NCBI GenBank assembly: GCA_963778905.1
Contig: CAVZWH010000014.1
Coordinates: 1,254-65,253, forward strand
Direction of reading: 5' to 3'
Source of the DNA: Candidatus Staskawiczbacteria bacterium
GTDB taxonomy: Bacteria > Patescibacteriota > Minisyncoccia > Minisyncoccales > Staskawiczbacteraceae
DNA: 64,000 bases
In this document: positions 1 through 64,000 of the stretch, in pieces
How the letters are laid out: each line of letters begins with the position of its first letter
Numbering within the stretch: position 1 is the first letter of the stretch
Made by a program: the position numbers and the translations under genes
Notes under the pieces: model-generated
The model's input: the letters and a program-made list of their open reading frames with translations, nothing else
What the model was told of the DNA's origin: nothing
Database searches by the model: none

Positions 1-290
1 GTCTTTTCGCGAAGATAGAAACCGAAGAAAGTTTATTTTTATGGGGATTTATCAGCCTCATAATAGGTCTCGCTATGGTGCTGTCGTATAATGTATGGAC
101 GCAAAGCTGGCAGGTTATTATTACAATTCTTGGCTGGTTGGCTTTATTAAAAGGATTAGCGCTTCTGTTCTTGCCTGAGTATATAAAAAAATGGGCGAAA
201 AAAATGGAAAACGCTCCGTTTTTATCTTATGCATTGATTATTATGGTTTTAATCGGCCTCGTTATCACTTACCTCGGATTTACAGCATAA
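1..290 (+). CDS. 3' end of a small membrane protein gene (5' end outside window)
   Basis: The frame of the listed 75..290 ORF stays open back to position 3 (LFAKIETEESLFLWGFISLIIGLA-MVLSYNVW...). Hydrophobic helices; followed by a hairpin terminator. No family recognised. Confidence 0.4.
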   Translation, partial: LFAKIETEESLFLWGFISLIIGLAMVLSYNVWTQSWQVIITILGWLALLKGLALLFLPEYIKKWAKKMENAPFLSYALIIMVLIGLVITYLGFTA

Positions 291-296
291 TCTAAA

Positions 297-328
297 ACAA
301 AAAAACCGCGCCGTGCGCGGTTTTTTTG
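297..328. terminator. bidirectional rho-independent terminator between convergent genes
   Basis: AAAAACCGCGC-CGT-GCGCGGTTTTT hairpin with an A-run and a T-run, between the + gene ending at 290 and rpoD ending at 331. Confidence 0.65.
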
Positions 329-330
329 TT

Positions 331-1473
331 TTAATAGTAGTCTTTTACTTTTTTTAATTCTTTGTGCTTGCGAAGTTTTTCTAAAGCCTTTGCTTGAATC
401 TGACGAATTCTTTCACGGGTGACGCCAAATTCTTCTCCGGTTTCTTCCAACGTGTGCATCACGCCGTCGTCCAAACCAAACCTCATTCCTAAAATTTTTA
501 ATTCGCGCGGAGTCAACTCGCTGGAAATTTCTTTTAATCTTTCTTTTAATAATTTTCTTGAAGCTTCGGTATTTGGCGCAATTGTTTTGTCATCTCTAAT
601 AAATTCTGCTAAAACACTGTCTTGCTTATCTTTGTCTTCGCCAACCGGAGTTTCCAGCGAAACTGCTTTCTGCGCAATTTTTCTTATATGATGCACTTTT
701 TCCACATCCAAGCCCATTTCAGCTGCAATTTCTTCAGCCAAGGGTTCTCTTCCCAATTCCTGCAAAAGATTTTTTCTGATTTTTGTATACTTTGAAATTG
801 TTTCAATCATGTGCACAGGAATTCTGATGGTCCTTGCCTGGTCGGCCAAAGCTCTTGTAATTGATTGTCTAATCCACCAAGTTGCATAAGTTGAAAACTT
901 ATATCCTTTTCTCCAGTCAAACTTTTTTACTGCCTTAAATAATCCTAAATTTCCCTCCTGGATTAAATCAAGCAAAGTTAAGTTTGGCGACCTGCCCACA
1001 TATTTTTTTGCGATGGAAACCACCAACCTTAAATTTGCCAAAGCTAATCTGTTTTTTGCTTCTTCGTCGCCAACTTCAATTCTTTTGGCTAATTCTTTTT
1101 CCTCTTTTGCTGTCAAAAAACTGGACTTGCCGATTTCTTTCAAGTACATTTGTATAGGGTCAATTTTTCCAATAAGCGCTTTTCTGCCTTTCTTTTCTTT
1201 GGGGTGCCCTTTGGGTCTTTTTGTTTCCAAAAATTCCTGCACTTCCTTTATCAAAATGCCTCTCTCCTTAAAATCATCATAAATTTTTTCCAATCCGCCA
1301 ATGTCCCTTTCAATTTTTGGAAAAGCATACAAAATTTCTGACGTCGTAACAAAACCACGTTCTTGGCCTTTTTTCAAAAGTGTTTCTAACTGGGTTTGAT
1401 CTATGACAGATTTTTTGTTGACCCTTTTTGCTCTATAGGATTTTTTTTTTGAAACTTTTTTAACTTTTTTCAT
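331..1473 (-). CDS. rpoD: RNA polymerase sigma factor, sigma-70 (RpoD) family
   Basis: 380 aa with conserved region 2-4 sequence ([64 protein letters not shown]). Lies downstream of dnaG as in the classical operon. Confidence 0.93.
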
Positions 1474-1477
1474 ATAA

Positions 1478-3235
1478 TTATGCTATTTTGTTGAATTCGC
1501 CAATCAAAATATTTACCTTTTCAAAATCTTTTTCTTGCTCTGCTTTTTTAAGCTCTTGTGAAATTTTTGAACGCCTTTCTCTTATGTTTATATCCTTTAA
1601 TTCCGAGAGGCAAAGTAAAATTTCATCCGATCCGTCTTCCTGAAAATCCACCTCTGCTCTTAAAAAAAGCGTATTCAAAAAATCCTTATATTCTTCTTTT
1701 TGTGAAAAATCGGCAAAAGATGTTTTTAAGTCAATCCCCTCCTCCGGTTTTATTTTTTTTACACTTTCTATAAAATTTTTGGTTTTTTCGCAGAATAAAT
1801 TATGGTGCGGCTCTTCAATCAAATTTAAATTTTCCGGATCCTTAAACACCAATGAAATAATTTTATCTTCCAAAAGTTTTTTTCTGCCCTCTGCTGTAAG
1901 ATTATTAATTTTTACAACATTTGTCTCCTGCCGAGGTTGATTTATATTTTCTAATCTTACATTTTTTAATTCATCTAAAACAGCTTCTTCTTTCACTCCC
2001 AACTTCTCTGACAATTTTTGAACCCAATAAGACTGCTCTATTTTATTCTGCAATCTTTTTATTGCAGGCAGAATAATTTTTCCGATATCTTTTTTCCCTC
2101 CCGGATTTTTGCTGTCAAACTTTGCAAAAGCAGAATCAAAATAAAAATCCATTATTGTTCTTGCATTTTTCACCGATTCTTCCCAATTTTGCGGATTTTC
2201 TAAAATAATTTCTGCAGGATCTTTTGCTCCAGAATAAGTATCAATAATTTTAATATTAAACGCCTGTGATTCAGCTAAATTAATTCCTCTTTTTGTTGCG
2301 GTATCTCCAGCTAAATCCATATCAAAAGCCAAAAGCAAATTATCAGAATATCTTTTCAAAAGATTCAAATGCCTGCCAGTCAGCGCAGTTCCAGAAACAG
2401 CCACAGTATTTTCAAAACCCGCCTGATGGCACATTATGGCGTCTGTATATCCTTCTGTCAAAACGCACTGATTTTTTTTTCTTACAGATAATTTTGCAAA
2501 ATTTATTCCATAAAGAACATTGCTTTTGTCATACAACATTGTTTGGGGGGTATTTATATATTTTGCTGTTTCTTTTTTGTCGGCCTCCTTAAAAATTCTG
2601 GCGCCAAATCCAATTATCTGCGAATTCAAATCAAAAATTGGAAAAATAATTCTGCCGCGAAATCTGTCATATGGATTATTCCCTTTGTCTGATTGCACTG
2701 CCAATCCTGCTTTTACAATTTCTTCCCTTGTGTATCCTCTGCCGACAAGAAAATCCGACAAACCCTGCCATGTGTCCGGCGAATAGCCCAGTCTCCATTT
2801 TTTAATTGTTTCTTCTTTAATTCCTCTTTTTAATAGATATTCTTTTGCCTCTTTTCCAACTGCGCTGTTTCCCAATTGTTTTTCAAAAAAAGAAGCAGAC
2901 AGGTCGCAAATTTCATACAATTTTTTTCTCTCGCTTACAATCTGCGGATTTTCTCTTTTTAGTTCAACGCCGGCTTTGGCCGCCAAAATTCTCAATGCAT
3001 CTCCAAATTCCACTCCTTCAATTTTCATTATAAAATCAAAAATTGAACTGCCGGCTCCGCATCCAAAACAATGCCACATTTGCCTTGCAGGACTTACAAA
3101 AAAAGACGGCCCTTTTTCAGAATGAAACGGACAAACGCCACGATAGTTTACTCCGGTTTTAGAAAGCTTGACATAACTGCCTACAACATCCACGATGTTA
3201 AGCTTATTTTTGATTTCTTCAATCTGCGAGTCCAT
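1478..3235 (-). CDS. dnaG: DNA primase
   Basis: 585 aa. N-terminal zinc ribbon ([26 protein letters not shown]) and TOPRIM region ([26 protein letters not shown]). Confidence 0.93.
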
Positions 3236-3241
3236 TGCGAT

Positions 3242-3565
3242 TTATATTATTGCATCTCCACTCAACAAATGCAAATGTAAATGGTCAACAAGCTGACCGC
3301 CTTCTCTGCCCACATTTATAACCAATTTATATCCTGCCAAATTTTTATCTTTTGCAATTTTTTGAGCTGCCAAAAACATTTCTCCAATTAATTCTTTATC
3401 AATCAACTCCAAATGTTTTATTGATTCAATGTGTTTTTTAGAAACAATCAAAATATGCACTTTTGCCTTTGGATTAATGTCGGCAAAAGCAATCAGACTT
3501 TCAGTCTCAAAAACTTTTGCAGACGAAATTTCGCCTTTTATAATTTTGCAAAAAATGCAGTCCAT
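3242..3565 (-). CDS. HIT (histidine triad) family protein
   Basis: 107 aa; CIFCKII N-terminus and the HLHLHLL histidine triad motif. Confidence 0.85.
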   Translation of the reverse strand: MDCIFCKIIKGEISSAKVFETESLIAFADINPKAKVHILIVSKKHIESIKHLELIDKELIGEMFLAAQKIAKDKNLAGYKLVINVGREGGQLVDHLHLHLLSGDAII

Positions 3566-4323
3566 TATTTCACCTGGTAAGTTAAATTAATTGTTACATC
3601 TATTTCCTGCTGGCCCGGCTGAACCGTGGGGGCAACGGATGAAACAGCAGCTCCGCCGCCCAATTTCATCGCAGAATTATACACAACAGGAGAAGGGTTT
3701 TCATTATTTTCGTAAACATTAATTATTTTTCCTAAATTTACGCCAGATTCTTTTGCTAAATTTTGAGCATCGGCTTTTGCCTGCGCAATTGCTTTTGCCC
3801 TTGCCTGCTCTTGAAACTGCTCTGGGTTGTCAATTGTAAACTGCAAATCGCCGACTAAATTGGCTCCCTTTATTGTTGCCTGCGACAAAACATCTCCAAT
3901 CTTTGTAAAATCTCTTATTTTTACCTGCACATCCTGCTCCAATGTATAACCTTGAAAAACATTGCCCATTTTTTCTGTATAATTGTAGCTCGGAGACAAA
4001 TTATAATTTGTTGTCTGAATATCTTTATCATCAATCTTCAAATTTTTTATCGCATCTATCACCGCGTTCATTTCCTCTGTGTTGCTTTTTGTCACATCGG
4101 CAACTGTTGAACCTTGGGTTGTAACTCCCAAACTAACAATAGCCACATCCGGCTTTGCGTAAACCTTTCCTTCGCCGGAAACCGTAATTTGATTTTGGTT
4201 TTGCTGACTAATTGTCTGCTGCTGCAAAATTATTTCACCAACCAAAAATACTAAAACTCCCACAACCAAAATCGCCGAGAGCGTAAATGTTTTATTCAAA
4301 AATTTTATTGTTTCTTGCTCCAT
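3565..4323 (-). CDS. SIMPL/DUF541-family periplasmic protein
   Basis: 252 aa; N-terminal TM helix and typical SIMPL strings (ITVSGEGKVYAKPDVAIVSLGV, IQTTNYNLSPSYNY, AKAIAQAKADAQNLA). Confidence 0.7.
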   Translation of the reverse strand: MEQETIKFLNKTFTLSAILVVGVLVFLVGEIILQQQTISQQNQNQITVSGEGKVYAKPDVAIVSLGVTTQGSTVADVTKSNTEEMNAVIDAIKNLKIDDKDIQTTNYNLSPSYNYTEKMGNVFQGYTLEQDVQVKIRDFTKIGDVLSQATIKGANLVGDLQFTIDNPEQFQEQARAKAIAQAKADAQNLAKESGVNLGKIINVYENNENPSPVVYNSAMKLGGGAAVSSVAPTVQPGQQEIDVTINLTYQVK

Positions 4324-4428
4324 ATTTTTTTTAATTTAATAATATTTTTCGTCTGCGGGACATCGCAGACAATTGTTAGAACCATTATCCAGCAATCCAC
4401 TGAATATATTTATTTTTCTTTTGTATTT

Positions 4429-4584
4429 TTATTTGAATGCAAAAGACATCAATACGATAGTTAAAGCATTAAGAATCACCAATATTGACGCTGTTTGCCA
4501 TTTCGTTGGAAGGGGGTTCATCAAAATATAAACCGTGTAGATTATTGCAACAATCGCCGCGCCAATAAAATTTCCTTTTACCAT
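4429..4584 (-). CDS. possible small membrane protein (51 aa, below the ORF-track cutoff)
   Basis: Hand translation gives ATG..TAA encoding MVKGNFIGAAIVAIIYTVYILMNPLPTKWQTASILVILNALTIVLMSFAFK, with two hydrophobic helices. No homology recognised. Confidence 0.3.
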   Translation of the reverse strand: MVKGNFIGAAIVAIIYTVYILMNPLPTKWQTASILVILNALTIVLMSFAFK

Positions 4585-4807
4585 ATTTTTATAATTAGGT
4601 TAATTAAATATCTTGACCTTTAATGAATTATAACATTTTTTTATTTGCCCCTAAAAGGCGATACTGGTACTTACTCGTTTATACCCAGTTTATCACTTGA
4701 AACCGCAAAAATCAATTAACCCAACCCTTCAACTCACTATTGTTTTCAAACAAAAAGCCCCATTCAACAAATCGGGCTTTTTGTATTTGCACTAATGCGA
4801 AATGTTT

Positions 4808-5230
4808 TTATAAATTATCTGCTGTTGTGCTTTCTCCTGTTGCAGGAGCTTTGCACGCCTTCCTTGCAGTTGAAAATGCAGACCAAGCAGATTTTACAGC
4901 ACTATTGTATGTCTGTCTTGCTGTTTTTTTGGCTTGATTGAAAGTTGACCAAGCGGTTTTAATGTCTTGGTTTCTTGTCTTGGCAGTTGATACGCCCCAA
5001 GCAGTTGCCAACGCAGATGACCTCGCTGTAAATGCGGCAGTCATTGAAGTTGAGAATGTGCTGAAAGCTGTCTGTATGGCAGTTTCTCTAGTAGATACTG
5101 CGGCGGCAACACAAGTCAACATAGTTGATTGTGTGTTTGTTGTTGTGCCACCTGTTGTTTGGGCAACAACTACCAAACCAACGGCTAATGAGGAAACTAT
5201 TAAAGCTGATACAATTATTTTTTTAACCAT
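4808..5230 (-). CDS. secreted Ala/Thr/Ser-rich hypothetical protein
   Basis: 140 aa; signal-like N-terminus (MVKKIIVSALIVSSLAVGLVVVAQ); reiterated AW.xF..A.K motifs; a hairpin plus T-run lies downstream at about 4752-4786. GC is higher than the flanks. Confidence 0.5.
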   Translation of the reverse strand: MVKKIIVSALIVSSLAVGLVVVAQTTGGTTTNTQSTMLTCVAAAVSTRETAIQTAFSTFSTSMTAAFTARSSALATAWGVSTAKTRNQDIKTAWSTFNQAKKTARQTYNSAVKSAWSAFSTARKACKAPATGESTTADNL

Positions 5231-5348
5231 ATTTGCATTTTTTTTATTTTTGTATTAACGACCTTTTACAATTTTTATTATACTCATTTTAAAATTAAAA
5301 ACCACTCTGTTAAGAATGGCTTTTAATACTTTAGTCTCTTTTGGTTTA

Positions 5349-5741
5349 TTACTTTCCCCCGCAATTGGCGTTAGTAGAACACTGGTTCGCTCCTGCGCCA
5401 TTTATAATCACGCATGATCTATTCATACATTGTGTATGGGTCGGTATACAATTGCGATCAGTAGAACACTGACTTGCTCCCACACCGCTTACAGTTATAC
5501 ATTTCTGATTGACGCACGAAGTATGAGTGGCACAACTATTAGGATCGGTAAAAGAACATTGGTTCGCTCCTGCGCCATTTACAGACAAACATCTTTGGTT
5601 GACGCATTGTGTGTGAGTTACTATTGGCGCTGCGGAAAGACCCGCGGGGCCAAGATTTTTGGCATTCTTCAGCATCAATACCCCTACTACAACGACTAAA
5701 ATTATTATTACCACAATGGTTATTATTACGGACTTTTTCAT
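5349..5741 (-). CDS. secreted Cys-rich protein with three roughly 30-aa tandem repeats
   Basis: 130 aa; N-terminal TM/signal, then THTQCVNQRCLSVNGAGANQCSFTDPNSCA / THTSCVNQKCITVSGVGASQCSTDRNCIP / THTQCMNRSCVIINGAGANQCSTNANCGGK. Confidence 0.55.
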   Translation of the reverse strand: MKKSVIITIVVIIILVVVVGVLMLKNAKNLGPAGLSAAPIVTHTQCVNQRCLSVNGAGANQCSFTDPNSCATHTSCVNQKCITVSGVGASQCSTDRNCIPTHTQCMNRSCVIINGAGANQCSTNANCGGK

Positions 5742-5773
5742 AATATTTTTATTTTAATGATATTTATTTATAG

Positions 5774-6130
5774 TTAACCAAAAACTACCTCGGATGGAAA
5801 ACGACGCGGGGGTTGGAAAAAATCATTAAAATATTTTTTAGATATCAACCGATTAAAAATTGTATAATATCTATTTTCAACGCCGCAAATAAAACCGCCG
5901 TTCTTTCTAGCTAACATATCTACTTTAGGGTCTTTGAGTTTAGGTTCTTTGGGTTTTTTATTCTTGGCAACGCTCTTGGTCGCATTTTTCCCACCTGCGG
6001 TAATATTTATCACCCGGATATTGTATGTTATACTTTTTACCGCAAAATATTTATACGTAAAGAGCCCGCCAAATAAAACAACAACGGACATTAGAATAAT
6101 GATTATGCCGACTAGTATTGATTTTTCCAC
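5774..6130 (-). CDS. hypothetical membrane-anchored protein
   Basis: 118 aa with an N-terminal TM helix and a Lys-rich linker. No family recognised. Confidence 0.4.
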   Translation of the reverse strand: MEKSILVGIIIILMSVVVLFGGLFTYKYFAVKSITYNIRVINITAGGKNATKSVAKNKKPKEPKLKDPKVDMLARKNGGFICGVENRYYTIFNRLISKKYFNDFFQPPRRFPSEVVFG

Positions 6131-6177
6131 GGGTTTTTATCTATTATCTTATTTTACCAAGAAACCGCCCCAATTAA

Positions 6178-6386
6178 AAGGTGCTATCAATGCCCGTTTT
6201 CTTTCTTTTATTCACACCCATAAATTGAGTTCAAATATTCTCGTTAAAGATAACGAAGTAAATATCCGACAGTATGCAAAATACCTTCTTAAGGAAGGCA
6301 GCACATCTGACAAGCGGGAACTGCTCGGAAATCTAAGAAGCCGACTCAGCTACAAAGACAAAAAGATTACGATGATTGCGGAGTAG
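6178..6386 (+). pseudogene. probable C-terminal remnant of a serine-recombinase-type integrase
   Basis: The tail of ORF 5934..6386 (...NIRQYAKYLLKEGSTSDKRELLGNLRSRLSYKDKKITMIAE) resembles, from memory, the C-terminal ends of recombinase-family proteins. No catalytic domain is present; it sits next to a tRNA and is followed by a terminator. Confidence 0.35.
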
Positions 6387-6397
6387 TAAACAAAAAA

Positions 6398-6434
6398 AAT
6401 AACAGGACGAAATTATCGCTCTGTTATTTTTTTT
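6398..6434 (+). terminator. rho-independent terminator
   Basis: AATAACAG...CTGTTATT stem followed by a T-run. Confidence 0.5.
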
Positions 6435-6514
6435 GTTTTCAATTTCTTTTTAGGCATTCGGGTCGCAAATAGTACTCAACTATTCGGGAACACACCGATA
6501 GTAAGTTGTCAATG

Positions 6515-6598
6515 CGGAGGAGGTGGGACTCGAACCCACGAGACCCTTTCGGGTCACGGCTTTCCAAGCCGTTGCAATGGCCGCTATGCGACTCCTCC
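6515..6598 (-). tRNA. tRNA-Ser (anticodon GGA)
   Basis: Reverse complement reads GGAGGAGTCGCATAGCGGCC...ACGGC-TTGGAAA-GCCGT with a long variable arm (GACCCGAAAGGGTC), T arm GTGGGTTCGAGTCCCAC and acceptor CTCCTCC-G. CCA is not encoded. Confidence 0.9.
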
Positions 6599-6605
6599 AG
6601 CCAAA

Positions 6606-6887
6606 CTAGTGCGTCGTTTTAGTTTTGTTTTTTACTGGTTTTTCAACCTCTTTTGTCAGCCCAGTAATTATATTTTCTCTTATTACTCCCAACTTATGAT
6701 GCGAAACAATATTTTTTTTACTATAATATAATTCGTCAATCTTATATTTTAATCCGGCTATTGTTAATCCGCCAGCTAAATTATTTGCAAAAACTTCGTC
6801 TAAATATGCTCTTTCCTTTGAAGAAATACCAAGAGTTTTTTTTACAATCTTATCAAATTCACGTTTATAAATTCTGTCTTTGGTCAT
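6606..6887 (-). CDS. hypothetical protein
   Basis: 93 aa; 4-nt overlap with the htpX stop suggests co-transcription. No family recognised. Confidence 0.5.
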   Translation of the reverse strand: MTKDRIYKREFDKIVKKTLGISSKERAYLDEVFANNLAGGLTIAGLKYKIDELYYSKKNIVSHHKLGVIRENIITGLTKEVEKPVKNKTKTTH

Positions 6888-7786
6888 ACTTCCATATCTC
6901 TTAATGCTTTTATTCTTTCTTCAATTGGCGGATGGGTGGAAAATAATTTTGTAAACCAATGAGTTTTTTGCTGGCCTTTGTATGGCGAATCAATAAATAA
7001 AGAACTGGCTGCGTCGTTTGTAATTTTCATTGGAGTTTGGTCTGAAGAAATTTTTTCTAACGCGCGAGCCAAACCTTCAGGATATCTTGTAAGCAAAGCG
7101 CCGTCAGCATCTGCCAAAAATTCTCTTTTTCTTGAAATTGCAAGCTGAACTAATGTTGCGGCAATCGGAGCTAAAATGGCGGCAAAAATTCCAACAATGG
7201 CCAAAATTGCTCCGGCTTCGCCGTCGTTTCTGCCTCTTCTTTGACCGCCAAAAAAACTAATTCTTAAAAAGAAATTTGCAAGTATCGCAATAACTCCTGC
7301 CAAAACCGCAACAACCGTGGACAACAACATATCTTTATTTCCAATGTGTGAAAGTTCGTGAGCCAAAACTCCCTGCAATTCCGTTTTGTCTAATCTGTTC
7401 AAAAGTCCTTGTGTCACACAAACTACTGCATGATTTTTGTCTCTGCCGGTTGCAAAAGCATTTGGCTGCATGTCCGGAGTGATATAAATTTTTGGAAAGG
7501 GCAAACCGGCTGTGATGCAAAGATTTTCAACAACTCTGTAAAGTTCCGGATTATCTTTTTTTTCTATAGCCTCTGCTTTGTACATTTTCAAAACAATTTT
7601 ATCTGACCACCAATAACTTCCGAAAGACATAAAAACGCTCAGAAATACGGCGATATATAAAATTATGTCGCTGTTTAAGAGATAAGAAAAAAGCCAGCCT
7701 AAAGCTATGATAAAGACCAAAAACCCAGTTAATAAAAACCAGGTTTTTCTAGTGTTTGAATCTGCTTGCGTATAAATGCTAGCCAT
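6884..7786 (-). CDS. htpX: M48-family zinc metalloprotease HtpX
   Basis: 300 aa; HELSHI zinc motif and multiple TM helices; adjacent lemA, a typical pairing. Confidence 0.9.
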   Translation of the reverse strand: MASIYTQADSNTRKTWFLLTGFLVFIIALGWLFSYLLNSDIILYIAVFLSVFMSFGSYWWSDKIVLKMYKAEAIEKKDNPELYRVVENLCITAGLPFPKIYITPDMQPNAFATGRDKNHAVVCVTQGLLNRLDKTELQGVLAHELSHIGNKDMLLSTVVAVLAGVIAILANFFLRISFFGGQRRGRNDGEAGAILAIVGIFAAILAPIAATLVQLAISRKREFLADADGALLTRYPEGLARALEKISSDQTPMKITNDAASSLFIDSPYKGQQKTHWFTKLFSTHPPIEERIKALRDMEV

Positions 7787-7791
7787 AAAAA

Positions 7792-8373
7792 TTAAAACTT
7801 TACTGCAACTGGTTGTTTTTCTGCATCGTTTGCTGTTTGAAACAATTCCATTTCTGTAAATCCAAATGATTTTGCAATTAAATTTGCGGGAAAACTTTCA
7901 ATTTTAATATTAAGATCCCTGACATTTGTGTTGTAAAATCTGCGGGCTGCCTGAATTTTGTCTTCTGTGTCGGTAAGTTCATTTTGCAAATCCAAAAAGT
8001 TTTGCGAAGCTTTTAAGTCAGGATAATTTTCAGCTACGGCAAACAAACTTTTTAAGGTGCCCGAAAGCGCGTTTTCAGCTTTTTCTTTGGCTCCTGTTCC
8101 TTGAGCATTCATTGCGTTAGCTCTTGCTTGCGTAACTTTTTCAAAAACTCCGCTTTCGTGAGAGGCATATCCTTTTACGGTCTCAACTAAATTTGGAATC
8201 AAATCATATCTTCTTTTTGTCTGAACACCAATATCCGACAAGGCTTCCTTTGCCCTATTTTTTAACGTAACTAAGCCATTAAAAGCAGCTATTATCCATA
8301 AAATAACAACTACTACAACTGCTAAAATAATCCACAATATTATTGGCATAATTCTATTTTGGCAAACTATCAA
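7792..8373 (-). CDS. lemA: LemA family protein
   Basis: 193 aa; N-terminal TM plus LemA strings (RRYDLIPNLVETVKGYASHE, ARRFYNTNVRDLN). Confidence 0.88.
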   Translation of the reverse strand: MIVCQNRIMPIILWIILAVVVVVILWIIAAFNGLVTLKNRAKEALSDIGVQTKRRYDLIPNLVETVKGYASHESGVFEKVTQARANAMNAQGTGAKEKAENALSGTLKSLFAVAENYPDLKASQNFLDLQNELTDTEDKIQAARRFYNTNVRDLNIKIESFPANLIAKSFGFTEMELFQTANDAEKQPVAVKF

Positions 8374-8899
8374 TCAAATCCTCTAAATAAGGATGTTGTA
8401 TGATAAATTTGTAATTAAATAATTTTATAAGTGTAAAAAAATCTTCCAGCTCTTCTCTAAATGTCTCGGGTCCAGAAAAAACCTCCCACAATTGTACTAC
8501 GATATTTTTTGTGTAATGGTGCAAAATTTCATAGTCAGATTTTTGCTTCAAATAATTTATTATTTGCTTAAATTCTCCCCTGTCTAACCAAATGCCCTGG
8601 CACATTTTGCAAAAATCAACTTTGGTTTTTGACTCGTCATATTTTATTTCCATCAATCCAGCTCGGCAAACAGGACAATGTTTGTCGCTTCGTGAAACTT
8701 TGAATTTTGATTTATCTCTCCACAAATCAATATCTAACCAATTCAAATTTTTATCTTTATCATCTTTTGCTTGTCTCAATTCATCTTTGTCAAACCAAAT
8801 GCCCAAACACTTCGGACAATAATCAACTTCCACATTATGAAACAAAGCTCTTTCTAATTGTTCATTATCATTGGGGCAATTCATATTATTATAATACAT
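8354..8899 (-). CDS. double zinc-ribbon (zf-TFIIB-like) protein
   Basis: 181 aa; two CP..C...C.xCxGxW[FL]D modules (CPNDNEQL..CPKCLGIWFDKDEL; CPVCRAGL..CKMCQGIWLDRGEF). Confidence 0.6.
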   Translation of the reverse strand: MYYNNMNCPNDNEQLERALFHNVEVDYCPKCLGIWFDKDELRQAKDDKDKNLNWLDIDLWRDKSKFKVSRSDKHCPVCRAGLMEIKYDESKTKVDFCKMCQGIWLDRGEFKQIINYLKQKSDYEILHHYTKNIVVQLWEVFSGPETFREELEDFFTLIKLFNYKFIIQHPYLEDLIDSLPK

Positions 8900-8961
8900 A
8901 AAAATACCAATTTATGCAAATAAAAAAGCTCCGCGACACATGCAGAGCAACCAAATTGTTT

Positions 8962-9240
8962 TCAACCGCCTTCTTTGGCGAGAGATCTGTTGTGGGCTAG
9001 AGACCTCCTTTGACCCAGGTCGTCGTAATATCTTTTCAGTTCTTTTTCGTCCATTACCATCATGGCTTCTATATCCGTGTTCAAAGACGGATGAAATTCA
9101 TTTTTTCTCACAAAGAGCTGATACCACCAAAGTTTCAGGCGCTTGTTCCAGATTCTCCGCCGGATGTTTTTCAAACTTTCCGAAAGATCGTAACGAAAAT
9201 ACAAATACAATTCATGCTTAAATTTTTCCCATTTTGTCAT
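8962..9240 (-). CDS. hypothetical helical protein
   Basis: The minus-strand frame reads like a real protein from MTKWEKFKHELYLYF...; the two overlapping + ORFs look like noise. Start moved to the internal Met. Confidence 0.4.
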   Translation of the reverse strand: MTKWEKFKHELYLYFRYDLSESLKNIRRRIWNKRLKLWWYQLFVRKNEFHPSLNTDIEAMMVMDEKELKRYYDDLGQRRSLAHNRSLAKEGG

Positions 9241-9305
9241 GAAAACTCTCCTTGCTTTGGGGTTAACGAGACGAAAGGATACCAACTTTATTTAATTTCT
9301 ATTTT

Positions 9306-10943
<1,638 letters not shown>

Positions 10944-10951
10944 TTATTAAA

Positions 10952-11032
10952 GCGAGGCAAATAAATTTTTGCAGCCTCCGCAGTGCCGCGAAGCGGACAC
11001 GAGGACTAGCAAAAAAATTTATTTGCCGAGCG
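10952..11032. repeat. long imperfect palindromic element filling the groES-groEL intercistronic gap
   Basis: GGCAAATAAATTTTTGC (10956-10972) pairs with GCAAAAAAATTTATTTGCC (11009-11027). The GC-rich inner hairpins include CCGCGAAGCGG. The spacer is 101 nt. Confidence 0.55.
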
Positions 11033-11323
11033 CTATTCTATAATTGCTAATATGTCGCTTTCTGTGGCGATTAAATATTCTTTGTTATCAATTTTTATTT
11101 CATTCGGCCCGTATTTTGTAAACAAAACTTTGTCGCCGGGTTTCACTGACATCATCATTATTTTTCCATCTTCTGTTTTTTTGCCGGGGCCTACGGCAAT
11201 AACTTTTCCTTCTTCTGATTTTTCTTTTGAAGCCGTGTCAGGCAAAAAAATTCCGGCTTTTGTTTTTTCTTCTTCCTTTATCGGCTCAATTAAAATATGA
11301 TCTGATAATGGTTTGATTGTCAT
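11033..11323 (-). CDS. groS: co-chaperonin GroES
   Basis: 96 aa, canonical (IKPLSDHILIEP..., AGIFLPDTA, GKVIAVGPG). Confidence 0.96.
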   Translation of the reverse strand: MTIKPLSDHILIEPIKEEEKTKAGIFLPDTASKEKSEEGKVIAVGPGKKTEDGKIMMMSVKPGDKVLFTKYGPNEIKIDNKEYLIATESDILAIIE

Positions 11324-11340
11324 CTTTTTTTATTTAATTA

Positions 11341-12106
11341 GGCTCTAGACTAGCAGTCTGTCATGGTATAATGACAAAATGTTAGTAAATAGTCTCAAAA
11401 ACTCTAAATTATCGACATTTAAAATTAAAAAAATTATTGAACACTTTTGTTTGGATATTAACGCCTCCAAAGCAGCTCCTCTGGTGGGCGTAAATCGCAA
11501 CACGATAAATTACTGGTACAACAGATTTCGTGTGGCAATTTATGCTCATCAGCACAAAGAATTTGAAAAGATTTTCGGAGAAGCGGAAGTGGACGAATTA
11601 TATTTCGGAGCAAGACGCAAACGCGGATTCCATGGCAAGCTGAAACGCGGACGAGGCACGCAGAAGCAACCGGTGTTCGGAATACTGAAACGCAACGGAC
11701 ATGTTTACACAGAAATCGTCCCTAACTGCAAAAAAGACATTCTGCAAAGCATTATCAGAGGGAAAGTAGATAAATCAGCAGTAATTTATTCGGACAGCTG
11801 GCGTAGCTATGACGGACTTGTTGATGTAGGATACGACAAACATTTCAGGGTTAATCACGGAGACAATGAATTTGCAAGGAAAGGTACAGGTATTCACATC
11901 AACGGCATTGAAAATTTCTGGAGCTTCACCAAACGTCGACTGGCTAAATTTAATGGTGTAAAAAAGAATTTCGAACTGCATCTTAAAGAGTTCAGAGTGG
12001 CGCTACGGAAAAACAAATGATACAATGAAAAAAGAATTGTGGAAAATTATTAAAAAATATTATTAAATTAATCGGCTACTTTGACTAGTCTTGCTAGTCT
12101 AGAGCC
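11341..12106 (+). mobile_element. IS1595-family insertion sequence (766 bp)
   Basis: Terminal inverted repeats GGCTCTAGACTAGCA (11341-11355) and TGCTAGTCTAGAGCC (12092-12106). TTAATTA lies on both flanks (11334-11340 and 12107-12113). Single DDE transposase ORF. Confidence 0.8.
11379..12020 (+). CDS. IS1595 (ISXO2-like DDE) transposase, C-terminus apparently frameshifted
   Basis: 213 aa with candidate DDE residues in EVDELYFG, IYSDSWRSY and NGIENFWS. An extended -10 (TGGTATAAT, 11364-11372) ends 6 nt before the ATG. See the finding on the 3' frameshift. Confidence 0.8.
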   Translation: MLVNSLKNSKLSTFKIKKIIEHFCLDINASKAAPLVGVNRNTINYWYNRFRVAIYAHQHKEFEKIFGEAEVDELYFGARRKRGFHGKLKRGRGTQKQPVFGILKRNGHVYTEIVPNCKKDILQSIIRGKVDKSAVIYSDSWRSYDGLVDVGYDKHFRVNHGDNEFARKGTGIHINGIENFWSFTKRRLAKFNGVKKNFELHLKEFRVALRKNK

Positions 12107-12142
12107 TTAATTAATATAATGTAATTTAGAAAATTTTGAAAC

Positions 12143-14935
12143 TTATGTCAAGTTTTTAAGATATTTTCCCGTGTAGCTGTTTTTAATTTTTGCGATGTCA
12201 GCTGGCGTGCCTTCTGCCACAATGTTTCCGCCCGCATCGCCGCCTTCGGGGCCCAAATCAATTAACCAATCAGAATTTTTTATCAAATCCAAATTGTGCT
12301 CAATCACCAAAACAGTATTTCCTTTTTCAACCAATCCCGCCAAAACAGAAATTAACTTTTTTATGTCGTCAAAGTGCAAACCGGTTGTCGGTTCGTCTAA
12401 AATATATAAAGTTCTGCCGGTTCCTTTTCTGGAAAGTTCTGTTGCCAATTTTACTCTCTGCGCTTCTCCGCCAGACAAAGATGTGGCCGATTGCCCAAGC
12501 GAAACATAAGACAAGCCAACTTCTTTCAAGGTTTTCATTTTTTCATAGAGGCCCGGAATATTTTTGAAAAATTCCATTGCTTCTTCAACTGTCATTTCCA
12601 AAACCTCGGCAATGTTTTTGTCTTTGTAAGCAATTTCTAAAACTTCTTTGCTGTATCTTTTGCCATGGCATTCCTCGCATTCAACATAAATGTCGGGCAA
12701 AAAATACATTTCAACTTTTTTCTGACCCTGGCCTTCGCAAGCCTCGCATCTGCCGCCTTTTACGTTAAAACTAAATCTGCCAGCTGAATATCCGCGGACT
12801 CTTGCCTCTTTTGTTTTGGTAAAAATATCTCTTATATATGAAAATGCTCCGGTATATGTTGCCGGGTTTGACCTTGGAGTTCTGCCAATCGGCGACTGGT
12901 CAACTAAAACAACTTTATTTAAATTTTCAATTCCCAAAATTTCTTTATGTTTTCCCGGCTCATCTTTTGCCCTGTAAAATTTTCTTAACAATGACTTTGC
13001 TAAAATATCATTTACCAAAGACGATTTTCCGGAACCGGAAACTCCGGTCACGCAAACAAATTTTCCTAAAGGAATTTTTACGTCAATATTTTTTAAGTTA
13101 TGTTCTTCTGCTCCTTTTATGACCAAAAATTTGGCAACGTCGGACGTAGCCTTTTTTATTTTTGGTTTATCAATTTCAACTTTTTTTCTGCCAGATAAAT
13201 AGTCGCCTGTAAGCGTATGAGCTTTCAATATTTCTTTGTACATTCCTTCAAAAACAACTTTTCCTCCGTGCTTTCCAGCTCCCGGCCCAATATCCACAAT
13301 CCAGTCAGATGCCCTCATTGTCTGAGGATCATGTTCTACGACAACAACAGTATTTCCCAATTCTTTTAATTTTATTAATGTGTCTATTAATTTATGCTGG
13401 TCTCTGGCATGCAAGCCGATTGACGGCTCGTCTAAAATATATAAAACTCCTGACAATTTTGAACCAATTTGAGTTGCCAATCTTATTCTTTGCTCTTCTC
13501 CGCCGGCCAAAGTTCCGGCTTTTCTGGACAAAGTCAAATAAGAAAGACCAACGTCATTCAAAAATTGCGTGCGGTCAATTATTTCTTTTGTAATCGGCTG
13601 ACTAACTTTTGTTTCGCCGGCATTTAGTTTTGCAGGAAGTTTTTCAAAAAATTCTTTTACTTTATCAACGGGAAAATCAACAATTTTATCAATAGATAAA
13701 TCAGCAACAGTCACTGCCAAAACTTCCTGCTTTAATCTTTTGCCTTGACACTTCGGACAAATTTTGATTACCATATATTGCTCAATTTCCTGGCGGGTCC
13801 AATCAGAATCTGTTTCATGATATCTTCTTTCCAAATTTGGAATCACTCCCTGAAATTCGCCGTCTCCGTGCAAAATAATATCCACAATTTTCTTGGGTAA
13901 ATCTTTTACTTCTTCATCCAAAGAAAAATTATATTTTGCCGCCAAGCCGGAAAGAATTGAGTAATAATATCCCTGCCTGCCAACTTTATGGGAAGCCCGC
14001 GACCACGGCCAGATAGCTCCTTCGGCAATTGTCAATCTTTTATTTGGAATTACTAATTCCGGATCAACTTCCAATTTTTCGCCAAGACCTGTGCATTCAG
14101 GGCAAGCTCCATAAGGATTGTTAAAAGAAAATAATCTTGGCTCTAATTCTGGCAAGGAAATTCCGCAATCTTCGCAGGCAAAATGCTCTGAAAAAATTAA
14201 GTCTTCTTTTTTAGAATTTACAATCACAATTCCTTTACCGAGGCGAAGAGCAATTTCCAAAGAGTCAACTAATCTTGACCTGTCCAAGTCTTTATCTAAA
14301 ACTAACCTGTCGGCGACAACTTCTATGTCGTGCTTTTTTTGTTTATCTATTGGCTTTTCCAGAGATTCTTCAACCGGAAAAATCGTCCCATCAATTCTCA
14401 CGCGGACAAATCCTCCTCTTTGAATTTCTTCCAATACTCCATAGTGCTCTCCTTTTTTGCTTCTGATAACCGGCCCTAAAATTGTAATTTCAGATTTTTT
14501 GGGTAATTTCAAAACTTGGTCAACAATCTGATCAACTGTCTGCCGCGAAATTAACTTTCCGCAATTTGGGCAGTGTGGTTTTCCAATTCTTGCATACAAA
14601 AGGCGCAGATAATCATAAATTTCTGTGATTGTGCCAACTGTTGAGCGCGGGTTATGGGTTGATTTTCTCTGGTCAATGGAAATTGCCGGCGAAATTCCTT
14701 CAATTTTATCAACATCCGGCTTATCCATAACTCCCAAAAACTGCCTGGCATAAGCTGACAAACTTTCAACATATCTTCTCTGGCCTTCGGCATACAAAGT
14801 ATCAAAAGCTAAAGAAGACTTTCCAGACCCAGAAAGCCCGGTAATTACAATCAATTTATTCTTCGGCAAATCTAAATCTATATTTTTTAGATTGTGAACT
14901 CTTGCGCCTCTAATTTTTATATATTCATTTTGCAT
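12143..14935 (-). CDS. uvrA: excinuclease ABC subunit A
   Basis: 930 aa; two ABC modules ([27 protein letters not shown]), zinc-finger cysteines and canonical UvrA N-terminus ([14 protein letters not shown]). Confidence 0.98.
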
Positions 14936-15015
14936 TGCAAAAAGTTTAGTGGTTCATTATACAACTTTTTTATATCGGGCGCAATAGCCACGCACACATG
15001 CAAATCATAAAATTT

Positions 15016-16062
15016 TTAAGAAACGTTAATCCAAAATCTATTTTTGAAATAATGCTGAATTTTGTGTGTATTGGCATGGGACAGAAATCCAAGATATGAC
15101 TGCAACGATTGGAGAAGCGAATTTCTGGAAATAAGTCCTTGATTGTATTTTTTTATTCTTGATTCAAATTTTTTTATAATTCTCTTTTTTGTTTTTGTTC
15201 TGACCAATCTATGCTTTTGAAAAACTACATAGCCAAGAAAATCTATTCCTTGGCTCGTTTTTCGTATTTTTGTTTTCTCTTCGTGAATTTTTAACAAAAG
15301 ATTTTCTTCTAAGAAATCTATTATTTGCGGCACAAGATTTTCTAAATATTTTCTATTTTCCGAAAGTATCAAAAAATCGTCTGTATAGCGAAGATAATAT
15401 TTTACTTTTAGTTCTTGTTTTATAAATTTATCAAGCTCGTTTAGATAAATATTGGCAAAAAGCTGAGAAGTTAAGTTTCCAATAGGAACTCCTTTATTAA
15501 TGCCCAACACAGAATAACTTGACGAAAAGCTTGATATAATCTGCTCTAAAAGCCAAAGTGTATCATTCTCCTTTACTTTCTTTTTTAAGATTGTGAGCAG
15601 AACATTATGGTCTATTGTGTCAAAAAACTTTTTAATGTCGCACTTCAGAGAAAAGCATGAAACCTTATTATTTTTGCTTACTTTTCTTAATATGCTTTGC
15701 AAAAAATCCACTCCTTTATGAGTGCCGTAGCCCTCCCTGCAAGAAAAAGATGCGGAGATAAAGCCAGCTTCAAAGATGGGATTTAGAACCTGGAAAACAG
15801 CATGGTGCAAAATGCGGTCTAAAACTTGCGCCTTATGGATGTTTCTTGGCTTCGGGTCTGAAATATTAAAAGAAATGTAATTTGAATGTTTGTAGGTTTT
15901 GCTTTTTAGCTCTCTGTGCAGTTTAAATATATTTTCTTCAAGGTTCCATTCAAAAAGCTGAACATCTTTTTTGTTTCTTTTGCCGTTTTTAAATTTATCC
16001 CAGGCTAAAAATAGGTTCTCTGAAGAAGTAATCTCGCTAAATAGGTCTCTATAAATCTTCAT
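15016..16062 (-). CDS. DGR-type reverse transcriptase
   Basis: RT motifs including YTDDFLIL, plus the DGR-diagnostic IGNLTSQLFANIYL motif ([ILV]GxxxSQ). Start moved to Met19 (MKIYRDLF...), because the longer ORF would overlap the divergent avd start. Confidence 0.9.
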   Translation of the reverse strand: MKIYRDLFSEITSSENLFLAWDKFKNGKRNKKDVQLFEWNLEENIFKLHRELKSKTYKHSNYISFNISDPKPRNIHKAQVLDRILHHAVFQVLNPIFEAGFISASFSCREGYGTHKGVDFLQSILRKVSKNNKVSCFSLKCDIKKFFDTIDHNVLLTILKKKVKENDTLWLLEQIISSFSSSYSVLGINKGVPIGNLTSQLFANIYLNELDKFIKQELKVKYYLRYTDDFLILSENRKYLENLVPQIIDFLEENLLLKIHEEKTKIRKTSQGIDFLGYVVFQKHRLVRTKTKKRIIKKFESRIKKYNQGLISRNSLLQSLQSYLGFLSHANTHKIQHYFKNRFWINVS

Positions 16063-16091
16063 AATAAAAAAATAACTAATTAATAAAAAAT

Positions 16092-16445
16092 ATGACAGAA
16101 GAATTTGATATACCAATATTTAAAAAAGTTTATGATTTGTATAAAACGTTTTATGCTTTCAGGACTACGGTTCCAAAACAAGAAAAATATACTGTCTGGC
16201 AAAAATCTGAAAATCTGATTTTGGAAATCTTGGAAGGGATATTATCGGCCAGCTATAAACATAAATTTGAGAAAACTCCCATATTAGAAAAAACTAGTCT
16301 AAAGCTTAATGTCCTCCGTGTTCTTATCAGGCTGATGAAAGATATTAAAGCAATCGATAATAAAAAGTATTCCTTGTTAGAGGAAAACATAGATGAAATT
16401 GGAAGGATGCTTGGCGGATGGCTGCGATCCACCGTCAGCAGATAG
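16092..16445 (+). CDS. avd: four-helix-bundle protein, Avd-like DGR accessory protein
   Basis: 117 aa, all-helical, ends ...EIGRMLGGWLRS as in Avd/23S-IVS four-helix-bundle proteins. Lies between TR and RT but on the opposite strand. Confidence 0.75.
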   Translation: MTEEFDIPIFKKVYDLYKTFYAFRTTVPKQEKYTVWQKSENLILEILEGILSASYKHKFEKTPILEKTSLKLNVLRVLIRLMKDIKAIDNKKYSLLEENIDEIGRMLGGWLRSTVSR

Positions 16446-16452
16446 ATTCAAT

Positions 16453-16490
16453 ATTACAAAAGGCATTCAAAAATGAATGCCTTTTGTAAT
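16453..16490. other. perfect 17-bp hairpin 13 nt downstream of the TR (minus-strand sense)
   Basis: ATTACAAAAGGCATTCA-AAAA-TGAATGCCTTTTGTAAT. No T-run on either strand, so it is not an obvious intrinsic terminator. It occupies the position of a DGR spacer RNA structure. Confidence 0.5.
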
Positions 16491-16502
16491 TGGTGAGGAG
16501 AG

Positions 16503-16650
16503 ACTTCGGGGCGAAGAACGACGAGGAGCCATAGTTGTCGTTGGCATTGTCGACATACTTCGTGTCGAACTTGACCTTGCCGTCGTTGAAGTTGAAGTAC
16601 GGAGCGTGGTCAAACTGGCCCGAGCCATCATCGCAAAATTTGCCTTTATC
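16503..16650 (-). repeat. DGR template repeat (TR)
   Basis: Ungapped alignment to 17070-17217 at offset 567. 27 of 28 mismatches fall where this copy has A on the minus strand. Confidence 0.9.
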
Positions 16651-16930
16651 CATCCTTGGGTTTGAAGTACTAATTAAAATTAGTACTTCAAACCCTTACA
16701 CTGGATATAGAGGTTTACTTCTGCGTTAGCAAACTATATCCTCTCAATCCTGTATTTTATTCGACGGCATTTCTTAAAAAAGAAAACCCGCCACAGATAA
16801 GGCAAGCAGTATCTCCCCAAGACAACGCGCTCTTTGCATCCGTGAACGCAAAGACTCTGGTTGTTTTATGAAAAGAGAGTTCGGTGACAGTCATCCTTAA
16901 ACAACTGTTCATTAACCTAATCTCAAATCA

Positions 16931-16958
16931 AGTATACACAAAATATATTTTTTTGCAA
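16931..16958 (-). promoter_or_regulatory. candidate sigma70 promoter for the TR-containing transcript
   Basis: On the minus strand: TTGCAA, 16 nt, TATACT. Overlaps the T-tract of the target-gene terminator. Confidence 0.3.
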
Positions 16959-16996
16959 AAAAAAGATGGCGTTGTCTGCAGAGCAAACAACGCCAT
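16957..16996 (-). terminator. rho-independent terminator of the DGR target gene
   Basis: On the minus strand: ATGGCGTTGT-(11 nt)-ACAACGCCAT followed by T8. Confidence 0.6.
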
Positions 16997-17067
16997 GTGC
17001 CGCGAACGAAAGGTTCAAGGAATAAGAATTCGAAAGAACCAAGCGTTCGAAGCTTGAGGAACAGGTT

Positions 17068-17979
17068 TTACTGCGGGGCGAAGAACGACGAGGAGCCATA
17101 GCGGTCGTAGGCAATGCCGACATACCCCGTGCCGAACCCGACCTCGCCGACGCGGAAGAAGAAGCACGGAGCGCGGCCAAACCGGCCCGAGCCATCATCG
17201 CAAAACTCGTCGCCAGCGCAATCGATGTCCAGCTCTTCCCAGCGAACGAGTCGCTCGGGATGAGTCAGGATAATGGAACCGACTGCGAGACTGGTGAGGC
17301 CGAACTCGTTGGTCTTAAAGACCTCGCGAGCCCGACGTACCGAACGTCCGCGGTGGCGCATGCCGAGCTGACCAGCGATGATCAGGATGTCGCCCTTTTG
17401 CGTTTGGGTGATCTGATTGATCATCTGTGCCGTGCGAGTGTGAACTCGCAGGTGAGCCGTGTCGATCTGGCCTTGGCGGTAGTTGTAGAACGACCGCGAA
17501 CCAGCGACCTTCTCGTGAACCAGTTGGACAGCGCGGCAGTACTTCTCGGTCGGGTCTTTGACCTCCGGGAAAAACCTGGAAGCCAAAGCATCAACCGACG
17601 GAATGGCGAACCATCCTTCGGCGCCTTCAGGAAGTTCGGGAAGATTTTTCGCGAACTCAAGGGCTTGACTCGGGTCGAGGTTGAAGATCGCGGCAAGTGC
17701 CTTGATCTGCGCCTCGATCTGCTTGGGCCCCTTGTACTCCTTGGGGTACGTGTAGCTGGAACAAACTTCTTCGTTCTTGAACCTGTCGGTGAGACAATTC
17801 TCGGCGATGAAGCTGCTTACCAGATCGGAAAGACCCGGAGCTTCGTTAACTCGCTGAGATTCCTCCTCGGACAGTCCGGCCTTGTTGTAGGCAGCCTCGA
17901 CAACCGAGATGAACTTGAGACCCTTTGGGTCCCGAGCTGTAACAATAGACGGAGCCAATGTCGTAGACATCGGAGCCAT
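17068..17979 (-). CDS. DGR variable (target) protein, family unknown
   Basis: 303 aa; GGAGAAAGG Shine-Dalgarno; the C-terminal roughly 49 codons are the VR. No signal peptide seen, no domain recognised by eye. GC is far above the window background. Confidence 0.85.
   Translation of the reverse strand: MAPMSTTLAPSIVTARDPKGLKFISVVEAAYNKAGLSEEESQRVNEAPGLSDLVSSFIAENCLTDRFKNEEVCSSYTYPKEYKGPKQIEAQIKALAAIFNLDPSQALEFAKNLPELPEGAEGWFAIPSVDALASRFFPEVKDPTEKYCRAVQLVHEKVAGSRSFYNYRQGQIDTAHLRVHTRTAQMINQITQTQKGDILIIAGQLGMRHRGRSVRRAREVFKTNEFGLTSLAVGSIILTHPERLVRWEELDIDCAGDEFCDDGSGRFGRAPCFFFRVGEVGFGTGYVGIAYDRYGSSSFFAPQ
17070..17217 (-). repeat. DGR variable repeat (VR)
   Basis: See the TR entry. This is the 3' end of the target ORF and abuts its stop codon. 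Confidence 0.9.
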
Positions 17980-18066
17980 CCTTTCTCCGCGTCAAACGCG
18001 GTTTAACAAAGTGCATGTTGCGAAAGCCTGCAACTGGGCAACCAAACACTCGTTTAGTATGAATAT

Positions 18067-18095
18067 ATTATATCAAATGGACACACTCTTGTCAA
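18067..18095 (-). promoter_or_regulatory. consensus sigma70 promoter upstream of the DGR target gene
   Basis: On the minus strand: TTGACA (18095-18090), 17 nt, TATAAT (18072-18067), about 85 nt upstream of the ATG at 17979. Confidence 0.6.
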
Positions 18096-18139
18096 TGATT
18101 TTGACTTGAAAAATTGCCAATTTATGTTAATCTAAAAAC

Positions 18140-19444
18140 ATGGATAAATTCAAATTTCTGCCGAAATCAAAACTCAACAACCTCCCGAAAACAAGCGGAG
18201 TATATTCTTTTTATGATAAAAAAGAACTTGTTTATATTGGCAAGGCAATAAATATACAAAACAGAGTTAAAAACCACTTTCATCGGGTTAAATACCGCGA
18301 AGCGGTAATTTCGCCTTCGGCGAAATTATTTAACCCGATGAAGCAACCGTCTTACAGAGATGATTTATTTATAGAAAAAGTAAATAAAATTAGTTTTTTT
18401 GTGACCAATTCAGAAATTGAAGCGTTAATTTTGGAAGCAAATTTAATTAAAAAATATCAGCCAAAATTCAATGTTGTCTGGCGAGATGATAAAAATTATT
18501 TTTATGTGGCGATAACAAAAGGCGAAAAGCCGATTGTTTATATAACACACCAAAAAAATGAGCCGGCAGAATACATTGGACCTTTTGTGGAGGGAAATGC
18601 CTTAAAAAAAACTTTAAGGTTTTTGAGAAGAGTGTTCCCCTACTACACAACAAAAAATCATCCTAAAATAAAATGCACCTATTGCCATTTGGGTTTATGC
18701 CCGGGGCCAAATCCAAATTTAACAGAATACAAAAAAAATATAAAAAAATTAATTTCTATTTTGCAGGGAAAAAGAAATGCTGTTTTAAATTCTCTAAAAA
18801 AAGAAATGAAAAAACTTTCAAGAGAGAACAGATTTGAGGAAGCTGGAAAAATTAGGGACAGAATTTTTAATTTACAGCAGGTAATGTCGCACACAAATGT
18901 AATCAGCAGCGAAAAAGTTAGTGCGAGGTCGGATCTCGCCCAAATTTTAGGCAAGATTCTGCATATGGAGAATAAAATAGAAAGAATTGAGTGTTATGAT
19001 GTTTCCAATATCCAGGGAAAATCTGCAACCGGGTCCATGATTGTTTTTGCAGATGGAAAACCAGATAAAAGTCAGTACAAAAAATTTAAGATAAAAATGG
19101 AAAATGAACCGAACGACATCGCTATGTTAAAAGAAGTGCTGGAAAGAAGATTTGCGCATCCAGAATGGAAATATCCCGAGGTAATTTTAATAGACGGCGG
19201 AATCGGCCAACTAAACGTTGGCCTCAAAATCAAAAATCAAAATCCAAAAATCAAAAATATTTTATTTATATCTTTGGCGAAAAGAAACAAAGAATTATTT
19301 ATTGAGGGCAAGCAAAAACCAATTTTGTTAAAATCTTTGCCTCAAGAAATTTATAATCTGATTTTGCAGCTTGACGACGAAGCGCATAAATTCGCAATAG
19401 CTTACCACAAAAAACTAAGAAGTCGGGATTTATTATTGCACTAA
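18140..19444 (+). CDS. uvrC: excinuclease ABC subunit C (short form, no C-terminal HhH domain visible)
   Basis: 434 aa; GIY-YIG (GVYSFYDKKELVYIGKA), UVR domain (RFEEAGKIRDRIFNLQ) and endonuclease domain (IECYDVSNIQG, ILIDGGIGQL). Contains a 20-codon palindromic insertion. Confidence 0.9.
   Translation: MDKFKFLPKSKLNNLPKTSGVYSFYDKKELVYIGKAINIQNRVKNHFHRVKYREAVISPSAKLFNPMKQPSYRDDLFIEKVNKISFFVTNSEIEALILEANLIKKYQPKFNVVWRDDKNYFYVAITKGEKPIVYITHQKNEPAEYIGPFVEGNALKKTLRFLRRVFPYYTTKNHPKIKCTYCHLGLCPGPNPNLTEYKKNIKKLISILQGKRNAVLNSLKKEMKKLSRENRFEEAGKIRDRIFNLQQVMSHTNVISSEKVSARSDLAQILGKILHMENKIERIECYDVSNIQGKSATGSMIVFADGKPDKSQYKKFKIKMENEPNDIAMLKEVLERRFAHPEWKYPEVILIDGGIGQLNVGLKIKNQNPKIKNILFISLAKRNKELFIEGKQKPILLKSLPQEIYNLILQLDDEAHKFAIAYHKKLRSRDLLLH
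18281..18340 (+). repeat. 60-nt in-frame palindromic insertion inside uvrC
   Basis: CATCGGGTTAAA..TTTAACCCGATG forms a 12-bp outer stem. It encloses CCGC-GAA-GCGG and TAATTTCGCC-TTC-GGCGAAATTA hairpins. Encodes HRVKYREAVISPSAKLFNPM. Confidence 0.65.
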
Positions 19445-19472
19445 TGCCAAAAATCTGCTACAATATATAAAG

Positions 19473-19862
19473 ATGAAGAGGTTATTCTCTCAAGTTGTCG
19501 CTGCCATACTTGGATTATGGCTGGCGACATTATTTGTGCCCGGGGTTGTAATCAGGACATATCCTAAATCAAACTTCTTCGGTTTTCCTTTAACAGCACA
19601 ATGGGAAATTTTTTTGGTCTTAGGAATTGTTTTAGGATTGCTAAACTATTTTCTAAAACCGCTTTTGAAAACGCTGGCTCTGCCTTTGGAAATAATTACC
19701 CTCGGACTTTTTACAATTGTGATAAATATGGCTCTGTTGTGGCTTTTGGACGTAATGTTTGACGAATTATATGTGCCGCTATTGTTGCCGCTTTTGTACA
19801 CAACATTAATTATTTGGGGGTTAAATATTATTATTAGTTTTTTTATAGCAAAAAATAAATAA
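19473..19862 (+). CDS. DUF360 / phage-holin-4-like membrane protein
   Basis: 129 aa; four TM helices; strings typical of the family (LLNYFLKPLLKTLALPLEIITLGLFTIVINMALLWLL). Confidence 0.6.
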   Translation: MKRLFSQVVAAILGLWLATLFVPGVVIRTYPKSNFFGFPLTAQWEIFLVLGIVLGLLNYFLKPLLKTLALPLEIITLGLFTIVINMALLWLLDVMFDELYVPLLLPLLYTTLIIWGLNIIISFFIAKNK

Positions 19863-19866
19863 AAAA

Positions 19867-20085
19867 ATAAATCAAATTTTATTTTATACACAAATCGCTG
19901 TTTCTGTAATTTTAATTGTGCTTATTGCAATACAGCAAAGAGGAGCTACTTTAGGCGCCGGATTTGGCGGTGGCGGAGAAATTTATTCCACCAAGCGCGG
20001 AGCGCAAAAAAAAATATACTACGCAACAATAGCAATTGCAACTATTTTTCTCGTTTTGGGCGTATTAAACATATTGATACAATAG
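19867..20085 (+). CDS. secG: preprotein translocase subunit SecG (no canonical start codon)
   Basis: Not in the ORF track. Hand translation: (I)NQILFYTQIAVSVILIVLIAIQQRGATLGAGFGGGGEIYSTKRGAQKKIYYATIAIATIFLVLGVLNILIQ*, a typical SecG layout. The frame opens after TAG at 19846-19848 and contains only ATA/ATT as possible starts. Confidence 0.6.
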   Translation: MNQILFYTQIAVSVILIVLIAIQQRGATLGAGFGGGGEIYSTKRGAQKKIYYATIAIATIFLVLGVLNILIQ

Positions 20086-20094
20086 ATTTAACAA

Positions 20095-22092
20095 ATGAAA
20101 AAACTTCCAAGTTTTTCTCAATGGAAGCAAATTTTTAAGATATTAAAAGGAACTGAAAGAATATTTTTTTTAGTTTTTGTTGGTTTAGCTTTGATATCTG
20201 CAATTTATCTTGCAACTGATTTTTATATAAATAATACAAAAACAGCTCCTGCCTATGGCGGAAGTTATACGGAAGGAGTTGTTGGCCAGCCACGATTTAT
20301 AAATCCTATTTACGGAGAGACAGATGACGTTGACAGAACATTAATTGATTTAGTTTATTCGGGGCTGATGGCATATGACAAAGATGGAAAAATAATTAAC
20401 GACCTGGTAAAAAGTTATCAGGTTTCTGATGATGGAAAAACTTATACTTTTCAGTTAAAAGATAATCTTTACTGGCAAGATGGAATGCCCTTAACGGCTG
20501 ACGATGTTATTTACACAATAAAAACAATTCAAAATTCCGATTACAAAAGTCCCCAAAGAGCAAATTGGCTTAACGTGGATGCAGAAAAAATATCCGACAA
20601 ATCTTTTTCTTTTTCTCTTGATGCCCCATATAATTCTTTTTTAGAAAACTGCACGGTAAAAATAATTCCTTCTCATATATGGGAAAAAGTTTTGCCTGAA
20701 AATTTTGCTTTGTCTACTTATAATTTACAACCTATTGGTTCCGGCCCTTATACTCTTTCGGGATTGGAACAAACAAATACTGGTTTTATAAAAAACCTAA
20801 GTTTAACAGCCAACAACAAATATTACAATAAAGTGCCTTATATATCTAACATTTATTTTCAGTTCTTTGCAAACAAAGATGACCTGATTAAGGCTGCCAA
20901 CCAAAAAACAATTGATGGATTTTCTATCACAGATTTAGATGACAATGAGGCTTTGGCTGAAAAACAAGTTCGCCAGGGCTGGTCTGCAAATGAAAAATTT
21001 GATGTTTACTCTTTTACAATGCCAAGATATTTTGCCGTGTTCTTTAACACTCAGAAATCAAAAATTTTATCGGACAGCAATATAACGCAGGCTCTTAATT
21101 ATTCGGTTAACAAACAAGAGTTGGCACAAAAAATAAGCGACTCGTTCAAAGAAAAAATTTCTGTTGTTGACTCGCCAATTCTTCCTGATTATTTTGGCTA
21201 TGCGCAGCCTACAATAACTTATGATTTTAATACAGACACAGCAAACAAACTTTTAGACAAATCTGGATATGTGGATTCGGGCAATAATACAAGGGCAAAA
21301 GCAAATGATAAAAAACCAGCTTTTCAATTCAAAAGTTATTTGTCTCAAGGATCCAAAGGAAACGAAGTTGTGGAGCTGCAAGGATGTTTGGCAAGATTGG
21401 ATCCAAGCTTTGCAACTCTTTTGCAGGGAGAAACCAGTGGAAAATATGGAACAGGAACCGGAAACGCAGTAACAGCGTTTCAAAAAAAATATATGCCCGG
21501 CGTGCCTTCAACTGGCGAGGTTGGAGCAGGAACAAGAAAGGAATTAAACCAACTTTGTCTGGTTCCCCAAGCCAATTCTTTGCCATTGAAGTTTACTTTA
21601 ACTACCATAGACCAGCCTCAGCTTGTTATGGCGGCTAACCTTCTGAAAGATTACTGGCAAAAAGTTGGGGTCACCGTAGACGTAAAAGCATTGGATTTAT
21701 CAGACTTAAAAGACGCAATTAAAAACAGAGATTATGATGCCTTGCTTTACGGTCAAGCTCTTGGAAGCCTGCCCGATTTATATCCTTTTTGGCATTCTAC
21801 GCAAATAAATGATCCCGGATTAAATCTTGCAGAATATCAAAATAAAAATGTCGACCAATTGTTAAAAGATTCCAGAGAAACGCAGGATGAGCAAGCAAAA
21901 GCGCAAGATTACGAAAAACTGCAAGACACAATACTTTCAGACGCCCCTGCCCTGTTTTTATACAACCCTGATTACATTTATTGGGTTTCAGAAAAAATAA
22001 AAGGCGTAGACACAACAAAAATTGTCGACCCGGCAAAAAGATTTGCTAATATAGAAAATTGGTACATACAAACCCGAAGAGTATGGAAATAA
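20095..22092 (+). CDS. family-5 (OppA/DppA-like) ABC substrate-binding protein with an inserted peptidoglycan-binding domain
   Basis: 665 aa; N-terminal TM and SBP_bac_5-like sequence throughout. The insert GSKGNEVVELQGCLARL...TGNAVTAFQKKYMP...GEVGAGTRKELNQL looks like PG_binding_1. Confidence 0.75.
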   Translation: MKKLPSFSQWKQIFKILKGTERIFFLVFVGLALISAIYLATDFYINNTKTAPAYGGSYTEGVVGQPRFINPIYGETDDVDRTLIDLVYSGLMAYDKDGKIINDLVKSYQVSDDGKTYTFQLKDNLYWQDGMPLTADDVIYTIKTIQNSDYKSPQRANWLNVDAEKISDKSFSFSLDAPYNSFLENCTVKIIPSHIWEKVLPENFALSTYNLQPIGSGPYTLSGLEQTNTGFIKNLSLTANNKYYNKVPYISNIYFQFFANKDDLIKAANQKTIDGFSITDLDDNEALAEKQVRQGWSANEKFDVYSFTMPRYFAVFFNTQKSKILSDSNITQALNYSVNKQELAQKISDSFKEKISVVDSPILPDYFGYAQPTITYDFNTDTANKLLDKSGYVDSGNNTRAKANDKKPAFQFKSYLSQGSKGNEVVELQGCLARLDPSFATLLQGETSGKYGTGTGNAVTAFQKKYMPGVPSTGEVGAGTRKELNQLCLVPQANSLPLKFTLTTIDQPQLVMAANLLKDYWQKVGVTVDVKALDLSDLKDAIKNRDYDALLYGQALGSLPDLYPFWHSTQINDPGLNLAEYQNKNVDQLLKDSRETQDEQAKAQDYEKLQDTILSDAPALFLYNPDYIYWVSEKIKGVDTTKIVDPAKRFANIENWYIQTRRVWK

Positions 22093-22670
22093 ATTTGAAA
22101 AAATTTACACCTGATGTTCGCTATTTAGATGATATGCGCGAAGTTTTGTTTGACAAAGATTTTGCAAAAAATTCTCCAAATGTCCCTTTGTATTTTATGT
22201 ACAGAGGTTTAGATAAAAAAGATGGACTAAGATATGACATCACAATTATTCCGGCAAAAATGCTTGGCGATGAATTTAATAAAACAAAAGGGCATTATCA
22301 TGTCGGCGCGTATCAAGAGCTTTATATGGTTTTGCAAGGAACAGCAATATATTTAATGCAGAAAAAAAACTCCGACGACAAAATTAAGGATGCTTATTTT
22401 GTTAAAGCAAAAAAAGGAGATTCTATTATGATTCCTCCATACTATGGACACGTTACGATAAATCCTTCGGAAACTGAAGAATTAAAAATGGCAAATTGGG
22501 TTTCGGAAAATTGCAAAAGCGATTATTCTTTTTTTGAAAAAATGCACGGCGCTTGTTATTATTATACAAATCAAGGCTGGATAAAAAACGAAAATTATAA
22601 ATTGATTCCAGAACTTAGACAAGAGCAACCTCAAAAATCTCTTCTGCAAGATTTAAGTTTTCTAAAGTAA
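22083..22670 (+). CDS. pgi: cupin-type glucose-6-phosphate isomerase
   Basis: About 195 aa from MEINLKKF; cupin metal motifs TKGHYH and PPYYGHVTINP, as in archaeal-type cPGI. Confidence 0.65.
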   Translation: MEINLKKFTPDVRYLDDMREVLFDKDFAKNSPNVPLYFMYRGLDKKDGLRYDITIIPAKMLGDEFNKTKGHYHVGAYQELYMVLQGTAIYLMQKKNSDDKIKDAYFVKAKKGDSIMIPPYYGHVTINPSETEELKMANWVSENCKSDYSFFEKMHGACYYYTNQGWIKNENYKLIPELRQEQPQKSLLQDLSFLK

Positions 22671-22671
22671 A

Positions 22672-22800
22672 CCCCGTTAGAAGTCTTAATAACCTGATAA
22701 AATTTTTTGCTGGTTAAAATTACAAATGGCGAAAAATATTGAAATGAGATTGCAAAAATATTTTCAAAAAAAATATTTTTGCTCAAGACTTCTAACGGGG
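22672..22800 (+). mobile_element. MITE-like element, copy A (129 bp)
   Basis: TIRs CCCCGTTAGAAGTCTT / AAGACTTCTAACGGGG. TAAA direct repeats at 22668-22671 (which contains the pgi stop codon) and 22801-22804. Internal AT-rich hairpin. Confidence 0.65.
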
Positions 22801-22808
22801 TAAAATCC

Positions 22809-22891
22809 GCGGGTATGGCGGAACAGCAGACGCGCTGGCTTCAGGAGCCAGTGGGAGAAATCTCGTGGAGGTGCAAATCCTCCTACCCGCA
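22809..22891 (+). tRNA. tRNA-Leu (anticodon CAG)
   Basis: GCGGGTA acceptor, anticodon arm CTGGC-TTCAGGA-GCCAG, long variable arm, T arm GGAGGTGCAAATCCTCC, TACCCGC-A. Confidence 0.9.
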
Positions 22892-22921
22892 CAGATAAAA
22901 ATTTAAAAATTATAAATATTT

Positions 22922-24676
22922 ATGATAAATTATAGACAAAATAAGATTAATGTACCGCAAAAAAACCCCATTGAGAAGCCTTTGGCTTCCAGCGGGGTCG
23001 GTAATTTAAGAATTATTCCTTTGGGCGGATGCGAAGAAGTTGGAAGAAACATGACTGTTTTTGAATATGGACAAGATATTGTGATTTTGGATATGGGACT
23101 TCAATTTCCAGAAGAAGATATGCCGGGAATTGATTATGTAATTCCAAATATAGAATATCTAAAAGGAAAAGAGAGAAATATCCGCGCAGTTATTTTTTCT
23201 CACGGGCACTTAGACCACATTGGAGCTGCCCCAATATTGTTGCAAAAACTTGGAAATCCGCAAATTATCGGCAGGCCGCTTACTCTTGAAATGGTAAAAC
23301 ACAGAGTTGAAGATTTATACCACGGCGCCTCAAAAAAATTAAGAACAATATATGTAAAAGATTTACAGCAAAAAATAAATCTTGGAGTTTTTACGTTAAG
23401 TTTTTTTGCAATTGACCATAGCGTCATGGATGCAGTCGGGGTAATTTTAGAAACTCCGGTGGCTACAGTAATACATCCGGGAGACTGGACAATTGAAAAA
23501 AATCCAATTGGCAGAAAGGCTATAGATTATTCTCTCTTGGCCAGATTAAAAAAGCCAACAATATTGATGCTTGAATCTTTGGGATCTACAATTTCCAAAG
23601 AACCTGTGACCGAAGAAGAAATGTTAAAAAATCTTTACAAGTTGATAACAAAAGCTCCCGGCAGAACTATTATTGCCACATTTTCTTCGCAAATCCAAAG
23701 AATAAAACAAATCATGGAATTTGCGGCAGAGACCAATAAAAAAGTTGCTTTAGATGGTTTTTCAATGAAATTAAATGTTGAGCTTGCAACAAAATTGGGG
23801 TATATAAAAATTCCCAAAGGAGTTATAATTTCAACGGACAAGGCGCGCAATTATCCCGACAACAAAGTAATTATTGTTTGCACCGGAGCGCAGGGCGAAG
23901 AAATGGCGGCATTGTCAAGAATTGTTGCCGGCAACCACAAACACATAAAAATTAAAAAAGAAGATACTGTAATATTTTCTTCATCTGTAATTCCGGGCAA
24001 CGAACGCACTGTTCAAAGAGTAAAAGATAATCTTTACCGCCAATCTGACAATGTTTATCATTCGGATATTATTGACATCCACATTTCAGGACACAGCAAC
24101 ATAAATGGAATCAAGGAAATGCTTGGCGAAATAAAACCGACTTATTTTATTCCTGTCTATGGTAACCATTATTTCTTAAAAGAAGCGGCAAAAATTTCTT
24201 ATGAAATGGGCTTTCCAAAAGACAAGGTTTTTGTGCCAGACAACGGATCTATAATAAAATTTACAAATGGGGCACACTCTGGGTCTGCAGAAATGTTGAA
24301 AGAAAAAGTTCCTTCAAATTATGTTTTTGTTGACGGGCTTGGAGTTGGCGATGTTGGAGAAATTGTTTTGAGGGACAGGCAAATGTTAGCCGAAGACGGA
24401 ATGTTTGTTATAGTGGCCGTAATAGACAAACGAACAGGCAGAGTAAAAGGTTCGCCCGATATTATCTCGCGCGGATTTGTTTATTTAAGAGAATCAAAAG
24501 ATTTGCTTAGCCAAACGCGCAAAAAAGTTATTGAAATCGTTGATAAATCTGCCGGCCACGGAGGGCCGGTAAACTGGACTTATGTAAAAGACGAAATAAG
24601 AAACAAAGTCGGCGACTTCTTGCATTCAAAAACTTCAAGAAGGCCAATGATTTTGCCAGTAGTTATTGAAGTTTAA
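22922..24676 (+). CDS. rnj: ribonuclease J (beta-CASP metallo-beta-lactamase)
   Basis: 584 aa; HGHLDHIG motif and RNase J-like organisation (LRIIPLGGCEEVGRNMTVFEY, ISGHS). Confidence 0.88.
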   Translation: MINYRQNKINVPQKNPIEKPLASSGVGNLRIIPLGGCEEVGRNMTVFEYGQDIVILDMGLQFPEEDMPGIDYVIPNIEYLKGKERNIRAVIFSHGHLDHIGAAPILLQKLGNPQIIGRPLTLEMVKHRVEDLYHGASKKLRTIYVKDLQQKINLGVFTLSFFAIDHSVMDAVGVILETPVATVIHPGDWTIEKNPIGRKAIDYSLLARLKKPTILMLESLGSTISKEPVTEEEMLKNLYKLITKAPGRTIIATFSSQIQRIKQIMEFAAETNKKVALDGFSMKLNVELATKLGYIKIPKGVIISTDKARNYPDNKVIIVCTGAQGEEMAALSRIVAGNHKHIKIKKEDTVIFSSSVIPGNERTVQRVKDNLYRQSDNVYHSDIIDIHISGHSNINGIKEMLGEIKPTYFIPVYGNHYFLKEAAKISYEMGFPKDKVFVPDNGSIIKFTNGAHSGSAEMLKEKVPSNYVFVDGLGVGDVGEIVLRDRQMLAEDGMFVIVAVIDKRTGRVKGSPDIISRGFVYLRESKDLLSQTRKKVIEIVDKSAGHGGPVNWTYVKDEIRNKVGDFLHSKTSRRPMILPVVIEV

Positions 24677-24702
24677 TAAACAAAATAATAAGATATATTA
24701 AC

Positions 24703-25677
24703 ATGAGAATATTTTCAGGCATAAGACCAACAGGCAACATTCATATAGGAAATTACTTGGGAGCTGTAAAGCAATGGATAGAGCTTCAGGAAAAAAATGA
24801 ATGTGTTTTTTGCATAGTTGATTTGCACGCAATCACCACTCCGTACGACCCGAAAGAATTGCAAAAAAATATTATTGATGCGGCCAGTATTTATTTAGCC
24901 GCCGGAGTAAATCCAGAAAAATCAATTATTTTTGTGCAGTCAGAAGTAAAAGAGCATGCCGAACTGGCCTGGCTTTTGGAAACCATAACTCCAATGGGAG
25001 AACTTTCCAGAATGACCCAATTCAAAGAGAAATCAAAGCAACATAAAGATTATATAAATGCAGGATTATTTAATTACCCTGTTTTGATGGCGGCAGATAT
25101 TCTTTTATACAAAAGCCAAGGCGTTCCGGTTGGCAAAGACCAAGAACAGCACGTTGAGCTAGCCCGCACTATTGCCAAAAAATTCAACCAAAAATTCGGC
25201 GAAGTTTTTCAAGAGCCGGAAACAATCTTGCCAAAAACAGGAGCTAAAATAATGTCGCTTCAAGATCCCAAAAAGAAAATGTCTAAGTCAGACGATACAA
25301 AAAGCTACATTTCCCTATTTGATACTCCAGAAGATATTACAAGAAAAATAATGAACAGCCAAACCGATTCTGGCAAAGAAATAATTTATAACGTCACAAA
25401 AAAACCAGGGATTTCAAATCTTTTAACAATTTATAGTTTGTTAACCGACAAAACAACTCAGGAAATTGAAAAACAATTTAAGGGCAAGGGCTATGGAGAT
25501 TTCAAAAAATCATTGGCAAAAGTGGTTATAGATTATTTAGAGCCATTTCGCAGAAAACAAAAAGAACTTGCCACAAGAGATATTTATGTAAAAGAAATTT
25601 TGAACAAAGGCGCCTCGCGCGCCAAAATTATTGCAGAAACCACAATGAAAGAAGTTCGCGAAAAAATGGGATTATAG
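24703..25677 (+). CDS. trpS: tryptophan--tRNA ligase
   Basis: 324 aa; class I motifs (IFSGIRPTGNIHIGNYLGA, KMSKS). Confidence 0.95.
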   Translation: MRIFSGIRPTGNIHIGNYLGAVKQWIELQEKNECVFCIVDLHAITTPYDPKELQKNIIDAASIYLAAGVNPEKSIIFVQSEVKEHAELAWLLETITPMGELSRMTQFKEKSKQHKDYINAGLFNYPVLMAADILLYKSQGVPVGKDQEQHVELARTIAKKFNQKFGEVFQEPETILPKTGAKIMSLQDPKKKMSKSDDTKSYISLFDTPEDITRKIMNSQTDSGKEIIYNVTKKPGISNLLTIYSLLTDKTTQEIEKQFKGKGYGDFKKSLAKVVIDYLEPFRRKQKELATRDIYVKEILNKGASRAKIIAETTMKEVREKMGL

Positions 25678-25691
25678 AAAATTATATAATT

Positions 25692-25721
25692 AAAAAACAG
25701 CCCAGGAATAGGGCTGTTTTT
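25692..25721. terminator. bidirectional terminator
   Basis: AAAAACAGCCC-AGGAATA-GGGCTGTTTTT between convergent trpS and the PMM/PGM gene. Confidence 0.65.
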
Positions 25722-25722
25722 G

Positions 25723-27054
25723 CTATTTAGAAACAATCTTTATCAGTTCTTTTTGTTTTTGATCTAAAATTTCTTGGGTGTCAGCTTCAATTGTTAAACG
25801 CAGCACTGGTTCTGTATTTGACGGCCGCACATTAAACCACCAGTCATTATATTCCACTGTAATGCCGTCTAAAAAATCTTGCTTTCCGTCTGAATATTTT
25901 TGTTTTACTTTTTCTAAAATTGCATCTTTATCTGCAACCTTAAAATTAAGTTCTGGAGATTTTTTATATGGAGATAATTCTTTCACAATTTCAGAAACCT
26001 TTCTGCCGTCTTTTGAAATTATCTGCAACAGAACCAAAAAACTTATCATTCCAGAATCCATATAAAAATTATCTTTGAAACAATAATGTCCTGACAATTC
26101 GCCGCCCATAATTCCATTGTTTTGCATAAGGCCTTCTCTTACATTTACAAAACCAACCTGGGTTTTTATCGGCTTTCCGCCCCATTTTTCAACAAACTCC
26201 GGAACTGCTTTTGAGCAAATTGCGTTGTAAGCGATTGCCATGCCTGGATTTTTTTCCAAAAAATATTTTGCCAAAAGTAAAAGTGTGGCATCGGCTCTGA
26301 CCAATTGACCTGTTTCATCTGCCAAAAAAATTCTGTCTGCATCGCCGTCAAACATTATGCCAAAGTCTGCTTTCTGGTTTTTTATCGTTTCACTTATTTT
26401 GTCTGAGGAACCTTCCTCCAATGGATTTGGACTGTGATTTGGAAAATTTCCGTCTGGTTCAAAATTTAATGGAATAATTTCAACTGGCAGCTTGTCTTTT
26501 ATTTTTTCTAATACAATCCCCGCCACGCCGCTTGAAGCATCAACAACAATTTTCATCGGCACAATTTCGCTTAAATCTACAAAAGACAAAATGTGATTAA
26601 TAAAATCTTTCCAAATATCTTTTTTGTTTATTTGCGGGTCTCCATCTGTCTTAAAATGGTCTAGCTCTATTTTTAGCAATAAATCTTTGCCCCTGACCAT
26701 TTCAATATCATTGCCAAATTTTTTCATCATTTTTAGCCCATTATATTCTTTTGGATTATGGCTGGCAGTTATCATAATTCCCGCATCAAAATCATAATTT
26801 CCTACGGCAAAATAAAGGCATTCTGTGGGCGCCTGACCGATGTCATAGACCTGGCCGCCTTGGGCTTGAATACCTTTTGCAAGAGCCAAAAATACCGCTG
26901 GCGACGAAATGCGGGCATCTTGTCCCAACACCACTCTTTTTACTCCAGCATACTGAACAAAACTCCTGCCTATATCAAAAGCCAAGTCCTCATTTAATTC
27001 CGAAGGATAAATTCCTCTTATGTCGTATGACTTAAAAATTTCTTTATTTAACAT
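25723..27054 (-). CDS. phosphomannomutase/phosphoglucomutase
   Basis: 443 aa; TASHNP active-site loop, FDGDADR metal loop, GGELSGH. Confidence 0.9.
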   Translation of the reverse strand: MLNKEIFKSYDIRGIYPSELNEDLAFDIGRSFVQYAGVKRVVLGQDARISSPAVFLALAKGIQAQGGQVYDIGQAPTECLYFAVGNYDFDAGIMITASHNPKEYNGLKMMKKFGNDIEMVRGKDLLLKIELDHFKTDGDPQINKKDIWKDFINHILSFVDLSEIVPMKIVVDASSGVAGIVLEKIKDKLPVEIIPLNFEPDGNFPNHSPNPLEEGSSDKISETIKNQKADFGIMFDGDADRIFLADETGQLVRADATLLLLAKYFLEKNPGMAIAYNAICSKAVPEFVEKWGGKPIKTQVGFVNVREGLMQNNGIMGGELSGHYCFKDNFYMDSGMISFLVLLQIISKDGRKVSEIVKELSPYKKSPELNFKVADKDAILEKVKQKYSDGKQDFLDGITVEYNDWWFNVRPSNTEPVLRLTIEADTQEILDQKQKELIKIVSK

Positions 27055-27117
27055 AAAATACTTGCAATTTAGTCTAATTTATTATAGTATTATAACATAA
27101 TTTAGTAAATCTTTTTT

Positions 27118-27579
27118 ATGACAACATACGAATTAACATACATAGTTTCGCCGGAAATAACATCAGAGGAGGCGGAAGCAAAAAGCAAAGACATTGAATC
27201 TTTGATACAAAGCAAAGAAGGGACAATTGTGAAACAGAATAATCCTATTGCAAAAACATTAGCATATCCTGTTGCAAAAAAAGCTTCCGGGTTTTTGGGT
27301 ATTTTAGAATTTCAATTAGAGCCGGAAAAATTAATTGAGCTTAAAGAAATTATCAGAAAAGATGGAAAAATTGTGCGCCATATGGTTATAATAAAAGAAC
27401 TAGCCAAGCCAAAAAAAATGAGAAGGGCTAAAATAATTGTTCCTGAAACAATTGCGGTTAAAAAAACAGAAAATGAACCGGAAAAAGAAGAAAAATTGGC
27501 TAGCGCCAAATCAACAATTGAAAAAGAAAAGGTCGAATTAAAAGATATAGATCAACAATTAGACGAGATTCTAGGTTAG
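27118..27579 (+). CDS. rpsF: 30S ribosomal protein S6
   Basis: 153 aa; MTTYELTYIVSPE... N-terminus and the rpsF-ssb-rpsR gene order. Confidence 0.85.
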   Translation: MTTYELTYIVSPEITSEEAEAKSKDIESLIQSKEGTIVKQNNPIAKTLAYPVAKKASGFLGILEFQLEPEKLIELKEIIRKDGKIVRHMVIIKELAKPKKMRRAKIIVPETIAVKKTENEPEKEEKLASAKSTIEKEKVELKDIDQQLDEILG

Positions 27580-27588
27580 TAAAAACAT

Positions 27589-28113
27589 ATGAATCTAAAT
27601 AAAGCATTCGTTTTAGGAAATGTCACCCGAGATCCGGAAGTAAGGTCGTTGCCATCAGGTCAGCAAGTAACAAATTTTAGCATAGCAACAAACAGGTTTT
27701 ATACATCAAGCGCGGGAGAAAAAAAACAGGACGCAGAGTTTCATAATATTGTTTGTTTTGGAAAATTGGCTGACATCTCTTCAAGATACTTGAACAAAGG
27801 TTCTTTGGTTTTAATTGAAGGAAGGATAAAAACAAGAAACTGGCAAGATTCTGCAGGAGTAAAACATTATAAAACAGAAATAATTGCTGAAACAATGCAA
27901 TTAGGGCCAAGAGGCGCCGGATCATCTGGCAATTCAAATTATCAAAAATCATCTTTCCAAGGTCCTGAACCGGAATCAGTAAAGCCAGAAGAAATTCCTG
28001 TAATTGAAGAAAATTATACTCCCCCATCGCCCGACAATTCGGGAGACCAGAAAACAGTTTCCTTTGACGGCGACGCTGCAGACGAAATTGACGTTAAAGA
28101 CATACCTTTTTAA
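27589..28113 (+). CDS. ssb: single-stranded DNA-binding protein
   Basis: 174 aa; OB fold (MNLNKAFVLGNVTRDPEVR...), acidic tail ending DIPF. Confidence 0.92.
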   Translation: MNLNKAFVLGNVTRDPEVRSLPSGQQVTNFSIATNRFYTSSAGEKKQDAEFHNIVCFGKLADISSRYLNKGSLVLIEGRIKTRNWQDSAGVKHYKTEIIAETMQLGPRGAGSSGNSNYQKSSFQGPEPESVKPEEIPVIEENYTPPSPDNSGDQKTVSFDGDAADEIDVKDIPF

Positions 28114-28159
28114 CTTTTAATTCGCAATAAACTAAACTAATTAGAATAAATTTTTTATT

Positions 28160-28354
28160 ATGTGCTATTTTTGCCAAAAAAATATTGACGACATAGATTT
28201 CAAAAACACAGAGATGCTATCTCGTTATGTTTCTAGTTTTTATAAAATAAAACCAAGAAAAAAAACAAATCTGTGTAGCTATCATCAAAAAAAGATTGCA
28301 GTTGCAATCAAGCGCGCCCGTCAGATGGGCTTAATGGCCTATGTTCCAAAATAA
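28160..28354 (+). CDS. rpsR: 30S ribosomal protein S18
   Basis: 64 aa; CYFC...IDFKN...LSRYVS...AIKRARQMGLM. Confidence 0.85.
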   Translation: MCYFCQKNIDDIDFKNTEMLSRYVSSFYKIKPRKKTNLCSYHQKKIAVAIKRARQMGLMAYVPK

Positions 28355-28355
28355 A

Positions 28356-28382
28356 CAAAAAGCCCCCAATTGGGGGCTTTTT
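28356..28382. terminator. bidirectional terminator
   Basis: AAAAAGCCCCCAATTGGGGGCTTTTT perfect palindrome between rpsR and recA. Confidence 0.7.
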
Positions 28383-28384
28383 GT

Positions 28385-29386
28385 TTATTCCTTAACCTTA
28401 ATCGCTTCTTCCTTTATCAGTTTCATAGCCTCTGGATGTTCTTTCAAATATGTTTTTGCCCCTTCTGTCCCCTGCCCAATTTTTTCTGCTCCAATAGTAA
28501 AGTAGCTTCCCGATTGTTTAATTATTCCTGAAGTTAATCCAGCTCTCAAAGCATCTCCTGATTTTGAAATTCCTTCGTTGTAATAAATATCAAATTCTGC
28601 GGTTTTGAAAGGAGCGGCAACTTTATTTTTTACAACTTTTGCTTTTACTCTGTTTCCAATAATTTCGTCTCCTGATTTTATTTGGGCGGTTCTGGCCAAA
28701 TTAATTCTTACCGAAGCATAAAATTTTAATGCTAATCCGCCGGGCGTTGTTTCTGGATTTCCAAAAACCATTCCAATTTTCATTCTTGTCTGGTTCAAAA
28801 ATATAACCATCGTATTTGTTTTCGCCATAACTGCGGAAAGTTTTCTGCACGCCTGCGACATTAACCTTGCCTGCAAACCCATGTGCTGGTCGCCAATTTC
28901 TCCTTCAATTTCCCTCTGCGGAGTTAAAGCTGCGACAGAGTCCACAACAATTACGGCGATTGTTCCTGTTTTTACAAGGGTTTCAACAATCTGCAAAGCT
29001 TGTTCTCCGGAATCCGGCTGGGAAATTAGCAAATCATCAACATCAACGCCAATTCTTCTGGCGTAATCCGGATCCATTGCGTGCTCGGCATCAACAAATG
29101 CGCAAGTTCCTCCTTTTTTTTGCGCTTCAGCTAAAACATGCAAAGACAAAGTTGTTTTGCCGGAAGATTCTGCTCCGTATATTTCTATAATTCTGCCTCT
29201 CGGCATTCCGCCAACGCCCAAAGCCATATCCATTGCAATAGAGCCGGTAGGAATTACATCAACATTAACTGCGTGGATTTCCCGCATTTTCATAATCGCT
29301 CCCTCGCCAAATCTTTCTTTTATCTCATCAATAGCGCTATTCAACGCTTTATTTTCTTTTTTTTCTTTTTTATTTTCTTTTACCAT
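28385..29386 (-). CDS. recA: recombinase A
   Basis: Canonical RecA ([32 protein letters not shown]). Start moved to MVKENKK..., which removes the overlap with ftsK. Confidence 0.97.
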
Positions 29387-29405
29387 AATATTTTTGTTTA
29401 TAAAA

Positions 29406-31634
29406 TTAAACTTTTTTCCAGTCGCTGTCTGCACTCCCATCTTCTGATTCGTCTAAACCTCCACTTTCAATCATATTTACTTTTGTTCCCTGGACGATGT
29501 CGCCATAAACTTCGCGAGGTTTTGCACCATCAGCAGGTCCCACAATTCCTTTTTCTTCCAACATATCAATTAATCTGGCAGCTCTTGAATAGCCAATTCT
29601 TAAACGCCTCTGCAAAAATGATGCTGAAGCTTTTTTTGTTTCCAAAACAATTTTTTTAACTTCTTGAAATAAAGGGTCATCGCCTCCAAAAAATTCTCCT
29701 GAATCTCCACTGCCGCTGCCCTCTCTGACATCTTGCTGGTCTAAGGCATCTTTTAAGTTTTGCACCAAAACTGATTGCGGCTCTTGAACATTTTTATCTT
29801 GCTCTATAATAAAGTCAGCAACTTTTTTAACTTCTTTTTCCGAAATATACGGGCCCTGAATTCTGCTAATTTTTGCTGATTTGGCAGAAGAAAATAACAT
29901 ATCTCCAGCTCCCAATAATTTTTCAGCGCCGGAAGTGTCTATAACAGTTCTTAAGTCAACCTGCGAGGCAACTTGAAAAGTAATTCTGGTTGGCACATTG
30001 GCTTTGATTAAACCAGTGATAACTTCTACTGACGGCCTCTGCGTTGCCAGCACCAGATGGATTCCAGTTGCTCTTGCCATCTGAGCTAGTCTTACAACAC
30101 CTGCTTCAATTTCTCTGCCTTTTGCCGCCATTAAGTCAGCCAACTCATCAACCACAAAAACAATGTATGGCAATTGCAAACCAGAAGCAATAATAGATTT
30201 ATTTTGATTATACGCGGCTAAATTTCTTGCAGGTACCTCGGAAAAAACCTCAAACCTTCTTTCCATTTCACGTGTTAACCACTGCAAAGCATTTATTGTT
30301 TTTGTTGCGTCATAAATTACCGGGCACAACAAATGCGGAATGTCGTTGTAATGCTGAAACTCAACTCTTTTCGGGTCAACCATAATCATTCTTAAATTTT
30401 CAGGAGTGCATTTGTAAAGCAAACTTAAAATCAAAGTATTCAAAAAAATTGTTTTTCCGGTACCGGTTGCTCCGGCCACTAAAACGTGAGGACCTTCTGT
30501 AATATCCATATAAACTGGCGCGCCGGAAACATTTCTTCCTAAAGCAACCATCAAAGGACTTGTGGCGTTTTGAAAGGATGACTGCGCCATTAAATTTCTC
30601 AAAGTAACAATTGATCTCACTTTATTCGGCACTTCAATTCCCACCAAAGATTTCCCTGGAATTGGAGCCTCAATTCTGATTGGGTGAGCAGCCAAAGCTA
30701 AAGCTAAATTATTTGATAAAGTTGTAATTTTTGAAAGTTTTACTCCTTCGGCCGGCTTAAAAGCATATTGCGTAACCGTTGGTCCAACATTTACTTCTGC
30801 CATTTCAACCGGAATTCCAAAATTTTCCAGAGTGCTTTTAATAATCATTGAGTTTTCTTTGATGTTTCCGGAAGTCGGAGCCGCCTCATTTTTATTTAAT
30901 AAATCCAGCGGAGGCAAAATATAATTATTTTTGTTTGTTGTTGGTTTTTTAATTTCTGCTTTTTCCGGTTCATCGTTTCCTTTTTTGAATAAAGTTATTC
31001 TTGAATTATTTGGTTTTGCATCTCGTTTTTCTGACTCTATGCCTTTAATTTTTAAGTTTTCCTCGCTGGTTCTGTTAACTGCAAAAGTCGGCTTTTCTTC
31101 TTTTTCTTTCTTTGGGAGCTCCTGCCAAATAAATTGTAAAAATATAAACAAACCAATCAGCAAAACAGCCGCAAAAACAATATTGGCAACTATAATTCCA
31201 AAAAAATGAATAAGCAGCCAGCCCAGCAAATATCCTATCCATCCGCCGCTTTTTACCGTTAAATCTTTTACTGCCAAAATTCCCGACACGCCAACGAGAG
31301 AAATTATCAGCGCCAAACCCATTGCCAAATCTTTGCCTTTTTTTCTGGTTCTTAAAAATATCAAACCAGCTACAAAGAAAAATAAAGGTATTGAGTAAAA
31401 TGCTTTTCCAATTAAAAAGTCGCAAACTTTTATAAAAAGTTCACCTGCAGAACCAGCTAAATTAAAACGGGGAAAAGACAAAACCGTAATTACTGCCACC
31501 AAAAACATCAAAATCGCTTTTATCCATCTTTTAGTCCAGTTGCTCAAAAGCGACTCTTTTTTCTTCTCCTCTTTTCCGTTTTTCCTATTTTTCCCGTTAT
31601 TTTTTTCTTCTTTTTTTGCCATGGTCCAATTCAC
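29406..31634 (-). CDS. ftsK: DNA translocase FtsK/SpoIIIE
   Basis: 742 aa; N-terminal TM helices, motor domain ([21 protein letters not shown]) and C-terminal gamma wHTH ([21 protein letters not shown]). Confidence 0.92.
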
Positions 31635-31690
31635 TAAATTACTCTATTATACCACTCACATTTTTTCCTTCAAGGCGGTTTTTACACAAC

Positions 31691-31719
31691 AAAAAACCAA
31701 GCAATTTGCTTGGTTTTTT
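31691..31719. terminator. terminator downstream of rpoC
   Basis: AAAAAACCAAGCA-ATT-TGCTTGGTTTTTT. Confidence 0.65.
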
Positions 31720-31726
31720 GTTCTTA

Positions 31727-34700
31727 TTAGTCTTTTTCTTTTATTTTCGGAATAAATCCTGTGCCGACCGGAATAAGTTTTCCGATGATTACGTTTTCTT
31801 TTAATCCGCGGAGCTTGTCTTCCTTGCCTTCAAGAGCCGCTTTAATCAAAACTCTGGAAGTTTGCTGGAAAGAAGCGGCTGACAAAAATGATTCGGAATT
31901 CAAAGAAACTTCTGAAATTCCAAGCAGTATTTGTATTGATGTCGGCGGTTCTTTTTTGAGTTTTTTTAATCTTTCCACTTCTTCATTAAAGACAACTCTT
32001 TCCACAACTTCTCCTTTTATCCAATCTGAGTCGCCCTCTTCTTTAATTCTTACTCTTGAAAACATTTTTGAAATAATTACTTCAACGTGCTTGTCGTGGA
32101 TATCAACTCCTTGTGAAGAATAAATTTTTTGGACTTCCTGCAAAATATATCTTTGCGTTAACTCAACTCCAGCTGACTTGTAAAGTTTTTTCAAATCCAA
32201 ACTTCCTTCGCACAACGGCTGATTTTCTTTTACATCCTGGCCTTTCTCAACCATGATTGCGATTCTGCCGGGAATTTTGTATTCCATTATTTCTTTTTTC
32301 GGGGTGCCCTTTGGGCCGTTTTTTTTATCCGAAGGTTTAATTGAGACAATTCTCGTTTCTTCGTTTATTCCCACAATTTTTCCTTCGGTCAAAGACATTA
32401 TGGCTTCTCCTTTTGGAGACCTGCATTCAAAAATTTCTTCAATTCTTGGCAAACCTTGAGTAATGTCTCCGGCTCCCACAATGCCTCCTAAGTGGTGGGT
32501 TCTTAATGTTAACTGAGTGCCAGGTTCACCAATTGCCTGAGCGGCAACAATTCCAACTGCTTCTCCCAATTTTATCAAATTATTTCTGCCCAGATCCCAG
32601 CCATAACATTTTTGGCAAACTCCCTGATTTGATTTGCAGGTTAATGGCGAGGCAACAACAACTCTTTCAATTCCTTCTTCTTCTGAAATTGCCTTGGCCG
32701 CCTGCCAATTTATTAATTCATTCTTTTTAACAAAAACTAATTTACCGTGCTCAACTGTTTCCAGCGCAGTTCTGCCTACGATTTTGAAAATAAAATCTTG
32801 GTCTAACAAATCAGCGTCTTTCTTGTAGACAACCAATCCTGTTTTGTCTCCGCAATCTTCATCTGCAACAATTACATCGTGAGCAACATCAACCAATCTT
32901 CTGGTTAAATAACCTGCTGAAGAAGTTCTTAAGGCCGTGTCAGCTGTTCCTTTTCTGGCTCCGTGAGTTGAAATAAAATATTCCAAAACATTAAAACCTT
33001 CTGTAAAAGATGATTTTACCGGAAGTTCAATAATATCTCCCGAAGGATTATTTACCAGGCCTTTCATTCCAGCCATCTGAACCGGCTGAGCCCAAGTGGC
33101 TCTGGCTCCGGCTGAAATAATTGACATAACAGGACCGTCCGGCGGCAAAGTGGTTTTTAGCAATGCCTCCAATTTTGTCTTTACTGTTTGCCAAATTAAA
33201 ATTTTCTGGGAAGTTTTTTCTTCCGGGCTTAATAATCCTTTTTCAAAGTGGCTGTCAATTTTTCTTACTTCGGCTTCCGCCGCGTCAATTAATCCTTTCT
33301 TTTCTTTTGGAACAATCAAGTCGTCCATGCCCCAAGAAACTCCGGACAACGTGCAATATTCAAATCCCAATGTTTTTATTTTATCAATAATAACCACTGC
33401 CTCTTCATTAGAATATTTTTCAATAACATCCCTGACCAATCCCTTCAATGCTTTATTATCAATCAATTTATTTATGTACGGATAATCGTGCGGCAAAACA
33501 GCATTCAAAATTAATCTGCCTACAGACGTTTCAATCATTTCTATTTTTTCTGTATTTTTGGGACTTGGAACTTTTATTTTTTCATTCTGTCCCAAAAATC
33601 CGTATTCAAAAGCAGTAATCGCTTCAGAATCCGAAGAATAAACTTTTACTTTTTCGTCTGCTGAATCTTTTTGTTTTGTTAAATAATAACAGCCCAAAGC
33701 AATGTCACGAAAAGGACCCATTATCGGCATTCCGGTTGCCGGCCTTAAAAGATTCAGAGTTGAAAGCATAATTTCCCTGGCTTCTTTTTGCGCCTCGTCT
33801 GACAAGGGCAAATAAACCGCCATCTGGTCGCCGTCAAAGTCAGCGTTAAAAGCCTCGCAGACCAACGGGTGCAATTTTATTGTTTCTCCTTCTGTTAAAA
33901 GCGGCCTAAATGCCTGAATGCCGAGCCTGTGCAAAGTTGGAGCCCTGTTTAACAAAACTAATTTGTCTTTTATAATTTCTTCTAAAATTGCCCAAACTTC
34001 CGGAGTTTTTTCGTCAATTAATCTGGCAGCTCCGCGAATATTAAAAGCCAATTCTTTATCCAAAATTCTCTTGATTACAAATGGCTTAAAAATTTCCAAA
34101 GCTAAAGTTTTTGGCAAACCGCATTGCGAAAAATGCAATTCAGGTCCCACGGCAATAACCGATCTTCCGGAATAATCAACACGTTTTCCTAAAAGATTTT
34201 GCCTAAACCTTCCTTGTTTTCCGGCGAGCATGGCAGCCAAAGATTTTAATAATCTTTTTCCGCCGGTCGTGGCTGTTGTTGTGACTCCTTTTCTCATTTC
34301 ATTGTCAATCAAAGCGTCAACAGCTTCCTGCAACATTCTTTTTTCGTTTCTGACAATTACCGGCGGAGCTTTAATTTCCTGCAAATATTTTAACCTGTTG
34401 TTTCTGTTTATAACTCTTCTGTACAAATCATTTAAGTCAGAAGACGCATATCTTCCGCCATCCAACTGAACCATTGGCCTCAAATCCGGCGGTAAAATCG
34501 GCAAGACATCCATAAACATCCATTCCGGTTTCACTCCTGCCTTTAACATTCCCTGAAAAAGTTTTAATCTTCTCAAAACTTTTTTTCTCATTGCCGGCGG
34601 AGCTTCCTTGGCTTCCTTAGCTATCTGTTTGGTTTCTTTTTCCAAATCAATTTTTGAAAATATTTCTTTTACAACTTCTGCTCCGGTTCCCGCCTCAAAA

Positions 34701-35314
34701 ACTTCTCCGTATTTCATAGATAATGTGTGATATACAACCTCAGACAAAATTCTCATTTCCTTTATTTCCAAAACTTCTTCCTTGGCTTTTTCTCTTGCCT
34801 GTTTTAAGTCATTTTTGCCAGCTTCTGTTTTTTCTTTCTTAACTTTTGATTTGTATTCTGACTCAATTGCTTCCATAATTCCGTCGCGGGCTTTTTCATT
34901 AACTTTGGTAATAATATATGAAGAAAAATAAATAACTTTTTCCAATTGCTGAGAAGATTTATTCAAAACCAAGCCCATTCTTGAAGGAACCCCCCTTAAA
35001 AACCAAATATGCGAAACCGGAGTATACAATTTAATATGTCCCATTCTTTCACGTCTTACTGACGACTTTGTAACTTCAACTCCGCACCTGTCACAGACAA
35101 CTCCTTTGTATCTTATTCTTTTGTATTTTCCGCAGGCGCATTCATAATCTTTTTCAGGACCAAAAATTCGCTCATCAAAAAGCCCGTCCTTTTCAGGCTT
35201 CTGAGTTCTGTAATTAATTGTTTCCGGTTTTGTTACTTCGCCATGAGACCAGGACATAATATCCTCGGGCGAAGCAATTTTGATTCTTATTGATTCTAAA
35301 TCTAATACTCGCAT
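31727..35314 (-). CDS. rpoC: RNA polymerase subunit beta'
   Basis: 1195 aa; zinc motif CxC..C..C near the N-terminus and the NADFDGD catalytic motif. Confidence 0.98.
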   Translation of the reverse strand: MRVLDLESIRIKIASPEDIMSWSHGEVTKPETINYRTQKPEKDGLFDERIFGPEKDYECACGKYKRIRYKGVVCDRCGVEVTKSSVRRERMGHIKLYTPVSHIWFLRGVPSRMGLVLNKSSQQLEKVIYFSSYIITKVNEKARDGIMEAIESEYKSKVKKEKTEAGKNDLKQAREKAKEEVLEIKEMRILSEVVYHTLSMKYGEVFEAGTGAEVVKEIFSKIDLEKETKQIAKEAKEAPPAMRKKVLRRLKLFQGMLKAGVKPEWMFMDVLPILPPDLRPMVQLDGGRYASSDLNDLYRRVINRNNRLKYLQEIKAPPVIVRNEKRMLQEAVDALIDNEMRKGVTTTATTGGKRLLKSLAAMLAGKQGRFRQNLLGKRVDYSGRSVIAVGPELHFSQCGLPKTLALEIFKPFVIKRILDKELAFNIRGAARLIDEKTPEVWAILEEIIKDKLVLLNRAPTLHRLGIQAFRPLLTEGETIKLHPLVCEAFNADFDGDQMAVYLPLSDEAQKEAREIMLSTLNLLRPATGMPIMGPFRDIALGCYYLTKQKDSADEKVKVYSSDSEAITAFEYGFLGQNEKIKVPSPKNTEKIEMIETSVGRLILNAVLPHDYPYINKLIDNKALKGLVRDVIEKYSNEEAVVIIDKIKTLGFEYCTLSGVSWGMDDLIVPKEKKGLIDAAEAEVRKIDSHFEKGLLSPEEKTSQKILIWQTVKTKLEALLKTTLPPDGPVMSIISAGARATWAQPVQMAGMKGLVNNPSGDIIELPVKSSFTEGFNVLEYFISTHGARKGTADTALRTSSAGYLTRRLVDVAHDVIVADEDCGDKTGLVVYKKDADLLDQDFIFKIVGRTALETVEHGKLVFVKKNELINWQAAKAISEEEGIERVVVASPLTCKSNQGVCQKCYGWDLGRNNLIKLGEAVGIVAAQAIGEPGTQLTLRTHHLGGIVGAGDITQGLPRIEEIFECRSPKGEAIMSLTEGKIVGINEETRIVSIKPSDKKNGPKGTPKKEIMEYKIPGRIAIMVEKGQDVKENQPLCEGSLDLKKLYKSAGVELTQRYILQEVQKIYSSQGVDIHDKHVEVIISKMFSRVRIKEEGDSDWIKGEVVERVVFNEEVERLKKLKKEPPTSIQILLGISEVSLNSESFLSAASFQQTSRVLIKAALEGKEDKLRGLKENVIIGKLIPVGTGFIPKIKEKD

Positions 35315-35339
35315 GGGTTTAAAATTAAATGATTAATTT

Positions 35340-38300
35340 CTACTTTTTTTCGTCGCGGTAATCTCTTCTTTCTTCCCGATCATCTCTGAGTTCTCTTGGT
35401 TTTTCTTTTACTTCAACAGCCAAGCCCAAAGATTTTAACTCGGCAACAAGCAGGTTAAAAGATGCCGGAATGTTTGGATTTCTAATCGGTTCGCCCTTCA
35501 AAATTGATTCGTAGGCCGCGGCGCGTCCTTGCACATCGTCAGATTTTATTGTAAGCATTTCCTGCAAAGTGTGGGCAACTCCATAGCCTTCCAGCGCCCA
35601 GACTTCCATTTCTCCAAATCTCTGGCCTCCAAATTGCGCTTTTCCTCCAAGTGGCTGCTGAGTAATTAATGAATAAGGGCCAATTGACCTGGCGTGCACT
35701 TTATCGTCAACCATGTGGATTAATTTCATAACATACATATATCCGACTGTAATTGGCTTTGGAAACGGCAAACCGGTTCTGCCGTCGTAAACCGTAACCT
35801 GTCCTGATTCTGGCAACCCCGCTTCTTTTAATTCCGCTTTTACATCTGCTTTATTTGCTCCCAATAATGCCGGCGAAATTGCAATGTAATTTAATTTGTG
35901 AGCTGCCCAGCCAAGATGAGTTTCCAAAATCTGTCCCAAGTTCATACGAGAAGGAACCGACAATGGAGAAATTACCAAATCAATTGGAGTTCCGTCAGCC
36001 AAAAACGGCATTTCTGCTTCCGGCAAAATTTTTGAAACAACTCCTTTGTTTCCGTGACGGCCCACTAATTTGTCTCCAACTTTTGCTTTTCTAGTTTCAG
36101 CAATTTCAACCTGAATTCTTTTTATAACTCCCGGCTCTAATTTGTGTCCAAGGTCTCTTGAAAATATTTTTACATTTACAACTTTTCCTTTTTTTCCGTG
36201 CTCCATTCTCAAAGAAGAATCTTTTACATCTTTTGCTTTTTCGCCAAAAATTGCCCTCAGTAATCTTTCTTCCGGAGTTAATTCTGCTTCGCCTTTTGGA
36301 GAAATTTTTCCAACCAAAATATCATTCGGACCAACTTCGGCTCCAACTCTTACAATTCCCTCTTCGTCTAAATCTTTTAATTTTTCTTCGCCAACATTTG
36401 GAATGTCCGAAGTTGTAACTTCGGGTCCAAGTTTTGTTTCACGGACATCACAGGTAAAATCTTCAATATGAATTGATGTAAATTCGTCTTCTTTCCCCAA
36501 TCTTTCTGAAATTGTAATTGAGTCCTCAAATCCTCCTCCACGCAACGGCAAAAAACAAACCAAAACATTTCTGCCCAAAGCCAATCTGCCCTGAGAAATG
36601 GCAGCGCCATCAGCCAAGACATCTCCTTTTTTAAATTCTTCGCCTTTTACAACAATCGGTTTCTGGTGAAAGCATGAATATTGGTTTGTTCTTACAAAAG
36701 TTTGCAATTCATAATCTTCTTCCGATTTTTTTCCTGAGATATCATACTGAACTTTTATATGGCTGGCATCAACTTCTTTTACAACTCCATTGGCTTTTGC
36801 CAAAATAACTTGTCCCGAATCTCTGGCAACATTTCTTTCTGTGCCAGTTCCAACCAACGGAGCTTCCGGCCTTATCAAAGGCACGGCTTGTCTTTGCATG
36901 TTTGAACCCATTAAAGCTCTGGAAGCGTCGTCATTTTGCAAAAATGGAATTAAAGAAGTGGCGACAGAAATAAATTGTTTTGAAGAAACATCAATATAAT
37001 CTATTTGTGAAATCTCAACTTCAGCCGGCTCGCCTTTGACTCTGGCCTCAACTTTATTTGGCGGAATTTCAGGCAAAATTTTTCCGGTTTTTTCGTCAAT
37101 TGGCACTGAAGCCGGAGCAATGCTGTGGCGCTCTTCTTCCTGAGCTGAAAGATATTCTATTTGGTCAGTTACTTTTCCATTTTTTACCTTAAAATATGGA
37201 GCTTCAATAAAACCATAAGGATTTATTCTGGCAAAAGATGCCAAGTGTCCAACAAGACCAACGTTTGGACCTTCGGGAGTTTCAATAGGACAAATTCTTC
37301 CGTAGTGAGACGGCTGCACGTCTCTGACCTCAAATCCCGCTCTTTCTCTTGTCAAACCTCCGGGGCCCGTTGTTGTTAATCTTCTTTTGTGTTCTAATTC
37401 TGCCAATGGATTTTCGTTATCCATAAATTGCGAAAACTGCGAAGAAGTGTAAAATTCTTTCACAACTGCCATCAACGGCCTTGGGTTAATTAACTGAATC
37501 GGAGTAATTGTATCAACTTCCAAGGTAGACATTTTGTCTTTGATAATTCTTTCCATTCTCATCAAGCCAACTCTCAATCTGTTCTGCAAAAGTTCAGACA
37601 AAGTTCTTACTCTTCTGTTTCCCAAATGGTCAACCTGATCAGCTTTTGCGGCCGGGTCGTTATTTAATCTAATTACTTCTTTCACAACTTCAATTAAATC
37701 TCCTATGCTTAAAATTCTTTCTTCTTTTGTAATTTCTTTGTTTAAATCTTTTGGAGCTATGTTTGGCAATCTTAACCAAGTTTTCCATCTGCCGACTTTT
37801 GACAAATCGTACCTGTCAAAATTAAAAAACATATTAAAAATCAAATCTTGGGCAGTGTCGGGAGTCACCAAGTCTCCGGGCCTCAACCTTCTGTAAATTT
37901 CCACCAAAGCTTCTTTCTGGTCTTTGCAGGTATCTCTTTTTAAGGTTTCCTTTATATATTTTATTTCTCCTGTATCAACATCACCAAATGCTTTTTCAAC
38001 TTTTTCAACATTATCCAAACCCAAAGCCATAAGCAAAGTTGTTGCGGGCACTTTTCTTTTTCTGTTAATTTTTACTCCAATAAATCCCGATTCTTCTGTT
38101 TCAAATTCAAGCCATGCACCTCTGTTTGGAATAATTTTTGATCCAAAATAATTTTTTCCTCTCCAAAGTCGCGCGGTAAAAAATGCCCCGGGGCTTCTGA
38201 TAAGCTGGGAAACAACAACTCTTTCAACTCCGTTTACAACAAAAGTTCCCCTCTCTGTCATGACAGGAAAATCAGCTAAATAAACTTCTTGCTCTTTTAC

Positions 38301-38606
38301 CTCTTTTGTTTTGAGGTTTACCAATTTTATTTTTACCCTTAACGCAGCTTCCAGAGAATCGTTATTTTTTTTGGCTTCCAACCCGTTTTTATAATTTGGC
38401 TTGCCCAGTTTATAATCTCCAAACCAAAGTTCAAATTCTTTTCCAGTGTAATCTCTGATTGGAGAAATTTCTTCTAAAAGTTCCTTGACTCTTACTTTCC
38501 AAAAATCCTCCCAAGTTTCCTTTTGCATTGTCAAAAGGTGGGGAGTTGAAAAAGAGAGTTTAGATTTTGAAAAATTCCTTACTTTTTTTATAATCTCAGC
38601 CATCAA
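35340..38606 (-). CDS. rpoB: RNA polymerase subunit beta
   Basis: 1088 aa; conserved beta motifs (GRHGNKGV, FGEMEVWALE). Confidence 0.98.
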   Translation of the reverse strand: MMAEIIKKVRNFSKSKLSFSTPHLLTMQKETWEDFWKVRVKELLEEISPIRDYTGKEFELWFGDYKLGKPNYKNGLEAKKNNDSLEAALRVKIKLVNLKTKEVKEQEVYLADFPVMTERGTFVVNGVERVVVSQLIRSPGAFFTARLWRGKNYFGSKIIPNRGAWLEFETEESGFIGVKINRKRKVPATTLLMALGLDNVEKVEKAFGDVDTGEIKYIKETLKRDTCKDQKEALVEIYRRLRPGDLVTPDTAQDLIFNMFFNFDRYDLSKVGRWKTWLRLPNIAPKDLNKEITKEERILSIGDLIEVVKEVIRLNNDPAAKADQVDHLGNRRVRTLSELLQNRLRVGLMRMERIIKDKMSTLEVDTITPIQLINPRPLMAVVKEFYTSSQFSQFMDNENPLAELEHKRRLTTTGPGGLTRERAGFEVRDVQPSHYGRICPIETPEGPNVGLVGHLASFARINPYGFIEAPYFKVKNGKVTDQIEYLSAQEEERHSIAPASVPIDEKTGKILPEIPPNKVEARVKGEPAEVEISQIDYIDVSSKQFISVATSLIPFLQNDDASRALMGSNMQRQAVPLIRPEAPLVGTGTERNVARDSGQVILAKANGVVKEVDASHIKVQYDISGKKSEEDYELQTFVRTNQYSCFHQKPIVVKGEEFKKGDVLADGAAISQGRLALGRNVLVCFLPLRGGGFEDSITISERLGKEDEFTSIHIEDFTCDVRETKLGPEVTTSDIPNVGEEKLKDLDEEGIVRVGAEVGPNDILVGKISPKGEAELTPEERLLRAIFGEKAKDVKDSSLRMEHGKKGKVVNVKIFSRDLGHKLEPGVIKRIQVEIAETRKAKVGDKLVGRHGNKGVVSKILPEAEMPFLADGTPIDLVISPLSVPSRMNLGQILETHLGWAAHKLNYIAISPALLGANKADVKAELKEAGLPESGQVTVYDGRTGLPFPKPITVGYMYVMKLIHMVDDKVHARSIGPYSLITQQPLGGKAQFGGQRFGEMEVWALEGYGVAHTLQEMLTIKSDDVQGRAAAYESILKGEPIRNPNIPASFNLLVAELKSLGLAVEVKEKPRELRDDREERRDYRDEKK

Positions 38607-38732
38607 AAATTTTGTTATAGAGAGAGTTCGACTTTATAATTTAAAAATATTAAAAAATAAAATGATAATCCTGCCAAATGATAGCATTTTGCGTGTCGCA
38701 AAATGCTATTTGCCAGGATGCTTATGCAACAA

Positions 38733-38763
38733 CAAAAAATTTCGGTGTTAAGACAACCGAAAA
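38733..38763 (-). terminator. rho-independent terminator after ftsW/rodA
   Basis: On the minus strand: TTTCGGT-(9 nt)-ACCGAAA followed by TTTTTT. Confidence 0.5.
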
Positions 38764-38848
38764 TTAGGATATTTGATTTTCCTTAGAGTAAAGTGGCCAC
38801 TTCTTTTTGTATACTATATAGTATATTCTTTTCTAAAAACAATGTCAA

Positions 38849-38972
38849 CCCCGTTAGAAGTCTGACTACTAAAAATGAGCATTTACTAAGCAGAATATTG
38901 AAAATCAATTATTTCAGCGTATATGAAAAATAATTTATATAAATTATTTTTCATCAAGGACTTCTAACGGGG
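38849..38972. mobile_element. MITE-like element, copy B (124 bp)
   Basis: TIRs CCCCGTTAGAAGTC / GACTTCTAACGGGG; TCAA direct repeats at 38845-38848 and 38973-38976; internal AT hairpin. Lies 2 nt past the ftsW stop codon. Confidence 0.6.
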
Positions 38973-38978
38973 TCAATA

Positions 38979-40070
38979 CTATCTTCTGGTTTTTATTGAT
39001 TGCAAAATACCGAGTGAAATAAAATTACCTATTAAGCCCGAACCGCCGTAACTGATAAACGGCAAATAAATTCCTACAACCGGCAGCAAAGATAAATTCA
39101 TTCCAATATTAATAAAAAATTGGACTGTTAAAATTATTGCAAACCCCGAGGCAAAAAGACGCGGAAAGTTTGACTTAGATTCAATTGCAATTTTTAGAAC
39201 GCGCCAGACCAAAAATCCATAAATTATAAATAATGCTAAAACTCCAATCATTCCCCACTCTTCTGCAATTACAGAAAAAATAAAATCAGTGTGGGGCTCG
39301 GGCAAAAATCCGTATTGCACCTGGCTTCCTTTTGCCAAGCCTTGGCCAAAAATTTGGCCGGAGCCAATTGAAATTTTTGTCTGGTTCTGGCTCCACGAAG
39401 CTCCCAAATAATCATAAGGAAATAAAAAAGCAGTTATTCTTTGTTTTTGATAATCCTTTAATAAAAAATGCCACGAAAACCCAGCTACCAACACAAAACA
39501 TATAGAAAGAATTAAAAAGTGTTTTATTTTAATTCCAGATATCAATAAAATTCCCAGCCATATTAATAACAAAACCATAGTTCCGCCCAAATCCGGTTTT
39601 ATAAAAACAAAAATTGCCAGCGGCAAAACGTACAAGCCCGAAAAAATAATATGCCTGAATTTATACATTTCAACGTGCCTCATTGAAAAATATTTTGCCA
39701 GCAAAACCACCAAAACAATTTTTGTCGGCTCAATCGGGTCCAAAGACAAAAGCCCAACCTTGTACCAGCCTCTTGTTCCCCTGATTACCGGAGCAAAAAA
39801 ATGAAGGCCAGCCAACAAAAATAAACATATTCCGTACAAAATTAAAATTAAATAAGAATTATTTCTTAATATTCTGTAATCAAAAAAACTTACAGCAATC
39901 ATGACTAAAAATCCAAACGCAAAAAAAATAATTTGCTTTTCAAAATTTGAAAAATTGTTTTTTGCCACGCAGGTGCTATAAATTGCAGCCAAACCAAAAC
40001 AAACCAGCAAAAATGCTGGAATTGTTAGTCCCCAATCAAGTTTTTTTAATTGACTCGTTAAAACACCCAT
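38979..40070 (-). CDS. SEDS-family peptidoglycan glycosyltransferase (FtsW/RodA)
   Basis: 363 aa; about 10 TM helices; family strings (GTRGWY, EPTKI, PEPHTDFIFSVIAEEWG, LPFISYGGS). Confidence 0.85.
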   Translation of the reverse strand: MGVLTSQLKKLDWGLTIPAFLLVCFGLAAIYSTCVAKNNFSNFEKQIIFFAFGFLVMIAVSFFDYRILRNNSYLILILYGICLFLLAGLHFFAPVIRGTRGWYKVGLLSLDPIEPTKIVLVVLLAKYFSMRHVEMYKFRHIIFSGLYVLPLAIFVFIKPDLGGTMVLLLIWLGILLISGIKIKHFLILSICFVLVAGFSWHFLLKDYQKQRITAFLFPYDYLGASWSQNQTKISIGSGQIFGQGLAKGSQVQYGFLPEPHTDFIFSVIAEEWGMIGVLALFIIYGFLVWRVLKIAIESKSNFPRLFASGFAIILTVQFFINIGMNLSLLPVVGIYLPFISYGGSGLIGNFISLGILQSIKTRR

Positions 40071-40133
40071 TCTATTTTACCCAGTTAAATAAAATCCTTC
40101 GGGATTTTAATTTTTAGTATTACTAAAAATTAT

Positions 40134-42134
40134 TTAACCAGGGTGAATCAGTTTCAAAAATTCCTGTTCATCCAAGATTTTTACTCCCAATTTTTTTGCT
40201 TTTTCCGCCTTGTTTCCCGACTCTGAGCCTTGCACAACGTAATCTGTTTTTGAAGACACAGATTCGGAAACATCTCCGCCAAGCTCTCTTATTTTTGCCC
40301 GGGCTTCATCCCGCGACATTTTTTCCAAACTTCCGGTTAAAACAAATGTTTTTCCTTTCAATTTGTCGCTTCCGGCTTTTGGTTTTGGATTTGTAATTTT
40401 AACTTTTTTTTCTAATTTTTCCAAAAATTTTAAGTTGTCTTTTTCTTTGAACCATTCGTAAATTGATTTTGATACAACCGGCCCAATATCCAAAATTTTC
40501 TCAAAATCTTCCAATTTTGCCTTTCTTATTTTTTTAATTGAGCCAAAATATTTTGCCAAATCAATTGCGGTTTTTTCTCCCACATTTCTAATTCCTAAAG
40601 CATAAATAAATTTTGCCAAAGTAATTTCTTTTTTATCCTGAATTGATTTTATTAAATTTTCCGCTGATTTTTCCGCAAACCTCTCTAAATTTTTGACATC
40701 TCCTTCTTTCAATTCAAACAAATCGCTTGGATTTTGCACCAAACCTTCGTCCAATAATCTATCAATAATTTTTGGCCCCAATCCATCAATATTAAAAGCA
40801 ATGCGCGAAACAAAATGATAAAAATTTCTTCTTTTTTGCGCAAAACAATTTTTATTTGGGCACCTTAAAAGAACTTCTGTTTCTAATTTTATCAGCTTTG
40901 TTCCGCAAGCCGGACATTTTTTTGGCATTTTGAATTTTTTTTCATGTCCGGTTCTTAATTCCGGCAAAACTTTTATAATATCCGGAATAACGTCTCCTGC
41001 CCTGCCCACAATTACTGTGTCCCCAATTTTTAATCCCAATCTTTTTATTTCATCTTCGTTGTGCAAGGTTGCTCTGGTAATTGTAATTCCTGTAACTTGC
41101 ACCGGCTCTAAAATCGCAACCGGAGTCATGGCTCCGGTTCTGCCAACTTGAACTGTGATTCCTAAAACTTTTGTGGTTGCTTGGACTTGAGGAAACTTAA
41201 AGGCAATTGCTCCCCTCGGCGCTTTTCCGACAACTCCCAATTTTTCAAAAATTTCATTATCATTTACCAAAACAACAACGCCGTCAATTTCATAATCCAA
41301 TTTTTCTCTTTCTTTTATCCAATGCTCGCGGAATTTCAAAATTTCTTCCAAATTTTTGCAATATTTATTATGTTTGTTTGTCTTAAATCCTAAATCTTTT
41401 AATATCTTATGCTTGTCTTCATGAGTTTTTTGGCCAAGGTCAGTCAGCAATTCGTAGGCAAATGAATCTAATTTTCTGCCAGCAGTAATTTTTGGGTCTA
41501 ACTGCCTCACAGAACCCGCCGCAATATTTCTTGGATTTGCATAAACCGCTAAACCCTTTTCTTTTTGTAACTTATTCATTTTCTCAAATTCTTTTTTGGT
41601 AACAAAAACTTCACCGCGGACAATTATTTCCCGCTTGTCATCAATTTTTAGCGGAATTGCCTCAACTGTTTTTAAGTTTTGAGTTATGTCTTCTCCAATG
41701 TTTCCATCCCCTCTTGTGGCGCCTGTTTGCAAAAGTCCGTCTTTGTAAATTAATTCAATGGCCAATCCGTCAATTTTTAATTCGCAATAGAAATCTATTT
41801 TATTTTTTTCATTTTCAGCAACTAATTTTACAAATCTTTCCTGCCAGTCTTCCATGTCTTCTTTGGAAAACGCATCGTTGAAAGAAAGCATTCTTTGAAG
41901 ATGCTTTACTTTTTTGAATTCCTTTAAGGGCTCTCCCCCTACTCTTTGCGTTGGCGAATCAGGAGTTATTAAATCAGGATATTTTTGTTCTAAATCAAAA
42001 AGCTCCTTTTTCAAGGAGTCCAAGGCAGAGTCAGATATCTCTTGTTTGTCTAAAACATGATAAAGATACCTGTGGTGGTTTATAACCTCTCTTAATTTAT
42101 TTATTCGTTGTTGGTACTGATATTTGTTGTCCAT
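40134..42134 (-). CDS. ligA: NAD-dependent DNA ligase
   Basis: KxDG adenylation motif (ELKIDGLA), Zn finger (CPACGTKL..CPNKNC), HhH and BRCT. Start moved to MDNKYQYQQRINKLREVI. Confidence 0.95.
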   Translation of the reverse strand: MDNKYQYQQRINKLREVINHHRYLYHVLDKQEISDSALDSLKKELFDLEQKYPDLITPDSPTQRVGGEPLKEFKKVKHLQRMLSFNDAFSKEDMEDWQERFVKLVAENEKNKIDFYCELKIDGLAIELIYKDGLLQTGATRGDGNIGEDITQNLKTVEAIPLKIDDKREIIVRGEVFVTKKEFEKMNKLQKEKGLAVYANPRNIAAGSVRQLDPKITAGRKLDSFAYELLTDLGQKTHEDKHKILKDLGFKTNKHNKYCKNLEEILKFREHWIKEREKLDYEIDGVVVLVNDNEIFEKLGVVGKAPRGAIAFKFPQVQATTKVLGITVQVGRTGAMTPVAILEPVQVTGITITRATLHNEDEIKRLGLKIGDTVIVGRAGDVIPDIIKVLPELRTGHEKKFKMPKKCPACGTKLIKLETEVLLRCPNKNCFAQKRRNFYHFVSRIAFNIDGLGPKIIDRLLDEGLVQNPSDLFELKEGDVKNLERFAEKSAENLIKSIQDKKEITLAKFIYALGIRNVGEKTAIDLAKYFGSIKKIRKAKLEDFEKILDIGPVVSKSIYEWFKEKDNLKFLEKLEKKVKITNPKPKAGSDKLKGKTFVLTGSLEKMSRDEARAKIRELGGDVSESVSSKTDYVVQGSESGNKAEKAKKLGVKILDEQEFLKLIHPG

Positions 42135-42561
42135 TTTTAATAGCGCTTGCTGAAGCTTGGAATAGAAGAATGCCAAAAGCTTTTGCCACTGATTTATCTT
42201 TAAAATCTATAACTCCAAAAAAACCATTACTGCCGGTCTTATCCATTAACTGAACTTTCATATATCTGTTGTCTTCCAAAGCCAAACCATAATAAAGCGG
42301 CTGCAAACTTTGTCCATTTTGGCCAGCCAAAATATTGTCCCTTGTCAAAATTTCTTTGTCAACTATCTTAAAGTCGCTGTATTTCTGAGTATAATTTTTA
42401 ATATCCTTATTCGTTTCCAAAATTTTTATAATTTCCTCATTGCTTACTGCTGACAAATTTTTTATCTGGCTTTTAGAATTTTTATTTTGGAAAATAAGAT
42501 AGATGCAAACAACAATTAACAATAAAACAACTAACAAAATTATCAATATGTTTTTTTTCAT
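42097..42561 (-). CDS. hypothetical membrane-anchored protein
   Basis: 154 aa with an N-terminal TM helix. No family recognised. Confidence 0.45.
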   Translation of the reverse strand: MKKNILIILLVVLLLIVVCIYLIFQNKNSKSQIKNLSAVSNEEIIKILETNKDIKNYTQKYSDFKIVDKEILTRDNILAGQNGQSLQPLYYGLALEDNRYMKVQLMDKTGSNGFFGVIDFKDKSVAKAFGILLFQASASAIKNGQQISVPTTNK

Positions 42562-42571
42562 AGAAAATCAA

Positions 42572-43294
42572 TTAAAAACTCGGGGTAAATGAGAAGGTAA
42601 AGTTAGGCGAATTATAATTCCAATTGGTATTGCAGTAACATACGCGCACCAGACTGCTTCCTAACGTAGCGCTAGTACTGGCGCCACCACTTGTAGTGTA
42701 ATAACAATCGTTGGTGGAAGGATTATAATAATTATAATTGCTGGTTGCTGTACAAGTAGCGCACGTTCCGCCCATTAAAAAGGCCTCTACGGAACAATCG
42801 CCTTGGGTGTCATCAGTACTTGCCACTGATGCATGATGTGAGCATACATCGTCACAACTCTTATTTTGTCCAGAAGTATTCCATGACGTAAAACATCTCC
42901 AATCAGTGTTCCACCCCGAACAATAAGCAAAATAATAATTACCATCACTAACGTTTTCACCTGGCACTATATATACCTGGTAGGTTGTTCCGCTGGTAAG
43001 ATTAAATAATCCTGACCATATTGTTGTTCCGGCGCAACCTGGAGCAGAAATTGGCACTGGATTGGTAGTTGGGCTTATGGCTGTAAGATTGTTTCCATTA
43101 TTGTCTCTAATATATAAATTAGTGCCATATAGCAAACACCAGTTGTTGTCTGTGGTTCCGCTATTATATCCAGGTGCTTGAGCTGAAGCAATAGTTACTC
43201 CTACAAAATATTGAGCCGTGGTAGCTCCAACTTTTCCTGCCGGAATAATTATTAAAAAAGCTAAAAAAATGAGCAATAATATTTTTTTTGTCAT
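42572..43294 (-). CDS. secreted Cys/Asn/Thr-rich hypothetical protein
   Basis: 240 aa; signal peptide and many Cys in the C-terminal half. Confidence 0.5.
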   Translation of the reverse strand: MTKKILLLIFLAFLIIIPAGKVGATTAQYFVGVTIASAQAPGYNSGTTDNNWCLLYGTNLYIRDNNGNNLTAISPTTNPVPISAPGCAGTTIWSGLFNLTSGTTYQVYIVPGENVSDGNYYFAYCSGWNTDWRCFTSWNTSGQNKSCDDVCSHHASVASTDDTQGDCSVEAFLMGGTCATCTATSNYNYYNPSTNDCYYTTSGGASTSATLGSSLVRVCYCNTNWNYNSPNFTFSFTPSF

Positions 43295-43319
43295 AATATT
43301 ATTTTTTTAAAATTTAATA

Positions 43320-43751
43320 TTAAATTGCTTTCATTGATACCCATTCAATTTTATTGTCTTGTGTAAATCTTCCTTGAATCTGGACTTTATCACCATTTTT
43401 AACTCCAAAAGATCCGTAAATAGCTTCGGGCTGATCCGGCGATATAGTATATTCTTTTCCATCACTGGTTTTAATTGTAGCTTTAACTGTACTGCCCTTA
43501 CCTGAAAAATTAATTGTTCCAGTTATTGTTTCTGGATAATTTTTGTTATTTTGCGCTGTAATTTCTTCTGGAGTAAGCTGCTTAACTTTTTGGGGAGGAG
43601 GTGGCGTTGCATTTTTTGCACCATTTTTAACCTGATTGGTTGCGGTTTTTGGAAGATTAAAATTATCATTAACCAAATAATAAATACCTACACCAACTGC
43701 AATTAATATTAAAATAACTATTACTATGATAACTATTTTTTTATTTTCCAT
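43320..43751 (-). CDS. hypothetical membrane-anchored protein
   Basis: 143 aa with an N-terminal TM helix. Confidence 0.45.
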   Translation of the reverse strand: MENKKIVIIVIVILILIAVGVGIYYLVNDNFNLPKTATNQVKNGAKNATPPPPQKVKQLTPEEITAQNNKNYPETITGTINFSGKGSTVKATIKTSDGKEYTISPDQPEAIYGSFGVKNGDKVQIQGRFTQDNKIEWVSMKAI

Positions 43752-43805
43752 GTTTTTTAATTAATATTTTTTAATTATAACATATTTAAAATTTATGCAA
43801 AATAA

Positions 43806-45740
43806 CTAGTGCGAAGTTGCAATTGTTGGCACCTGTATACACAATGCCTCAGACCCCGAATTCTGACATAATCCTGAAACAGTTAACGATGCTGTTTTGT
43901 ACGACGGAGACAAACCGAGCAGGTTGTCGCCCTGGTAAACTGCTTCTAAGGTGTGAGTTCCTGAGAAGGACGGAGTGTAGGTGTAGGTGGCTGTGCCACT
44001 TGAGTTTGTGGTAACAGGAGTGCTGTTGATGAGGGTTGCAGAATCATTGTCTCTAAATGTAATTGGTTCGCCTGCAACAGCTGAAGACAGCGTGGCTGTC
44101 AGAGTTACTGCGGTTCCCACTGAAATGCTTGATGAGCTTAAAGTAAAGGTGTTGATGGTAGTTGGGTTGCTCTGGGCCGGAGTCTGCACGCACAATATCT
44201 CAGAGCCCGAGGTTGAACAGCTGCCGGAAATGGCAAGCTGGGCTGTTTTGTACGACGGAGACAAACCGAGCAGGTTGTCGCCCTGGTAAACTGCTTCTAA
44301 GGTGTGAGTTCCTGAGAAGGACGGAGTGTAGGTGTAGGTGGCTGTGCCACTTGAGTTTGTGGTAACAGGAGTGCTGTTGATGAGGGTTGCAGAATCATTG
44401 TCTCTAAATGTAATTGGTTCGCCTGCAACAGCTGAAGACAGCGTGGCTGTCAGAGTTACTGCGGTTCCCACTGAAATGCTTGATGAGCTTAAAGTAAAGG
44501 TGTTGATGGTAGTTGGGTTGCTCTGGGCCGGAGTCTGCACGCACAATATCTCAGAGCCCGAGGTTGAACAGCTGCCGGAAATGGCAAGCTGGGCTGTTTT
44601 GTACGACGGAGACAAACCGAGCAGGTTGTCGCCCTGGTAAACTGCTTCTAAGGTGTGAGTTCCTGAGAAGGACGGAGTGTAGGTGTAGGTGGCTGTGCCA
44701 CTTGAGTTTGTGGTAACAGGAGTGCTGTTGATGAGGGTTGCAGAATCATTGTCTCTAAATGTAATTGGTTCGCCTGCCACAGCTGAAGACAGCGTGGCTG
44801 TCAGAGTTACTGCGGTTCCCACTGAAATGCTTGATGAGCTTAAAGTAAAGGTGTTGATGGTTGTTGGGTTGCTTGGCGGTGGTATCTGTACACATAACAA
44901 CATAGATCCTGAGGTGGCCAGCACACCACAACCTGTTACATTAAAAGGCCCTATTTGAGATTGAGACGGCAGAGTTTCTATTTGAGCGTCCCCATTATAT
45001 TTGGCCTGAATAGTAATATTGCCTGTTGCGCTAAAAGTAATATAATAATATGCTCTAGCTACTCCGAGAGAATCAGTGGTTGCTGTTCCTATGGTAATTG
45101 GCGAACCTGGATTTGTTATGTCAGTAAAAGTGATTGTTTGGCCAGCTATTACCGGACCATTTGTGTATTTCAAAGCAGCCGAAAGATTAATTGTAGAACC
45201 CTGTGTTATTGGTAAAGGAGAAGCTGTAAAATTAATTATTTGGGTTTGCGCTGCGTTGCTTATGACAAAACTTGTTATATGATTATAATCTGTTCCTGAA
45301 GATTCTTGCATGCTGTTATTTAACAAATTATCTGTCGCAGAAATGTCAACCCAGTAAGTGGCGTTGGGATCCCAAACAGAAGTATTAGAAACATCAATAA
45401 TCAAGCCAAAAGTGCCGTCTCCGGCGGCGCCATCGCGATGCGAGCCGTCGTCGGACATTGTGCCATCTATAGAATATACGTCATTCATATATTGCACAGG
45501 ACTGCTGTTGGGCACCTCAATGTTTGCTACTGAAGAGTAAACTCCGGAAACATCCGTGACATCAGCCGTTATAACAATAAAATTAGAATATTTATAAACT
45601 TTAACGTTTGCAACGCTTGGATATGCAGTTCCGCCGGGAGGGACAACTTCAAAAGTTGGCATGGCATAACATGCATTAAAAGAAAAACAGAAAATAAGCG
45701 ATACAAAAATTAAAATTGTATAAAAGAAAAACTTTCTCAT
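43806..45740 (-). CDS. secreted Ig-like-repeat surface protein (candidate pilus-associated adhesin)
   Basis: 644 aa; signal peptide; four Ig-like modules, of which the last three are near-identical 117-aa repeats. Immediately downstream of the minor pilin genes. Confidence 0.7.
   Translation of the reverse strand: MRKFFFYTILIFVSLIFCFSFNACYAMPTFEVVPPGGTAYPSVANVKVYKYSNFIVITADVTDVSGVYSSVANIEVPNSSPVQYMNDVYSIDGTMSDDGSHRDGAAGDGTFGLIIDVSNTSVWDPNATYWVDISATDNLLNNSMQESSGTDYNHITSFVISNAAQTQIINFTASPLPITQGSTINLSAALKYTNGPVIAGQTITFTDITNPGSPITIGTATTDSLGVARAYYYITFSATGNITIQAKYNGDAQIETLPSQSQIGPFNVTGCGVLATSGSMLLCVQIPPPSNPTTINTFTLSSSSISVGTAVTLTATLSSAVAGEPITFRDNDSATLINSTPVTTNSSGTATYTYTPSFSGTHTLEAVYQGDNLLGLSPSYKTAQLAISGSCSTSGSEILCVQTPAQSNPTTINTFTLSSSSISVGTAVTLTATLSSAVAGEPITFRDNDSATLINSTPVTTNSSGTATYTYTPSFSGTHTLEAVYQGDNLLGLSPSYKTAQLAISGSCSTSGSEILCVQTPAQSNPTTINTFTLSSSSISVGTAVTLTATLSSAVAGEPITFRDNDSATLINSTPVTTNSSGTATYTYTPSFSGTHTLEAVYQGDNLLGLSPSYKTASLTVSGLCQNSGSEALCIQVPTIATSH
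43885..44880. repeat. tandem repeat, 351-bp unit, about 2.8 copies
   Basis: Shadow ORFs at 43987, 44338 and 44689 are spaced 351 nt apart, and the first two are identical over 100 aa. I saw one synonymous difference (44778 C versus A). Confidence 0.9.
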
Positions 45741-45748
45741 CTTTTTAA

Positions 45749-46609
45749 TTATGGCATATATGGAGGAATATTTGTAGCTAAAAATTCTATGTTGTGTCCG
45801 TCAATAATATCAATGTCTACATAATAGACGCCTGAAGGAAATGTTTGCGAACCTATGCAATTGCGATCCTGAAAGCCCATACCACAAGTAAGAGGCACCG
45901 CAGTCCAAGTGGTGGCATCCGGAGAATTTTTGATATGAGCTGTTACTGTGCTTATGCCATTGGGACTTTTAACTTCTGTTTGAATATCAATTGCTACTCC
46001 GTTTGGCACAGACCTCGGAGTTGCAATTGCATAAACCACAGTAATTACTTGCTGCGGAGTTGCTTTTGTAATAAATATATTAATTGCCCTTGTCACATCT
46101 TTATAAGAACCGGCAGAATTAATACTGAAATCAGTGGATTCTCCATCTGGATCGGGCGAAACTGTGGCTTTTACGACATAACTCTTGTCGTCATTTACAT
46201 TAGTAGAAAAATCTATTTCGCAATTGTTGCATTTGTCAACATCACAACCGTCGGGATTGGTTGGATCTATAACTCCCATATAAGGACTTGTAGCTGGTGA
46301 AACCGCGTTGCAACTCAGTGGGCTAGAATCTGCAAGGCAAGGATTTGGATTATTTGTAGCATCCAGCGGACGAAGCATTGAACACAAACCTCTTACGGCG
46401 CCATCTGGTATTACTTGCTTGTCGTAAAAAAGAACTTTTTCAACTCCGCTGTCAGCAGCGTAAAAAGCAATTACAGAATTTCCTATATTTCTTATGACTT
46501 TAATTTGGCTATATAAAAGTGTGCTTATGGCTAAAACCACAGCTAATATAATTATCATTATAAAAAAAGTAATAATTAATGAAATGCCTTTTTGTTTATC
46601 TGCAATCAT
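45749..46609 (-). CDS. PilX-N-like minor pilin / pilus-associated protein
   Basis: 286 aa; MIADKQKG|ISLIITFFIMIIIL pseudopilin-like N-terminus. Confidence 0.5.
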   Translation of the reverse strand: MIADKQKGISLIITFFIMIIILAVVLAISTLLYSQIKVIRNIGNSVIAFYAADSGVEKVLFYDKQVIPDGAVRGLCSMLRPLDATNNPNPCLADSSPLSCNAVSPATSPYMGVIDPTNPDGCDVDKCNNCEIDFSTNVNDDKSYVVKATVSPDPDGESTDFSINSAGSYKDVTRAINIFITKATPQQVITVVYAIATPRSVPNGVAIDIQTEVKSPNGISTVTAHIKNSPDATTWTAVPLTCGMGFQDRNCIGSQTFPSGVYYVDIDIIDGHNIEFLATNIPPYMP

Positions 46610-46611
46610 TT

Positions 46612-47346
46612 TTATTGTGCGTTAAGATTTCTTTGTGAGACCGTTGTTTGGATTGTTCTTGTCGGCTCTTGGCTGTCTCCTGGAATTTGGATTTGCATAG
46701 TAACGGTTACTCTTGGCTGAAAATATTCTAAGCCGGTGTCTTGGTCGTCAATAGGATAACCAGCGCCATAAATTCCATTAAACCCGTCTATTCCAAACCT
46801 GATTGAATTTATATTAAGCTCTTTTGAAGTAAGAGCCACTGCGTTTTCGTCGCCAACTTTGGCATAGGGCGAGTATGTTTTTAATTCTTTCAAAATATAC
46901 GGAGTTGAGCTTGTGTCTAAATAAAATTCTTGGCAAACGGGAACTCCTGAATTATCTGTATTGGATTGGTTCAAAAATTTTATGCCGGTAAAAAAACTGG
47001 CGCCGGAAATGGTAACTGGCCTGGTGAGCAGATATGTGTATCCTGAATAATATGTCTCGGGATTCGGGCTTAAAGAAGAGTTATCAACAAGACAATTTCC
47101 CGCAGTATCTTTTGTCGCCATTCTCATTGCTTTTGACATATATTCTTCAACATAACTCACTTGATTCAAAAGTTCCTGCTCGGCCAAAATTTTCTTCTGG
47201 TGCTGAACAATTGAAATAAAAATTCCTATAGCAGCTCCGATGACAAACATAAATACGCCCATAACCACAATCAATTCTATTAAAGTAAACCCCGTTAGAA
47301 GTTTGCCATCCTTAGAATATTTTTTTGTAGTTATTGATGATTTCAT
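46612..47346 (-). CDS. minor type IV pilin (PilW-like) whose leader is encoded by a MITE-like element
   Basis: Starts at ATG 47346: MKSSITTKKYSKDGKLLTG|FTLIELIVVMGVFMFVIGAAIG. The ORF-track TTG start at 47406 is inside the element and less likely. Confidence 0.7.
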   Translation of the reverse strand: MKSSITTKKYSKDGKLLTGFTLIELIVVMGVFMFVIGAAIGIFISIVQHQKKILAEQELLNQVSYVEEYMSKAMRMATKDTAGNCLVDNSSLSPNPETYYSGYTYLLTRPVTISGASFFTGIKFLNQSNTDNSGVPVCQEFYLDTSSTPYILKELKTYSPYAKVGDENAVALTSKELNINSIRFGIDGFNGIYGAGYPIDDQDTGLEYFQPRVTVTMQIQIPGDSQEPTRTIQTTVSQRNLNAQ

Positions 47347-47419
47347 TGTTAATTTGTGGCGGTAGAAGTCCAGCTGGACTTCTACCGCGATATTATTTAA
47401 TCGCAAACTTCTAACGGGG
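47290..47419 (-). mobile_element. MITE-like element, copy C1 (130 bp), inside the 5' end of a pilin gene
   Basis: TIRs CCCCGTTAGAAGTTTG / CAAACTTCTAACGGGG; TAAA direct repeats at 47286-47289 and 47420-47423; 100% identical to copy C2. Confidence 0.7.
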
Positions 47420-47450
47420 TAAACCTTTTGATTTTCTCTGCATTTTGAAA

Positions 47451-48050
47451 TTAACTATTATAGTTGTACCAATTATAAAAATATTCTTCTGCTGTAATAG
47501 AGCCGGGAGCGCCAGTTGGATTCAAAACATTTGGCTTTTCATCCCAATAAACAGTGACAGCAATTTTTGCAACGTAATCAATGCCAGGTAAAAAACTTAC
47601 TAAAATTTGCCTCCTAAATTTTGTCTTCTGGCCGCTGCTGTAATTATAAAATCCGTTTGTATCTATTTTCAAATAATCATTTTGGTATGTAGCCATTGCA
47701 AAAGGTACTGTTGCGCCCGAACCAGTTGTGTAATCTGCTTCGCATCCTCCAATATCGCTTGTGCAAGCAGAAAGGCTTTGAAGCCAATCAGTGGTGGTGC
47801 CAGAATCCGAGGCAAGCCAGTTGGTATCTCTTATATTTCTTGCTATCTCTATGCCCTCCTGAGCTAAATAAGCTGCTGTAAGACGGTCGGAGGCATCGGC
47901 AGTTAAAACAACTATCATGGAAAAAGCGCCATAAATGCCCACAATAGCAACGGACAAAATAAAAATAGAAATAATCAGTTCAATAATTGTAAACCCCGTT
48001 AGAAGTTTGCCATCCTTAGAATATTTTTTTGTAGTTATTGATGATTTCAT
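47451..48050 (-). CDS. minor type IV pilin (PilV-like) whose leader is encoded by a MITE-like element
   Basis: Starts at ATG 48050: MKSSITTKKYSKDGKLLTG|FTIIELIISIFILSVAIVGIYGAF. Confidence 0.7.
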   Translation of the reverse strand: MKSSITTKKYSKDGKLLTGFTIIELIISIFILSVAIVGIYGAFSMIVVLTADASDRLTAAYLAQEGIEIARNIRDTNWLASDSGTTTDWLQSLSACTSDIGGCEADYTTGSGATVPFAMATYQNDYLKIDTNGFYNYSSGQKTKFRRQILVSFLPGIDYVAKIAVTVYWDEKPNVLNPTGAPGSITAEEYFYNWYNYNS

Positions 48051-48123
48051 TGTTAATTTGTGGCGGTAGAAGTCCAGCTGGACTTCTACCGCGATATTAT
48101 TTAATCGCAAACTTCTAACGGGG
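47994..48123 (-). mobile_element. MITE-like element, copy C2 (130 bp), inside the 5' end of a pilin gene
   Basis: Same sequence as C1; TAAA direct repeats at 47990-47993 and 48124-48127. Confidence 0.7.
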
Positions 48124-48147
48124 TAAACCTTTTGACATATTGTTTTA

Positions 48148-48759
48148 TTATTTTACTTCTATAAGACCGGATGTATTTATGGATACGGTCCTTGACGGAA
48201 TTGAAGAATCAGAGCTTACGGCCAAAACTATTTCTATATCGGTTTGCCCGCTGCTAATATTTTCTATTGATAAATATGGATTAGGCGGACTAAAATTTAT
48301 ACTGGTCCACTGTTGGTCAATATTATTAACAGCTTCTATATATACACCTACTTTATCCTCGTTAACATTCACCGTATCAATAATATAATCGCCGCTTACA
48401 CATGAAGGATCTGAAAGAGTATACTGATAATCTGGATTGCCAACCGGACACGAGTCGCCGTATATTATATATTGTTGCGGCGTATCAAGATTTATATAAA
48501 GCCCATAGCCGCCAACCTTCACTAATTGGCCGGTATTATCTGTTATTTTGACTCCCGACAACCCTAAATCCTGAACCCTCCTTAAATTTTGAGCTAATTT
48601 GTAAGTGGCTCTTGAAAGCGCGTATTCCCTTTGAATTTTAGGAAAATTAGAAATTAAAATTGCAGAAAATATTGCAATAATAAAAATTACTACAATAAGT
48701 TCAATTAAAGTAATTCCTTTTTCTAACTTTTTTATATTTGGAATAAATTTAAGTACCAT
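48148..48759 (-). CDS. minor pilin (FimT/GspH-like)
   Basis: 203 aa; ...KKLEKG|ITLIELIVVIFIIAIFSAILI prepilin N-terminus. Confidence 0.65.
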   Translation of the reverse strand: MVLKFIPNIKKLEKGITLIELIVVIFIIAIFSAILISNFPKIQREYALSRATYKLAQNLRRVQDLGLSGVKITDNTGQLVKVGGYGLYINLDTPQQYIIYGDSCPVGNPDYQYTLSDPSCVSGDYIIDTVNVNEDKVGVYIEAVNNIDQQWTSINFSPPNPYLSIENISSGQTDIEIVLAVSSDSSIPSRTVSINTSGLIEVK

Positions 48760-49490
48760 TGAATTATCTGATTTCCGTAAAGCATTGCCACAAATGTTCC
48801 CGCAATTAAAAATGGGCCAAAGGGTATTTCGCTTTTTAGGTTCTTTCCCTCAAAAACCATCAATATTACTCCTATTATAGCACCAAAAAAGAATGCCAAA
48901 AATAGAGCCGTAAAAACATTTGGCAAGCCCAGCAGAAGACCCATTAAAATAGCCAATTTTACATCTCCAAAACCCATCCACTTCCCTTTTGAAATTAAAA
49001 AAATTATTAGAAAAAATGCAGATGCGATTATCGCCGCCAAAAAATTATTTAATATCAAATGAAAATTAAATAAATCGTAAATCAGAGCAATCGCAATCGC
49101 TGGGAATAAAACTTTGTCAGGAATTATATAGTGTTTTAAGTCGTAAATAAAAAGAACAATCAAAAAACAAATTATTATCAAATAAAAAATTGAATATAAA
49201 ATATTTTGCGGATTGAAAAATAATATAAATAAAATACCTGTTGCCAGTTCTACTAAAGGATATTGGATTGAAATTTTATTTTTGCAATATCTGCACTTGC
49301 CTTTCAAAAATAAAAAACTAAAAACAGGAAACAAATCTTTCCACGACAAAGCGTGTTTGCAGTGCGGACAGAAAGATCGGCCATTCAGACTTTTTTTCTG
49401 CTCTAACCTGTAAATTACGCAGTTCAAAAAGCTTCCAATGCAAACCCCAAATATAAATATAAAAATGTAAATTAAAAATTCTAAAATCAT
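48732..49490 (-). CDS. pilD: prepilin peptidase (A24 family)
   Basis: 252 aa; Cys-pair motif (CPHCKH...CRYCKN), multiple TM helices and a GFGDVKL active-site region. Confidence 0.9.
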   Translation of the reverse strand: MILEFLIYIFIFIFGVCIGSFLNCVIYRLEQKKSLNGRSFCPHCKHALSWKDLFPVFSFLFLKGKCRYCKNKISIQYPLVELATGILFILFFNPQNILYSIFYLIIICFLIVLFIYDLKHYIIPDKVLFPAIAIALIYDLFNFHLILNNFLAAIIASAFFLIIFLISKGKWMGFGDVKLAILMGLLLGLPNVFTALFLAFFFGAIIGVILMVFEGKNLKSEIPFGPFLIAGTFVAMLYGNQIIQWYLNLFQI

Positions 49491-49503
49491 TATTAAATTA
49501 TAA

Positions 49504-49537
49504 CAAAAAAACAGACCATATTAAATGGCCTGTTTTT
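49504..49537 (-). terminator. terminator after the last pilin gene
   Basis: On the minus strand: AAAAACAGGCCAT-TTAAT-ATGGTCTGTTTTTTT (one mismatch in the stem). Confidence 0.5.
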
Positions 49538-49579
49538 AATTTTAACTTACAAAATAGTGGCTAACCCCATTTCTCTCCG

Positions 49580-50035
49580 TTACGGACACACAAAAGTACC
49601 AGTATTACAAGTAGTACCTGTTAGACAAGTAGCAAATTCAGATTTTAATACCCCGGTTAAATCTATACACCACCAAACAGCGGCATTGCTACTTGGAGCA
49701 CAAGCACAAAATGCAGTAGTTGAAGCCCCGCATGTAGCGGTTGATTGATATGTTGTAACAGCAGTCCATGCAGACGCACTAGTAGTACCAGCGCAAGGAG
49801 TAGCAGCACTACCGGCAGTGTTAGCATGGGCAGTAAAAGCAAGACCCGAAGAAGTAGTATTGTCTGATATAACGCCCGTTTGTACTGTGTGCAATTCCTC
49901 CTCCATTGCTCCGTCTTTTGCTTTGTTTATATATTGAGTAACATTAACAAGCACAATCGCTGCTAAAATTGCGATAATTGCAATAACCACGATTAACTCG
50001 ATAATTGTGAAACCTTTTGATTTATTTGTCTTCAT
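49580..50035 (-). CDS. type IV pilin
   Basis: MKTNKSKG|FTIIELIVVIAIIAILAAIVL; Cys-rich C-terminal half; followed by a terminator. Confidence 0.85.
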   Translation of the reverse strand: MKTNKSKGFTIIELIVVIAIIAILAAIVLVNVTQYINKAKDGAMEEELHTVQTGVISDNTTSSGLAFTAHANTAGSAATPCAGTTSASAWTAVTTYQSTATCGASTTAFCACAPSSNAAVWWCIDLTGVLKSEFATCLTGTTCNTGTFVCP

Positions 50036-50168
50036 TTTTCGTTTATTTTTAAGTTTAAATTTTTTAGAGTTTAAGGAATTGACCTTTTAAAATTTTATTT
50101 AATCTTATTTTATTATATACCACTTTTAAAAATATCAATAGTGGATAACTAAATAATAGACACAACAA

Positions 50169-50582
50169 TTAATCTAAACATACGCCAGTAGAACATCTGG
50201 CAGAACACGCACTCCCTGTTTCTTTTTTATAGCCGGTATCATCTATACAATAGGTGTCGCCAGATACAACTTTTAATTGCGAACAAACACAGAAATGGTA
50301 ACCGGTAGGGTCTAAACTTGGGACAAGAGGAGTGCCTCCATTTTCACTTTGCGCCGCGGCTGCTGGAGCTGTGTATCCTGGATCACTAAAAAACCCTGTG
50401 TAATTAGAATTATTATTTGAATATACTGCTGAATTTGTAAAAATAGTGTAAAAATTTGCTTTGATTGAGGTGTCTTCTCCTTTGTTGATATATTGAGTTA
50501 CGTTAAGCAACACAATAGCTGCTAAAATCGCGATGATGGCGATGACAATAATTAATTCAATAATTGTGAAACCTTTATTCAT
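50169..50582 (-). CDS. type IV pilin
   Basis: Start moved to MNKG|FTIIELIIVIAIIAILAAIVL. Confidence 0.85.
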   Translation of the reverse strand: MNKGFTIIELIIVIAIIAILAAIVLLNVTQYINKGEDTSIKANFYTIFTNSAVYSNNNSNYTGFFSDPGYTAPAAAAQSENGGTPLVPSLDPTGYHFCVCSQLKVVSGDTYCIDDTGYKKETGSACSARCSTGVCLD

Positions 50583-50592
50583 TTTATAAAAT

Positions 50593-51027
50593 TTAATTGC
50601 AAGATGCAATAGTGCTTATGCAGGCGCTGTTGCTTATCTCTTTTTTCACGCCCCTGCTGTCAACGCAATATGCATTTGAAGAATTTGCAAATTCTTTGTC
50701 GCATGCAGCCCACATATCGCCATTTACGCTGTTATCATAGCAACAAACTCCAGCAAGATTACTTTGGCAATCGCCCGAAGGATTTTGCGGCATCTGAGAT
50801 TCGGCATTGGTAACCACGCTGGAAGCGCAAAAACCAACATAACTGTCTCCGTTTGCATTGTAAAAAACTTCGCCAGCCGGAATTAAAACAACCAGGTTGC
50901 CAGATATATTAGAATCTTTGCCCATATTTATATATTGAGTAACGCTAAATAAAATAATACCGGATAAGATAGATATTATCGCGATAACAACAATTAATTC
51001 TATAAGTGTAAATCCTTTGTTTTGCAT
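50593..51027 (-). CDS. type IV pilin
   Basis: MQNKG|FTLIELIVVIAIISILSGIIL. Confidence 0.85.
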   Translation of the reverse strand: MQNKGFTLIELIVVIAIISILSGIILFSVTQYINMGKDSNISGNLVVLIPAGEVFYNANGDSYVGFCASSVVTNAESQMPQNPSGDCQSNLAGVCCYDNSVNGDMWAACDKEFANSSNAYCVDSRGVKKEISNSACISTIASCN

Positions 51028-51030
51028 AAA

Positions 51031-52239
51031 TTAAATTGTGCCAAGAGCGCCGTAAAGCGGCTCTATTACAGAAATTGCCAAAAGGGCAACGATTATTCCT
51101 AAAAAAATTATTAATGCCGGCTCCAAAAGCGCTGTAAAAGTTTCCACCGCCTGCTGAACATCTTTCTCATAAAAATTAACTATCTCCATTAAATTTTTAT
51201 CCAATTTTCCTGTCTCTTCTCCAACCTGAATCATCTGCACAACAAACGGCGGAGCATAGTCGGGATATTTTACCAATACCGAACTTATTTTTTCTCCTTC
51301 TGAAACTTTTTCTTCTGTTTCTGTCAAAATTTTCTTGTAAACAAAATTGTCAACCGTATCTCTGGTAATTTTTAGCGCGTTATTTATTGAAAGCCCGGCT
51401 GAAATTAAAGTGGAAATATTTTCGGCAAAATTAATAAGAAATATTTTTTTCAAAAATCCGCCGACAAATGGAATTTTTAGAGATAATTCATCGTATCTTT
51501 TTTTGCCTTCTTTGGTTGTAAAATAATAAACTATAAACAAAACCAAAAGAATAAAACCAACCATCACAATCCAGCCATAATTTGCCAAAAAGCTGTAAAA
51601 ATTAATCATCATTTGTGTAAACATCGGGGGCTTGTTGGTGGTTTGTTTTAACAAATTGACAAGCTGAGGCATAACAAAAAGTATGACTAATGTAATTACA
51701 ACAAACAAAACAACTATAACAAATATAGGATAAATCATTGCTCCGGTTATTTTGGAGGTTATATCGTGCTCACGTTCTAAGTGGTCTGAAAGATAATAAA
51801 GAGACTCAGAAATCTTTCCCGATGCCTCGCCAGTTTTTACTAAGCTTACATAAAAAACATTAAAAACTTCGGGAAACGTGGCAAACGCCTCTGACAAAGA
51901 ATTTCCCTCTTCAACTAACTGAGAAATTTTTAAGATCTTTTGCTTAAAACTTGGATTTCTTATCTGCACCGCCAAGCTTTTCAAACTTTGAGTAACCGGC
52001 ACGCGCGACTGCAACATTACAGATAACTGCCTTGAAAAAATGGCTAAATCTTTTTTGGAAACCCTGTTCAAAAAACTGATATTTTCTGTGCGCAAAATCA
52101 AGGGAGTTTCCTCTTTTATAGATGTGACAAAAATATTGTATTTTTGCAGAAGAAGAGCGGCCGCCTCTTTAGAAGAAGCTTCCACTGTGCCCGATTCTAT
52201 TTTGCCCTCCTTGTCTCTGGCTTGATAAATATATTTCAT
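51031..52239 (-). CDS. pilC: type IV pilus platform protein PilC (GspF family)
   Basis: 402 aa; duplicated GspF domains and 3 TM segments. Confidence 0.9.
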   Translation of the reverse strand: MKYIYQARDKEGKIESGTVEASSKEAAALLLQKYNIFVTSIKEETPLILRTENISFLNRVSKKDLAIFSRQLSVMLQSRVPVTQSLKSLAVQIRNPSFKQKILKISQLVEEGNSLSEAFATFPEVFNVFYVSLVKTGEASGKISESLYYLSDHLEREHDITSKITGAMIYPIFVIVVLFVVITLVILFVMPQLVNLLKQTTNKPPMFTQMMINFYSFLANYGWIVMVGFILLVLFIVYYFTTKEGKKRYDELSLKIPFVGGFLKKIFLINFAENISTLISAGLSINNALKITRDTVDNFVYKKILTETEEKVSEGEKISSVLVKYPDYAPPFVVQMIQVGEETGKLDKNLMEIVNFYEKDVQQAVETFTALLEPALIIFLGIIVALLAISVIEPLYGALGTI

Positions 52240-53303
52240 TATTTTAGCAAATTTCTAACTTCACTGGGGTCTGACGCATAATCCGTTGCATTTTTCAAAG
52301 ATATTTCTTTTTTTCTTACCAAATCAACCATTGCCCTGCTCAAAGAAATCATCCCCTCTTTTGCCGATGTCTCTATTACAGCCGGAATTTCGTGCACTTT
52401 ATTTTCTCTTATTAAAGTTGAAACTGCATTATTGCAAATCAAAACTTCGCAGACAGGAATAAATCCTCCTTTAATTCTTGGAATTAATCTTTGGGAAATT
52501 ATGCCCAAAAGAGAGCTTGATAATTGAAATCTTATCTGGCCCTGCTGTTCTGCCGGAAAAACATCTACAATTCTGTGGATTGTCTGGGGAGCTGAATTGG
52601 TGTGCAGAGTTGCAAAAACCAAATGTCCGGTTTCAGCTGCAGTAATTGTTGTGGAAATTGTTTCCAAATCCCTCATCTCGCCAACCATAATTACATCCGG
52701 ATTCTGGCGCAAACTGGCTCTTAAAGCATTATTAAAATTTAGAGTATCTATTATAACTTCTCTCTGGTCAATAATTGCCCTGTCAACAGGATAAGTATAT
52801 TCTATTGGGTCTTCTACCGTAATTATGTGCACAGACCTTGTATGATTTATTTCGTCTATCATTGCAGCCAGCGTGGTGGATTTTCCCTGGCTGGTGGCTC
52901 CGGTCACCAAAACAAGTCCCTGCGGACGCGAAGTAAAATCGTGCAAAACAGGAGGAAGATTCAAATCTTCTATTGTTCTTATTTTTGAAGGAATAAAACG
53001 CAAAGCCAAACTGATACTTCCCCTTTGAAAAAAAATATTAACTCTAAATCTGCCTTTATCTTCGTGCTGGTAAGAAAAATCAAGCTCTTTTTCTTCTAAA
53101 AGTTTTTTGCGCTGCAATTCCGACATTATAGAAAACGCCAGACCCTCGGAATCTTTTGGCAAAATTATTTTTTCCTGGCTAAGCGGAACAAGCTGTCCGG
53201 TAATGCGTATATTGGGCACATGACCTACAGAAATATCCAAATCAGAGGCTTCTTGTTGAACCACGGTGTCTAAAAGTTTTTTGAAATAGGATAAATATTC
53301 CAT
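52239..53303 (-). CDS. pilT: twitching-motility retraction ATPase PilT
   Basis: 354 aa; GLVLVTGATSQGKSTT Walker A, IMVGEMRD, HLVFATLHTNSA. Confidence 0.9.
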   Translation of the reverse strand: MEYLSYFKKLLDTVVQQEASDLDISVGHVPNIRITGQLVPLSQEKIILPKDSEGLAFSIMSELQRKKLLEEKELDFSYQHEDKGRFRVNIFFQRGSISLALRFIPSKIRTIEDLNLPPVLHDFTSRPQGLVLVTGATSQGKSTTLAAMIDEINHTRSVHIITVEDPIEYTYPVDRAIIDQREVIIDTLNFNNALRASLRQNPDVIMVGEMRDLETISTTITAAETGHLVFATLHTNSAPQTIHRIVDVFPAEQQGQIRFQLSSSLLGIISQRLIPRIKGGFIPVCEVLICNNAVSTLIRENKVHEIPAVIETSAKEGMISLSRAMVDLVRKKEISLKNATDYASDPSEVRNLLK

Positions 53304-53315
53304 GTTGTGATTTTT

Positions 53316-53687
53316 TTAGCTTAATATTTTTTTTATTTCATTTGCTATTTCCTCGGCGGTATACTCTGCTTTCGCAAAAAATTTAATAACTCCGAAATCA
53401 AAAATTTTCCTTGTATCTTCTTCCTGAAAATAATTTGAAAGCATTATTATTTTTAATTCTTTCAGACCCAAATCTTCTCTTATTATTTTCAAAACCGAAA
53501 ATCCGTCAATTTTAGCCAAAGATGCGTCCAAAATTAACAAATCCGGATTAATAATTTTAATACGGCTAATGGCAATTTCTCCGTCTGGAGCTACGCTGAC
53601 GGCGCCTAATTTTCTAAGTTCGTTGGCATAAACGTTTATTAAAAAAGCGTCGTCTTCTGCTAATAAAATCTTCTTTGCGCTATTCAT
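53316..53687 (-). CDS. stand-alone response-regulator receiver protein
   Basis: KILLAEDD..., ...LLILD..., ...IIMLSN receiver pattern. Start moved to MNSAKK. Confidence 0.8.
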   Translation of the reverse strand: MNSAKKILLAEDDAFLINVYANELRKLGAVSVAPDGEIAISRIKIINPDLLILDASLAKIDGFSVLKIIREDLGLKELKIIMLSNYFQEEDTRKIFDFGVIKFFAKAEYTAEEIANEIKKILS

Positions 53688-55419
53688 TTTCTTCCGTGGC
53701 TCTGGCCAACTCTTCAATAGTGGTTTGGCCGCTTAAAATTTTTAATATGCCTTCTTGCTCCATGGTAAGCATGCCCTGTTTCTGGGCCACCTTAAAAATT
53801 AAACTTTCTAAAGGATTTTTTTGTATTAATTCTGCCAATTCGTCTGACATGGACAAAACTTCAAAAAGTCCTGTTCTGCCTGTGTACCCGGTAAATCCGC
53901 AGATTTCGCATCCCTTTGCCGCGTATATTAAAAGAGGCTCTTGTATTTTTACCTGACTTTTAGCATAAAGCGGCATGCTTTTAATTTTTTCTAAAATATA
54001 ACTTTTTATTTTTTCTGTTGGCCTTACTTTAATTTTGCAGTGCGGACACAAAACTCTAATCAATCTCTGAGAAATAACAACTTTCAAAGTAGATGGAATT
54101 AAAAATGGCCTGACTCCCATATCTATTAACCTGGGAACCACTCCAACAGAAGAATTTGTGTGCAAAGTAGACAGCACAATGTGGCCGGTCAGGGAAGCGT
54201 TTACAACCAAACTGGCTGTTTCTTCGTCTCTAATTTCTCCAACCATAATAATGTTTGGATCTTGTCTTAAAATTTGGCGGAGTCCGTGGGCAAAAGTATA
54301 TCCGATTTCCGGTTTCACTTGGGATTGGTTTATTCCGGCAATAGAATATTCTATTGGATCTTCAACCGTAACAATATTTACCGAGTCTTGATTTAAAATG
54401 CGCAAAATTGCATACTGAGTTGTGGTTTTTCCGGAACCGGTGGGACCGGTAAATAAAATCATTCCATATGGTTTTTTTATTGCTGTTTTTACTACTTCCA
54501 AATTTCTTCCTGTTAATCCCAATTGCTCAAAAGATCTTAATCCGGTGGAAGGATCCAAAACCCTCATCTCAACTTTTTCTCCATAAAGAGTTGGAAATGT
54601 TGAAACCCTGAAATCAATGTCATTATTATTTATTCTTGCAGAAAATCTGCCGTCCTGAGGAACTCTGTTTTCATCTATTTTTAATCCGGCAAGAATTTTA
54701 ATCCTGGCAACAATGGCCGGGTGCACTTTCAGCGGCAAAAATAAACTTGGGTGCAAAATTCCATTCAGGCGAAAACGCACGGTTAATTTTTCTCTTGAAG
54801 GCTCAATGTGAATATCAGAGGCCTGCCCCTCAATGGCGTGTCTTAAAATAACCAAAACCATTTTAATAATTGGGGCCTCTTCTGCTATTGCCTGCGTTGA
54901 CAAAGCCCCTGCCGGCTGATTGCTTCCCAGCGCTTCCAAAATTTCTCCTTTTTCTTTGCTTAACTCTTCTAAAGCTTTTCTTGTTTCTGCCGATATGTTT
55001 TTGCGCTGCTTCAAAATGCTGGCTAAATTGCTGATTGTTATTAAATAAACCTGGTAAGTAAAGTTTTCCTGATTGGCTAAAAATCTTAAAGCGTTTTGAG
55101 CCGCAATATCTTCCGGATAAACCATTCCAACCTGAACAAAATTTTCACTCTTTGCCAGGGGTACCATTTTATAATTTACAGACGCTTCTTCAGGCATCAA
55201 TTCTAAAACGTCTGAAGGAATTTCTTCCGGTTTTATTTTTTTGAGAGGGATGCCCAAGACTTTGCTTTTTAATTCAAACAAAGAATCTTCCGAAACAATC
55301 TTTTTTTCTAAAATAATTTCTTCTTCCGTTTTGCCGGTTTTTTCAATTTGTTTTTGCAAATCATTTTGTTTATCCTCCGACAAAAGCCCTTGCGCAAATA
55401 ATTCTTGTAATAATTTCAT
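53680..55419 (-). CDS. pilB: type IV pilus assembly ATPase PilB (GspE family)
   Basis: 579 aa; MILFTGPTGSGKTTT, IMVGEIRD, tetracysteine motif (CPHC...CEIC). Confidence 0.92.
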   Translation of the reverse strand: MKLLQELFAQGLLSEDKQNDLQKQIEKTGKTEEEIILEKKIVSEDSLFELKSKVLGIPLKKIKPEEIPSDVLELMPEEASVNYKMVPLAKSENFVQVGMVYPEDIAAQNALRFLANQENFTYQVYLITISNLASILKQRKNISAETRKALEELSKEKGEILEALGSNQPAGALSTQAIAEEAPIIKMVLVILRHAIEGQASDIHIEPSREKLTVRFRLNGILHPSLFLPLKVHPAIVARIKILAGLKIDENRVPQDGRFSARINNNDIDFRVSTFPTLYGEKVEMRVLDPSTGLRSFEQLGLTGRNLEVVKTAIKKPYGMILFTGPTGSGKTTTQYAILRILNQDSVNIVTVEDPIEYSIAGINQSQVKPEIGYTFAHGLRQILRQDPNIIMVGEIRDEETASLVVNASLTGHIVLSTLHTNSSVGVVPRLIDMGVRPFLIPSTLKVVISQRLIRVLCPHCKIKVRPTEKIKSYILEKIKSMPLYAKSQVKIQEPLLIYAAKGCEICGFTGYTGRTGLFEVLSMSDELAELIQKNPLESLIFKVAQKQGMLTMEQEGILKILSGQTTIEELARATEENE

Positions 55420-55424
55420 TGTTT

Positions 55425-55892
55425 TTACTTAGTTGTTGTTTTAGCTGGCGTTGTTGTTGTTTTAGTTGTTGTGCCACCCGTTGTTGGAGCTGATGATTGA
55501 AGATATGGCGCAAAAGGATTATCTCTGCCAATTTTTACTTCCTCTATGTCAACTACTACCAGATCCATGCTTTCTAATATTTGTCTTGCCTCGTCTGAAG
55601 AAACCGCTGAAATAAGCCCCTGCGTGTCTTTGCCCTGACTTGTTGTGGCGTCATAGGTAAATTGCAATTCCATCTGTGGAAAAGGTGCAAGATTTTTGAA
55701 TTGATCCGAATCTAAAATTGCAAAATCAATGTTAACTTTTGGCTTGTTAAAAACTAACTGAATTCCTTTTTGGCTGGGCTGCGAAAGAAAAACTATCAGT
55801 GATACGGCAACCAAAAATAACAGAACTGCTGCGGTAATTCCCATAAAAAATACTTTTTGCCTTTGTTTTGGTGATATAAAAACTACTGCCAT
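55425..55892 (-). CDS. membrane-anchored pilus-cluster protein (PilP-like position)
   Basis: 155 aa; TM helix, GRDNPF motif, Thr-rich tail. Assignment by position and motif only. Confidence 0.35.
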   Translation of the reverse strand: MAVVFISPKQRQKVFFMGITAAVLLFLVAVSLIVFLSQPSQKGIQLVFNKPKVNIDFAILDSDQFKNLAPFPQMELQFTYDATTSQGKDTQGLISAVSSDEARQILESMDLVVVDIEEVKIGRDNPFAPYLQSSAPTTGGTTTKTTTTPAKTTTK

Positions 55893-55893
55893 G

Positions 55894-56466
55894 TTAATAC
55901 GAATGCGTTTTTATTTCTAAATTAAACGAATATATCTGTTGTATTTGGAATTGCGATGAATTATTTGAACTGGAACCCGAAGGAGATCCGCCGTTGTCTG
56001 AATTGAAAGAAATGCTTGTAATTTCAAACAATCTTGATGATTTTTCCAAAGACCTGATAAAGTCTCCCAGCGCAGCATAGCTTCCCAATAAATTTACAGA
56101 AAGTCCCACATCTTTGATATTTCCTCCCGACAGGGCGGGAGAAGATTTGCTCAAAAAAACATTATTGATTATCAAGCCGCTGTCTGCCCCATTTTTCTGC
56201 AAAAAATAAACTAATCTTCCCAGGCTTGAATCGGTGGGCAGCGCGTCGTCAATTTTTTGGAGGCTGTCCTTGTAACCCTGCAATTTATAAAAAGTTGTAT
56301 CTATGGAATTATAATAATCGTGCTCTGCGTTAAATTCTGCTGTTTTTTCGCCTAATTCCTGCTGAAGAGATCTAAATTTATTATATTCCGGAGTTACTAA
56401 AAAGAATATCAAAAGCAAGATGATAAAAAGTGTTAAAGCTATAGCAATGGGGCGATCTATTTGCAT
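55894..56466 (-). CDS. pilO: PilO-like pilus assembly protein
   Basis: 190 aa; TM helix, coiled coil and a ferredoxin-like C-terminus; gene order pilM-N-O. Confidence 0.6.
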   Translation of the reverse strand: MQIDRPIAIALTLFIILLLIFFLVTPEYNKFRSLQQELGEKTAEFNAEHDYYNSIDTTFYKLQGYKDSLQKIDDALPTDSSLGRLVYFLQKNGADSGLIINNVFLSKSSPALSGGNIKDVGLSVNLLGSYAALGDFIRSLEKSSRLFEITSISFNSDNGGSPSGSSSNNSSQFQIQQIYSFNLEIKTHSY

Positions 56467-57503
56467 TAAATTTTTGGCTTAATATTTAACCATGTGAATC
56501 TTTTTTTATACAGAAAGAATGCTCCGGCGATTACAGCGGCCACCAGCAATATTGATAAAATTATTGTCAAAATAGTAATCCATACAGGAGCAGACTTTTT
56601 AACAACTTTCGGCAAAACTTTTACTGCAACAGTATAATCTTGCGTTGAACCGTCTTGGGCTGTAATTCTGTAAACAACTGGGTTTGTAAAATCCTGACGT
56701 ATGCCGGAATCTGGCGAAACAGCGGCATTGGGAGAGATAACCATTGACGGAGTCAAATTAGAAACATTTGTGCCGAAAGGAACATTTACCGTCACGGTAT
56801 TATTTGTTAAATCAACTATTCCGTTAACTTGATTTAGTTGAGGAAATTTGAAAATAATCATTAGCTTGTCGCTGCTCAGACTTTGAGAATTATTTTGATT
56901 ATTTCCTGTTTGAGTTGCTGGTTGATTAGACGGCGTAGTGGTTGCCAAAATTGGCTCTAAATCAGCGATGTAACTGAATATTTTTGGATCTAAAGAAAGA
57001 GACAAATTAAATTTTATTCCGGAAGATTCGGTCAATGAAGAATTGAGTATGTCTATGCTCTTTATGTATTCGCTTTTTTCAAAAACATCTATTTGGCGTG
57101 AAAATGCTTCGTTGTCGTCGGCTTGGCCGGACAAATCAACTGTTGCCTCCTTTTGCTGCAAATCAAATCTGTCAAACCAAACATTTGGCCTGGTCTCTTG
57201 CTGCATAAAATAAAATACCTGTGAAGCAAATCCATGATTTTTGAAAAGATCTGAAAAATCGTTAATTTTTTTCTGATATTCTATAACTTCTGTTTCGTGT
57301 TCTTTTTGCTGGTCGGTTCCAACTGTTTGCAACGAATTAATTTCTTTTTGTATGTCGAGCCTCTGAATGCTATTTTTAATTAAAAAAATAAGATAACAAA
57401 TTATAGTTGCAACCAACAAAGACATCACAAAATAGAAGATGACGTCCATCCACCAAAACTTTTTTGTTCTTAGCTGAAAAATTACAGAAAAATCCATGGA
57501 CAA
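56466..57503 (-). CDS. pilN: PilN-like protein with an extra beta-sandwich domain and a C-terminal TM helix
   Basis: 345 aa; N-terminal TM, coiled coil and PilN-like core. This is followed by ...VYRITAQDGSTQDYTVAVKV and a second TM helix. Confidence 0.5.
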   Translation of the reverse strand: MSMDFSVIFQLRTKKFWWMDVIFYFVMSLLVATIICYLIFLIKNSIQRLDIQKEINSLQTVGTDQQKEHETEVIEYQKKINDFSDLFKNHGFASQVFYFMQQETRPNVWFDRFDLQQKEATVDLSGQADDNEAFSRQIDVFEKSEYIKSIDILNSSLTESSGIKFNLSLSLDPKIFSYIADLEPILATTTPSNQPATQTGNNQNNSQSLSSDKLMIIFKFPQLNQVNGIVDLTNNTVTVNVPFGTNVSNLTPSMVISPNAAVSPDSGIRQDFTNPVVYRITAQDGSTQDYTVAVKVLPKVVKKSAPVWITILTIILSILLVAAVIAGAFFLYKKRFTWLNIKPKI

Positions 57504-57562
57504 AGTTTATGATTTTTATATTTAATTATACCAAAGATATTCCGATTAATGAAATTAATTTT

Positions 57563-58687
57563 TTATGTTTCCAGACCCCCTAACGCAACGCCGGCTGCAA
57601 CGGAAAAACTTGGCGCCATTTGTTCAAGGGTTTTGCCAAGTATTGGCGGATATAAAAAATCTGCAAAACAATTGGGAATTTCTACTTTCTTTTTCAAAAC
57701 TTCTGAAAAATATTCTTTCAATCCCGGCAAACCCGAAGTTCCGCCGGTTAAATATACCATATCCACTTCCTTATTTTCTTGAATATAAAAATCCGACAGA
57801 ATTTTTTTTACTTCAAGCAAAAGAGGATCAATTAGCAAGTACAAAGTTTTAGAAATATTTTCTTTTGCAGAAATCAGTCCTTCTTTATTTTTTATTTCTT
57901 CTGCCTCAACATGACCCAATCCCAAAGCAGCAGATATTGCATAAGTAAGCTGGCTGCCGGCAAAATCAAAACTATAACTCTTTTTTAAGTTTTTTTTGTC
58001 TACTATATTAATTGTTGTGCTTTGAACGCCTATGTCAACTAAACACACGCAACTTCTGTTTTCTCCCACCAAAGATCTGGCCAGCGCCAATGATTCTGCT
58101 TCAACAGCATAAAGTTCAAGGCCGGCCAGCTGAGCAACTTTTTGATAATCCTGTATAATTTGATTTGGAATGGCAACTAAAAATATTTTAAGAGATGATT
58201 TTTTATCGCCAGGACTCCCTGATATCAATTTCCAATCCAAGGTTGTTTCTGTTATGGGCAATGGAATATATTGCGGAGCATTGTAGTAAACCGCGTCAGG
58301 CAATTCTGCTTTTGTCATCGGGGGCAGCTCAAACGATGTGCAAAAAGTTGAAAAATCCGGAATTGAAAATATTACTGCCTTTGTTCTTATTCTTGCTTCG
58401 TCTAAAACAGCTCTGACAGCTCTTGAAACAAAATAATTTGAAAGCAAATAGCTTCCTTTTTCAACGTTGCGAAACGGTTCCTTGTAAAGCGCCGCAGACT
58501 TAATTTCCCCGTAATTTTCCAATGTTTTTCCTTGACCCCATCTTGATATTTCAACAACTTTTACGGAGGCCGTTCCAACATCAATTCCCACCATTTTTTT
58601 AGGAAAAAACATCTTCAAAGGATTTGAAAAAATATTCAATTTTTCTAATTTTTCTATATTAAAATTTTCCAAAAAATTTGGGCTCAT
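57563..58687 (-). CDS. pilM: PilM (actin-like ATPase)
   Basis: 374 aa; MVGIDVGTASVKVVE, VDIGVQSTTI, YLTGGTSGLPGL. Confidence 0.85.
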   Translation of the reverse strand: MSPNFLENFNIEKLEKLNIFSNPLKMFFPKKMVGIDVGTASVKVVEISRWGQGKTLENYGEIKSAALYKEPFRNVEKGSYLLSNYFVSRAVRAVLDEARIRTKAVIFSIPDFSTFCTSFELPPMTKAELPDAVYYNAPQYIPLPITETTLDWKLISGSPGDKKSSLKIFLVAIPNQIIQDYQKVAQLAGLELYAVEAESLALARSLVGENRSCVCLVDIGVQSTTINIVDKKNLKKSYSFDFAGSQLTYAISAALGLGHVEAEEIKNKEGLISAKENISKTLYLLIDPLLLEVKKILSDFYIQENKEVDMVYLTGGTSGLPGLKEYFSEVLKKKVEIPNCFADFLYPPILGKTLEQMAPSFSVAAGVALGGLET

Positions 58688-58727
58688 ATGTTCTTATATT
58701 ATATAATGAAGTCAACAAAATAGCACT

Positions 58728-59465
58728 GTGGATAAAATAATGCCAAAAACAAAGGATTTTTTACTTGATTTGTTCTTCCCAAAATTCTGTTTGGGATGCC
58801 AAAAAGAAGGCACATATTTATGCGACGACTGTCGCACGCTTTTAGATATTTCTGAATATAATTATTGCCTTTGCGACACAAAACCACAGCGCTTGCCGCC
58901 GGATTCAAAATCTGGAAAATGTTCGCGATGCGACGACAAAAAACTTTCCGGCCTTTATTTTGCGCTTCCCTACAAAGAAAAAGCTCTCACCAAAAAATTA
59001 ATTTACCAATTCAAATACCAGCCGTACTTAAAAGATTTAGCAGAAACTTTAGCATCAATTTTAATTGAGCATTTTATAAAAACCGGAAAAAATACCAATG
59101 AAATTTGGGGAAATTCGGTTTTAATTCCGGTTCCATTAGACAAAAAGAAATTAAAAATCCGCGGATACAATCAATCAGAAGAACTGGCAAAAGAGTTGTC
59201 AAAAGTTTTACAAATTCCAGTGATTTCTGACAATTTAATAAAAATAAAATCCACAAAACCGCAAATGGAATTGACCAAAGAGGAAAGAGAAAAAAACTTG
59301 GAAGGAGTTTTTGCGGTCTCCGACACCGCAAAGTTTACTGGCAAAAAGGTGTTTTTAGTTGATGATGTTTATACAACCGGCTCCACAATGCAAGAATGCG
59401 CAAAAATTCTCAAGGAATCCGGCGCCAAGTCTGTTTGTGGCATATGTATTGCCCGTGAAGGTTAA
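58728..59465 (+). CDS. comFC: ComF-family phosphoribosyltransferase (ComFC)
   Basis: 245 aa; N-terminal Cys4 (CLGC...CDDC) and PRT motif VFLVDDVYTTGST. Confidence 0.85.
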   Translation: MDKIMPKTKDFLLDLFFPKFCLGCQKEGTYLCDDCRTLLDISEYNYCLCDTKPQRLPPDSKSGKCSRCDDKKLSGLYFALPYKEKALTKKLIYQFKYQPYLKDLAETLASILIEHFIKTGKNTNEIWGNSVLIPVPLDKKKLKIRGYNQSEELAKELSKVLQIPVISDNLIKIKSTKPQMELTKEEREKNLEGVFAVSDTAKFTGKKVFLVDDVYTTGSTMQECAKILKESGAKSVCGICIAREG

Positions 59466-59848
59466 ATTTTTTTCACTGTTGTCCAATCGCCGTCAACCCA
59501 CAAAAGAATTATTTCAACCGGAAAGCCGAAAGATTTTACAATTTTTTCGGCTTTTTTTAGATGTACAACTTGTGTTTCTTTCTCTGTTGGATTTCCCGCG
59601 CAACCAAAATGCCCCACAATCGCCACAATTTTTGAGCCGTGATGATGAACTGAAATTTCAACTCTTTTTTTTATGTTTTCAATTACGGCTTTGTCTAAAT
59701 TATCAGCTAAAATTTTATTTGGGCCTGGCTCTGTAACCATATCCACAAAATCTGCGCCATAATTTTTTTGCATATAGTTTTTTACAGCATCCTGAACCCT
59801 GCCGTCCATGCAATTTATCGCGCATGCAAACTTTTTTTGATTTTCCAT
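59462..59848 (-). CDS. hypothetical protein with beta-carbonic-anhydrase-like Cys/His pattern
   Basis: 128 aa; CMDGR and GHFGCAGNP recall the CxDxR/HxxC pattern. Assignment is weak. Confidence 0.35.
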   Translation of the reverse strand: MENQKKFACAINCMDGRVQDAVKNYMQKNYGADFVDMVTEPGPNKILADNLDKAVIENIKKRVEISVHHHGSKIVAIVGHFGCAGNPTEKETQVVHLKKAEKIVKSFGFPVEIILLWVDGDWTTVKKI

Positions 59849-59857
59849 AATTTTAAT

Positions 59858-60949
59858 TCAAAAATTTATTGTAACCGGGCTTCCCAAACCGGTGATGTAA
59901 TCATAATGTTTGGCGGCTTGGCAATAATATTTGCAATCACCATTTGAACCGCTTACAATGTCTCGAAAATATTTTGCATAAGAACCAGACGATTTATCTG
60001 AATAAAGATTTTTATCTGTTGCCGAAAGCCCAAGCGATTGAATTGCCGCCCATTGCGGAGCCGCGTCCGATGTTCCGCCAACAACATACCATTTTCCTTT
60101 TATGTAAACCGAAAATCCAGATTGCGGATCGGCGTCATAAGAAACATCTGGAATTGCGCGCATGCCATTGCATTTTGGAATAGAATAATTTTTTTGAAAA
60201 TTCGGCTGAGTTTCATAAGCTGACACTCCGCCGCCAGATCCTGACCACGCGGTTTCTTTATTTAATGTTCCGTCGCTTTTTAATGAAAGTGATGTTCCAC
60301 CAACAGAAACCACGTTTGGCGAAGCAGCCGGCCACGAAGCTCCCCATCCATCGTCGCCCGACGAAGCAAAAAATACAGCTCCGAATTTACTTACGAAATG
60401 CGAATCCAAAGTTTTTTCTTCTGTAAATTCTTCACCACCCCAACTCATTGAAACTGCCACAACGTCAGACCTCGAATCTGCATAATCAATCGCATTCAGA
60501 AGATTTGCTCCGCTTGGAGTTTTTGCCTCAACCAAAAGAATTTTTGCATTTGGAGCAATGGCGTGCGCCCATTCAACATCAAGCGAAGTTTCTCCCGACC
60601 AGCCGGAATTTGTTGAGGTTTTTGAAACCATTAAATGTTTTTCAAAGCATCCATTTTTGGTTGTGCAATCTGGCAGATTAAAAGTTTTGTCAAAAACTGC
60701 CAAATCAGTTTCAATTGTTGCATCATCGTAAGCTCCAATAATTGCGATTGTTCCGTGTCCGCCGGTTTTTGGCAAATTGTAAATCTTTTTTATTTGATCT
60801 GGCGAAATTCCCTGCGGAGATTTGGTATTTGATTTATAAATATGAATAGGATTTTTTCCTTTATAATTTGAAAAACGGTATACGGCCATCGCATTTTGCG
60901 CGCCAAACAAAAATAAAATAATTAAAAATAAAATATAATAATGTTTCAT
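59858..60949 (-). CDS. secreted S8/S53 (sedolisin-like) serine peptidase
   Basis: Signal peptide from MKHYYILFLI...; VSMSWGG and GGTSDAAPQWAA motifs. Confidence 0.7.
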   Translation of the reverse strand: MKHYYILFLIILFLFGAQNAMAVYRFSNYKGKNPIHIYKSNTKSPQGISPDQIKKIYNLPKTGGHGTIAIIGAYDDATIETDLAVFDKTFNLPDCTTKNGCFEKHLMVSKTSTNSGWSGETSLDVEWAHAIAPNAKILLVEAKTPSGANLLNAIDYADSRSDVVAVSMSWGGEEFTEEKTLDSHFVSKFGAVFFASSGDDGWGASWPAASPNVVSVGGTSLSLKSDGTLNKETAWSGSGGGVSAYETQPNFQKNYSIPKCNGMRAIPDVSYDADPQSGFSVYIKGKWYVVGGTSDAAPQWAAIQSLGLSATDKNLYSDKSSGSYAKYFRDIVSGSNGDCKYYCQAAKHYDYITGLGSPVTINF

Positions 60950-61020
60950 ATTTTTATTTTTTATATATTTTTTGATTCTACCACAAAACAAAAAATCACC
61001 CAAAAGGCGACTCTTCAATG

Positions 61021-61102
61021 CGGAGGGCAGAGGATTCGAACCTCTAAGAGCTTTCGCTCGCCGCTTTTCAAGAGCGGTGCCATACCGTTAGGCGAGCCCT
61101 CC
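61021..61102 (-). tRNA. tRNA-Ser (anticodon UGA)
   Basis: Reverse complement: GGAGGGC..., anticodon arm CCGCT-CTTGAAA-AGCGG, long variable arm, T arm GAGGTTCGAATCCTC. Confidence 0.9.
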
Positions 61103-61120
61103 AATTATTATTTTTTATTT

Positions 61121-61825
61121 TTACAAACCTAATAACTGCAAAAAATCTGCTGACTCTTTTCCTCTAATTTCCCTGAAATCACCTGCCTGCAAACTGCCTA
61201 ATTTAATGTTCATTATTCTCCTTCTTTCCAGGTGCACAACTCCATATCCAAGCGCGTCGCACATTCTTCTTATCTGGTGTTTTTTCCCTTCTGTTAAAAT
61301 TATTGAAAAACGTTCCGAACTAATTTTTGTCACTCTGCATTTTTTTGTTACATATCCGTCATCAAGCTTTACTCCCTCAGACATTTTTTTCAAAAATAAG
61401 TTTTCTATTTGCTTGTTTACTTTTACAATATACTCTTTTTCGTGCTCGTATTCTGGATTCAAAAGTCTGTCGGTCAGCCGGCCGTCATTTGTTAAAATTA
61501 TTAATCCCGAAGAACTTTTATCTAACCTGCCAACCGGGAATACTCCCTTAATTTGCAAAATATCTTTTATTTCCGATTCCCCATTTTGCGGAGTGTGCGT
61601 GATAATTCCTTTCGGCTTATTGAAAGCTAAATAAACTAAATTTTTTTTAGAATTTTCAACAACAACTTTATCTTTTTCTAAAACCTTGTCTCCCAAAACA
61701 GCAATTCTGCCGTTTATTTTAACTTTTTTTTGCGAAATTAATTCATCTGCCTCGCGTCTGGCGCAAATTTTTTTATAAGCTAAATATTTATTAATCCTTA
61801 TCGGATATTTAATTTTTTCTTCCAT
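61121..61825 (-). CDS. pseudouridine synthase (RsuA/RluB family, S4 domain)
   Basis: IRINKYLA... S4 domain, VGRLDKSSSGLIILTNDG catalytic motif. Start moved to MEEKIKY, because the longer ORF overlaps a tRNA. Confidence 0.85.
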   Translation of the reverse strand: MEEKIKYPIRINKYLAYKKICARREADELISQKKVKINGRIAVLGDKVLEKDKVVVENSKKNLVYLAFNKPKGIITHTPQNGESEIKDILQIKGVFPVGRLDKSSSGLIILTNDGRLTDRLLNPEYEHEKEYIVKVNKQIENLFLKKMSEGVKLDDGYVTKKCRVTKISSERFSIILTEGKKHQIRRMCDALGYGVVHLERRRIMNIKLGSLQAGDFREIRGKESADFLQLLGL

Positions 61826-61839
61826 TTTATAAATTAAAG

Positions 61840-61923
61840 CGGAGGAGGTGGGAGTCGAACCCACAAGCCCCGTAAGGGGCAGAGATTAGCAATCTCTTGC
61901 AATAACCATTATGCGACTCCTCC
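61840..61923 (-). tRNA. tRNA-Ser (anticodon GCU)
   Basis: Reverse complement: GGAGGAG..., anticodon arm AGAGA-TTGCTAA-TCTCT, long variable arm (GCCCCTTACGGGGC), T arm GTGGGTTCGACTCCCAC. Confidence 0.9.
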
Positions 61924-62007
61924 ATGATTAGCTTTTATTTTATACTTAAAAACCCATTAAGTCAATTTGATTTTATTAATATTTTGTTGTATCGTTAAAC
62001 CTGAAAA

Positions 62008-62079
62008 GCCCCCATAGTTCAGTGGACAGAATACAAGCTTGCGGAGCTTGGGACAGAAGTTCGAATCTTCTTGGGGGCA
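62008..62079 (+). tRNA. tRNA-Arg (anticodon GCG)
   Basis: GCCCCCA acceptor, D loop AGTGGACA, anticodon arm CAAGC-TTGCGGA-GCTTG, T arm AGAAGTTCGAATCTTCT, TGGGGGC-A. Confidence 0.85.
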
Positions 62080-62093
62080 CATCAAAATTATAC

Positions 62094-64000
62094 ATGATTT
62101 CGTTATTAACTCCGGTACAAGAACTTCCAAAAATTGGGACAGCTTACGCAAAAAGATTAAAAAAGTTCGGCATAAAAACAGTGCAGGATTTGCTTTTTTA
62201 TTTTCCGGCAAGATACGATGATTTTTCAGAAATAATTTCAATAAAAGCGGCGCGGCAGAAATTGGGCCAAACTTGTTGCGTGCAAGGACAAATTACGGAA
62301 ATTGAGAACACCAATACTTTCAAAAATCAAATGAGCATGACCGAAGCGACAGTTAGAGACAACACCGATAAAATAAAAGTTATTTGGTTTAACCAGCCGT
62401 ATTTGGCAAAATCGTTGAAAGAAGATGATTTTGTTTGCCTGGCCGGAAAAATTTCTCTTTATAAAGAAGGAGTTTATTTTAACAATCCAACTTACGAAAA
62501 AATAAATGAAATTGGAGAAAATGAAGAGTTAACTCACACAGGCAGAATTGTGCCGGTTTATTCTGAAACAAGAGGAGTTTCTTCGCGTTGGCTAAGATAT
62601 ATTATAAAACCTTTGCTTTACCAGTTTTGCGAACAAATTAAAGAATCTTTGCCCGAAGAAATAATTAAAAAATATAAATTTTTACCGACACAAGAAGCTG
62701 TCTGGCAATTGCATTTTCCAGATACATTTGAACACGCTGATGCCGCAAAATCGCGTTTTTCTTTTGAAGAATTATTTTTAATACAGCTGAATGTTTTGAA
62801 AGAAAAAATAAAATTAATGCAAAAAAAATCTGCTGCTTGTCCGATGGACTCAGATTTAATGAAAAAATTTACTGATGCGTTGCCGTTTCAACTCACTGAT
62901 TCTCAAAAAAAATGCGCATTTGCAATTTTGAAGGATTTGGAAAAAACAGTTCCAATGTCCAGACTGCTTGAGGGAGATGTTGGCTCCGGAAAAACAGTTG
63001 TTGCAACAATGGCGGCCTTAAATGTGGTAAAATGCGGGCATCAAGTTGCATTTATGGCGCCAACGGAAATTTTGGCAAAACAGCATTTCAAATCTATTTC
63101 CGATTTATTGAAAAATTTTGATGTTATAGTCGGCATGATGACCGGCAAAGATGCAAGAATTGCCAAAGACGGCGAAACCTTTGAAGTTTCCAAAAAAAGT
63201 TTTAACGGTGATTTGGAAAATAAACAAATAGATATTGCAATTGGCACGCATTCTTTGATTCAAAAAGCAGTTGCTTTCAAAGATTTGGCCTTGGTAATTT
63301 TGGACGAGCAGCACAGATTTGGAGTTGAGCAAAGAGACCACTTAATTAAAAATAAAAAATTAGTCCCCCATTTGCTTTCAATGACAGCAACTCCAATTCC
63401 AAGAACTTTGGCCTTAACAGCTTATGGAGATTTGGATTTGTCTTTAATTGACGAAATGCCAAAAAACAGAAAAAAAATAAAAACAATTATTGTAGAACCT
63501 TCTCAAAGAAAAGAATCCTACGAATTTATAAAAAAAGAAGTTGCAGAAGGCAAAGGAGTTTTTGTGATTTATCCAAAAATTGAATTGAACGCCTCAAAAC
63601 TTGCAGAAATAATAAAAAGCAAAGGAGAAATTTCTGGTTCGTTTATTCCACAAAATTATGATTTAAGAAGCTTATCAATGATGGAGGTAAAAGCTCTAAA
63701 AGAAGAATATGAAAAATTATCAAAAGAAATTTTTCCCGATTTAAGAATTACAATGTTGCACGGAAAAATGAAAGCCCCAGAAAAAGAAAAAATAATGCAA
63801 GATTTCAAAAAAGGAGAAATTGATATTTTGCTTTCCACTTCTGTTGTTGAGGTTGGCGTTGATGTTCCGCGCGCCACAATTATGATGATTGAGGGAGCAG
63901 AACGTTTTGGACTTAGCCAGCTTCACCAGTTTCGCGGCAGAGTTGGCAGAAGCGATATGCAGTCATATTGCTTTTTATTTACCACTGATCCTTCCATGTT
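62094..64000 (+). CDS. recG: ATP-dependent DNA helicase RecG (3' end outside window)
   Basis: Not in the ORF track because it has no stop in the window. Hand translation: MISLLTPVQELPKIGTAYAKRLKKFGIKTVQDLLFYFPARY..., Walker A GDVGSGKTVVA, DEQHRFGV (63303 is in frame with 62094), QFRGRVGR. Confidence 0.9.
   Translation, partial: MISLLTPVQELPKIGTAYAKRLKKFGIKTVQDLLFYFPARYDDFSEIISIKAARQKLGQTCCVQGQITEIENTNTFKNQMSMTEATVRDNTDKIKVIWFNQPYLAKSLKEDDFVCLAGKISLYKEGVYFNNPTYEKINEIGENEELTHTGRIVPVYSETRGVSSRWLRYIIKPLLYQFCEQIKESLPEEIIKKYKFLPTQEAVWQLHFPDTFEHADAAKSRFSFEELFLIQLNVLKEKIKLMQKKSAACPMDSDLMKKFTDALPFQLTDSQKKCAFAILKDLEKTVPMSRLLEGDVGSGKTVVATMAALNVVKCGHQVAFMAPTEILAKQHFKSISDLLKNFDVIVGMMTGKDARIAKDGETFEVSKKSFNGDLENKQIDIAIGTHSLIQKAVAFKDLALVILDEQHRFGVEQRDHLIKNKKLVPHLLSMTATPIPRTLALTAYGDLDLSLIDEMPKNRKKIKTIIVEPSQRKESYEFIKKEVAEGKGVFVIYPKIELNASKLAEIIKSKGEISGSFIPQNYDLRSLSMMEVKALKEEYEKLSKEIFPDLRITMLHGKMKAPEKEKIMQDFKKGEIDILLSTSVVEVGVDVPRATIMMIEGAERFGLSQLHQFRGRVGRSDMQSYCFLFTTDPSM

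Follow-up and report, generated by a model that had tools for sequence, protein, structure and literature searches.

Bacterial MITEs such as the Correia/NEMIS elements of Neisseria are about 100-150 bp long, carry terminal inverted repeats and are bounded by a short AT-rich duplication, and the elements described here resemble them in these respects. The likeness extends to the many copies beside or inside transcription units, and to long hairpins with an effect on neighbouring gene expression. However, the partner here lacks a transposase and is no insertion sequence: it is a 282-bp element whose sole content is a 93-aa GIY-YIG ORF. In addition, the copies coincide exactly with start codons, stop codons or -35 boxes, and their exact termini are common to about a dozen named CPR lineages. 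In REPtrons (REP/RAYT systems), a small nuclease-type gene is likewise flanked by palindromic repeats that are also scattered without the gene, with the hairpin-forming DNA presumably recognised through its structure. The RAYT enzymes are of the HUH/Y1 type, measure about 150-300 aa and have the IS200/IS605 transposases as relatives; they are usually single-copy and REPs have no target duplication, whereas here the enzyme is of the GIY-YIG type, 4-bp duplications are the rule and the repeats are part of the ORF or abut it.

Free-standing GIY-YIG homing genes (T4 seg, I-TevI) offer another parallel, as selfish nuclease genes at the edges of host genes that use host expression signals. Homing enzymes are larger and have their own DNA-binding domain, and their genes enter only the cognate allele, by recombination, without inverted repeats, duplication or miniatures. 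In a fold search, the nuclease here came out nearer to Slx1/UPF0213 than to I-TevI. The piggyBac/IS1380-type DDE transposons share a 4-bp T..A duplication, ends of the form CCC...TAGAA and scope for precise excision, but no DDE transposase was found between the termini here and the element is 5-10 times smaller. Finally, Rickettsia palindromic elements (RPEs) are palindromic, ~100-150 bp long, tolerated in coding genes and translated. They are in frame within the mature protein sequence and have no known enzyme partner, whereas translation through the present elements is seen for the most part in pilin leaders, which are disposable, and in N-terminal extensions of short length.

The window, the whole 64-kb stretch of DNA analysed, carries four short copies, called A, B, C1 and C2. 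We interpret them as non-autonomous copies within a family of tiny mobile elements bounded by inverted repeats. They are taken for ORF-less derivatives because the same termini bound ~282-bp elements with a nuclease ORF; mobilisation by this nuclease is inferred. The explanation as a whole is given a probability of roughly 0.7.

Four short elements in the window

The termini CCCCGTTAGAAGT gave eight matches without mismatch in the 64-kb window, pairing into four elements (Table 1), which bears out the four copies located in the preliminary description. With up to two mismatches, 0.71 termini were expected from shuffled sequences and eight were reached in none of 100 shuffles; allowing three mismatches revealed no extra paired copy in the window. 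The elements measure 124-130 bp and share exact 13-bp termini, the inverted repeats extending to 17 bp in copy A and ~21 bp in the C copies, in line with the terminal repeats described earlier. The identical 4-nt direct repeats claimed for both flanks were found at all four copies (TAAA/TAAA for A, C1 and C2, TCAA/TCAA for B), and in 4/4 cases the flank adds one further A:T pair to the inverted repeat. With terminal inverted repeats, a fixed 4-bp duplication, small size and no mobilising protein of their own, the window copies meet these criteria for MITEs.

Table 1. Coordinates of the elements and associated features in the window
Feature	Position	Strand	Remarks
Copy A, 129 bp, no own ORF	22672..22800	+	between pgi stop codon and tRNA-Leu
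Copy A, left target duplication TAAA	22668..22671	+	includes TAA stop of pgi (22059-22670)
Copy A, right target duplication TAAA	22801..22804	+	tRNA-Leu(CAG) begins at 22809, 8 nt past element
Copy A, A/T-rich hairpin, 13 bp stem	22752..22782		read as collapsed IR2
Copy B, 124 bp	38849..38972	+	between stop of ftsW/rodA-family gene and rpoB promoter
Copy B, target duplication TCAA (minus strand TTGA)	38845..38848		first four bases of rpoB -35 hexamer TTGACA
Copy B, second target duplication TCAA	38973..38976		
Copy B, A/T-rich hairpin	38923..38954		3-4 nt from right terminus
rpoB promoter-like site TTGACA-17-TATACT	38820..38848	-	11/12 matches; intact after insertion
Copy C1, 130 bp	47290..47419	-	in type IV pilin-like gene (46612-47346, minus), at G|F prepilin cleavage codons
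C1, target duplication TAAA (minus strand TTTA)	47286..47289		gives TTT A.. = Phe+1 of pilin
C1, second target duplication	47420..47423		
C1, in-element leader ORF	47290..47346	-	ATG 47346-47344, MKSSITTKKYSKDGKLLTG, then FTLIEL...
C1, perfect 30-nt palindrome GCGGTAGAAGTCCAGCTGGACTTCTACCGC	47359..47388		repeats the core of the termini, TAGAAGTC
Copy C2, identical to C1	47994..48123	-	same codons, second diverged pilin gene (47451-48050, minus; N_methyl motif)
C2, target duplication TAAA / TTTA	47990..47993		
C2, second target duplication	48124..48127		
C2, in-element leader ORF	47994..48050	-	ATG 48050-48048, same 19-residue leader, then FTIIEL...
C2, 30-nt palindrome	48063..48092		same as in C1
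Unoccupied target TGAA in ...TACAATatataaagATGAAG	19475..19478	+	L133 orthologue carries full-length 281-bp nuclease element exactly here

Folded as a single strand, each copy forms a terminal stem with an internal hairpin (z = -6.7 to -9.7 against shuffles). A hairpin in each copy had been reported before, together with the view that the interiors are unrelated; the latter does not hold for A and B, both of which have an A/T-rich hairpin ending 3-4 nt short of the right terminus, a feature of the family. That the window contains no matching transposase was confirmed; a tblastn search with the family nuclease (see below) gave no match in the 64 kb, and no full-length element lies there. An Rfam 15 scan of the window returned five tRNAs only, and no family matched the elements at the gathering threshold.

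The pgi gene next to copy A encodes a cupin-type glucose-6-phosphate isomerase (PF06560), and its stop codon is preserved despite the insertion. The position of this codon inside the left duplication, with tRNA-Leu 8 nt away on the other side, was as first described. Copy A had also been credited with a short ORF consistent with the donation of leaders. This ORF is most likely due to chance, because it ends at the flanking TAA and a tRNA lies downstream; leader donation is supported for the pilin genes. The pgi protein is not on record, and no empty allele of the copy A site was obtained.

The gene on the right of copy B is of the ftsW/rodA family (38979-40070, minus strand), with its stop codon towards the element. 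The hairpin of copy B has perfect 16-nt arms, 14 nt of which are paired in the fold around a 4-nt loop. The sole other contig with the ftsW-family protein, L233, belongs to the same organism and is occupied by copy B too, the contig end falling inside the element; no empty allele of this site was found.

Copies C1 and C2 are identical at 130/130 positions, with flanks that are just 41-43% identical over 100 nt. In both, an in-element ATG supplies a leader ending in LLTG at the pilin G|F site, and the element's terminal GGG is the codon for Gly-1 of the C1 pilin. At least seven pilin genes in 4-5 genomes have such a Met-initiated ORF, running through the element into G|FT. The best explanation we have is that the in-element ATG gives these pilins a disposable leader with Gly-1 at its end. 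Counting against this model, removal of the element and one duplication from C1 or C2 does not restore the frame of the old pilin start, which is off by one T.

Distribution, target sites and empty sites

The exact termini were found in at least 118 genome loci, nearly all titled CPR/Patescibacteria and with about a dozen lineages named, showing that the window copies belong to a wider family. In these scans the family is almost wholly confined to CPR/Patescibacteria. Short copies are 107-141 bp long and have diverse interiors; a subfamily of 52 members has one non-coding interior in common, although its copies come from different lineages and loci. In 80/131 short copies, a hairpin with a stem of 9 bp or more lies within 8 nt of one terminus, and 68 of these 80 hairpins are A/T-rich.

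Identical flanking 4-mers were present in 97/131 short copies, compared with 0, 3 and 0 in shifted controls. The duplications were of the TNNA type in 69 of these copies and TATG/CATA in 22. Of the 97 copies with a duplication, over half (54) are placed exactly where an ORF of 60 or more codons starts, 19 on a -35-like site and six on a stop codon. In tandem arrays, neighbouring elements share a single 4-nt spacer. Among the start-codon copies, 34 have their hairpin at the upstream end and 11 have it on the side of the gene. These copies are thus mostly inverted relative to the long form, for which the mechanism proposed below gives no explanation.

Empty orthologous sites were also observed: L179 has a single 4-mer where L006 carries an element, and the window itself contains an unoccupied target (Table 1). 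The sites compared are orthologues at 65-72% identity and not same-strain alleles, and they concern the family, not the four window copies. The single 4-mers at empty loci and the 97/131 flanked copies show that the direct repeats are true target duplications, as had been supposed. The non-autonomous, MITE-like nature proposed at the outset was likewise sustained by the duplications, the empty sites and a longer protein-coding element with the same termini. Copies fixed at orthologous positions would have refuted it; they were found instead at many different genes in many lineages.

These data bear on two readings without transposition. A structured RNA (regulatory leader or terminator) held at fixed positions would agree with the strong predicted folds, the location in 5' regions and the nucleotide-level conservation of both inverted repeats, IR1 and IR2 (see below). 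It would account neither for the duplications and empty sites nor for positions that vary from genome to genome, some in promoters, others at stop codons or within coding sequence; no Rfam family matches, and the protein of the long form is under purifying selection. The empty sites and varied insertion positions largely refute this reading, to which we give almost no weight, although the fold, once inserted, could still have a role at the RNA level. Alternatively, the elements might be invertons, in which a recombinase flips the segment between inverted repeats and switches the adjacent gene (pilins, hsdM, others). Much as in known invertons, short inverted repeats do surround ~100-bp segments just upstream of genes at many loci, including pilins and a restriction-modification gene, and members of a single subfamily lie either way round at -35 sites. 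However, neither direct repeats of 4 bp at the flanks nor empty orthologous sites are characteristic of invertons, the long form constitutes a whole gene, and one locus had the same orientation in all of ten samples (no read-level data). No recombinase was seen among the called genes of the examined loci or the ORFs beside the window copies, in the absence of a dedicated search. Switching by inversion is thus scarcely credible, and insertion of a mobile element remains the preferred reading.

The nuclease-bearing element

Among the first 118 loci, no lone terminus or larger element was convincing except at L020, where positions 6221-6502 carry the same termini, a TGAA duplication and a nuclease ORF. 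In all, 44 protein-coding elements with the same termini and duplication types were found, one of which (315 bp) has a nested mini-copy. Full-length elements are 280-296 bp long, mostly 280-286 bp, with ~282 bp typical. They consist of the 13-16-bp terminal inverted repeats (IR1), a single 93-aa ORF filling the interior, and a second, 17-bp inverted repeat inside the ORF (IR2, GCAAAAAAGAATTTTAA ... TTAAAATTCTTTTTTGC). The duplication is exact in 30/44 and the ORF intact in 41/44. An autonomous partner acting in trans had been anticipated, and a longer, protein-coding element that ends in the same termini does exist outside the window; it encodes a GIY-YIG nuclease instead of a classical transposase.

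A scan of metagenomes gave 94 loci, in which 47/47 nuclease matches of at least 53% identity, and one weaker match, lay between both termini; six other GIY-YIG genes, with at most 47% identity, were without them. There is usually no start codon at the element's own 5' end. The first base of the element typically lies two nt past a host ATG (ATGAA|CCCC), and the nuclease ORF runs from this ATG through the left terminus (M-N-PVRS) to a TAA stop in the right terminus or, in 283-bp variants, to a TGA just before it. The family's frame at start codons, ATG ACT TCT AAC GGG G.. (N-terminus MTSNG), is not that of the pilin leaders. In a cluster with the gene call at an internal Met, the DNA still shows both termini and a TAAA duplication. 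One insertion, in hsdM, is present in five diverged contigs.

The protein belongs to a family of more than 950 clusters. PF01541 was precomputed for all of the best 120 of these, and 102/120 have all the motifs Y.Y, Y[IVT]G, R[IF]..HN and RE[KR]Y[LI]K. Residues Y12, Y23, G25, H37, N38 and E57 are invariant, with R33 and E69 nearly so; by analogy with the superfamily, the conserved Tyr of GIY/YIG, Arg, His/Asn and Glu are taken to be catalytic. PVR[S/N] occurs in the first 30 residues of 75/120 best clusters found by protein similarity alone, and most of the 120 end in ..DF or ..GF. The nearest PDB sequences are the UPF0213 proteins 1zg2 (E = 6e-6) and 1ywl. A structural model (pLDDT 79) gave UPF0213 BH0048 and Slx1 as best fold matches (E = 5e-4 to 4e-3, TM 0.52-0.63), ahead of I-TevI and UvrC (E > 1). 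Domain, motifs and predicted fold together place the nuclease in the UPF0213 (YhbQ)/Slx1 branch of the GIY-YIG superfamily. The 93-aa protein has no separate DNA-binding domain, a point against the mobilisation proposed below. A GIY-YIG protein appears, merely as a listing, among genes transferred from Patescibacteria (PMC12455944).

Outside the repeats, identity at codon positions 1/2/3 was 0.73/0.81/0.46. Inside IR2, third-position identity rose to 0.86, so that IR2 is conserved even at synonymous sites. As judged by these sequence comparisons, purifying selection is shown on both the protein and IR2. The hairpin of copy A adjoins the right terminus, at the position of the 3' arm of IR2 in full-length elements: the right ends read ...TTTTTTGC-CCATG-ACTTCTAACGGGG at full length and ...ATTTTTGC-TCAAG-ACTTCTAACGGGG in copy A. 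We read the A/T-rich hairpin of copies A and B as a putative collapsed form of IR2. On the other side, homology to the nuclease ORF is not demonstrable in the interiors of short copies beyond IR1 and IR2.

An ordinary transposon could produce a similar picture if a classical transposase encoded elsewhere (IS1380-, IS5- or piggyBac-like DDE) moved all copies, the GIY-YIG gene being only one kind of cargo. Such DDE enzymes give 4-bp duplications; perfect terminal inverted repeats with a roughly palindromic 4-bp TNNA duplication are a classic DDE signature, the ends TNNA-CCCC..TAGAAG recall piggyBac TTAA-CCCTAGAAAG, and the interiors of short copies are diverse. Nevertheless, nothing above the size of the nuclease ORF was found between termini at ~230 loci, and the classical criterion for an insertion sequence (a DDE, HUH, Ser or Tyr transposase between the ends) was not met there for termini at most 600 nt apart. 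Termini more than 600 nt apart were not covered by the scan, so a rare large partner is not excluded. In addition, the left terminus is within the nuclease ORF and the right one carries or directly follows its stop, terminus and ORF are associated in more than 75 of the best 120 clusters found by protein similarity alone, and IR2 is kept at nucleotide level both in the ORF and in short copies. We consider a hidden classical transposase unlikely.

Homing-type spread was considered as well, in which the nuclease would cut an empty allele and be copied in by recombination, the short copies being decayed relics. GIY-YIG enzymes count among the classical homing endonucleases, a number of insertions are old and have been inherited vertically (hsdM in five diverged contigs is one), and a deletion between the IR2 arms would make a long copy short. 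Homing, however, requires flanking homology and leaves no duplication, while dozens of unrelated genes have copies here, every copy with a separate 4-bp duplication. The common non-coding interior of the 52-member subfamily across lineages and loci, the identity of C1 and C2 in diverged pilin genes and the tandem arrays with their shared spacer also stand against it. With unrelated sites, duplications and inverted repeats, the criterion for a free-standing homing endonuclease gene was not met, and homing appears very improbable.

How the elements might move

That the nuclease itself moves long and short elements is inferred and not shown; movement has been demonstrated by neither experiment nor read-level polymorphism. 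We know of no GIY-YIG nuclease that acts as a transposase or gives a 4-bp duplication. In the mechanism we propose, the nuclease would be read from a host promoter and start codon through the left terminus. The host gene would then restart at a GTG or ATG that the 4-bp duplication restores, 4-6 nt past the nuclease stop, or alternatively at an in-element ATG in the MTSNG frame (ATG ACT TCT AAC GGG G..); hsdM and a toxin-antitoxin-like gene pair are putative examples of host restart. The structure-specific nuclease may recognise the folded IR1/IR2 structure and cut so as to mobilise the long as well as the short copies, the latter having kept IR1 and, on our reading, a collapsed IR2 hairpin and occupying the same kinds of site. 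Host repair or ligation would generate the 4-bp TNNA duplication.

Put together, this would amount to an undescribed class of prokaryotic transposon of ~282 bp, spread through many CPR lineages. Its sole protein would be a 93-aa Slx1/UPF0213-type structure-specific GIY-YIG nuclease sensing its own nested inverted repeats and not linear sequence. Without a promoter and usually without a 5' start codon, it would capture the start codon of the host and provide a built-in restart, and the window copies would be its miniatures. We put this fuller proposal forward tentatively, at a little short of an even chance. No published description was found in the literature searched on the terminus sequence and on GIY-YIG elements in CPR/Patescibacteria. 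To our knowledge, ~282 bp would be among the smallest sizes of an autonomous mobile element.

Several more specific ideas were tried and rejected. An integron attC site was ruled out on inspection of the sequence, since the conserved GTT/AAC triplets occupy the outer part of the repeat, opposite to their place in attC. Guide pairing of the 4-mer, as in IS200/IS605-type elements, was dismissed since the same subfamily occurs with different 4-mers and the ends are true inverted repeats. A sticky-end rule, by which the duplication would be that of the donor, failed because close relatives carry TGAA, TATG or TGGA. Translational coupling in short copies was not supported: the frame from the host ATG ends early and variably, and reached the TAA of the right terminus in 2/52. 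Nor was an outward promoter, as inspection of the 52-member alignment by eye showed no -35/-10 pair that recurs consistently. A consensus promoter scan of the window copies found none in A, B or C1 and one weak match (9/12) overlapping the gene-side end of C2. Leaderless host genes as a target are suggestive at best, with a -10-like hexamer 6-9 nt before the host ATG in 14/75.

If the nuclease does mobilise these elements, a new class of enzyme (GIY-YIG, Slx1-like) would be added to those moving prokaryotic DNA, and a near-minimal autonomous mobile element would be defined. It would also account for the many small genes annotated as 'GIY-YIG nuclease family protein' in CPR genomes. Gene callers fuse the termini to host genes, giving MNPVRS... 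and MTSNG... N-termini, long pilin 'leaders' and misplaced start codons. CPR hosts are very hard to culture, and elements sitting on the promoters and start codons of core genes (rpoB, hsdM, pilins) are a natural probe of where transcription and translation start. The elements can serve as strain-level markers, and they also cause contig breaks in assemblies, as where L233 ends inside copy B.

Termini and flanking duplications of the short copies

The 13-mer CCCCGTTAGAAGT has eight exact matches in the window, which pair into four elements (copies A, B, C1 and C2; see table). With up to 2 mismatches allowed, 0.71 matches are expected in shuffled sequence and eight were attained in 0 of 100 shuffles, bearing out the four paired copies with shared termini reported in the preliminary description. 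A rescan of the window with 3 mismatches to the 13-mer gave no extra paired copy. Single-strand folds of all four copies show a terminal stem and an internal hairpin (z -6.7 to -9.7), and an Rfam scan of the window returned tRNAs only. The sequences of C1 and C2 are the same throughout their 130 bp, whereas 100-nt stretches of their flanks share only 41-43% identity; the internal palindrome of the two differs from that of A and B and repeats the TAGAAGTC core of the termini.

Coordinates of the window copies and of associated features
Feature	Location	Coordinates	Flanking 4-mers
Copy A	window	22672-22800	TAAA/TAAA
Copy B	window	38849-38972	TCAA/TCAA
Copy C1	window	47290-47419	TAAA/TAAA
Copy C2	window	47994-48123	TAAA/TAAA
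Duplication of copy B	window	38845-38848	
Uninterrupted ATGAAG site	window	19474-19479	
Full-length element at counterpart of ATGAAG site	L133 (metagenome)	4147-4427	
Neighbouring copies	L093	2150-2290	
Neighbouring copies	L094	4000-4250	
Compound site on start codon	L017	893-1060	
Site with nuclease element on stop codon	L223 (example of L223-L232)	845-1440	TAAA
Mini-copy arrays	L126	10107-10399	
Mini-copy arrays	L127	1966-2258, 6461-6531, ~7100-7500	
Imperfect hairpin	window	22965-22997	
RNase J ORF	window	22922-24676	
Upstream flanks of C1 and C2	window, minus strand	47420-47445, 48124-48140	
Repeat-containing pilus-cluster protein	window, minus strand	43806-45740	
Contig end within copy B	L233	2977-3031	

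The termini were searched in one genome per species, requiring both exact termini 85-115 nt apart. At least 118 loci were found, all but a few titled CPR/Patescibacteria. Lineages listed include Nealson-, Staskawicz-, Falkow-, Kaiser-, Uhr-, Taylor-, Wildermuth-, Yanofsky-, Jorgensen- and Tagabacteria, together with Sungiibacteriota, Kazan and Saccharibacteria; exceptions among the matches listed are one record titled Omnitrophota and a few labelled Gammaproteobacteria. The listed loci and the window together hold at least 131 short copies of 107-141 bp.

Identical 4-mers flank 97 of the 131 short copies listed, compared with 0, 3 and 0 matches for control 4-mers (shifted by 4 or 8 nt, or offset). 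Among these 97, 69 duplications are of the type T-N-N-A and 22 are TATG/CATA. When both flanks of each copy were joined and searched against all loci, orthologous loci without the element were recovered. The site of the copy in locus L006 is uninterrupted in L179 (...TTTTTTCAT...), and that of a full-length, nuclease-encoding element in metagenome locus L133 is uninterrupted in the window (...TACAATatataaagATGAAG...), where ATGAAG starts a membrane-protein gene with TACAAT 8 nt upstream. By the duplications, set against their controls, and by the empty orthologous sites, the copies are insertions with a 4-bp target duplication. The core of the earlier interpretation, a family of non-autonomous, MITE-like elements with duplicated 4-bp targets, is thus supported and the finding is real.

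At two loci (L093 and L094) neighbouring copies are separated by exactly one 4-mer (...GGGG TAAA CCCC...), suggesting that later copies insert into duplications left by earlier ones. The compound site in L017 consists of a 141-bp copy, inside which are mini-hairpins of 41-45 nt whose termini are degenerate, and after it a solo right terminus (ATGAACAAAACTTCTAACGGGGTGAACAAAACTTCTAACGGGGTGAA) that is repeated.

A nuclease-encoding element with the same termini

In locus L020 a short copy is accompanied, ~470 bp away, by a 282-bp element that shares its termini and is flanked by a TGAA duplication (caATGAA|CCCC...GGGG|TGAA). The interior of this longer element is one ORF starting at the flanking ATG, with the left terminus translated as N-P-V-R-S, followed by a GIY-YIG nuclease (WWYVYVL...WYIGSTKDLQKRILRHN...AREKYLKSGMGRRYLKNRLKFFFAHDF) and a TAA stop within the right terminus. 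A protein search with this nuclease returned 956 clusters at E <1e-5. The best 120 of these are 68-100% identical to the query, match PF01541 and are mostly 93 aa long; 75 of the 120 carry PVR[S/N] within the first 30 residues. What precedes P varies (41 MN, 13 IN, 7 MS, others), as expected if it is supplied by the host flank, and the commonest C-termini are ..YDF, ..KGF and ..HDF. Even for cluster P0113, called from an internal Met, the DNA shows the two termini together with a TAAA duplication.

Scanning metagenomes for termini spaced 245-275 nt apart yielded 94 loci. Every nuclease match there with at least 53% identity to the query (47 in all), as well as one weaker match (38%), lies between both termini; the six other GIY-YIG genes (at most 47% identity) have no such termini. 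Among the rest of the loci, many consist of a tandem pair of short copies. The ORF is intact in 41 of 44 full-length copies and the duplication exact in 30 of 44 (TGAA 15, TAAA 5, TATG 4, TGAG 3). In L223-L232, a nuclease element lies on the stop codon of the gene (Lcl_C domain) targeted by a diversity-generating retroelement; next comes another GIY-YIG gene that lacks termini, and after it the bAvd and reverse-transcriptase genes.

Mean pairwise identity over 41 distinct full-length copies is 0.73, 0.81 and 0.46 at codon positions 1, 2 and 3 outside the repeats, which shows purifying selection on the nuclease. The ORF also contains a second inverted repeat (IR2), with 17-nt, almost invariant, mutually reverse-complementary arms (GCAAAAAAGAATTTTAA, element 85-101; TTAAAATTCTTTTTTGC, 248-264). 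Third-position identity in IR2 is 0.86, and the repeat is a cis-acting DNA or RNA feature superimposed on the coding sequence.

Short copies appear to hold IR2 in collapsed form. A hairpin of at least 9 bp lies at most 8 nt from one terminus in 80 of the 131 listed (A/T-rich in 68 of the 80), and the sequence running from its 3' arm into the terminus is similar to the 3' end of the nuclease ORF: the full-length right end is ...AAAATTCTTTTTTGC-CCATG-ACTTCTAACGGGG, that of copy A ...AAAATATTTTTGC-TCAAG-ACTTCTAACGGGG and that of copy B ...AAATTATTTTTCA-TCAAGG-ACTTCTAACGGGG. The hairpin and this resemblance are consistent with A and B being internally deleted relatives of the nuclease element. Fifty-two of the listed short copies form a subfamily whose non-coding interior is conserved; its members lie at different genes and in different lineages, which indicates that short copies spread as such.

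The closest solved sequences to the nuclease are the UPF0213 proteins BH0048 (1zg2, E = 6e-6) and EF2693 (1ywl); an Slx1 homologue matches weakly (E = 0.19). An AlphaFold model (pLDDT 79) matches BH0048 and several Slx1 structures, including flap- and branched-DNA complexes (E = 5e-4 to 4e-3, TM 0.52-0.63), and I-TevI and UvrC only at E >1. The motif positions Tyr, Arg, His/Asn and Glu show no or almost no variation. Slx1 acts on branched DNA, flaps and junctions, not on a linear sequence; this preference suggests, by inference only, that the nuclease substrate could be the folded structure of IR2 and the terminal repeats (IR1).

The window elements pass all sequence-level criteria for MITEs. 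A model with a classical transposase is left without a transposase, but scans were limited to termini at most 600 nt apart, so a rare large partner cannot be excluded. That the elements are a new class of transposon, with a structure-specific GIY-YIG nuclease as the driving enzyme, remains tentative, with a probability of roughly 0.45. They are filed here as an inverted-repeat element with miniature derivatives. Closest analogies to this nuclease element and its short copies include Correia-type MITEs, REP/RAYT pairs and free-standing GIY-YIG homing endonuclease genes, with piggyBac/IS1380 analogous in ends and duplication. Homing does not account for the duplications or for the many unrelated genes targeted. 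To our knowledge the full-length partner resembles no known insertion sequence, and a literature search retrieved no published description of the element. The analysis reveals a minimal mobile element that is widespread in CPR bacteria and apparently undescribed, without showing the enzymology of its movement.

Insertion positions and continuity of host genes

The empty site was rebuilt for each of the 97 listed short copies with a duplication. Start codons of ORFs of at least 60 codons account for 54 (duplication TATG, or TGAA, TGGA or TGAG after A), -35-like TTGACN or TTTACN without ORF for 19, stop codons for 6, positions apparently within an ORF for 6 and other intergenic positions for 10; 2 are unresolved between start codon and internal. 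At start codons, ATG or GTG is recreated by the right junction. In the TTGA-type, the next base is C in 17 of 19 listed copies, and CA follows in most (TTGACA); the same subfamily is found there in both orientations. Short copies at start codons have the hairpin end upstream in 34 listed cases and gene-side in 11, being mostly inverted relative to the full-length form, with the IR2-type hairpin mostly promoter-side. Their frame from the host ATG closes early, and no consistent outward promoter was found in short copies.

At ATGAA sites the host ATG serves as start codon of the nuclease ORF, and the right junction (...GAC TTC TAA CGG G|GTG AA.) provides a GTG in the host frame 4 nt past the stop. 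In many elements an ATG within ..cATGACTTCTAACGGGG.. is in frame with the host gene. Codon 5 of hsdM, a type I restriction-modification methylase gene, holds an element in five diverged contigs (L149, L153, L187, L203, L211). There the in-element ATG overlaps the nuclease stop (ATGA) and the host frame resumes as ATG ACT TCT AAC GGG GTA AAA GAT, changing MSTNIKDLEN... to MTSNGVKDLEN.... With the same insertion in five contigs and nuclease ORFs 75-83% identical to the L020 query (intact in four of five), this is an old, vertically inherited copy. In L213 an element occupies the ATGA at which the two genes of a small operon overlap, and the downstream one is called with an MVSNGV... start.

The frame differs in pilin genes (CTT CTA ACG GGG | TTT AC), where the element gives ...LLTG before FT. 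A Met-initiated ORF runs through the element into the pilin in C1, C2, L035, L073 and several pilins of L126 and L127, including arrays of mini-copies of 71 nt, which stay in frame (71 + 4 = 75 nt). Pilin leaders are cut off by prepilin peptidase, so insertions there should be nearly neutral. In L126 and L127 the tandem mini-copies share single 4-nt spacers with their neighbours and form long leaders, with repeated ...LLTG|FTPLEV before the real FTLLE/FTLIE N-terminus.

Surroundings of the window copies

The window (G+C 36.8%) contains a type IV pilus cluster, which includes a prepilin peptidase as well as several pilins bearing the N-methyl motif; the window also encodes a cupin-type glucose-6-phosphate isomerase and RNase J. 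In copy A the duplicated target includes the TAA stop of pgi, and tRNA-Leu is 8 nt away. Copy B lies 6 nt past the stop of an ftsW/rodA-family gene, and its duplication is the first 4 bases of TTGACA-17-TATACT, an 11/12 promoter match ahead of rpoB. C1 and C2 each occupy the Gly-1|Phe+1 codons of a pilin, and the two pilins are diverged.

C1 and C2 have the same 12 nt on their upstream side (TCAAAAGGTTTA) in otherwise diverged genes, and after notional excision the old pilin starts (ATGCAGAGAAAATCAAAAGG.., ATGTCAAAAGG..) lack one T to be in the FT... frame; gene conversion together with decay of an unused start is a possible cause. A 33-nt imperfect hairpin (CCCCATTGAGAAGCCTTTGGCTTCCAGCGGGG) similar to the family termini, followed on the minus strand by a T run, falls in the N-terminal ~25-residue extension of the RNase J ORF and may be a decayed mini-copy. 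A 644-aa protein of the pilus cluster has three near-identical ~115-residue repeats. The sole other public contig with the organism's ftsW-family protein (L233) terminates within copy B; the element repeats seem to break assemblies.

Follow-up and report, generated by a model that had tools for sequence, protein, structure and literature searches.

Two adjacent minor pilin genes in the 64-kb stretch of DNA analysed here (the window) seem to owe both their translation start and their leader peptide to a small mobile element. We consider it likely, with a probability of about 0.72, that a MITE-like element has inserted at the prepilin cleavage codons of each gene and supplies it with a start codon and a leader. 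The use of this start in translation and the cleavage of the leader by a prepilin peptidase are inferred.

Both genes lie on the minus strand, and in each of them a 130-bp element separates the relic of a short leader from the FT(L/I)IEL N-terminus of the mature minor pilin (Table 1). On the coding strand, copy 1 is arranged as ATGCAGAGAAAATCAAAAGG-TTTA-(130 bp)-TTTA-CTTTAATAGAA and copy 2 as ATGTCAAAAGG-TTTA-(130 bp)-TTTA-CAATTATTGAA. The elements are bounded by perfect terminal inverted repeats of 17 nt (CCCCGTTAGAAGTTTGC and GCAAACTTCTAACGGGG), and the 16-mer terminus is present 9 times in the window where 0.44 would be expected, with 3 mismatches allowed at most. The RNA fold of the region has a z-score of -10.3. 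Neither result is attributable to chance. This layout, its coordinates, the relic frames and the ATG codons inside the elements had been described in an earlier note, and all of them held; to these can be added that the flanking TTTA is a 4-bp target-site duplication and that the window contains two further members of the same family.

Table 1. Positions of the pilin genes, the elements and their parts in the window
Feature	Position	Strand	Remark
Minor pilin gene 1, 244 aa from in-element ATG	46612..47346	-	mature part begins FTLIELIVVMGVF
Minor pilin gene 2, 199 aa from in-element ATG	47451..48050	-	mature part begins FTIIELIISIFILS
Element-encoded ATG and 19-codon leader, pilin 1	47290..47346	-	leader MKSSITTKKYSKDGKLLTG; same start in public annotation (P0121)
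Element-encoded ATG and 19-codon leader, pilin 2	47994..48050	-	same start in public annotation (P0001)
Relic start and short leader, pilin 1	47411..47443	-	ATG at 47443; now MQRKSKGLPR, then stop
Relic start and short leader, pilin 2	48115..48138	-	ATG at 48138; now MSKGLPR, then stop
MITE-like element copy 1, 130 bp	47290..47419	-	within 5' end of minor pilin gene 1; terminal inverted repeats and TTTA duplication
MITE-like element copy 2, 130 bp	47994..48123	-	within 5' end of minor pilin gene 2; terminal inverted repeats and TTTA duplication
Upstream terminal inverted repeat, copy 1	47403..47419	-	CCCCGTTAGAAGTTTGC on coding strand; holds the TAG ending the relic frame
Downstream terminal inverted repeat, copy 1	47290..47306	-	GCAAACTTCTAACGGGG on coding strand; encodes (G)KLLTG, GGG = Gly(-1)
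Upstream terminal inverted repeat, copy 2	48107..48123	-	
Downstream terminal inverted repeat, copy 2	47994..48010	-	encodes leader end ...KLLTG
Target-site duplication copy 1, gene-proximal	47286..47289	-	TTTA; with the next C forms Phe-Thr codons TTT AC
Target-site duplication copy 1, gene-distal	47420..47423	-	TTTA; at the end of the relic leader
Target-site duplication copy 2, gene-proximal	47990..47993	-	
Target-site duplication copy 2, gene-distal	48124..48127	-	
Internal perfect palindrome, copy 1	47359..47388	n/a	GCGGTAGAAGTCCAG/CTGGACTTCTACCGC; arms resemble terminal repeat
Internal palindrome, copy 2	48063..48092	n/a	same as in copy 1
Prepilin peptidase (Peptidase_A24), same gene cluster	48732..49490	-	enzyme expected to cut between Gly(-1) and Phe(+1)
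Third family member, 129 bp	22672..22800	n/a	same termini, unrelated interior; TAAA duplication
Fourth family member, 124 bp	38849..38972	n/a	TCAA duplication; intergenic

The 19-codon leader is the sole reading frame in the 130-bp element, which has no coding capacity for a transposase. From the in-element ATG at 47346 or 48050, it runs in frame into FTLIELIVV or FTIIELIIS, respectively. The 3' end of the element reads CTT CTA ACG GGG and is followed by the duplication TTT AC, and therefore the junction is again L-L-T-G/F-T (the slash marks the cleavage site). The features of a class III signal peptide are met: a basic leader, Gly(-1), Phe(+1), Glu(+5), a hydrophobic helix and an A24 peptidase. 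The element-supplied leader thus fits a type IV prepilin, a conclusion inferred from sequence alone, as is the cleavage itself. Pfam N_methyl matches begin at residue 19 of both proteins, with scores slightly under the curated cut-off. Another minor pilin gene, next to this pair (48148-48759), has a 15-residue leader and no element.

The two copies are members of a large family whose hallmarks are the termini CCCCGTTAGAAGT...ACTTCTAACGGGG and the duplication of 4 bp at the target. Four members lie in the window, all with terminal repeats and 4-bp direct flanks. The duplication of the third includes the stop codon of an upstream cupin-type glucose-6-phosphate isomerase gene, with a tRNA-Leu just downstream of the element, and the fourth is found between the upstream region of an rpoB-like gene and the 3' end of an ftsW/rodA-like gene. 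A genome scan retrieved at least 124 elements in at least 118 Patescibacteria loci. Sizes range from 115 to 141 bp, a 13-nt terminal core is conserved in all copies, and of the 108 elements tested, 79 are flanked by a perfect 4-bp duplication whose sequence varies (TTTA, TAAA, TCAA, TGAA, TATG and others). Subfamilies have only their termini in common, and nested and tandem copies occur.

The phenomenon extends far beyond pilins, with the family residing mainly on start codons and stop/start overlaps. Of the insertions, 39% were at such sites, versus 2% of control sites. There, a start codon (GTG or ATG) is restored through the 4-bp duplication, and the upstream stop codon is retained; the overlaps occupied include ATGA. 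In-element ATGs are in frame with non-pilin genes as well (loci L060 and L074). A conserved peptide running from the host ATG into the element was not found consistently: in the TATG class it reads MPR followed by a stop, while in the TGAA class it is variable.

On this basis, the window elements are likely to be non-autonomous DNA transposons of the MITE type. Structure and polymorphism are the sole basis on which their mobility is inferred, because no autonomous transposase with the family termini was found when terminal-repeat pairs 0.3 to 4 kb apart were sought in the window and in 1.5 Mb of element-bearing loci, rather than in whole genomes. The only long terminal-repeat pairs in these 1.5 Mb were adjacent pilin genes. 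One of them, L199 (1972 bp, with matching TAAA flanks), was considered as an autonomous transposon and rejected, as it consists of two adjacent pilin genes with an element in each. An integron attC site, suggested by the GTTAGAA/TTCTAAC cores, was also discarded: the cores stand in the opposite order, and the elements are flanked by direct duplications that vary in sequence. IMG/VR gave no matches, so that neither an autonomous version nor a sign of phage origin was obtained from it. Rfam recognized only tRNAs in the window at gathering thresholds, and gave no credible match in five element-bearing loci at E values up to 1. The family appears to be undescribed. The literature searched contains nothing on the terminus sequence, on LLTGFT or on MITEs in Patescibacteria, and in-frame fusions are mentioned in a MITE review of 2024, which is silent on start codons, signal peptides and pilins.

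A referee could object that the long leader is ancestral and its inverted repeats coincidental, or that the duplicated element is an assembly artefact. Some type IV pilins do have natural leaders of 15 to 30 residues, and the element-free neighbouring minor pilin is an example at this very locus. This alternative is very unlikely and is already contradicted by the orthologues. Short leaders are found in 81 of the 120 best homologues of pilin 2 and in 70 of the 120 best of pilin 1, and orthologue leaders measure 4 to 8 residues. The leader MSKG/FTIIEL of four orthologues (P0026, P0078, P0092 and P0094) equals the relic of pilin 2, and MMRQKSKG/FTLVEL of P0189 is close to that of pilin 1. Because most orthologues have short leaders, the long ones are best regarded as insertions, gained independently in different lineages. 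Indeed, presence or absence of the element at pilin sites differs between genomes, and orthologous loci differ in which pilin carries an element and which subfamily it belongs to (L225, L170/L125, L181, L192). An artefact is further contradicted by the unique sequence flanking the two copies and by other assemblies with the same architecture, and terminal repeats with duplications are present in more than 200 independent loci.

Reconstruction of the empty site yields a canonical short-leader prepilin in many loci, for instance MNKNNNAG/FTLIEI in L034. Many relics are perfectly in frame, but those of the window are not. Element and duplication together add 130 + 4 = 134 nt, and the left flank is GGTTTA where an in-frame Gly-Phe would need GGTTTTA, which leaves the relics 1 nt out of frame, ending at the TAG in the terminus. 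This one-nucleotide discrepancy, noticed at the outset, is real. It is also seen in L152 and L065 and is attributed to decay of the relic, so that a simple insertion history needs an extra deletion.

Recurrence at the same position, and the state of the copies found there, indicate that the replacement start and leader are likely under selection, in the absence of transcript, protein or cleavage data. A metagenome scan yielded 106 contigs with the junction ...LLTG/FTxxE; the search required this junction, and many matches may be orthologues or paralogues descending from few events. The search pattern was blind to orientation. In all 21 of the longer pilin-site elements that contain in-frame stops, the last stop codon is followed by an in-frame ATG; when the same elements are flipped, this is true of only 7 of 31. 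The in-element ATG is kept in five related copies and is absent from the non-pilin copy L044. Where the original ATG was lost (L034, L148), a different in-frame ATG has taken its place. Gly(-1) is kept even in old copies with decayed termini that are no longer able to move (PLTG, PLRG, LLAG). Other forms meet a second set of constraints, namely that element plus duplication is a multiple of 3 and stop-free in the host frame: the 62-nt forms (22 codons with the duplication), found in pilins and in an RluA-type pseudouridine synthase, are translated straight through, and 65-nt, 86-nt and similar forms elsewhere comply as well. The same outcome arose repeatedly and independently, and the elements concerned come from two or more families that are unrelated to each other.

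These observations bear on the possibility that the insertions inactivated both minor pilin genes, which would then be young pseudogenes or untranslated, with a merely fortuitous in-frame ATG. The original start is indeed severed from the gene and its relic is frame-shifted. Furthermore, the in-element ATG is not preceded by a Shine-Dalgarno site, the start region is enclosed by a very stable predicted RNA structure (-62 kcal/mol), and there are no expression data for either pilin gene. Nevertheless, inactivation seems unlikely. The frames remain open over 199 and 244 codons, and the mature parts are 50-73% identical to many homologues. The contrast between real and flipped elements, the regeneration of lost ATGs and the persistence of Gly(-1) in old insertions are not what would be expected of dead genes. 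The missing Shine-Dalgarno site carries little weight, given that such sites are nearly absent from the genes of this genome, with a motif of this kind at only 1 of 47 long open reading frames.

It could also be proposed that ribosomes start at the relic ATG and bypass the element, or shift frame over it, from GGT-TTA to GGG-TTT, in the manner of phage T4 gene 60. The matching sequence on both sides of the element (GGTTTAC / GGGGTTTAC), a stop codon soon after the take-off site and a strong stem drawing both sites together are compatible with such an event. We consider it very unlikely, however. The gap of 134 nt is far longer than the coding gap of T4 gene 60, which amounts to about 50 nt, and the nascent peptide would count merely 4 to 7 residues. 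Bypassing leaves the universal in-frame ATG within the element unexplained, and the short forms are simply read through.

Another alternative is that the elements are regulatory devices, acting as a reversible on/off or level switch by excision or inversion, or, in another form, as a terminator or RNA structure that keeps upstream translation and transcription from carrying over into the minor pilins. Several properties are consistent with this. The inverted repeats enclose the segment that holds the only usable start codon, and the internal hairpin is conserved, with compensatory changes at 5 of 13 pairs in related copies. The antisense strand is predicted to form a terminator-like hairpin, and the elements interrupt the otherwise tight gene-to-gene spacing of the pilin cluster. 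There is also a precedent in the Correia elements of Neisseria, related MITEs that supply promoters and RNase III sites (PMC2649163). Consensus scans revealed no convincing outward sigma-70 promoter inside the window copies; TATAAT-like boxes are present in the main subfamily, without a properly spaced -35 box. A regulatory device is nevertheless unlikely. The flanks are direct 4-bp duplications rather than extensions of the inverted repeats, all 21 stop-containing pilin-site copies lie in the ATG-supplying orientation despite the orientation-blind search, and no recombinase gene is evident among the neighbours scanned beside the locus; on these three grounds, an inverton (invertible DNA switch) was rejected. 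In addition, old copies have decayed termini and are immobile.

The two window copies are 100% identical over 130 bp, and both have the flank that is 1 nt short. Identity continues for 12 nt on the upstream side (TCAAAAGGTTTA) and for 5 nt on the downstream side (TTTAC); the block common to both copies comprises 163 nt, with 97% identity. In other genomes, the orthologous copies show no more than 80-87% identity, and the pilin 1 orthologue in L225 even carries a different subfamily. The shared flanks are short, and an intact paralogue has 11 of the 12 upstream bases as well. Strict target choice and gene conversion had both been left open by the earlier note; gene conversion or concerted evolution is likely the better explanation, and it remains possible that a recently active copy inserted twice independently. 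The other main proposals of that note fared well. That the element is mobile is supported by its terminal repeats and duplications, by many dispersed copies and by its presence or absence at orthologous pilin sites; that it is an insertion rather than an ancestral long leader, by the short-leader orthologues matching the relics. The proposal that start codon and leader were swapped, and the gene not destroyed, has comparative support in the in-frame ATGs (21/21 versus 7/31), their replacement and the retention of Gly(-1).

The sequence of events that we propose, for insertion with exchange of start and leader, is as follows. The element would insert into the TTTA of GGN-TTT-ACN, the codons for Gly(-1), Phe(+1) and Thr(+2) of a type IV minor prepilin gene. 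Its terminus and the duplication would rebuild the cleavage junction on the downstream side, and its A-rich interior would provide an ATG in the pilin frame. The mature pilin would then remain intact behind a new, Lys-rich leader of 19 residues still ending in Gly, while the old start and short leader would be left upstream as a frame of 7 to 10 codons that stops at the TAG of the upstream terminus. Because the genome is essentially devoid of Shine-Dalgarno sites, the unpaired A-rich stretch around the in-element AUG, predicted to lie in a loop of the stable fold, should suffice for initiation, and the neighbouring prepilin peptidase would cut off the new leader. The window copies have most likely since been homogenized by gene conversion between the adjacent genes, rather than resulting from two recent independent hits. 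At the pilin cleavage position, insertion within coding sequence would be tolerated, and only those copies and orientations would survive that have an in-frame start or are stop-free and in frame.

In a bolder reading, which at present we would be inclined to doubt rather than to accept, some subfamilies have become adapted to serve as portable cassettes for prepilin leaders. Their downstream half would be a ready-made initiation region, in which an A-rich stretch free of structure is followed by an ATG, a Lys/Asn-rich leader and Leu-Leu-Thr-Gly, the last being encoded in the terminus. The element could spread among pilin genes by transposition into GGN/TTTAC or by gene conversion that makes use of the conserved region coding for the N-terminus, and it might be retained for uncoupling and retuning the expression of individual (minor) pilins. 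More widely, the family could be imagined as a mobile provider of start sites in Patescibacteria lacking Shine-Dalgarno sequences, which, if true, would explain its location on start codons and ATGA overlaps as well as the in-frame ATGs of L060 and L074.

Transposon insertions in coding sequence are normally destructive, and it is the geometry of this element that seems to make one intragenic position a safe harbour: with a terminus in GGG and a 4-bp duplication at TTTA, the type IV pilin cleavage junction is restored, and start and leader are replaced. This would explain the unexpectedly long and similar leaders (...LLTG/FT, ...SGAG/FT) of Patescibacteria pilins. Such genes will be mishandled by gene callers and signal-peptide predictors, and they amount to an experiment of nature on the minimum of class III leader that the prepilin peptidase requires. 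The preference for start codons and ATGA overlaps, where the duplication preserves both stop and start, bears on how translation starts without Shine-Dalgarno sites. Type IV pili are regarded as key to the episymbiotic way of life of Patescibacteria, and mobile elements that rewire pilin expression could therefore matter for host attachment.

In comparison with known systems, the family resembles bacterial MITEs in its small size, perfect terminal inverted repeats, short duplications, dispersed copies without transposase, subfamilies joined only by their termini, and nesting or tandem arrangement. It differs in that no cognate insertion sequence was identified in the loci searched, in its strong tie to translation starts and stop/start overlaps, and in a duplication that regenerates a start codon and keeps the upstream stop. 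As to its origin, IS1380 and piggyBac-like transposons also have 4-bp duplications at A/T-rich T...A targets, and a CCC start and TAGAA in their termini; piggyBac itself ends in CCCTAGAAAGATA and duplicates TTAA. The targets of the window family are not fixed to TTAA, and no transposase of any family is linked to it. This relationship, suggested by no more than the similarity in termini and in duplication length, is a possible lead only.

The Correia repeat-enclosed elements of Neisseria are similar in length (about 100-150 bp), in their long terminal repeats and in their position beside gene starts (PMC2649163). They are co-transcribed and give long stems in the RNA, and they are able to change the expression of the adjacent gene (PMC2649163). 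Their termini are different, however, and they duplicate a TA dinucleotide in place of 4 bp; to our knowledge, they do not supply start codons or signal peptides. Rickettsia palindromic elements are selfish DNA lying in frame inside protein-coding genes (Ogata et al. 2000, via PMC10969869). They share with the 62-nt forms the ability of a palindromic mini-element to survive in coding sequence by being in frame and stop-free, whereby the host protein gains a peptide. The window copies, in contrast, are not read through but have stops in the relic frame and a start codon of their own, the peptide that they add is a leader expected to be cleaved off, and insertions converge on signal-peptidase cleavage codons, whereas those in Rickettsia fall on scattered surface loops. 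Finally, type IVb prepilins also have a basic leader of 15 to 30 residues ending in Gly(-1), a hydrophobic N-terminal helix and Glu(+5). The difference lies in descent: the long leader of the window pilins appears to have been acquired by transposon insertion, in genes whose orthologues still have their short one.

Both elements reside in a minus-strand gene cluster for type IV pili. The two copies are 100% identical, with the match continuing over 12 nt on the upstream and 5 nt on the downstream side. Each has a perfect 17-nt terminal inverted repeat (CCCCGTTAGAAGTTTGC), contains a perfect 30-nt palindrome and is flanked on both sides by TTTA, a 4-bp direct repeat. The ATG inside each copy begins MKSSITTKKYSKDGKLLTG, which reads in frame into FTLIELIVV or FTIIELIIS, and the relics, that is, the original starts and short leaders left upstream, now encode MQRKSKGLPR (pilin 1) and MSKGLPR (pilin 2), each ending at a stop codon. 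When read on the coding strand, every detail of this layout in the earlier note held, and so did its caveat that the left flank is one nucleotide short of an in-frame Gly-Phe. The interpretation given there, insertions that have exchanged the start and leader of two pilins, is considered likely (probability roughly 0.72).

Features of the pilus cluster and other parts of the window (a slash marks the prepilin cleavage junction)
Feature	Position	Strand	Remark
PilC-type platform protein	51031-52239	-	pilus cluster
Three short-leader pilins		-	pilus cluster; MQNKG/FTLIEL, MNKG/FTIIEL, MKTNKSKG/FTIIEL
A24 prepilin peptidase	48732-49490	-	pilus cluster
Minor pilin without element	48148-48759	-	pilus cluster, just upstream of pilin 2
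Element-bearing minor pilin 2	47451-48050	-	pilus cluster
Element-bearing minor pilin 1	46612-47346	-	pilus cluster
PilX-like gene and large Ig-repeat protein		-	further pilus cluster members
Element copy 1	47290-47419	-	130 bp
Element copy 2	47994-48123	-	130 bp
Third family member	22672-22800		129 bp; duplication TAAA; terminus matches
Fourth family member	38849-38972		124 bp; duplication TCAA; terminus matches
Ig-domain protein	43806-45740		644 aa; downstream of pilins
Cupin-type glucose-6-phosphate isomerase	22059-22670		upstream of third family member
Reverse transcriptase (RVT_1)	15016-16116	-	
bAvd-like accessory protein	16092-16445	+	
Reading frame	17068-17979		303 aa

The minor pilin without element has a 15-residue leader (MVLKFIPNIKKLEKG/ITLIEL) that overlaps the peptidase gene at its 3' end; the pilin's orthologue at another locus, L225, begins MKEKG/ITLVEI. 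The Ig-domain protein contains three near-identical 351-bp tandem units, which show up as repeated reading frames at 351-nt spacing. Elsewhere, the reverse transcriptase adjoins the bAvd-like gene in a cassette resembling a diversity-generating retroelement, and near it the 303-aa reading frame, without a match in Pfam, lies in a stretch of about 47% GC (genome about 35%).

One rival explanation, named in the earlier note as what would refute an insertion, is that the long leader is ancestral. Public annotation starts both proteins at the in-element ATG (P0001 and P0121, 100% identical). Ordinary short leaders are present in 81 of the best 120 homologues of pilin 2, four of which have MSKG/FTIIEL, an exact match to the relic at 48138, and in 70 of the best 120 of pilin 1, one of them (MMRQKSKG/FTLVEL) close to the relic MQRKSKG; element-derived leaders make up about 15-20% of the homologues. 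Occupancy varies between orthologous loci: L170 and L125 have an element only in the pilin 2 orthologue, L181 only in that of pilin 1, and L192 in three pilins. At L225, a decayed member of the window subfamily sits in the pilin 2 orthologue, where the relic MKLRTNRG/F is in frame, and the pilin 1 orthologue bears an element of another subfamily. Deletion in silico of the element and one duplication copy yields a canonical prepilin at many loci (e.g. MNKNNNAG/FTLIEI at L034). With short-leader orthologues, varying occupancy and restored empty sites, the insertion claim withstood its own test, and there is little doubt that the long leaders are insertions rather than ancestral.

The family terminus occurs nine times in the window against 0.44 expected. 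The third and fourth members are of similar length and have only their termini in common with the 130-bp copies. The TAAA duplication of the third includes the stop codon of the isomerase gene, and a tRNA-Leu(CAG) starts 9 nt downstream. A genome scan (one genome per species, pattern CCCCGTTAGAAGT-N(90-115)-ACTTCTAACGGGG) gave at least 118 loci, nearly all in Patescibacteria metagenome-assembled genomes of many lineages. These loci contain at least 124 elements, 115-141 bp long; a perfect 4-bp duplication, variable in sequence and mostly T-N-N-A or TATG, flanks 79 of the 108 tested. Copies can be nested or tandem, as at single sites in L167 (one pilin preceded by three tandem short units), L216, L126, L222 and L035. 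Small size, terminal repeats, duplications, high copy number and subfamilies alike only at their ends are hallmarks of MITEs, and the window elements satisfy the structural definition of this class. Neither in the window nor in five element-bearing loci did the elements match Rfam, and no autonomous partner was found in the loci collected, the window or IMG/VR.

Pilin sites were collected from metagenomes with a query of right terminus, TTTAC and NNT NNT NGA, so that the junction is built into this census, and its hits are partly kin by descent. Nearly all of the 106 contigs have prepilin N-termini of the type ...LLTG/FT(L/I/V)(I/V)E, with two recurrent solutions. Short elements, mostly of exactly 62 nt (22 codons including the duplication), are free of stops and read through as M..K(G)FTPLE....LLTG/FTLIE, with Pro-Leu-Glu from the left and Leu-Leu-Thr-Gly from the right terminus. 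Conservation of these 62-nt forms (e.g. L134, L122, L142; L133, L144, L169) is limited to the termini; their contigs have 44-54% GC and are probably not Patescibacteria (the genome match L067 is labelled Omnitrophota), and one is located within an RluA-type pseudouridine synthase, where a GFTLVE motif occurs by chance. Longer elements (about 94-137 nt) contain stops and provide both an ATG of their own and a leader rich in Lys and Asn, such as MQNKKNKLLTG, MENKITNNKKDRLLTG or MKSSIITKKYxKxGKLLTG. An in-frame stop is present in 21 of 34 distinct longer elements, followed by an in-frame ATG in 21/21, against only 7/31 when the same elements are flipped; with termini that are perfect inverted repeats of each other, the search itself is blind to orientation. 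In the window subfamily, whose copies are 80-87% identical, the ATG is kept in five copies, a different in-frame ATG takes over at L034 and L148, and it is absent from the non-pilin copy L044. Gly(-1) persists in old copies with decayed termini (PLTG, PLRG, LITG, LLAG), and the mature pilin portions remain intact, with 50-73% identity. These patterns point to purifying selection on the start codon, the absence of stops and Gly at -1. The element-bearing genes are thus probably functional and the replacement start and leader apparently used, an inference from sequence without expression or processing data.

As to mechanism, the last codons of the right terminus are ...CTT CTA ACG GGG, and TTT AC comes back with the duplication, resulting in a Gly/Phe-Thr junction with Glu(+5) unchanged. 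The genome is practically devoid of Shine-Dalgarno motifs: one precedes only 1 of the 47 window reading frames with 150 codons or more, and window start codons, the in-element ATG included, lie in A/T-rich sequence. The predicted RNA fold (-62 kcal/mol, z = -10.3) combines a terminal stem of 18 bp with a hairpin of 13 bp, and the AUG falls in an A-rich loop without pairing. Ribosomes would initiate there, and the neighbouring A24 peptidase would cleave off the 19-residue leader; type IV prepilin peptidases chiefly require Gly(-1). The internal hairpin shows compensatory changes in 5 of 13 pairs, and its arms resemble the terminus (GGTAGAAGTC versus CGTTAGAAGT). It may be an extra transposase-binding site or an RNA element. 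L035 has, where the hairpin usually lies, a 29-nt mini-copy of terminus-loop-terminus form, so that such hairpins may derive from nested termini.

The association with gene starts extends beyond pilins. In the genome sample, which has no junction requirement, 39% of the insertions (41 of 106) fall on a true start codon, against 2.0% of same-tetramer control sites. In the dominant TGAA class, the target is an ATGA stop/start overlap: the TGA of the upstream gene survives in the left duplication copy, and a GTG start arises where the last G of the terminus meets the right copy. TATG-class insertions preserve the ATG in the right copy. The hairpin is more often upstream (n=33) than downstream (n=11), and at the non-pilin loci L060 and L074 an in-element ATG is in frame with the downstream gene.

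The identity of the two window copies is a separate matter. Against orthologous copies from other genomes, identity falls to 80-87%, so not every insertion can be recent. Copies 1 and 2 share the 1-nt-short left flank, and adjacent minor-pilin pairs with near-identical elements also occur in L199 and L227. The simplest account seems to be that, in this lineage, the adjacent pilins exchanged sequence by gene conversion or underwent concerted evolution. The intact paralogue at 49580-50035 has 11 of the 12 upstream bases common to both copies (TCAAAAGGTTT), so this portion of the match reflects paralogy, and two very recent insertions remain conceivable. Strict target-site choice, the other option of the earlier note, is not supported, as non-pilin TTTA insertions do not need the GG that precedes TTTA at pilin sites; gene conversion, its second option, is favoured. 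An unrelated second MITE-like family (L227, 698-1650; termini CCCAGCACCACTTTTGC...GCAAAA.TGGTGC.GGG, TTTA duplication) is inserted at this same TTTA in each of two neighbouring minor pilins, giving leaders ...RKNGAG/FT and ...RKSGAG/FT; such ...KSGAG or ...KNGAG leaders are found in P0051, P0069, P0079, P0146, P0191 and P0228. At L227, a small GIY-YIG gene lies immediately upstream. The CCC...GGG ends and 4-bp duplication common to both families are exactly what rebuilding Gly/Phe-Thr needs, which favours tolerance, with the pilin site as a probable safe harbour, together with spread by gene conversion. One subfamily occurs almost solely at pilin sites, and an adapted leader cassette is a more tentative possibility.

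No paper on the element sequence or the phenomenon was found in the literature searched, nor any description of a MITE that, recurrently and in several families, both rebuilds a signal-peptidase cleavage site through its terminus and duplication and supplies the start codon and leader. IS1380/piggyBac ends may be similar to the termini and 4-bp T...A targets of the family. Rickettsia palindromic elements are in-frame selfish DNA (PMC10969869), and the short forms of the window family behave alike; in their position beside gene starts and in their long RNA stems, the elements are reminiscent of Correia elements (PMC2649163).
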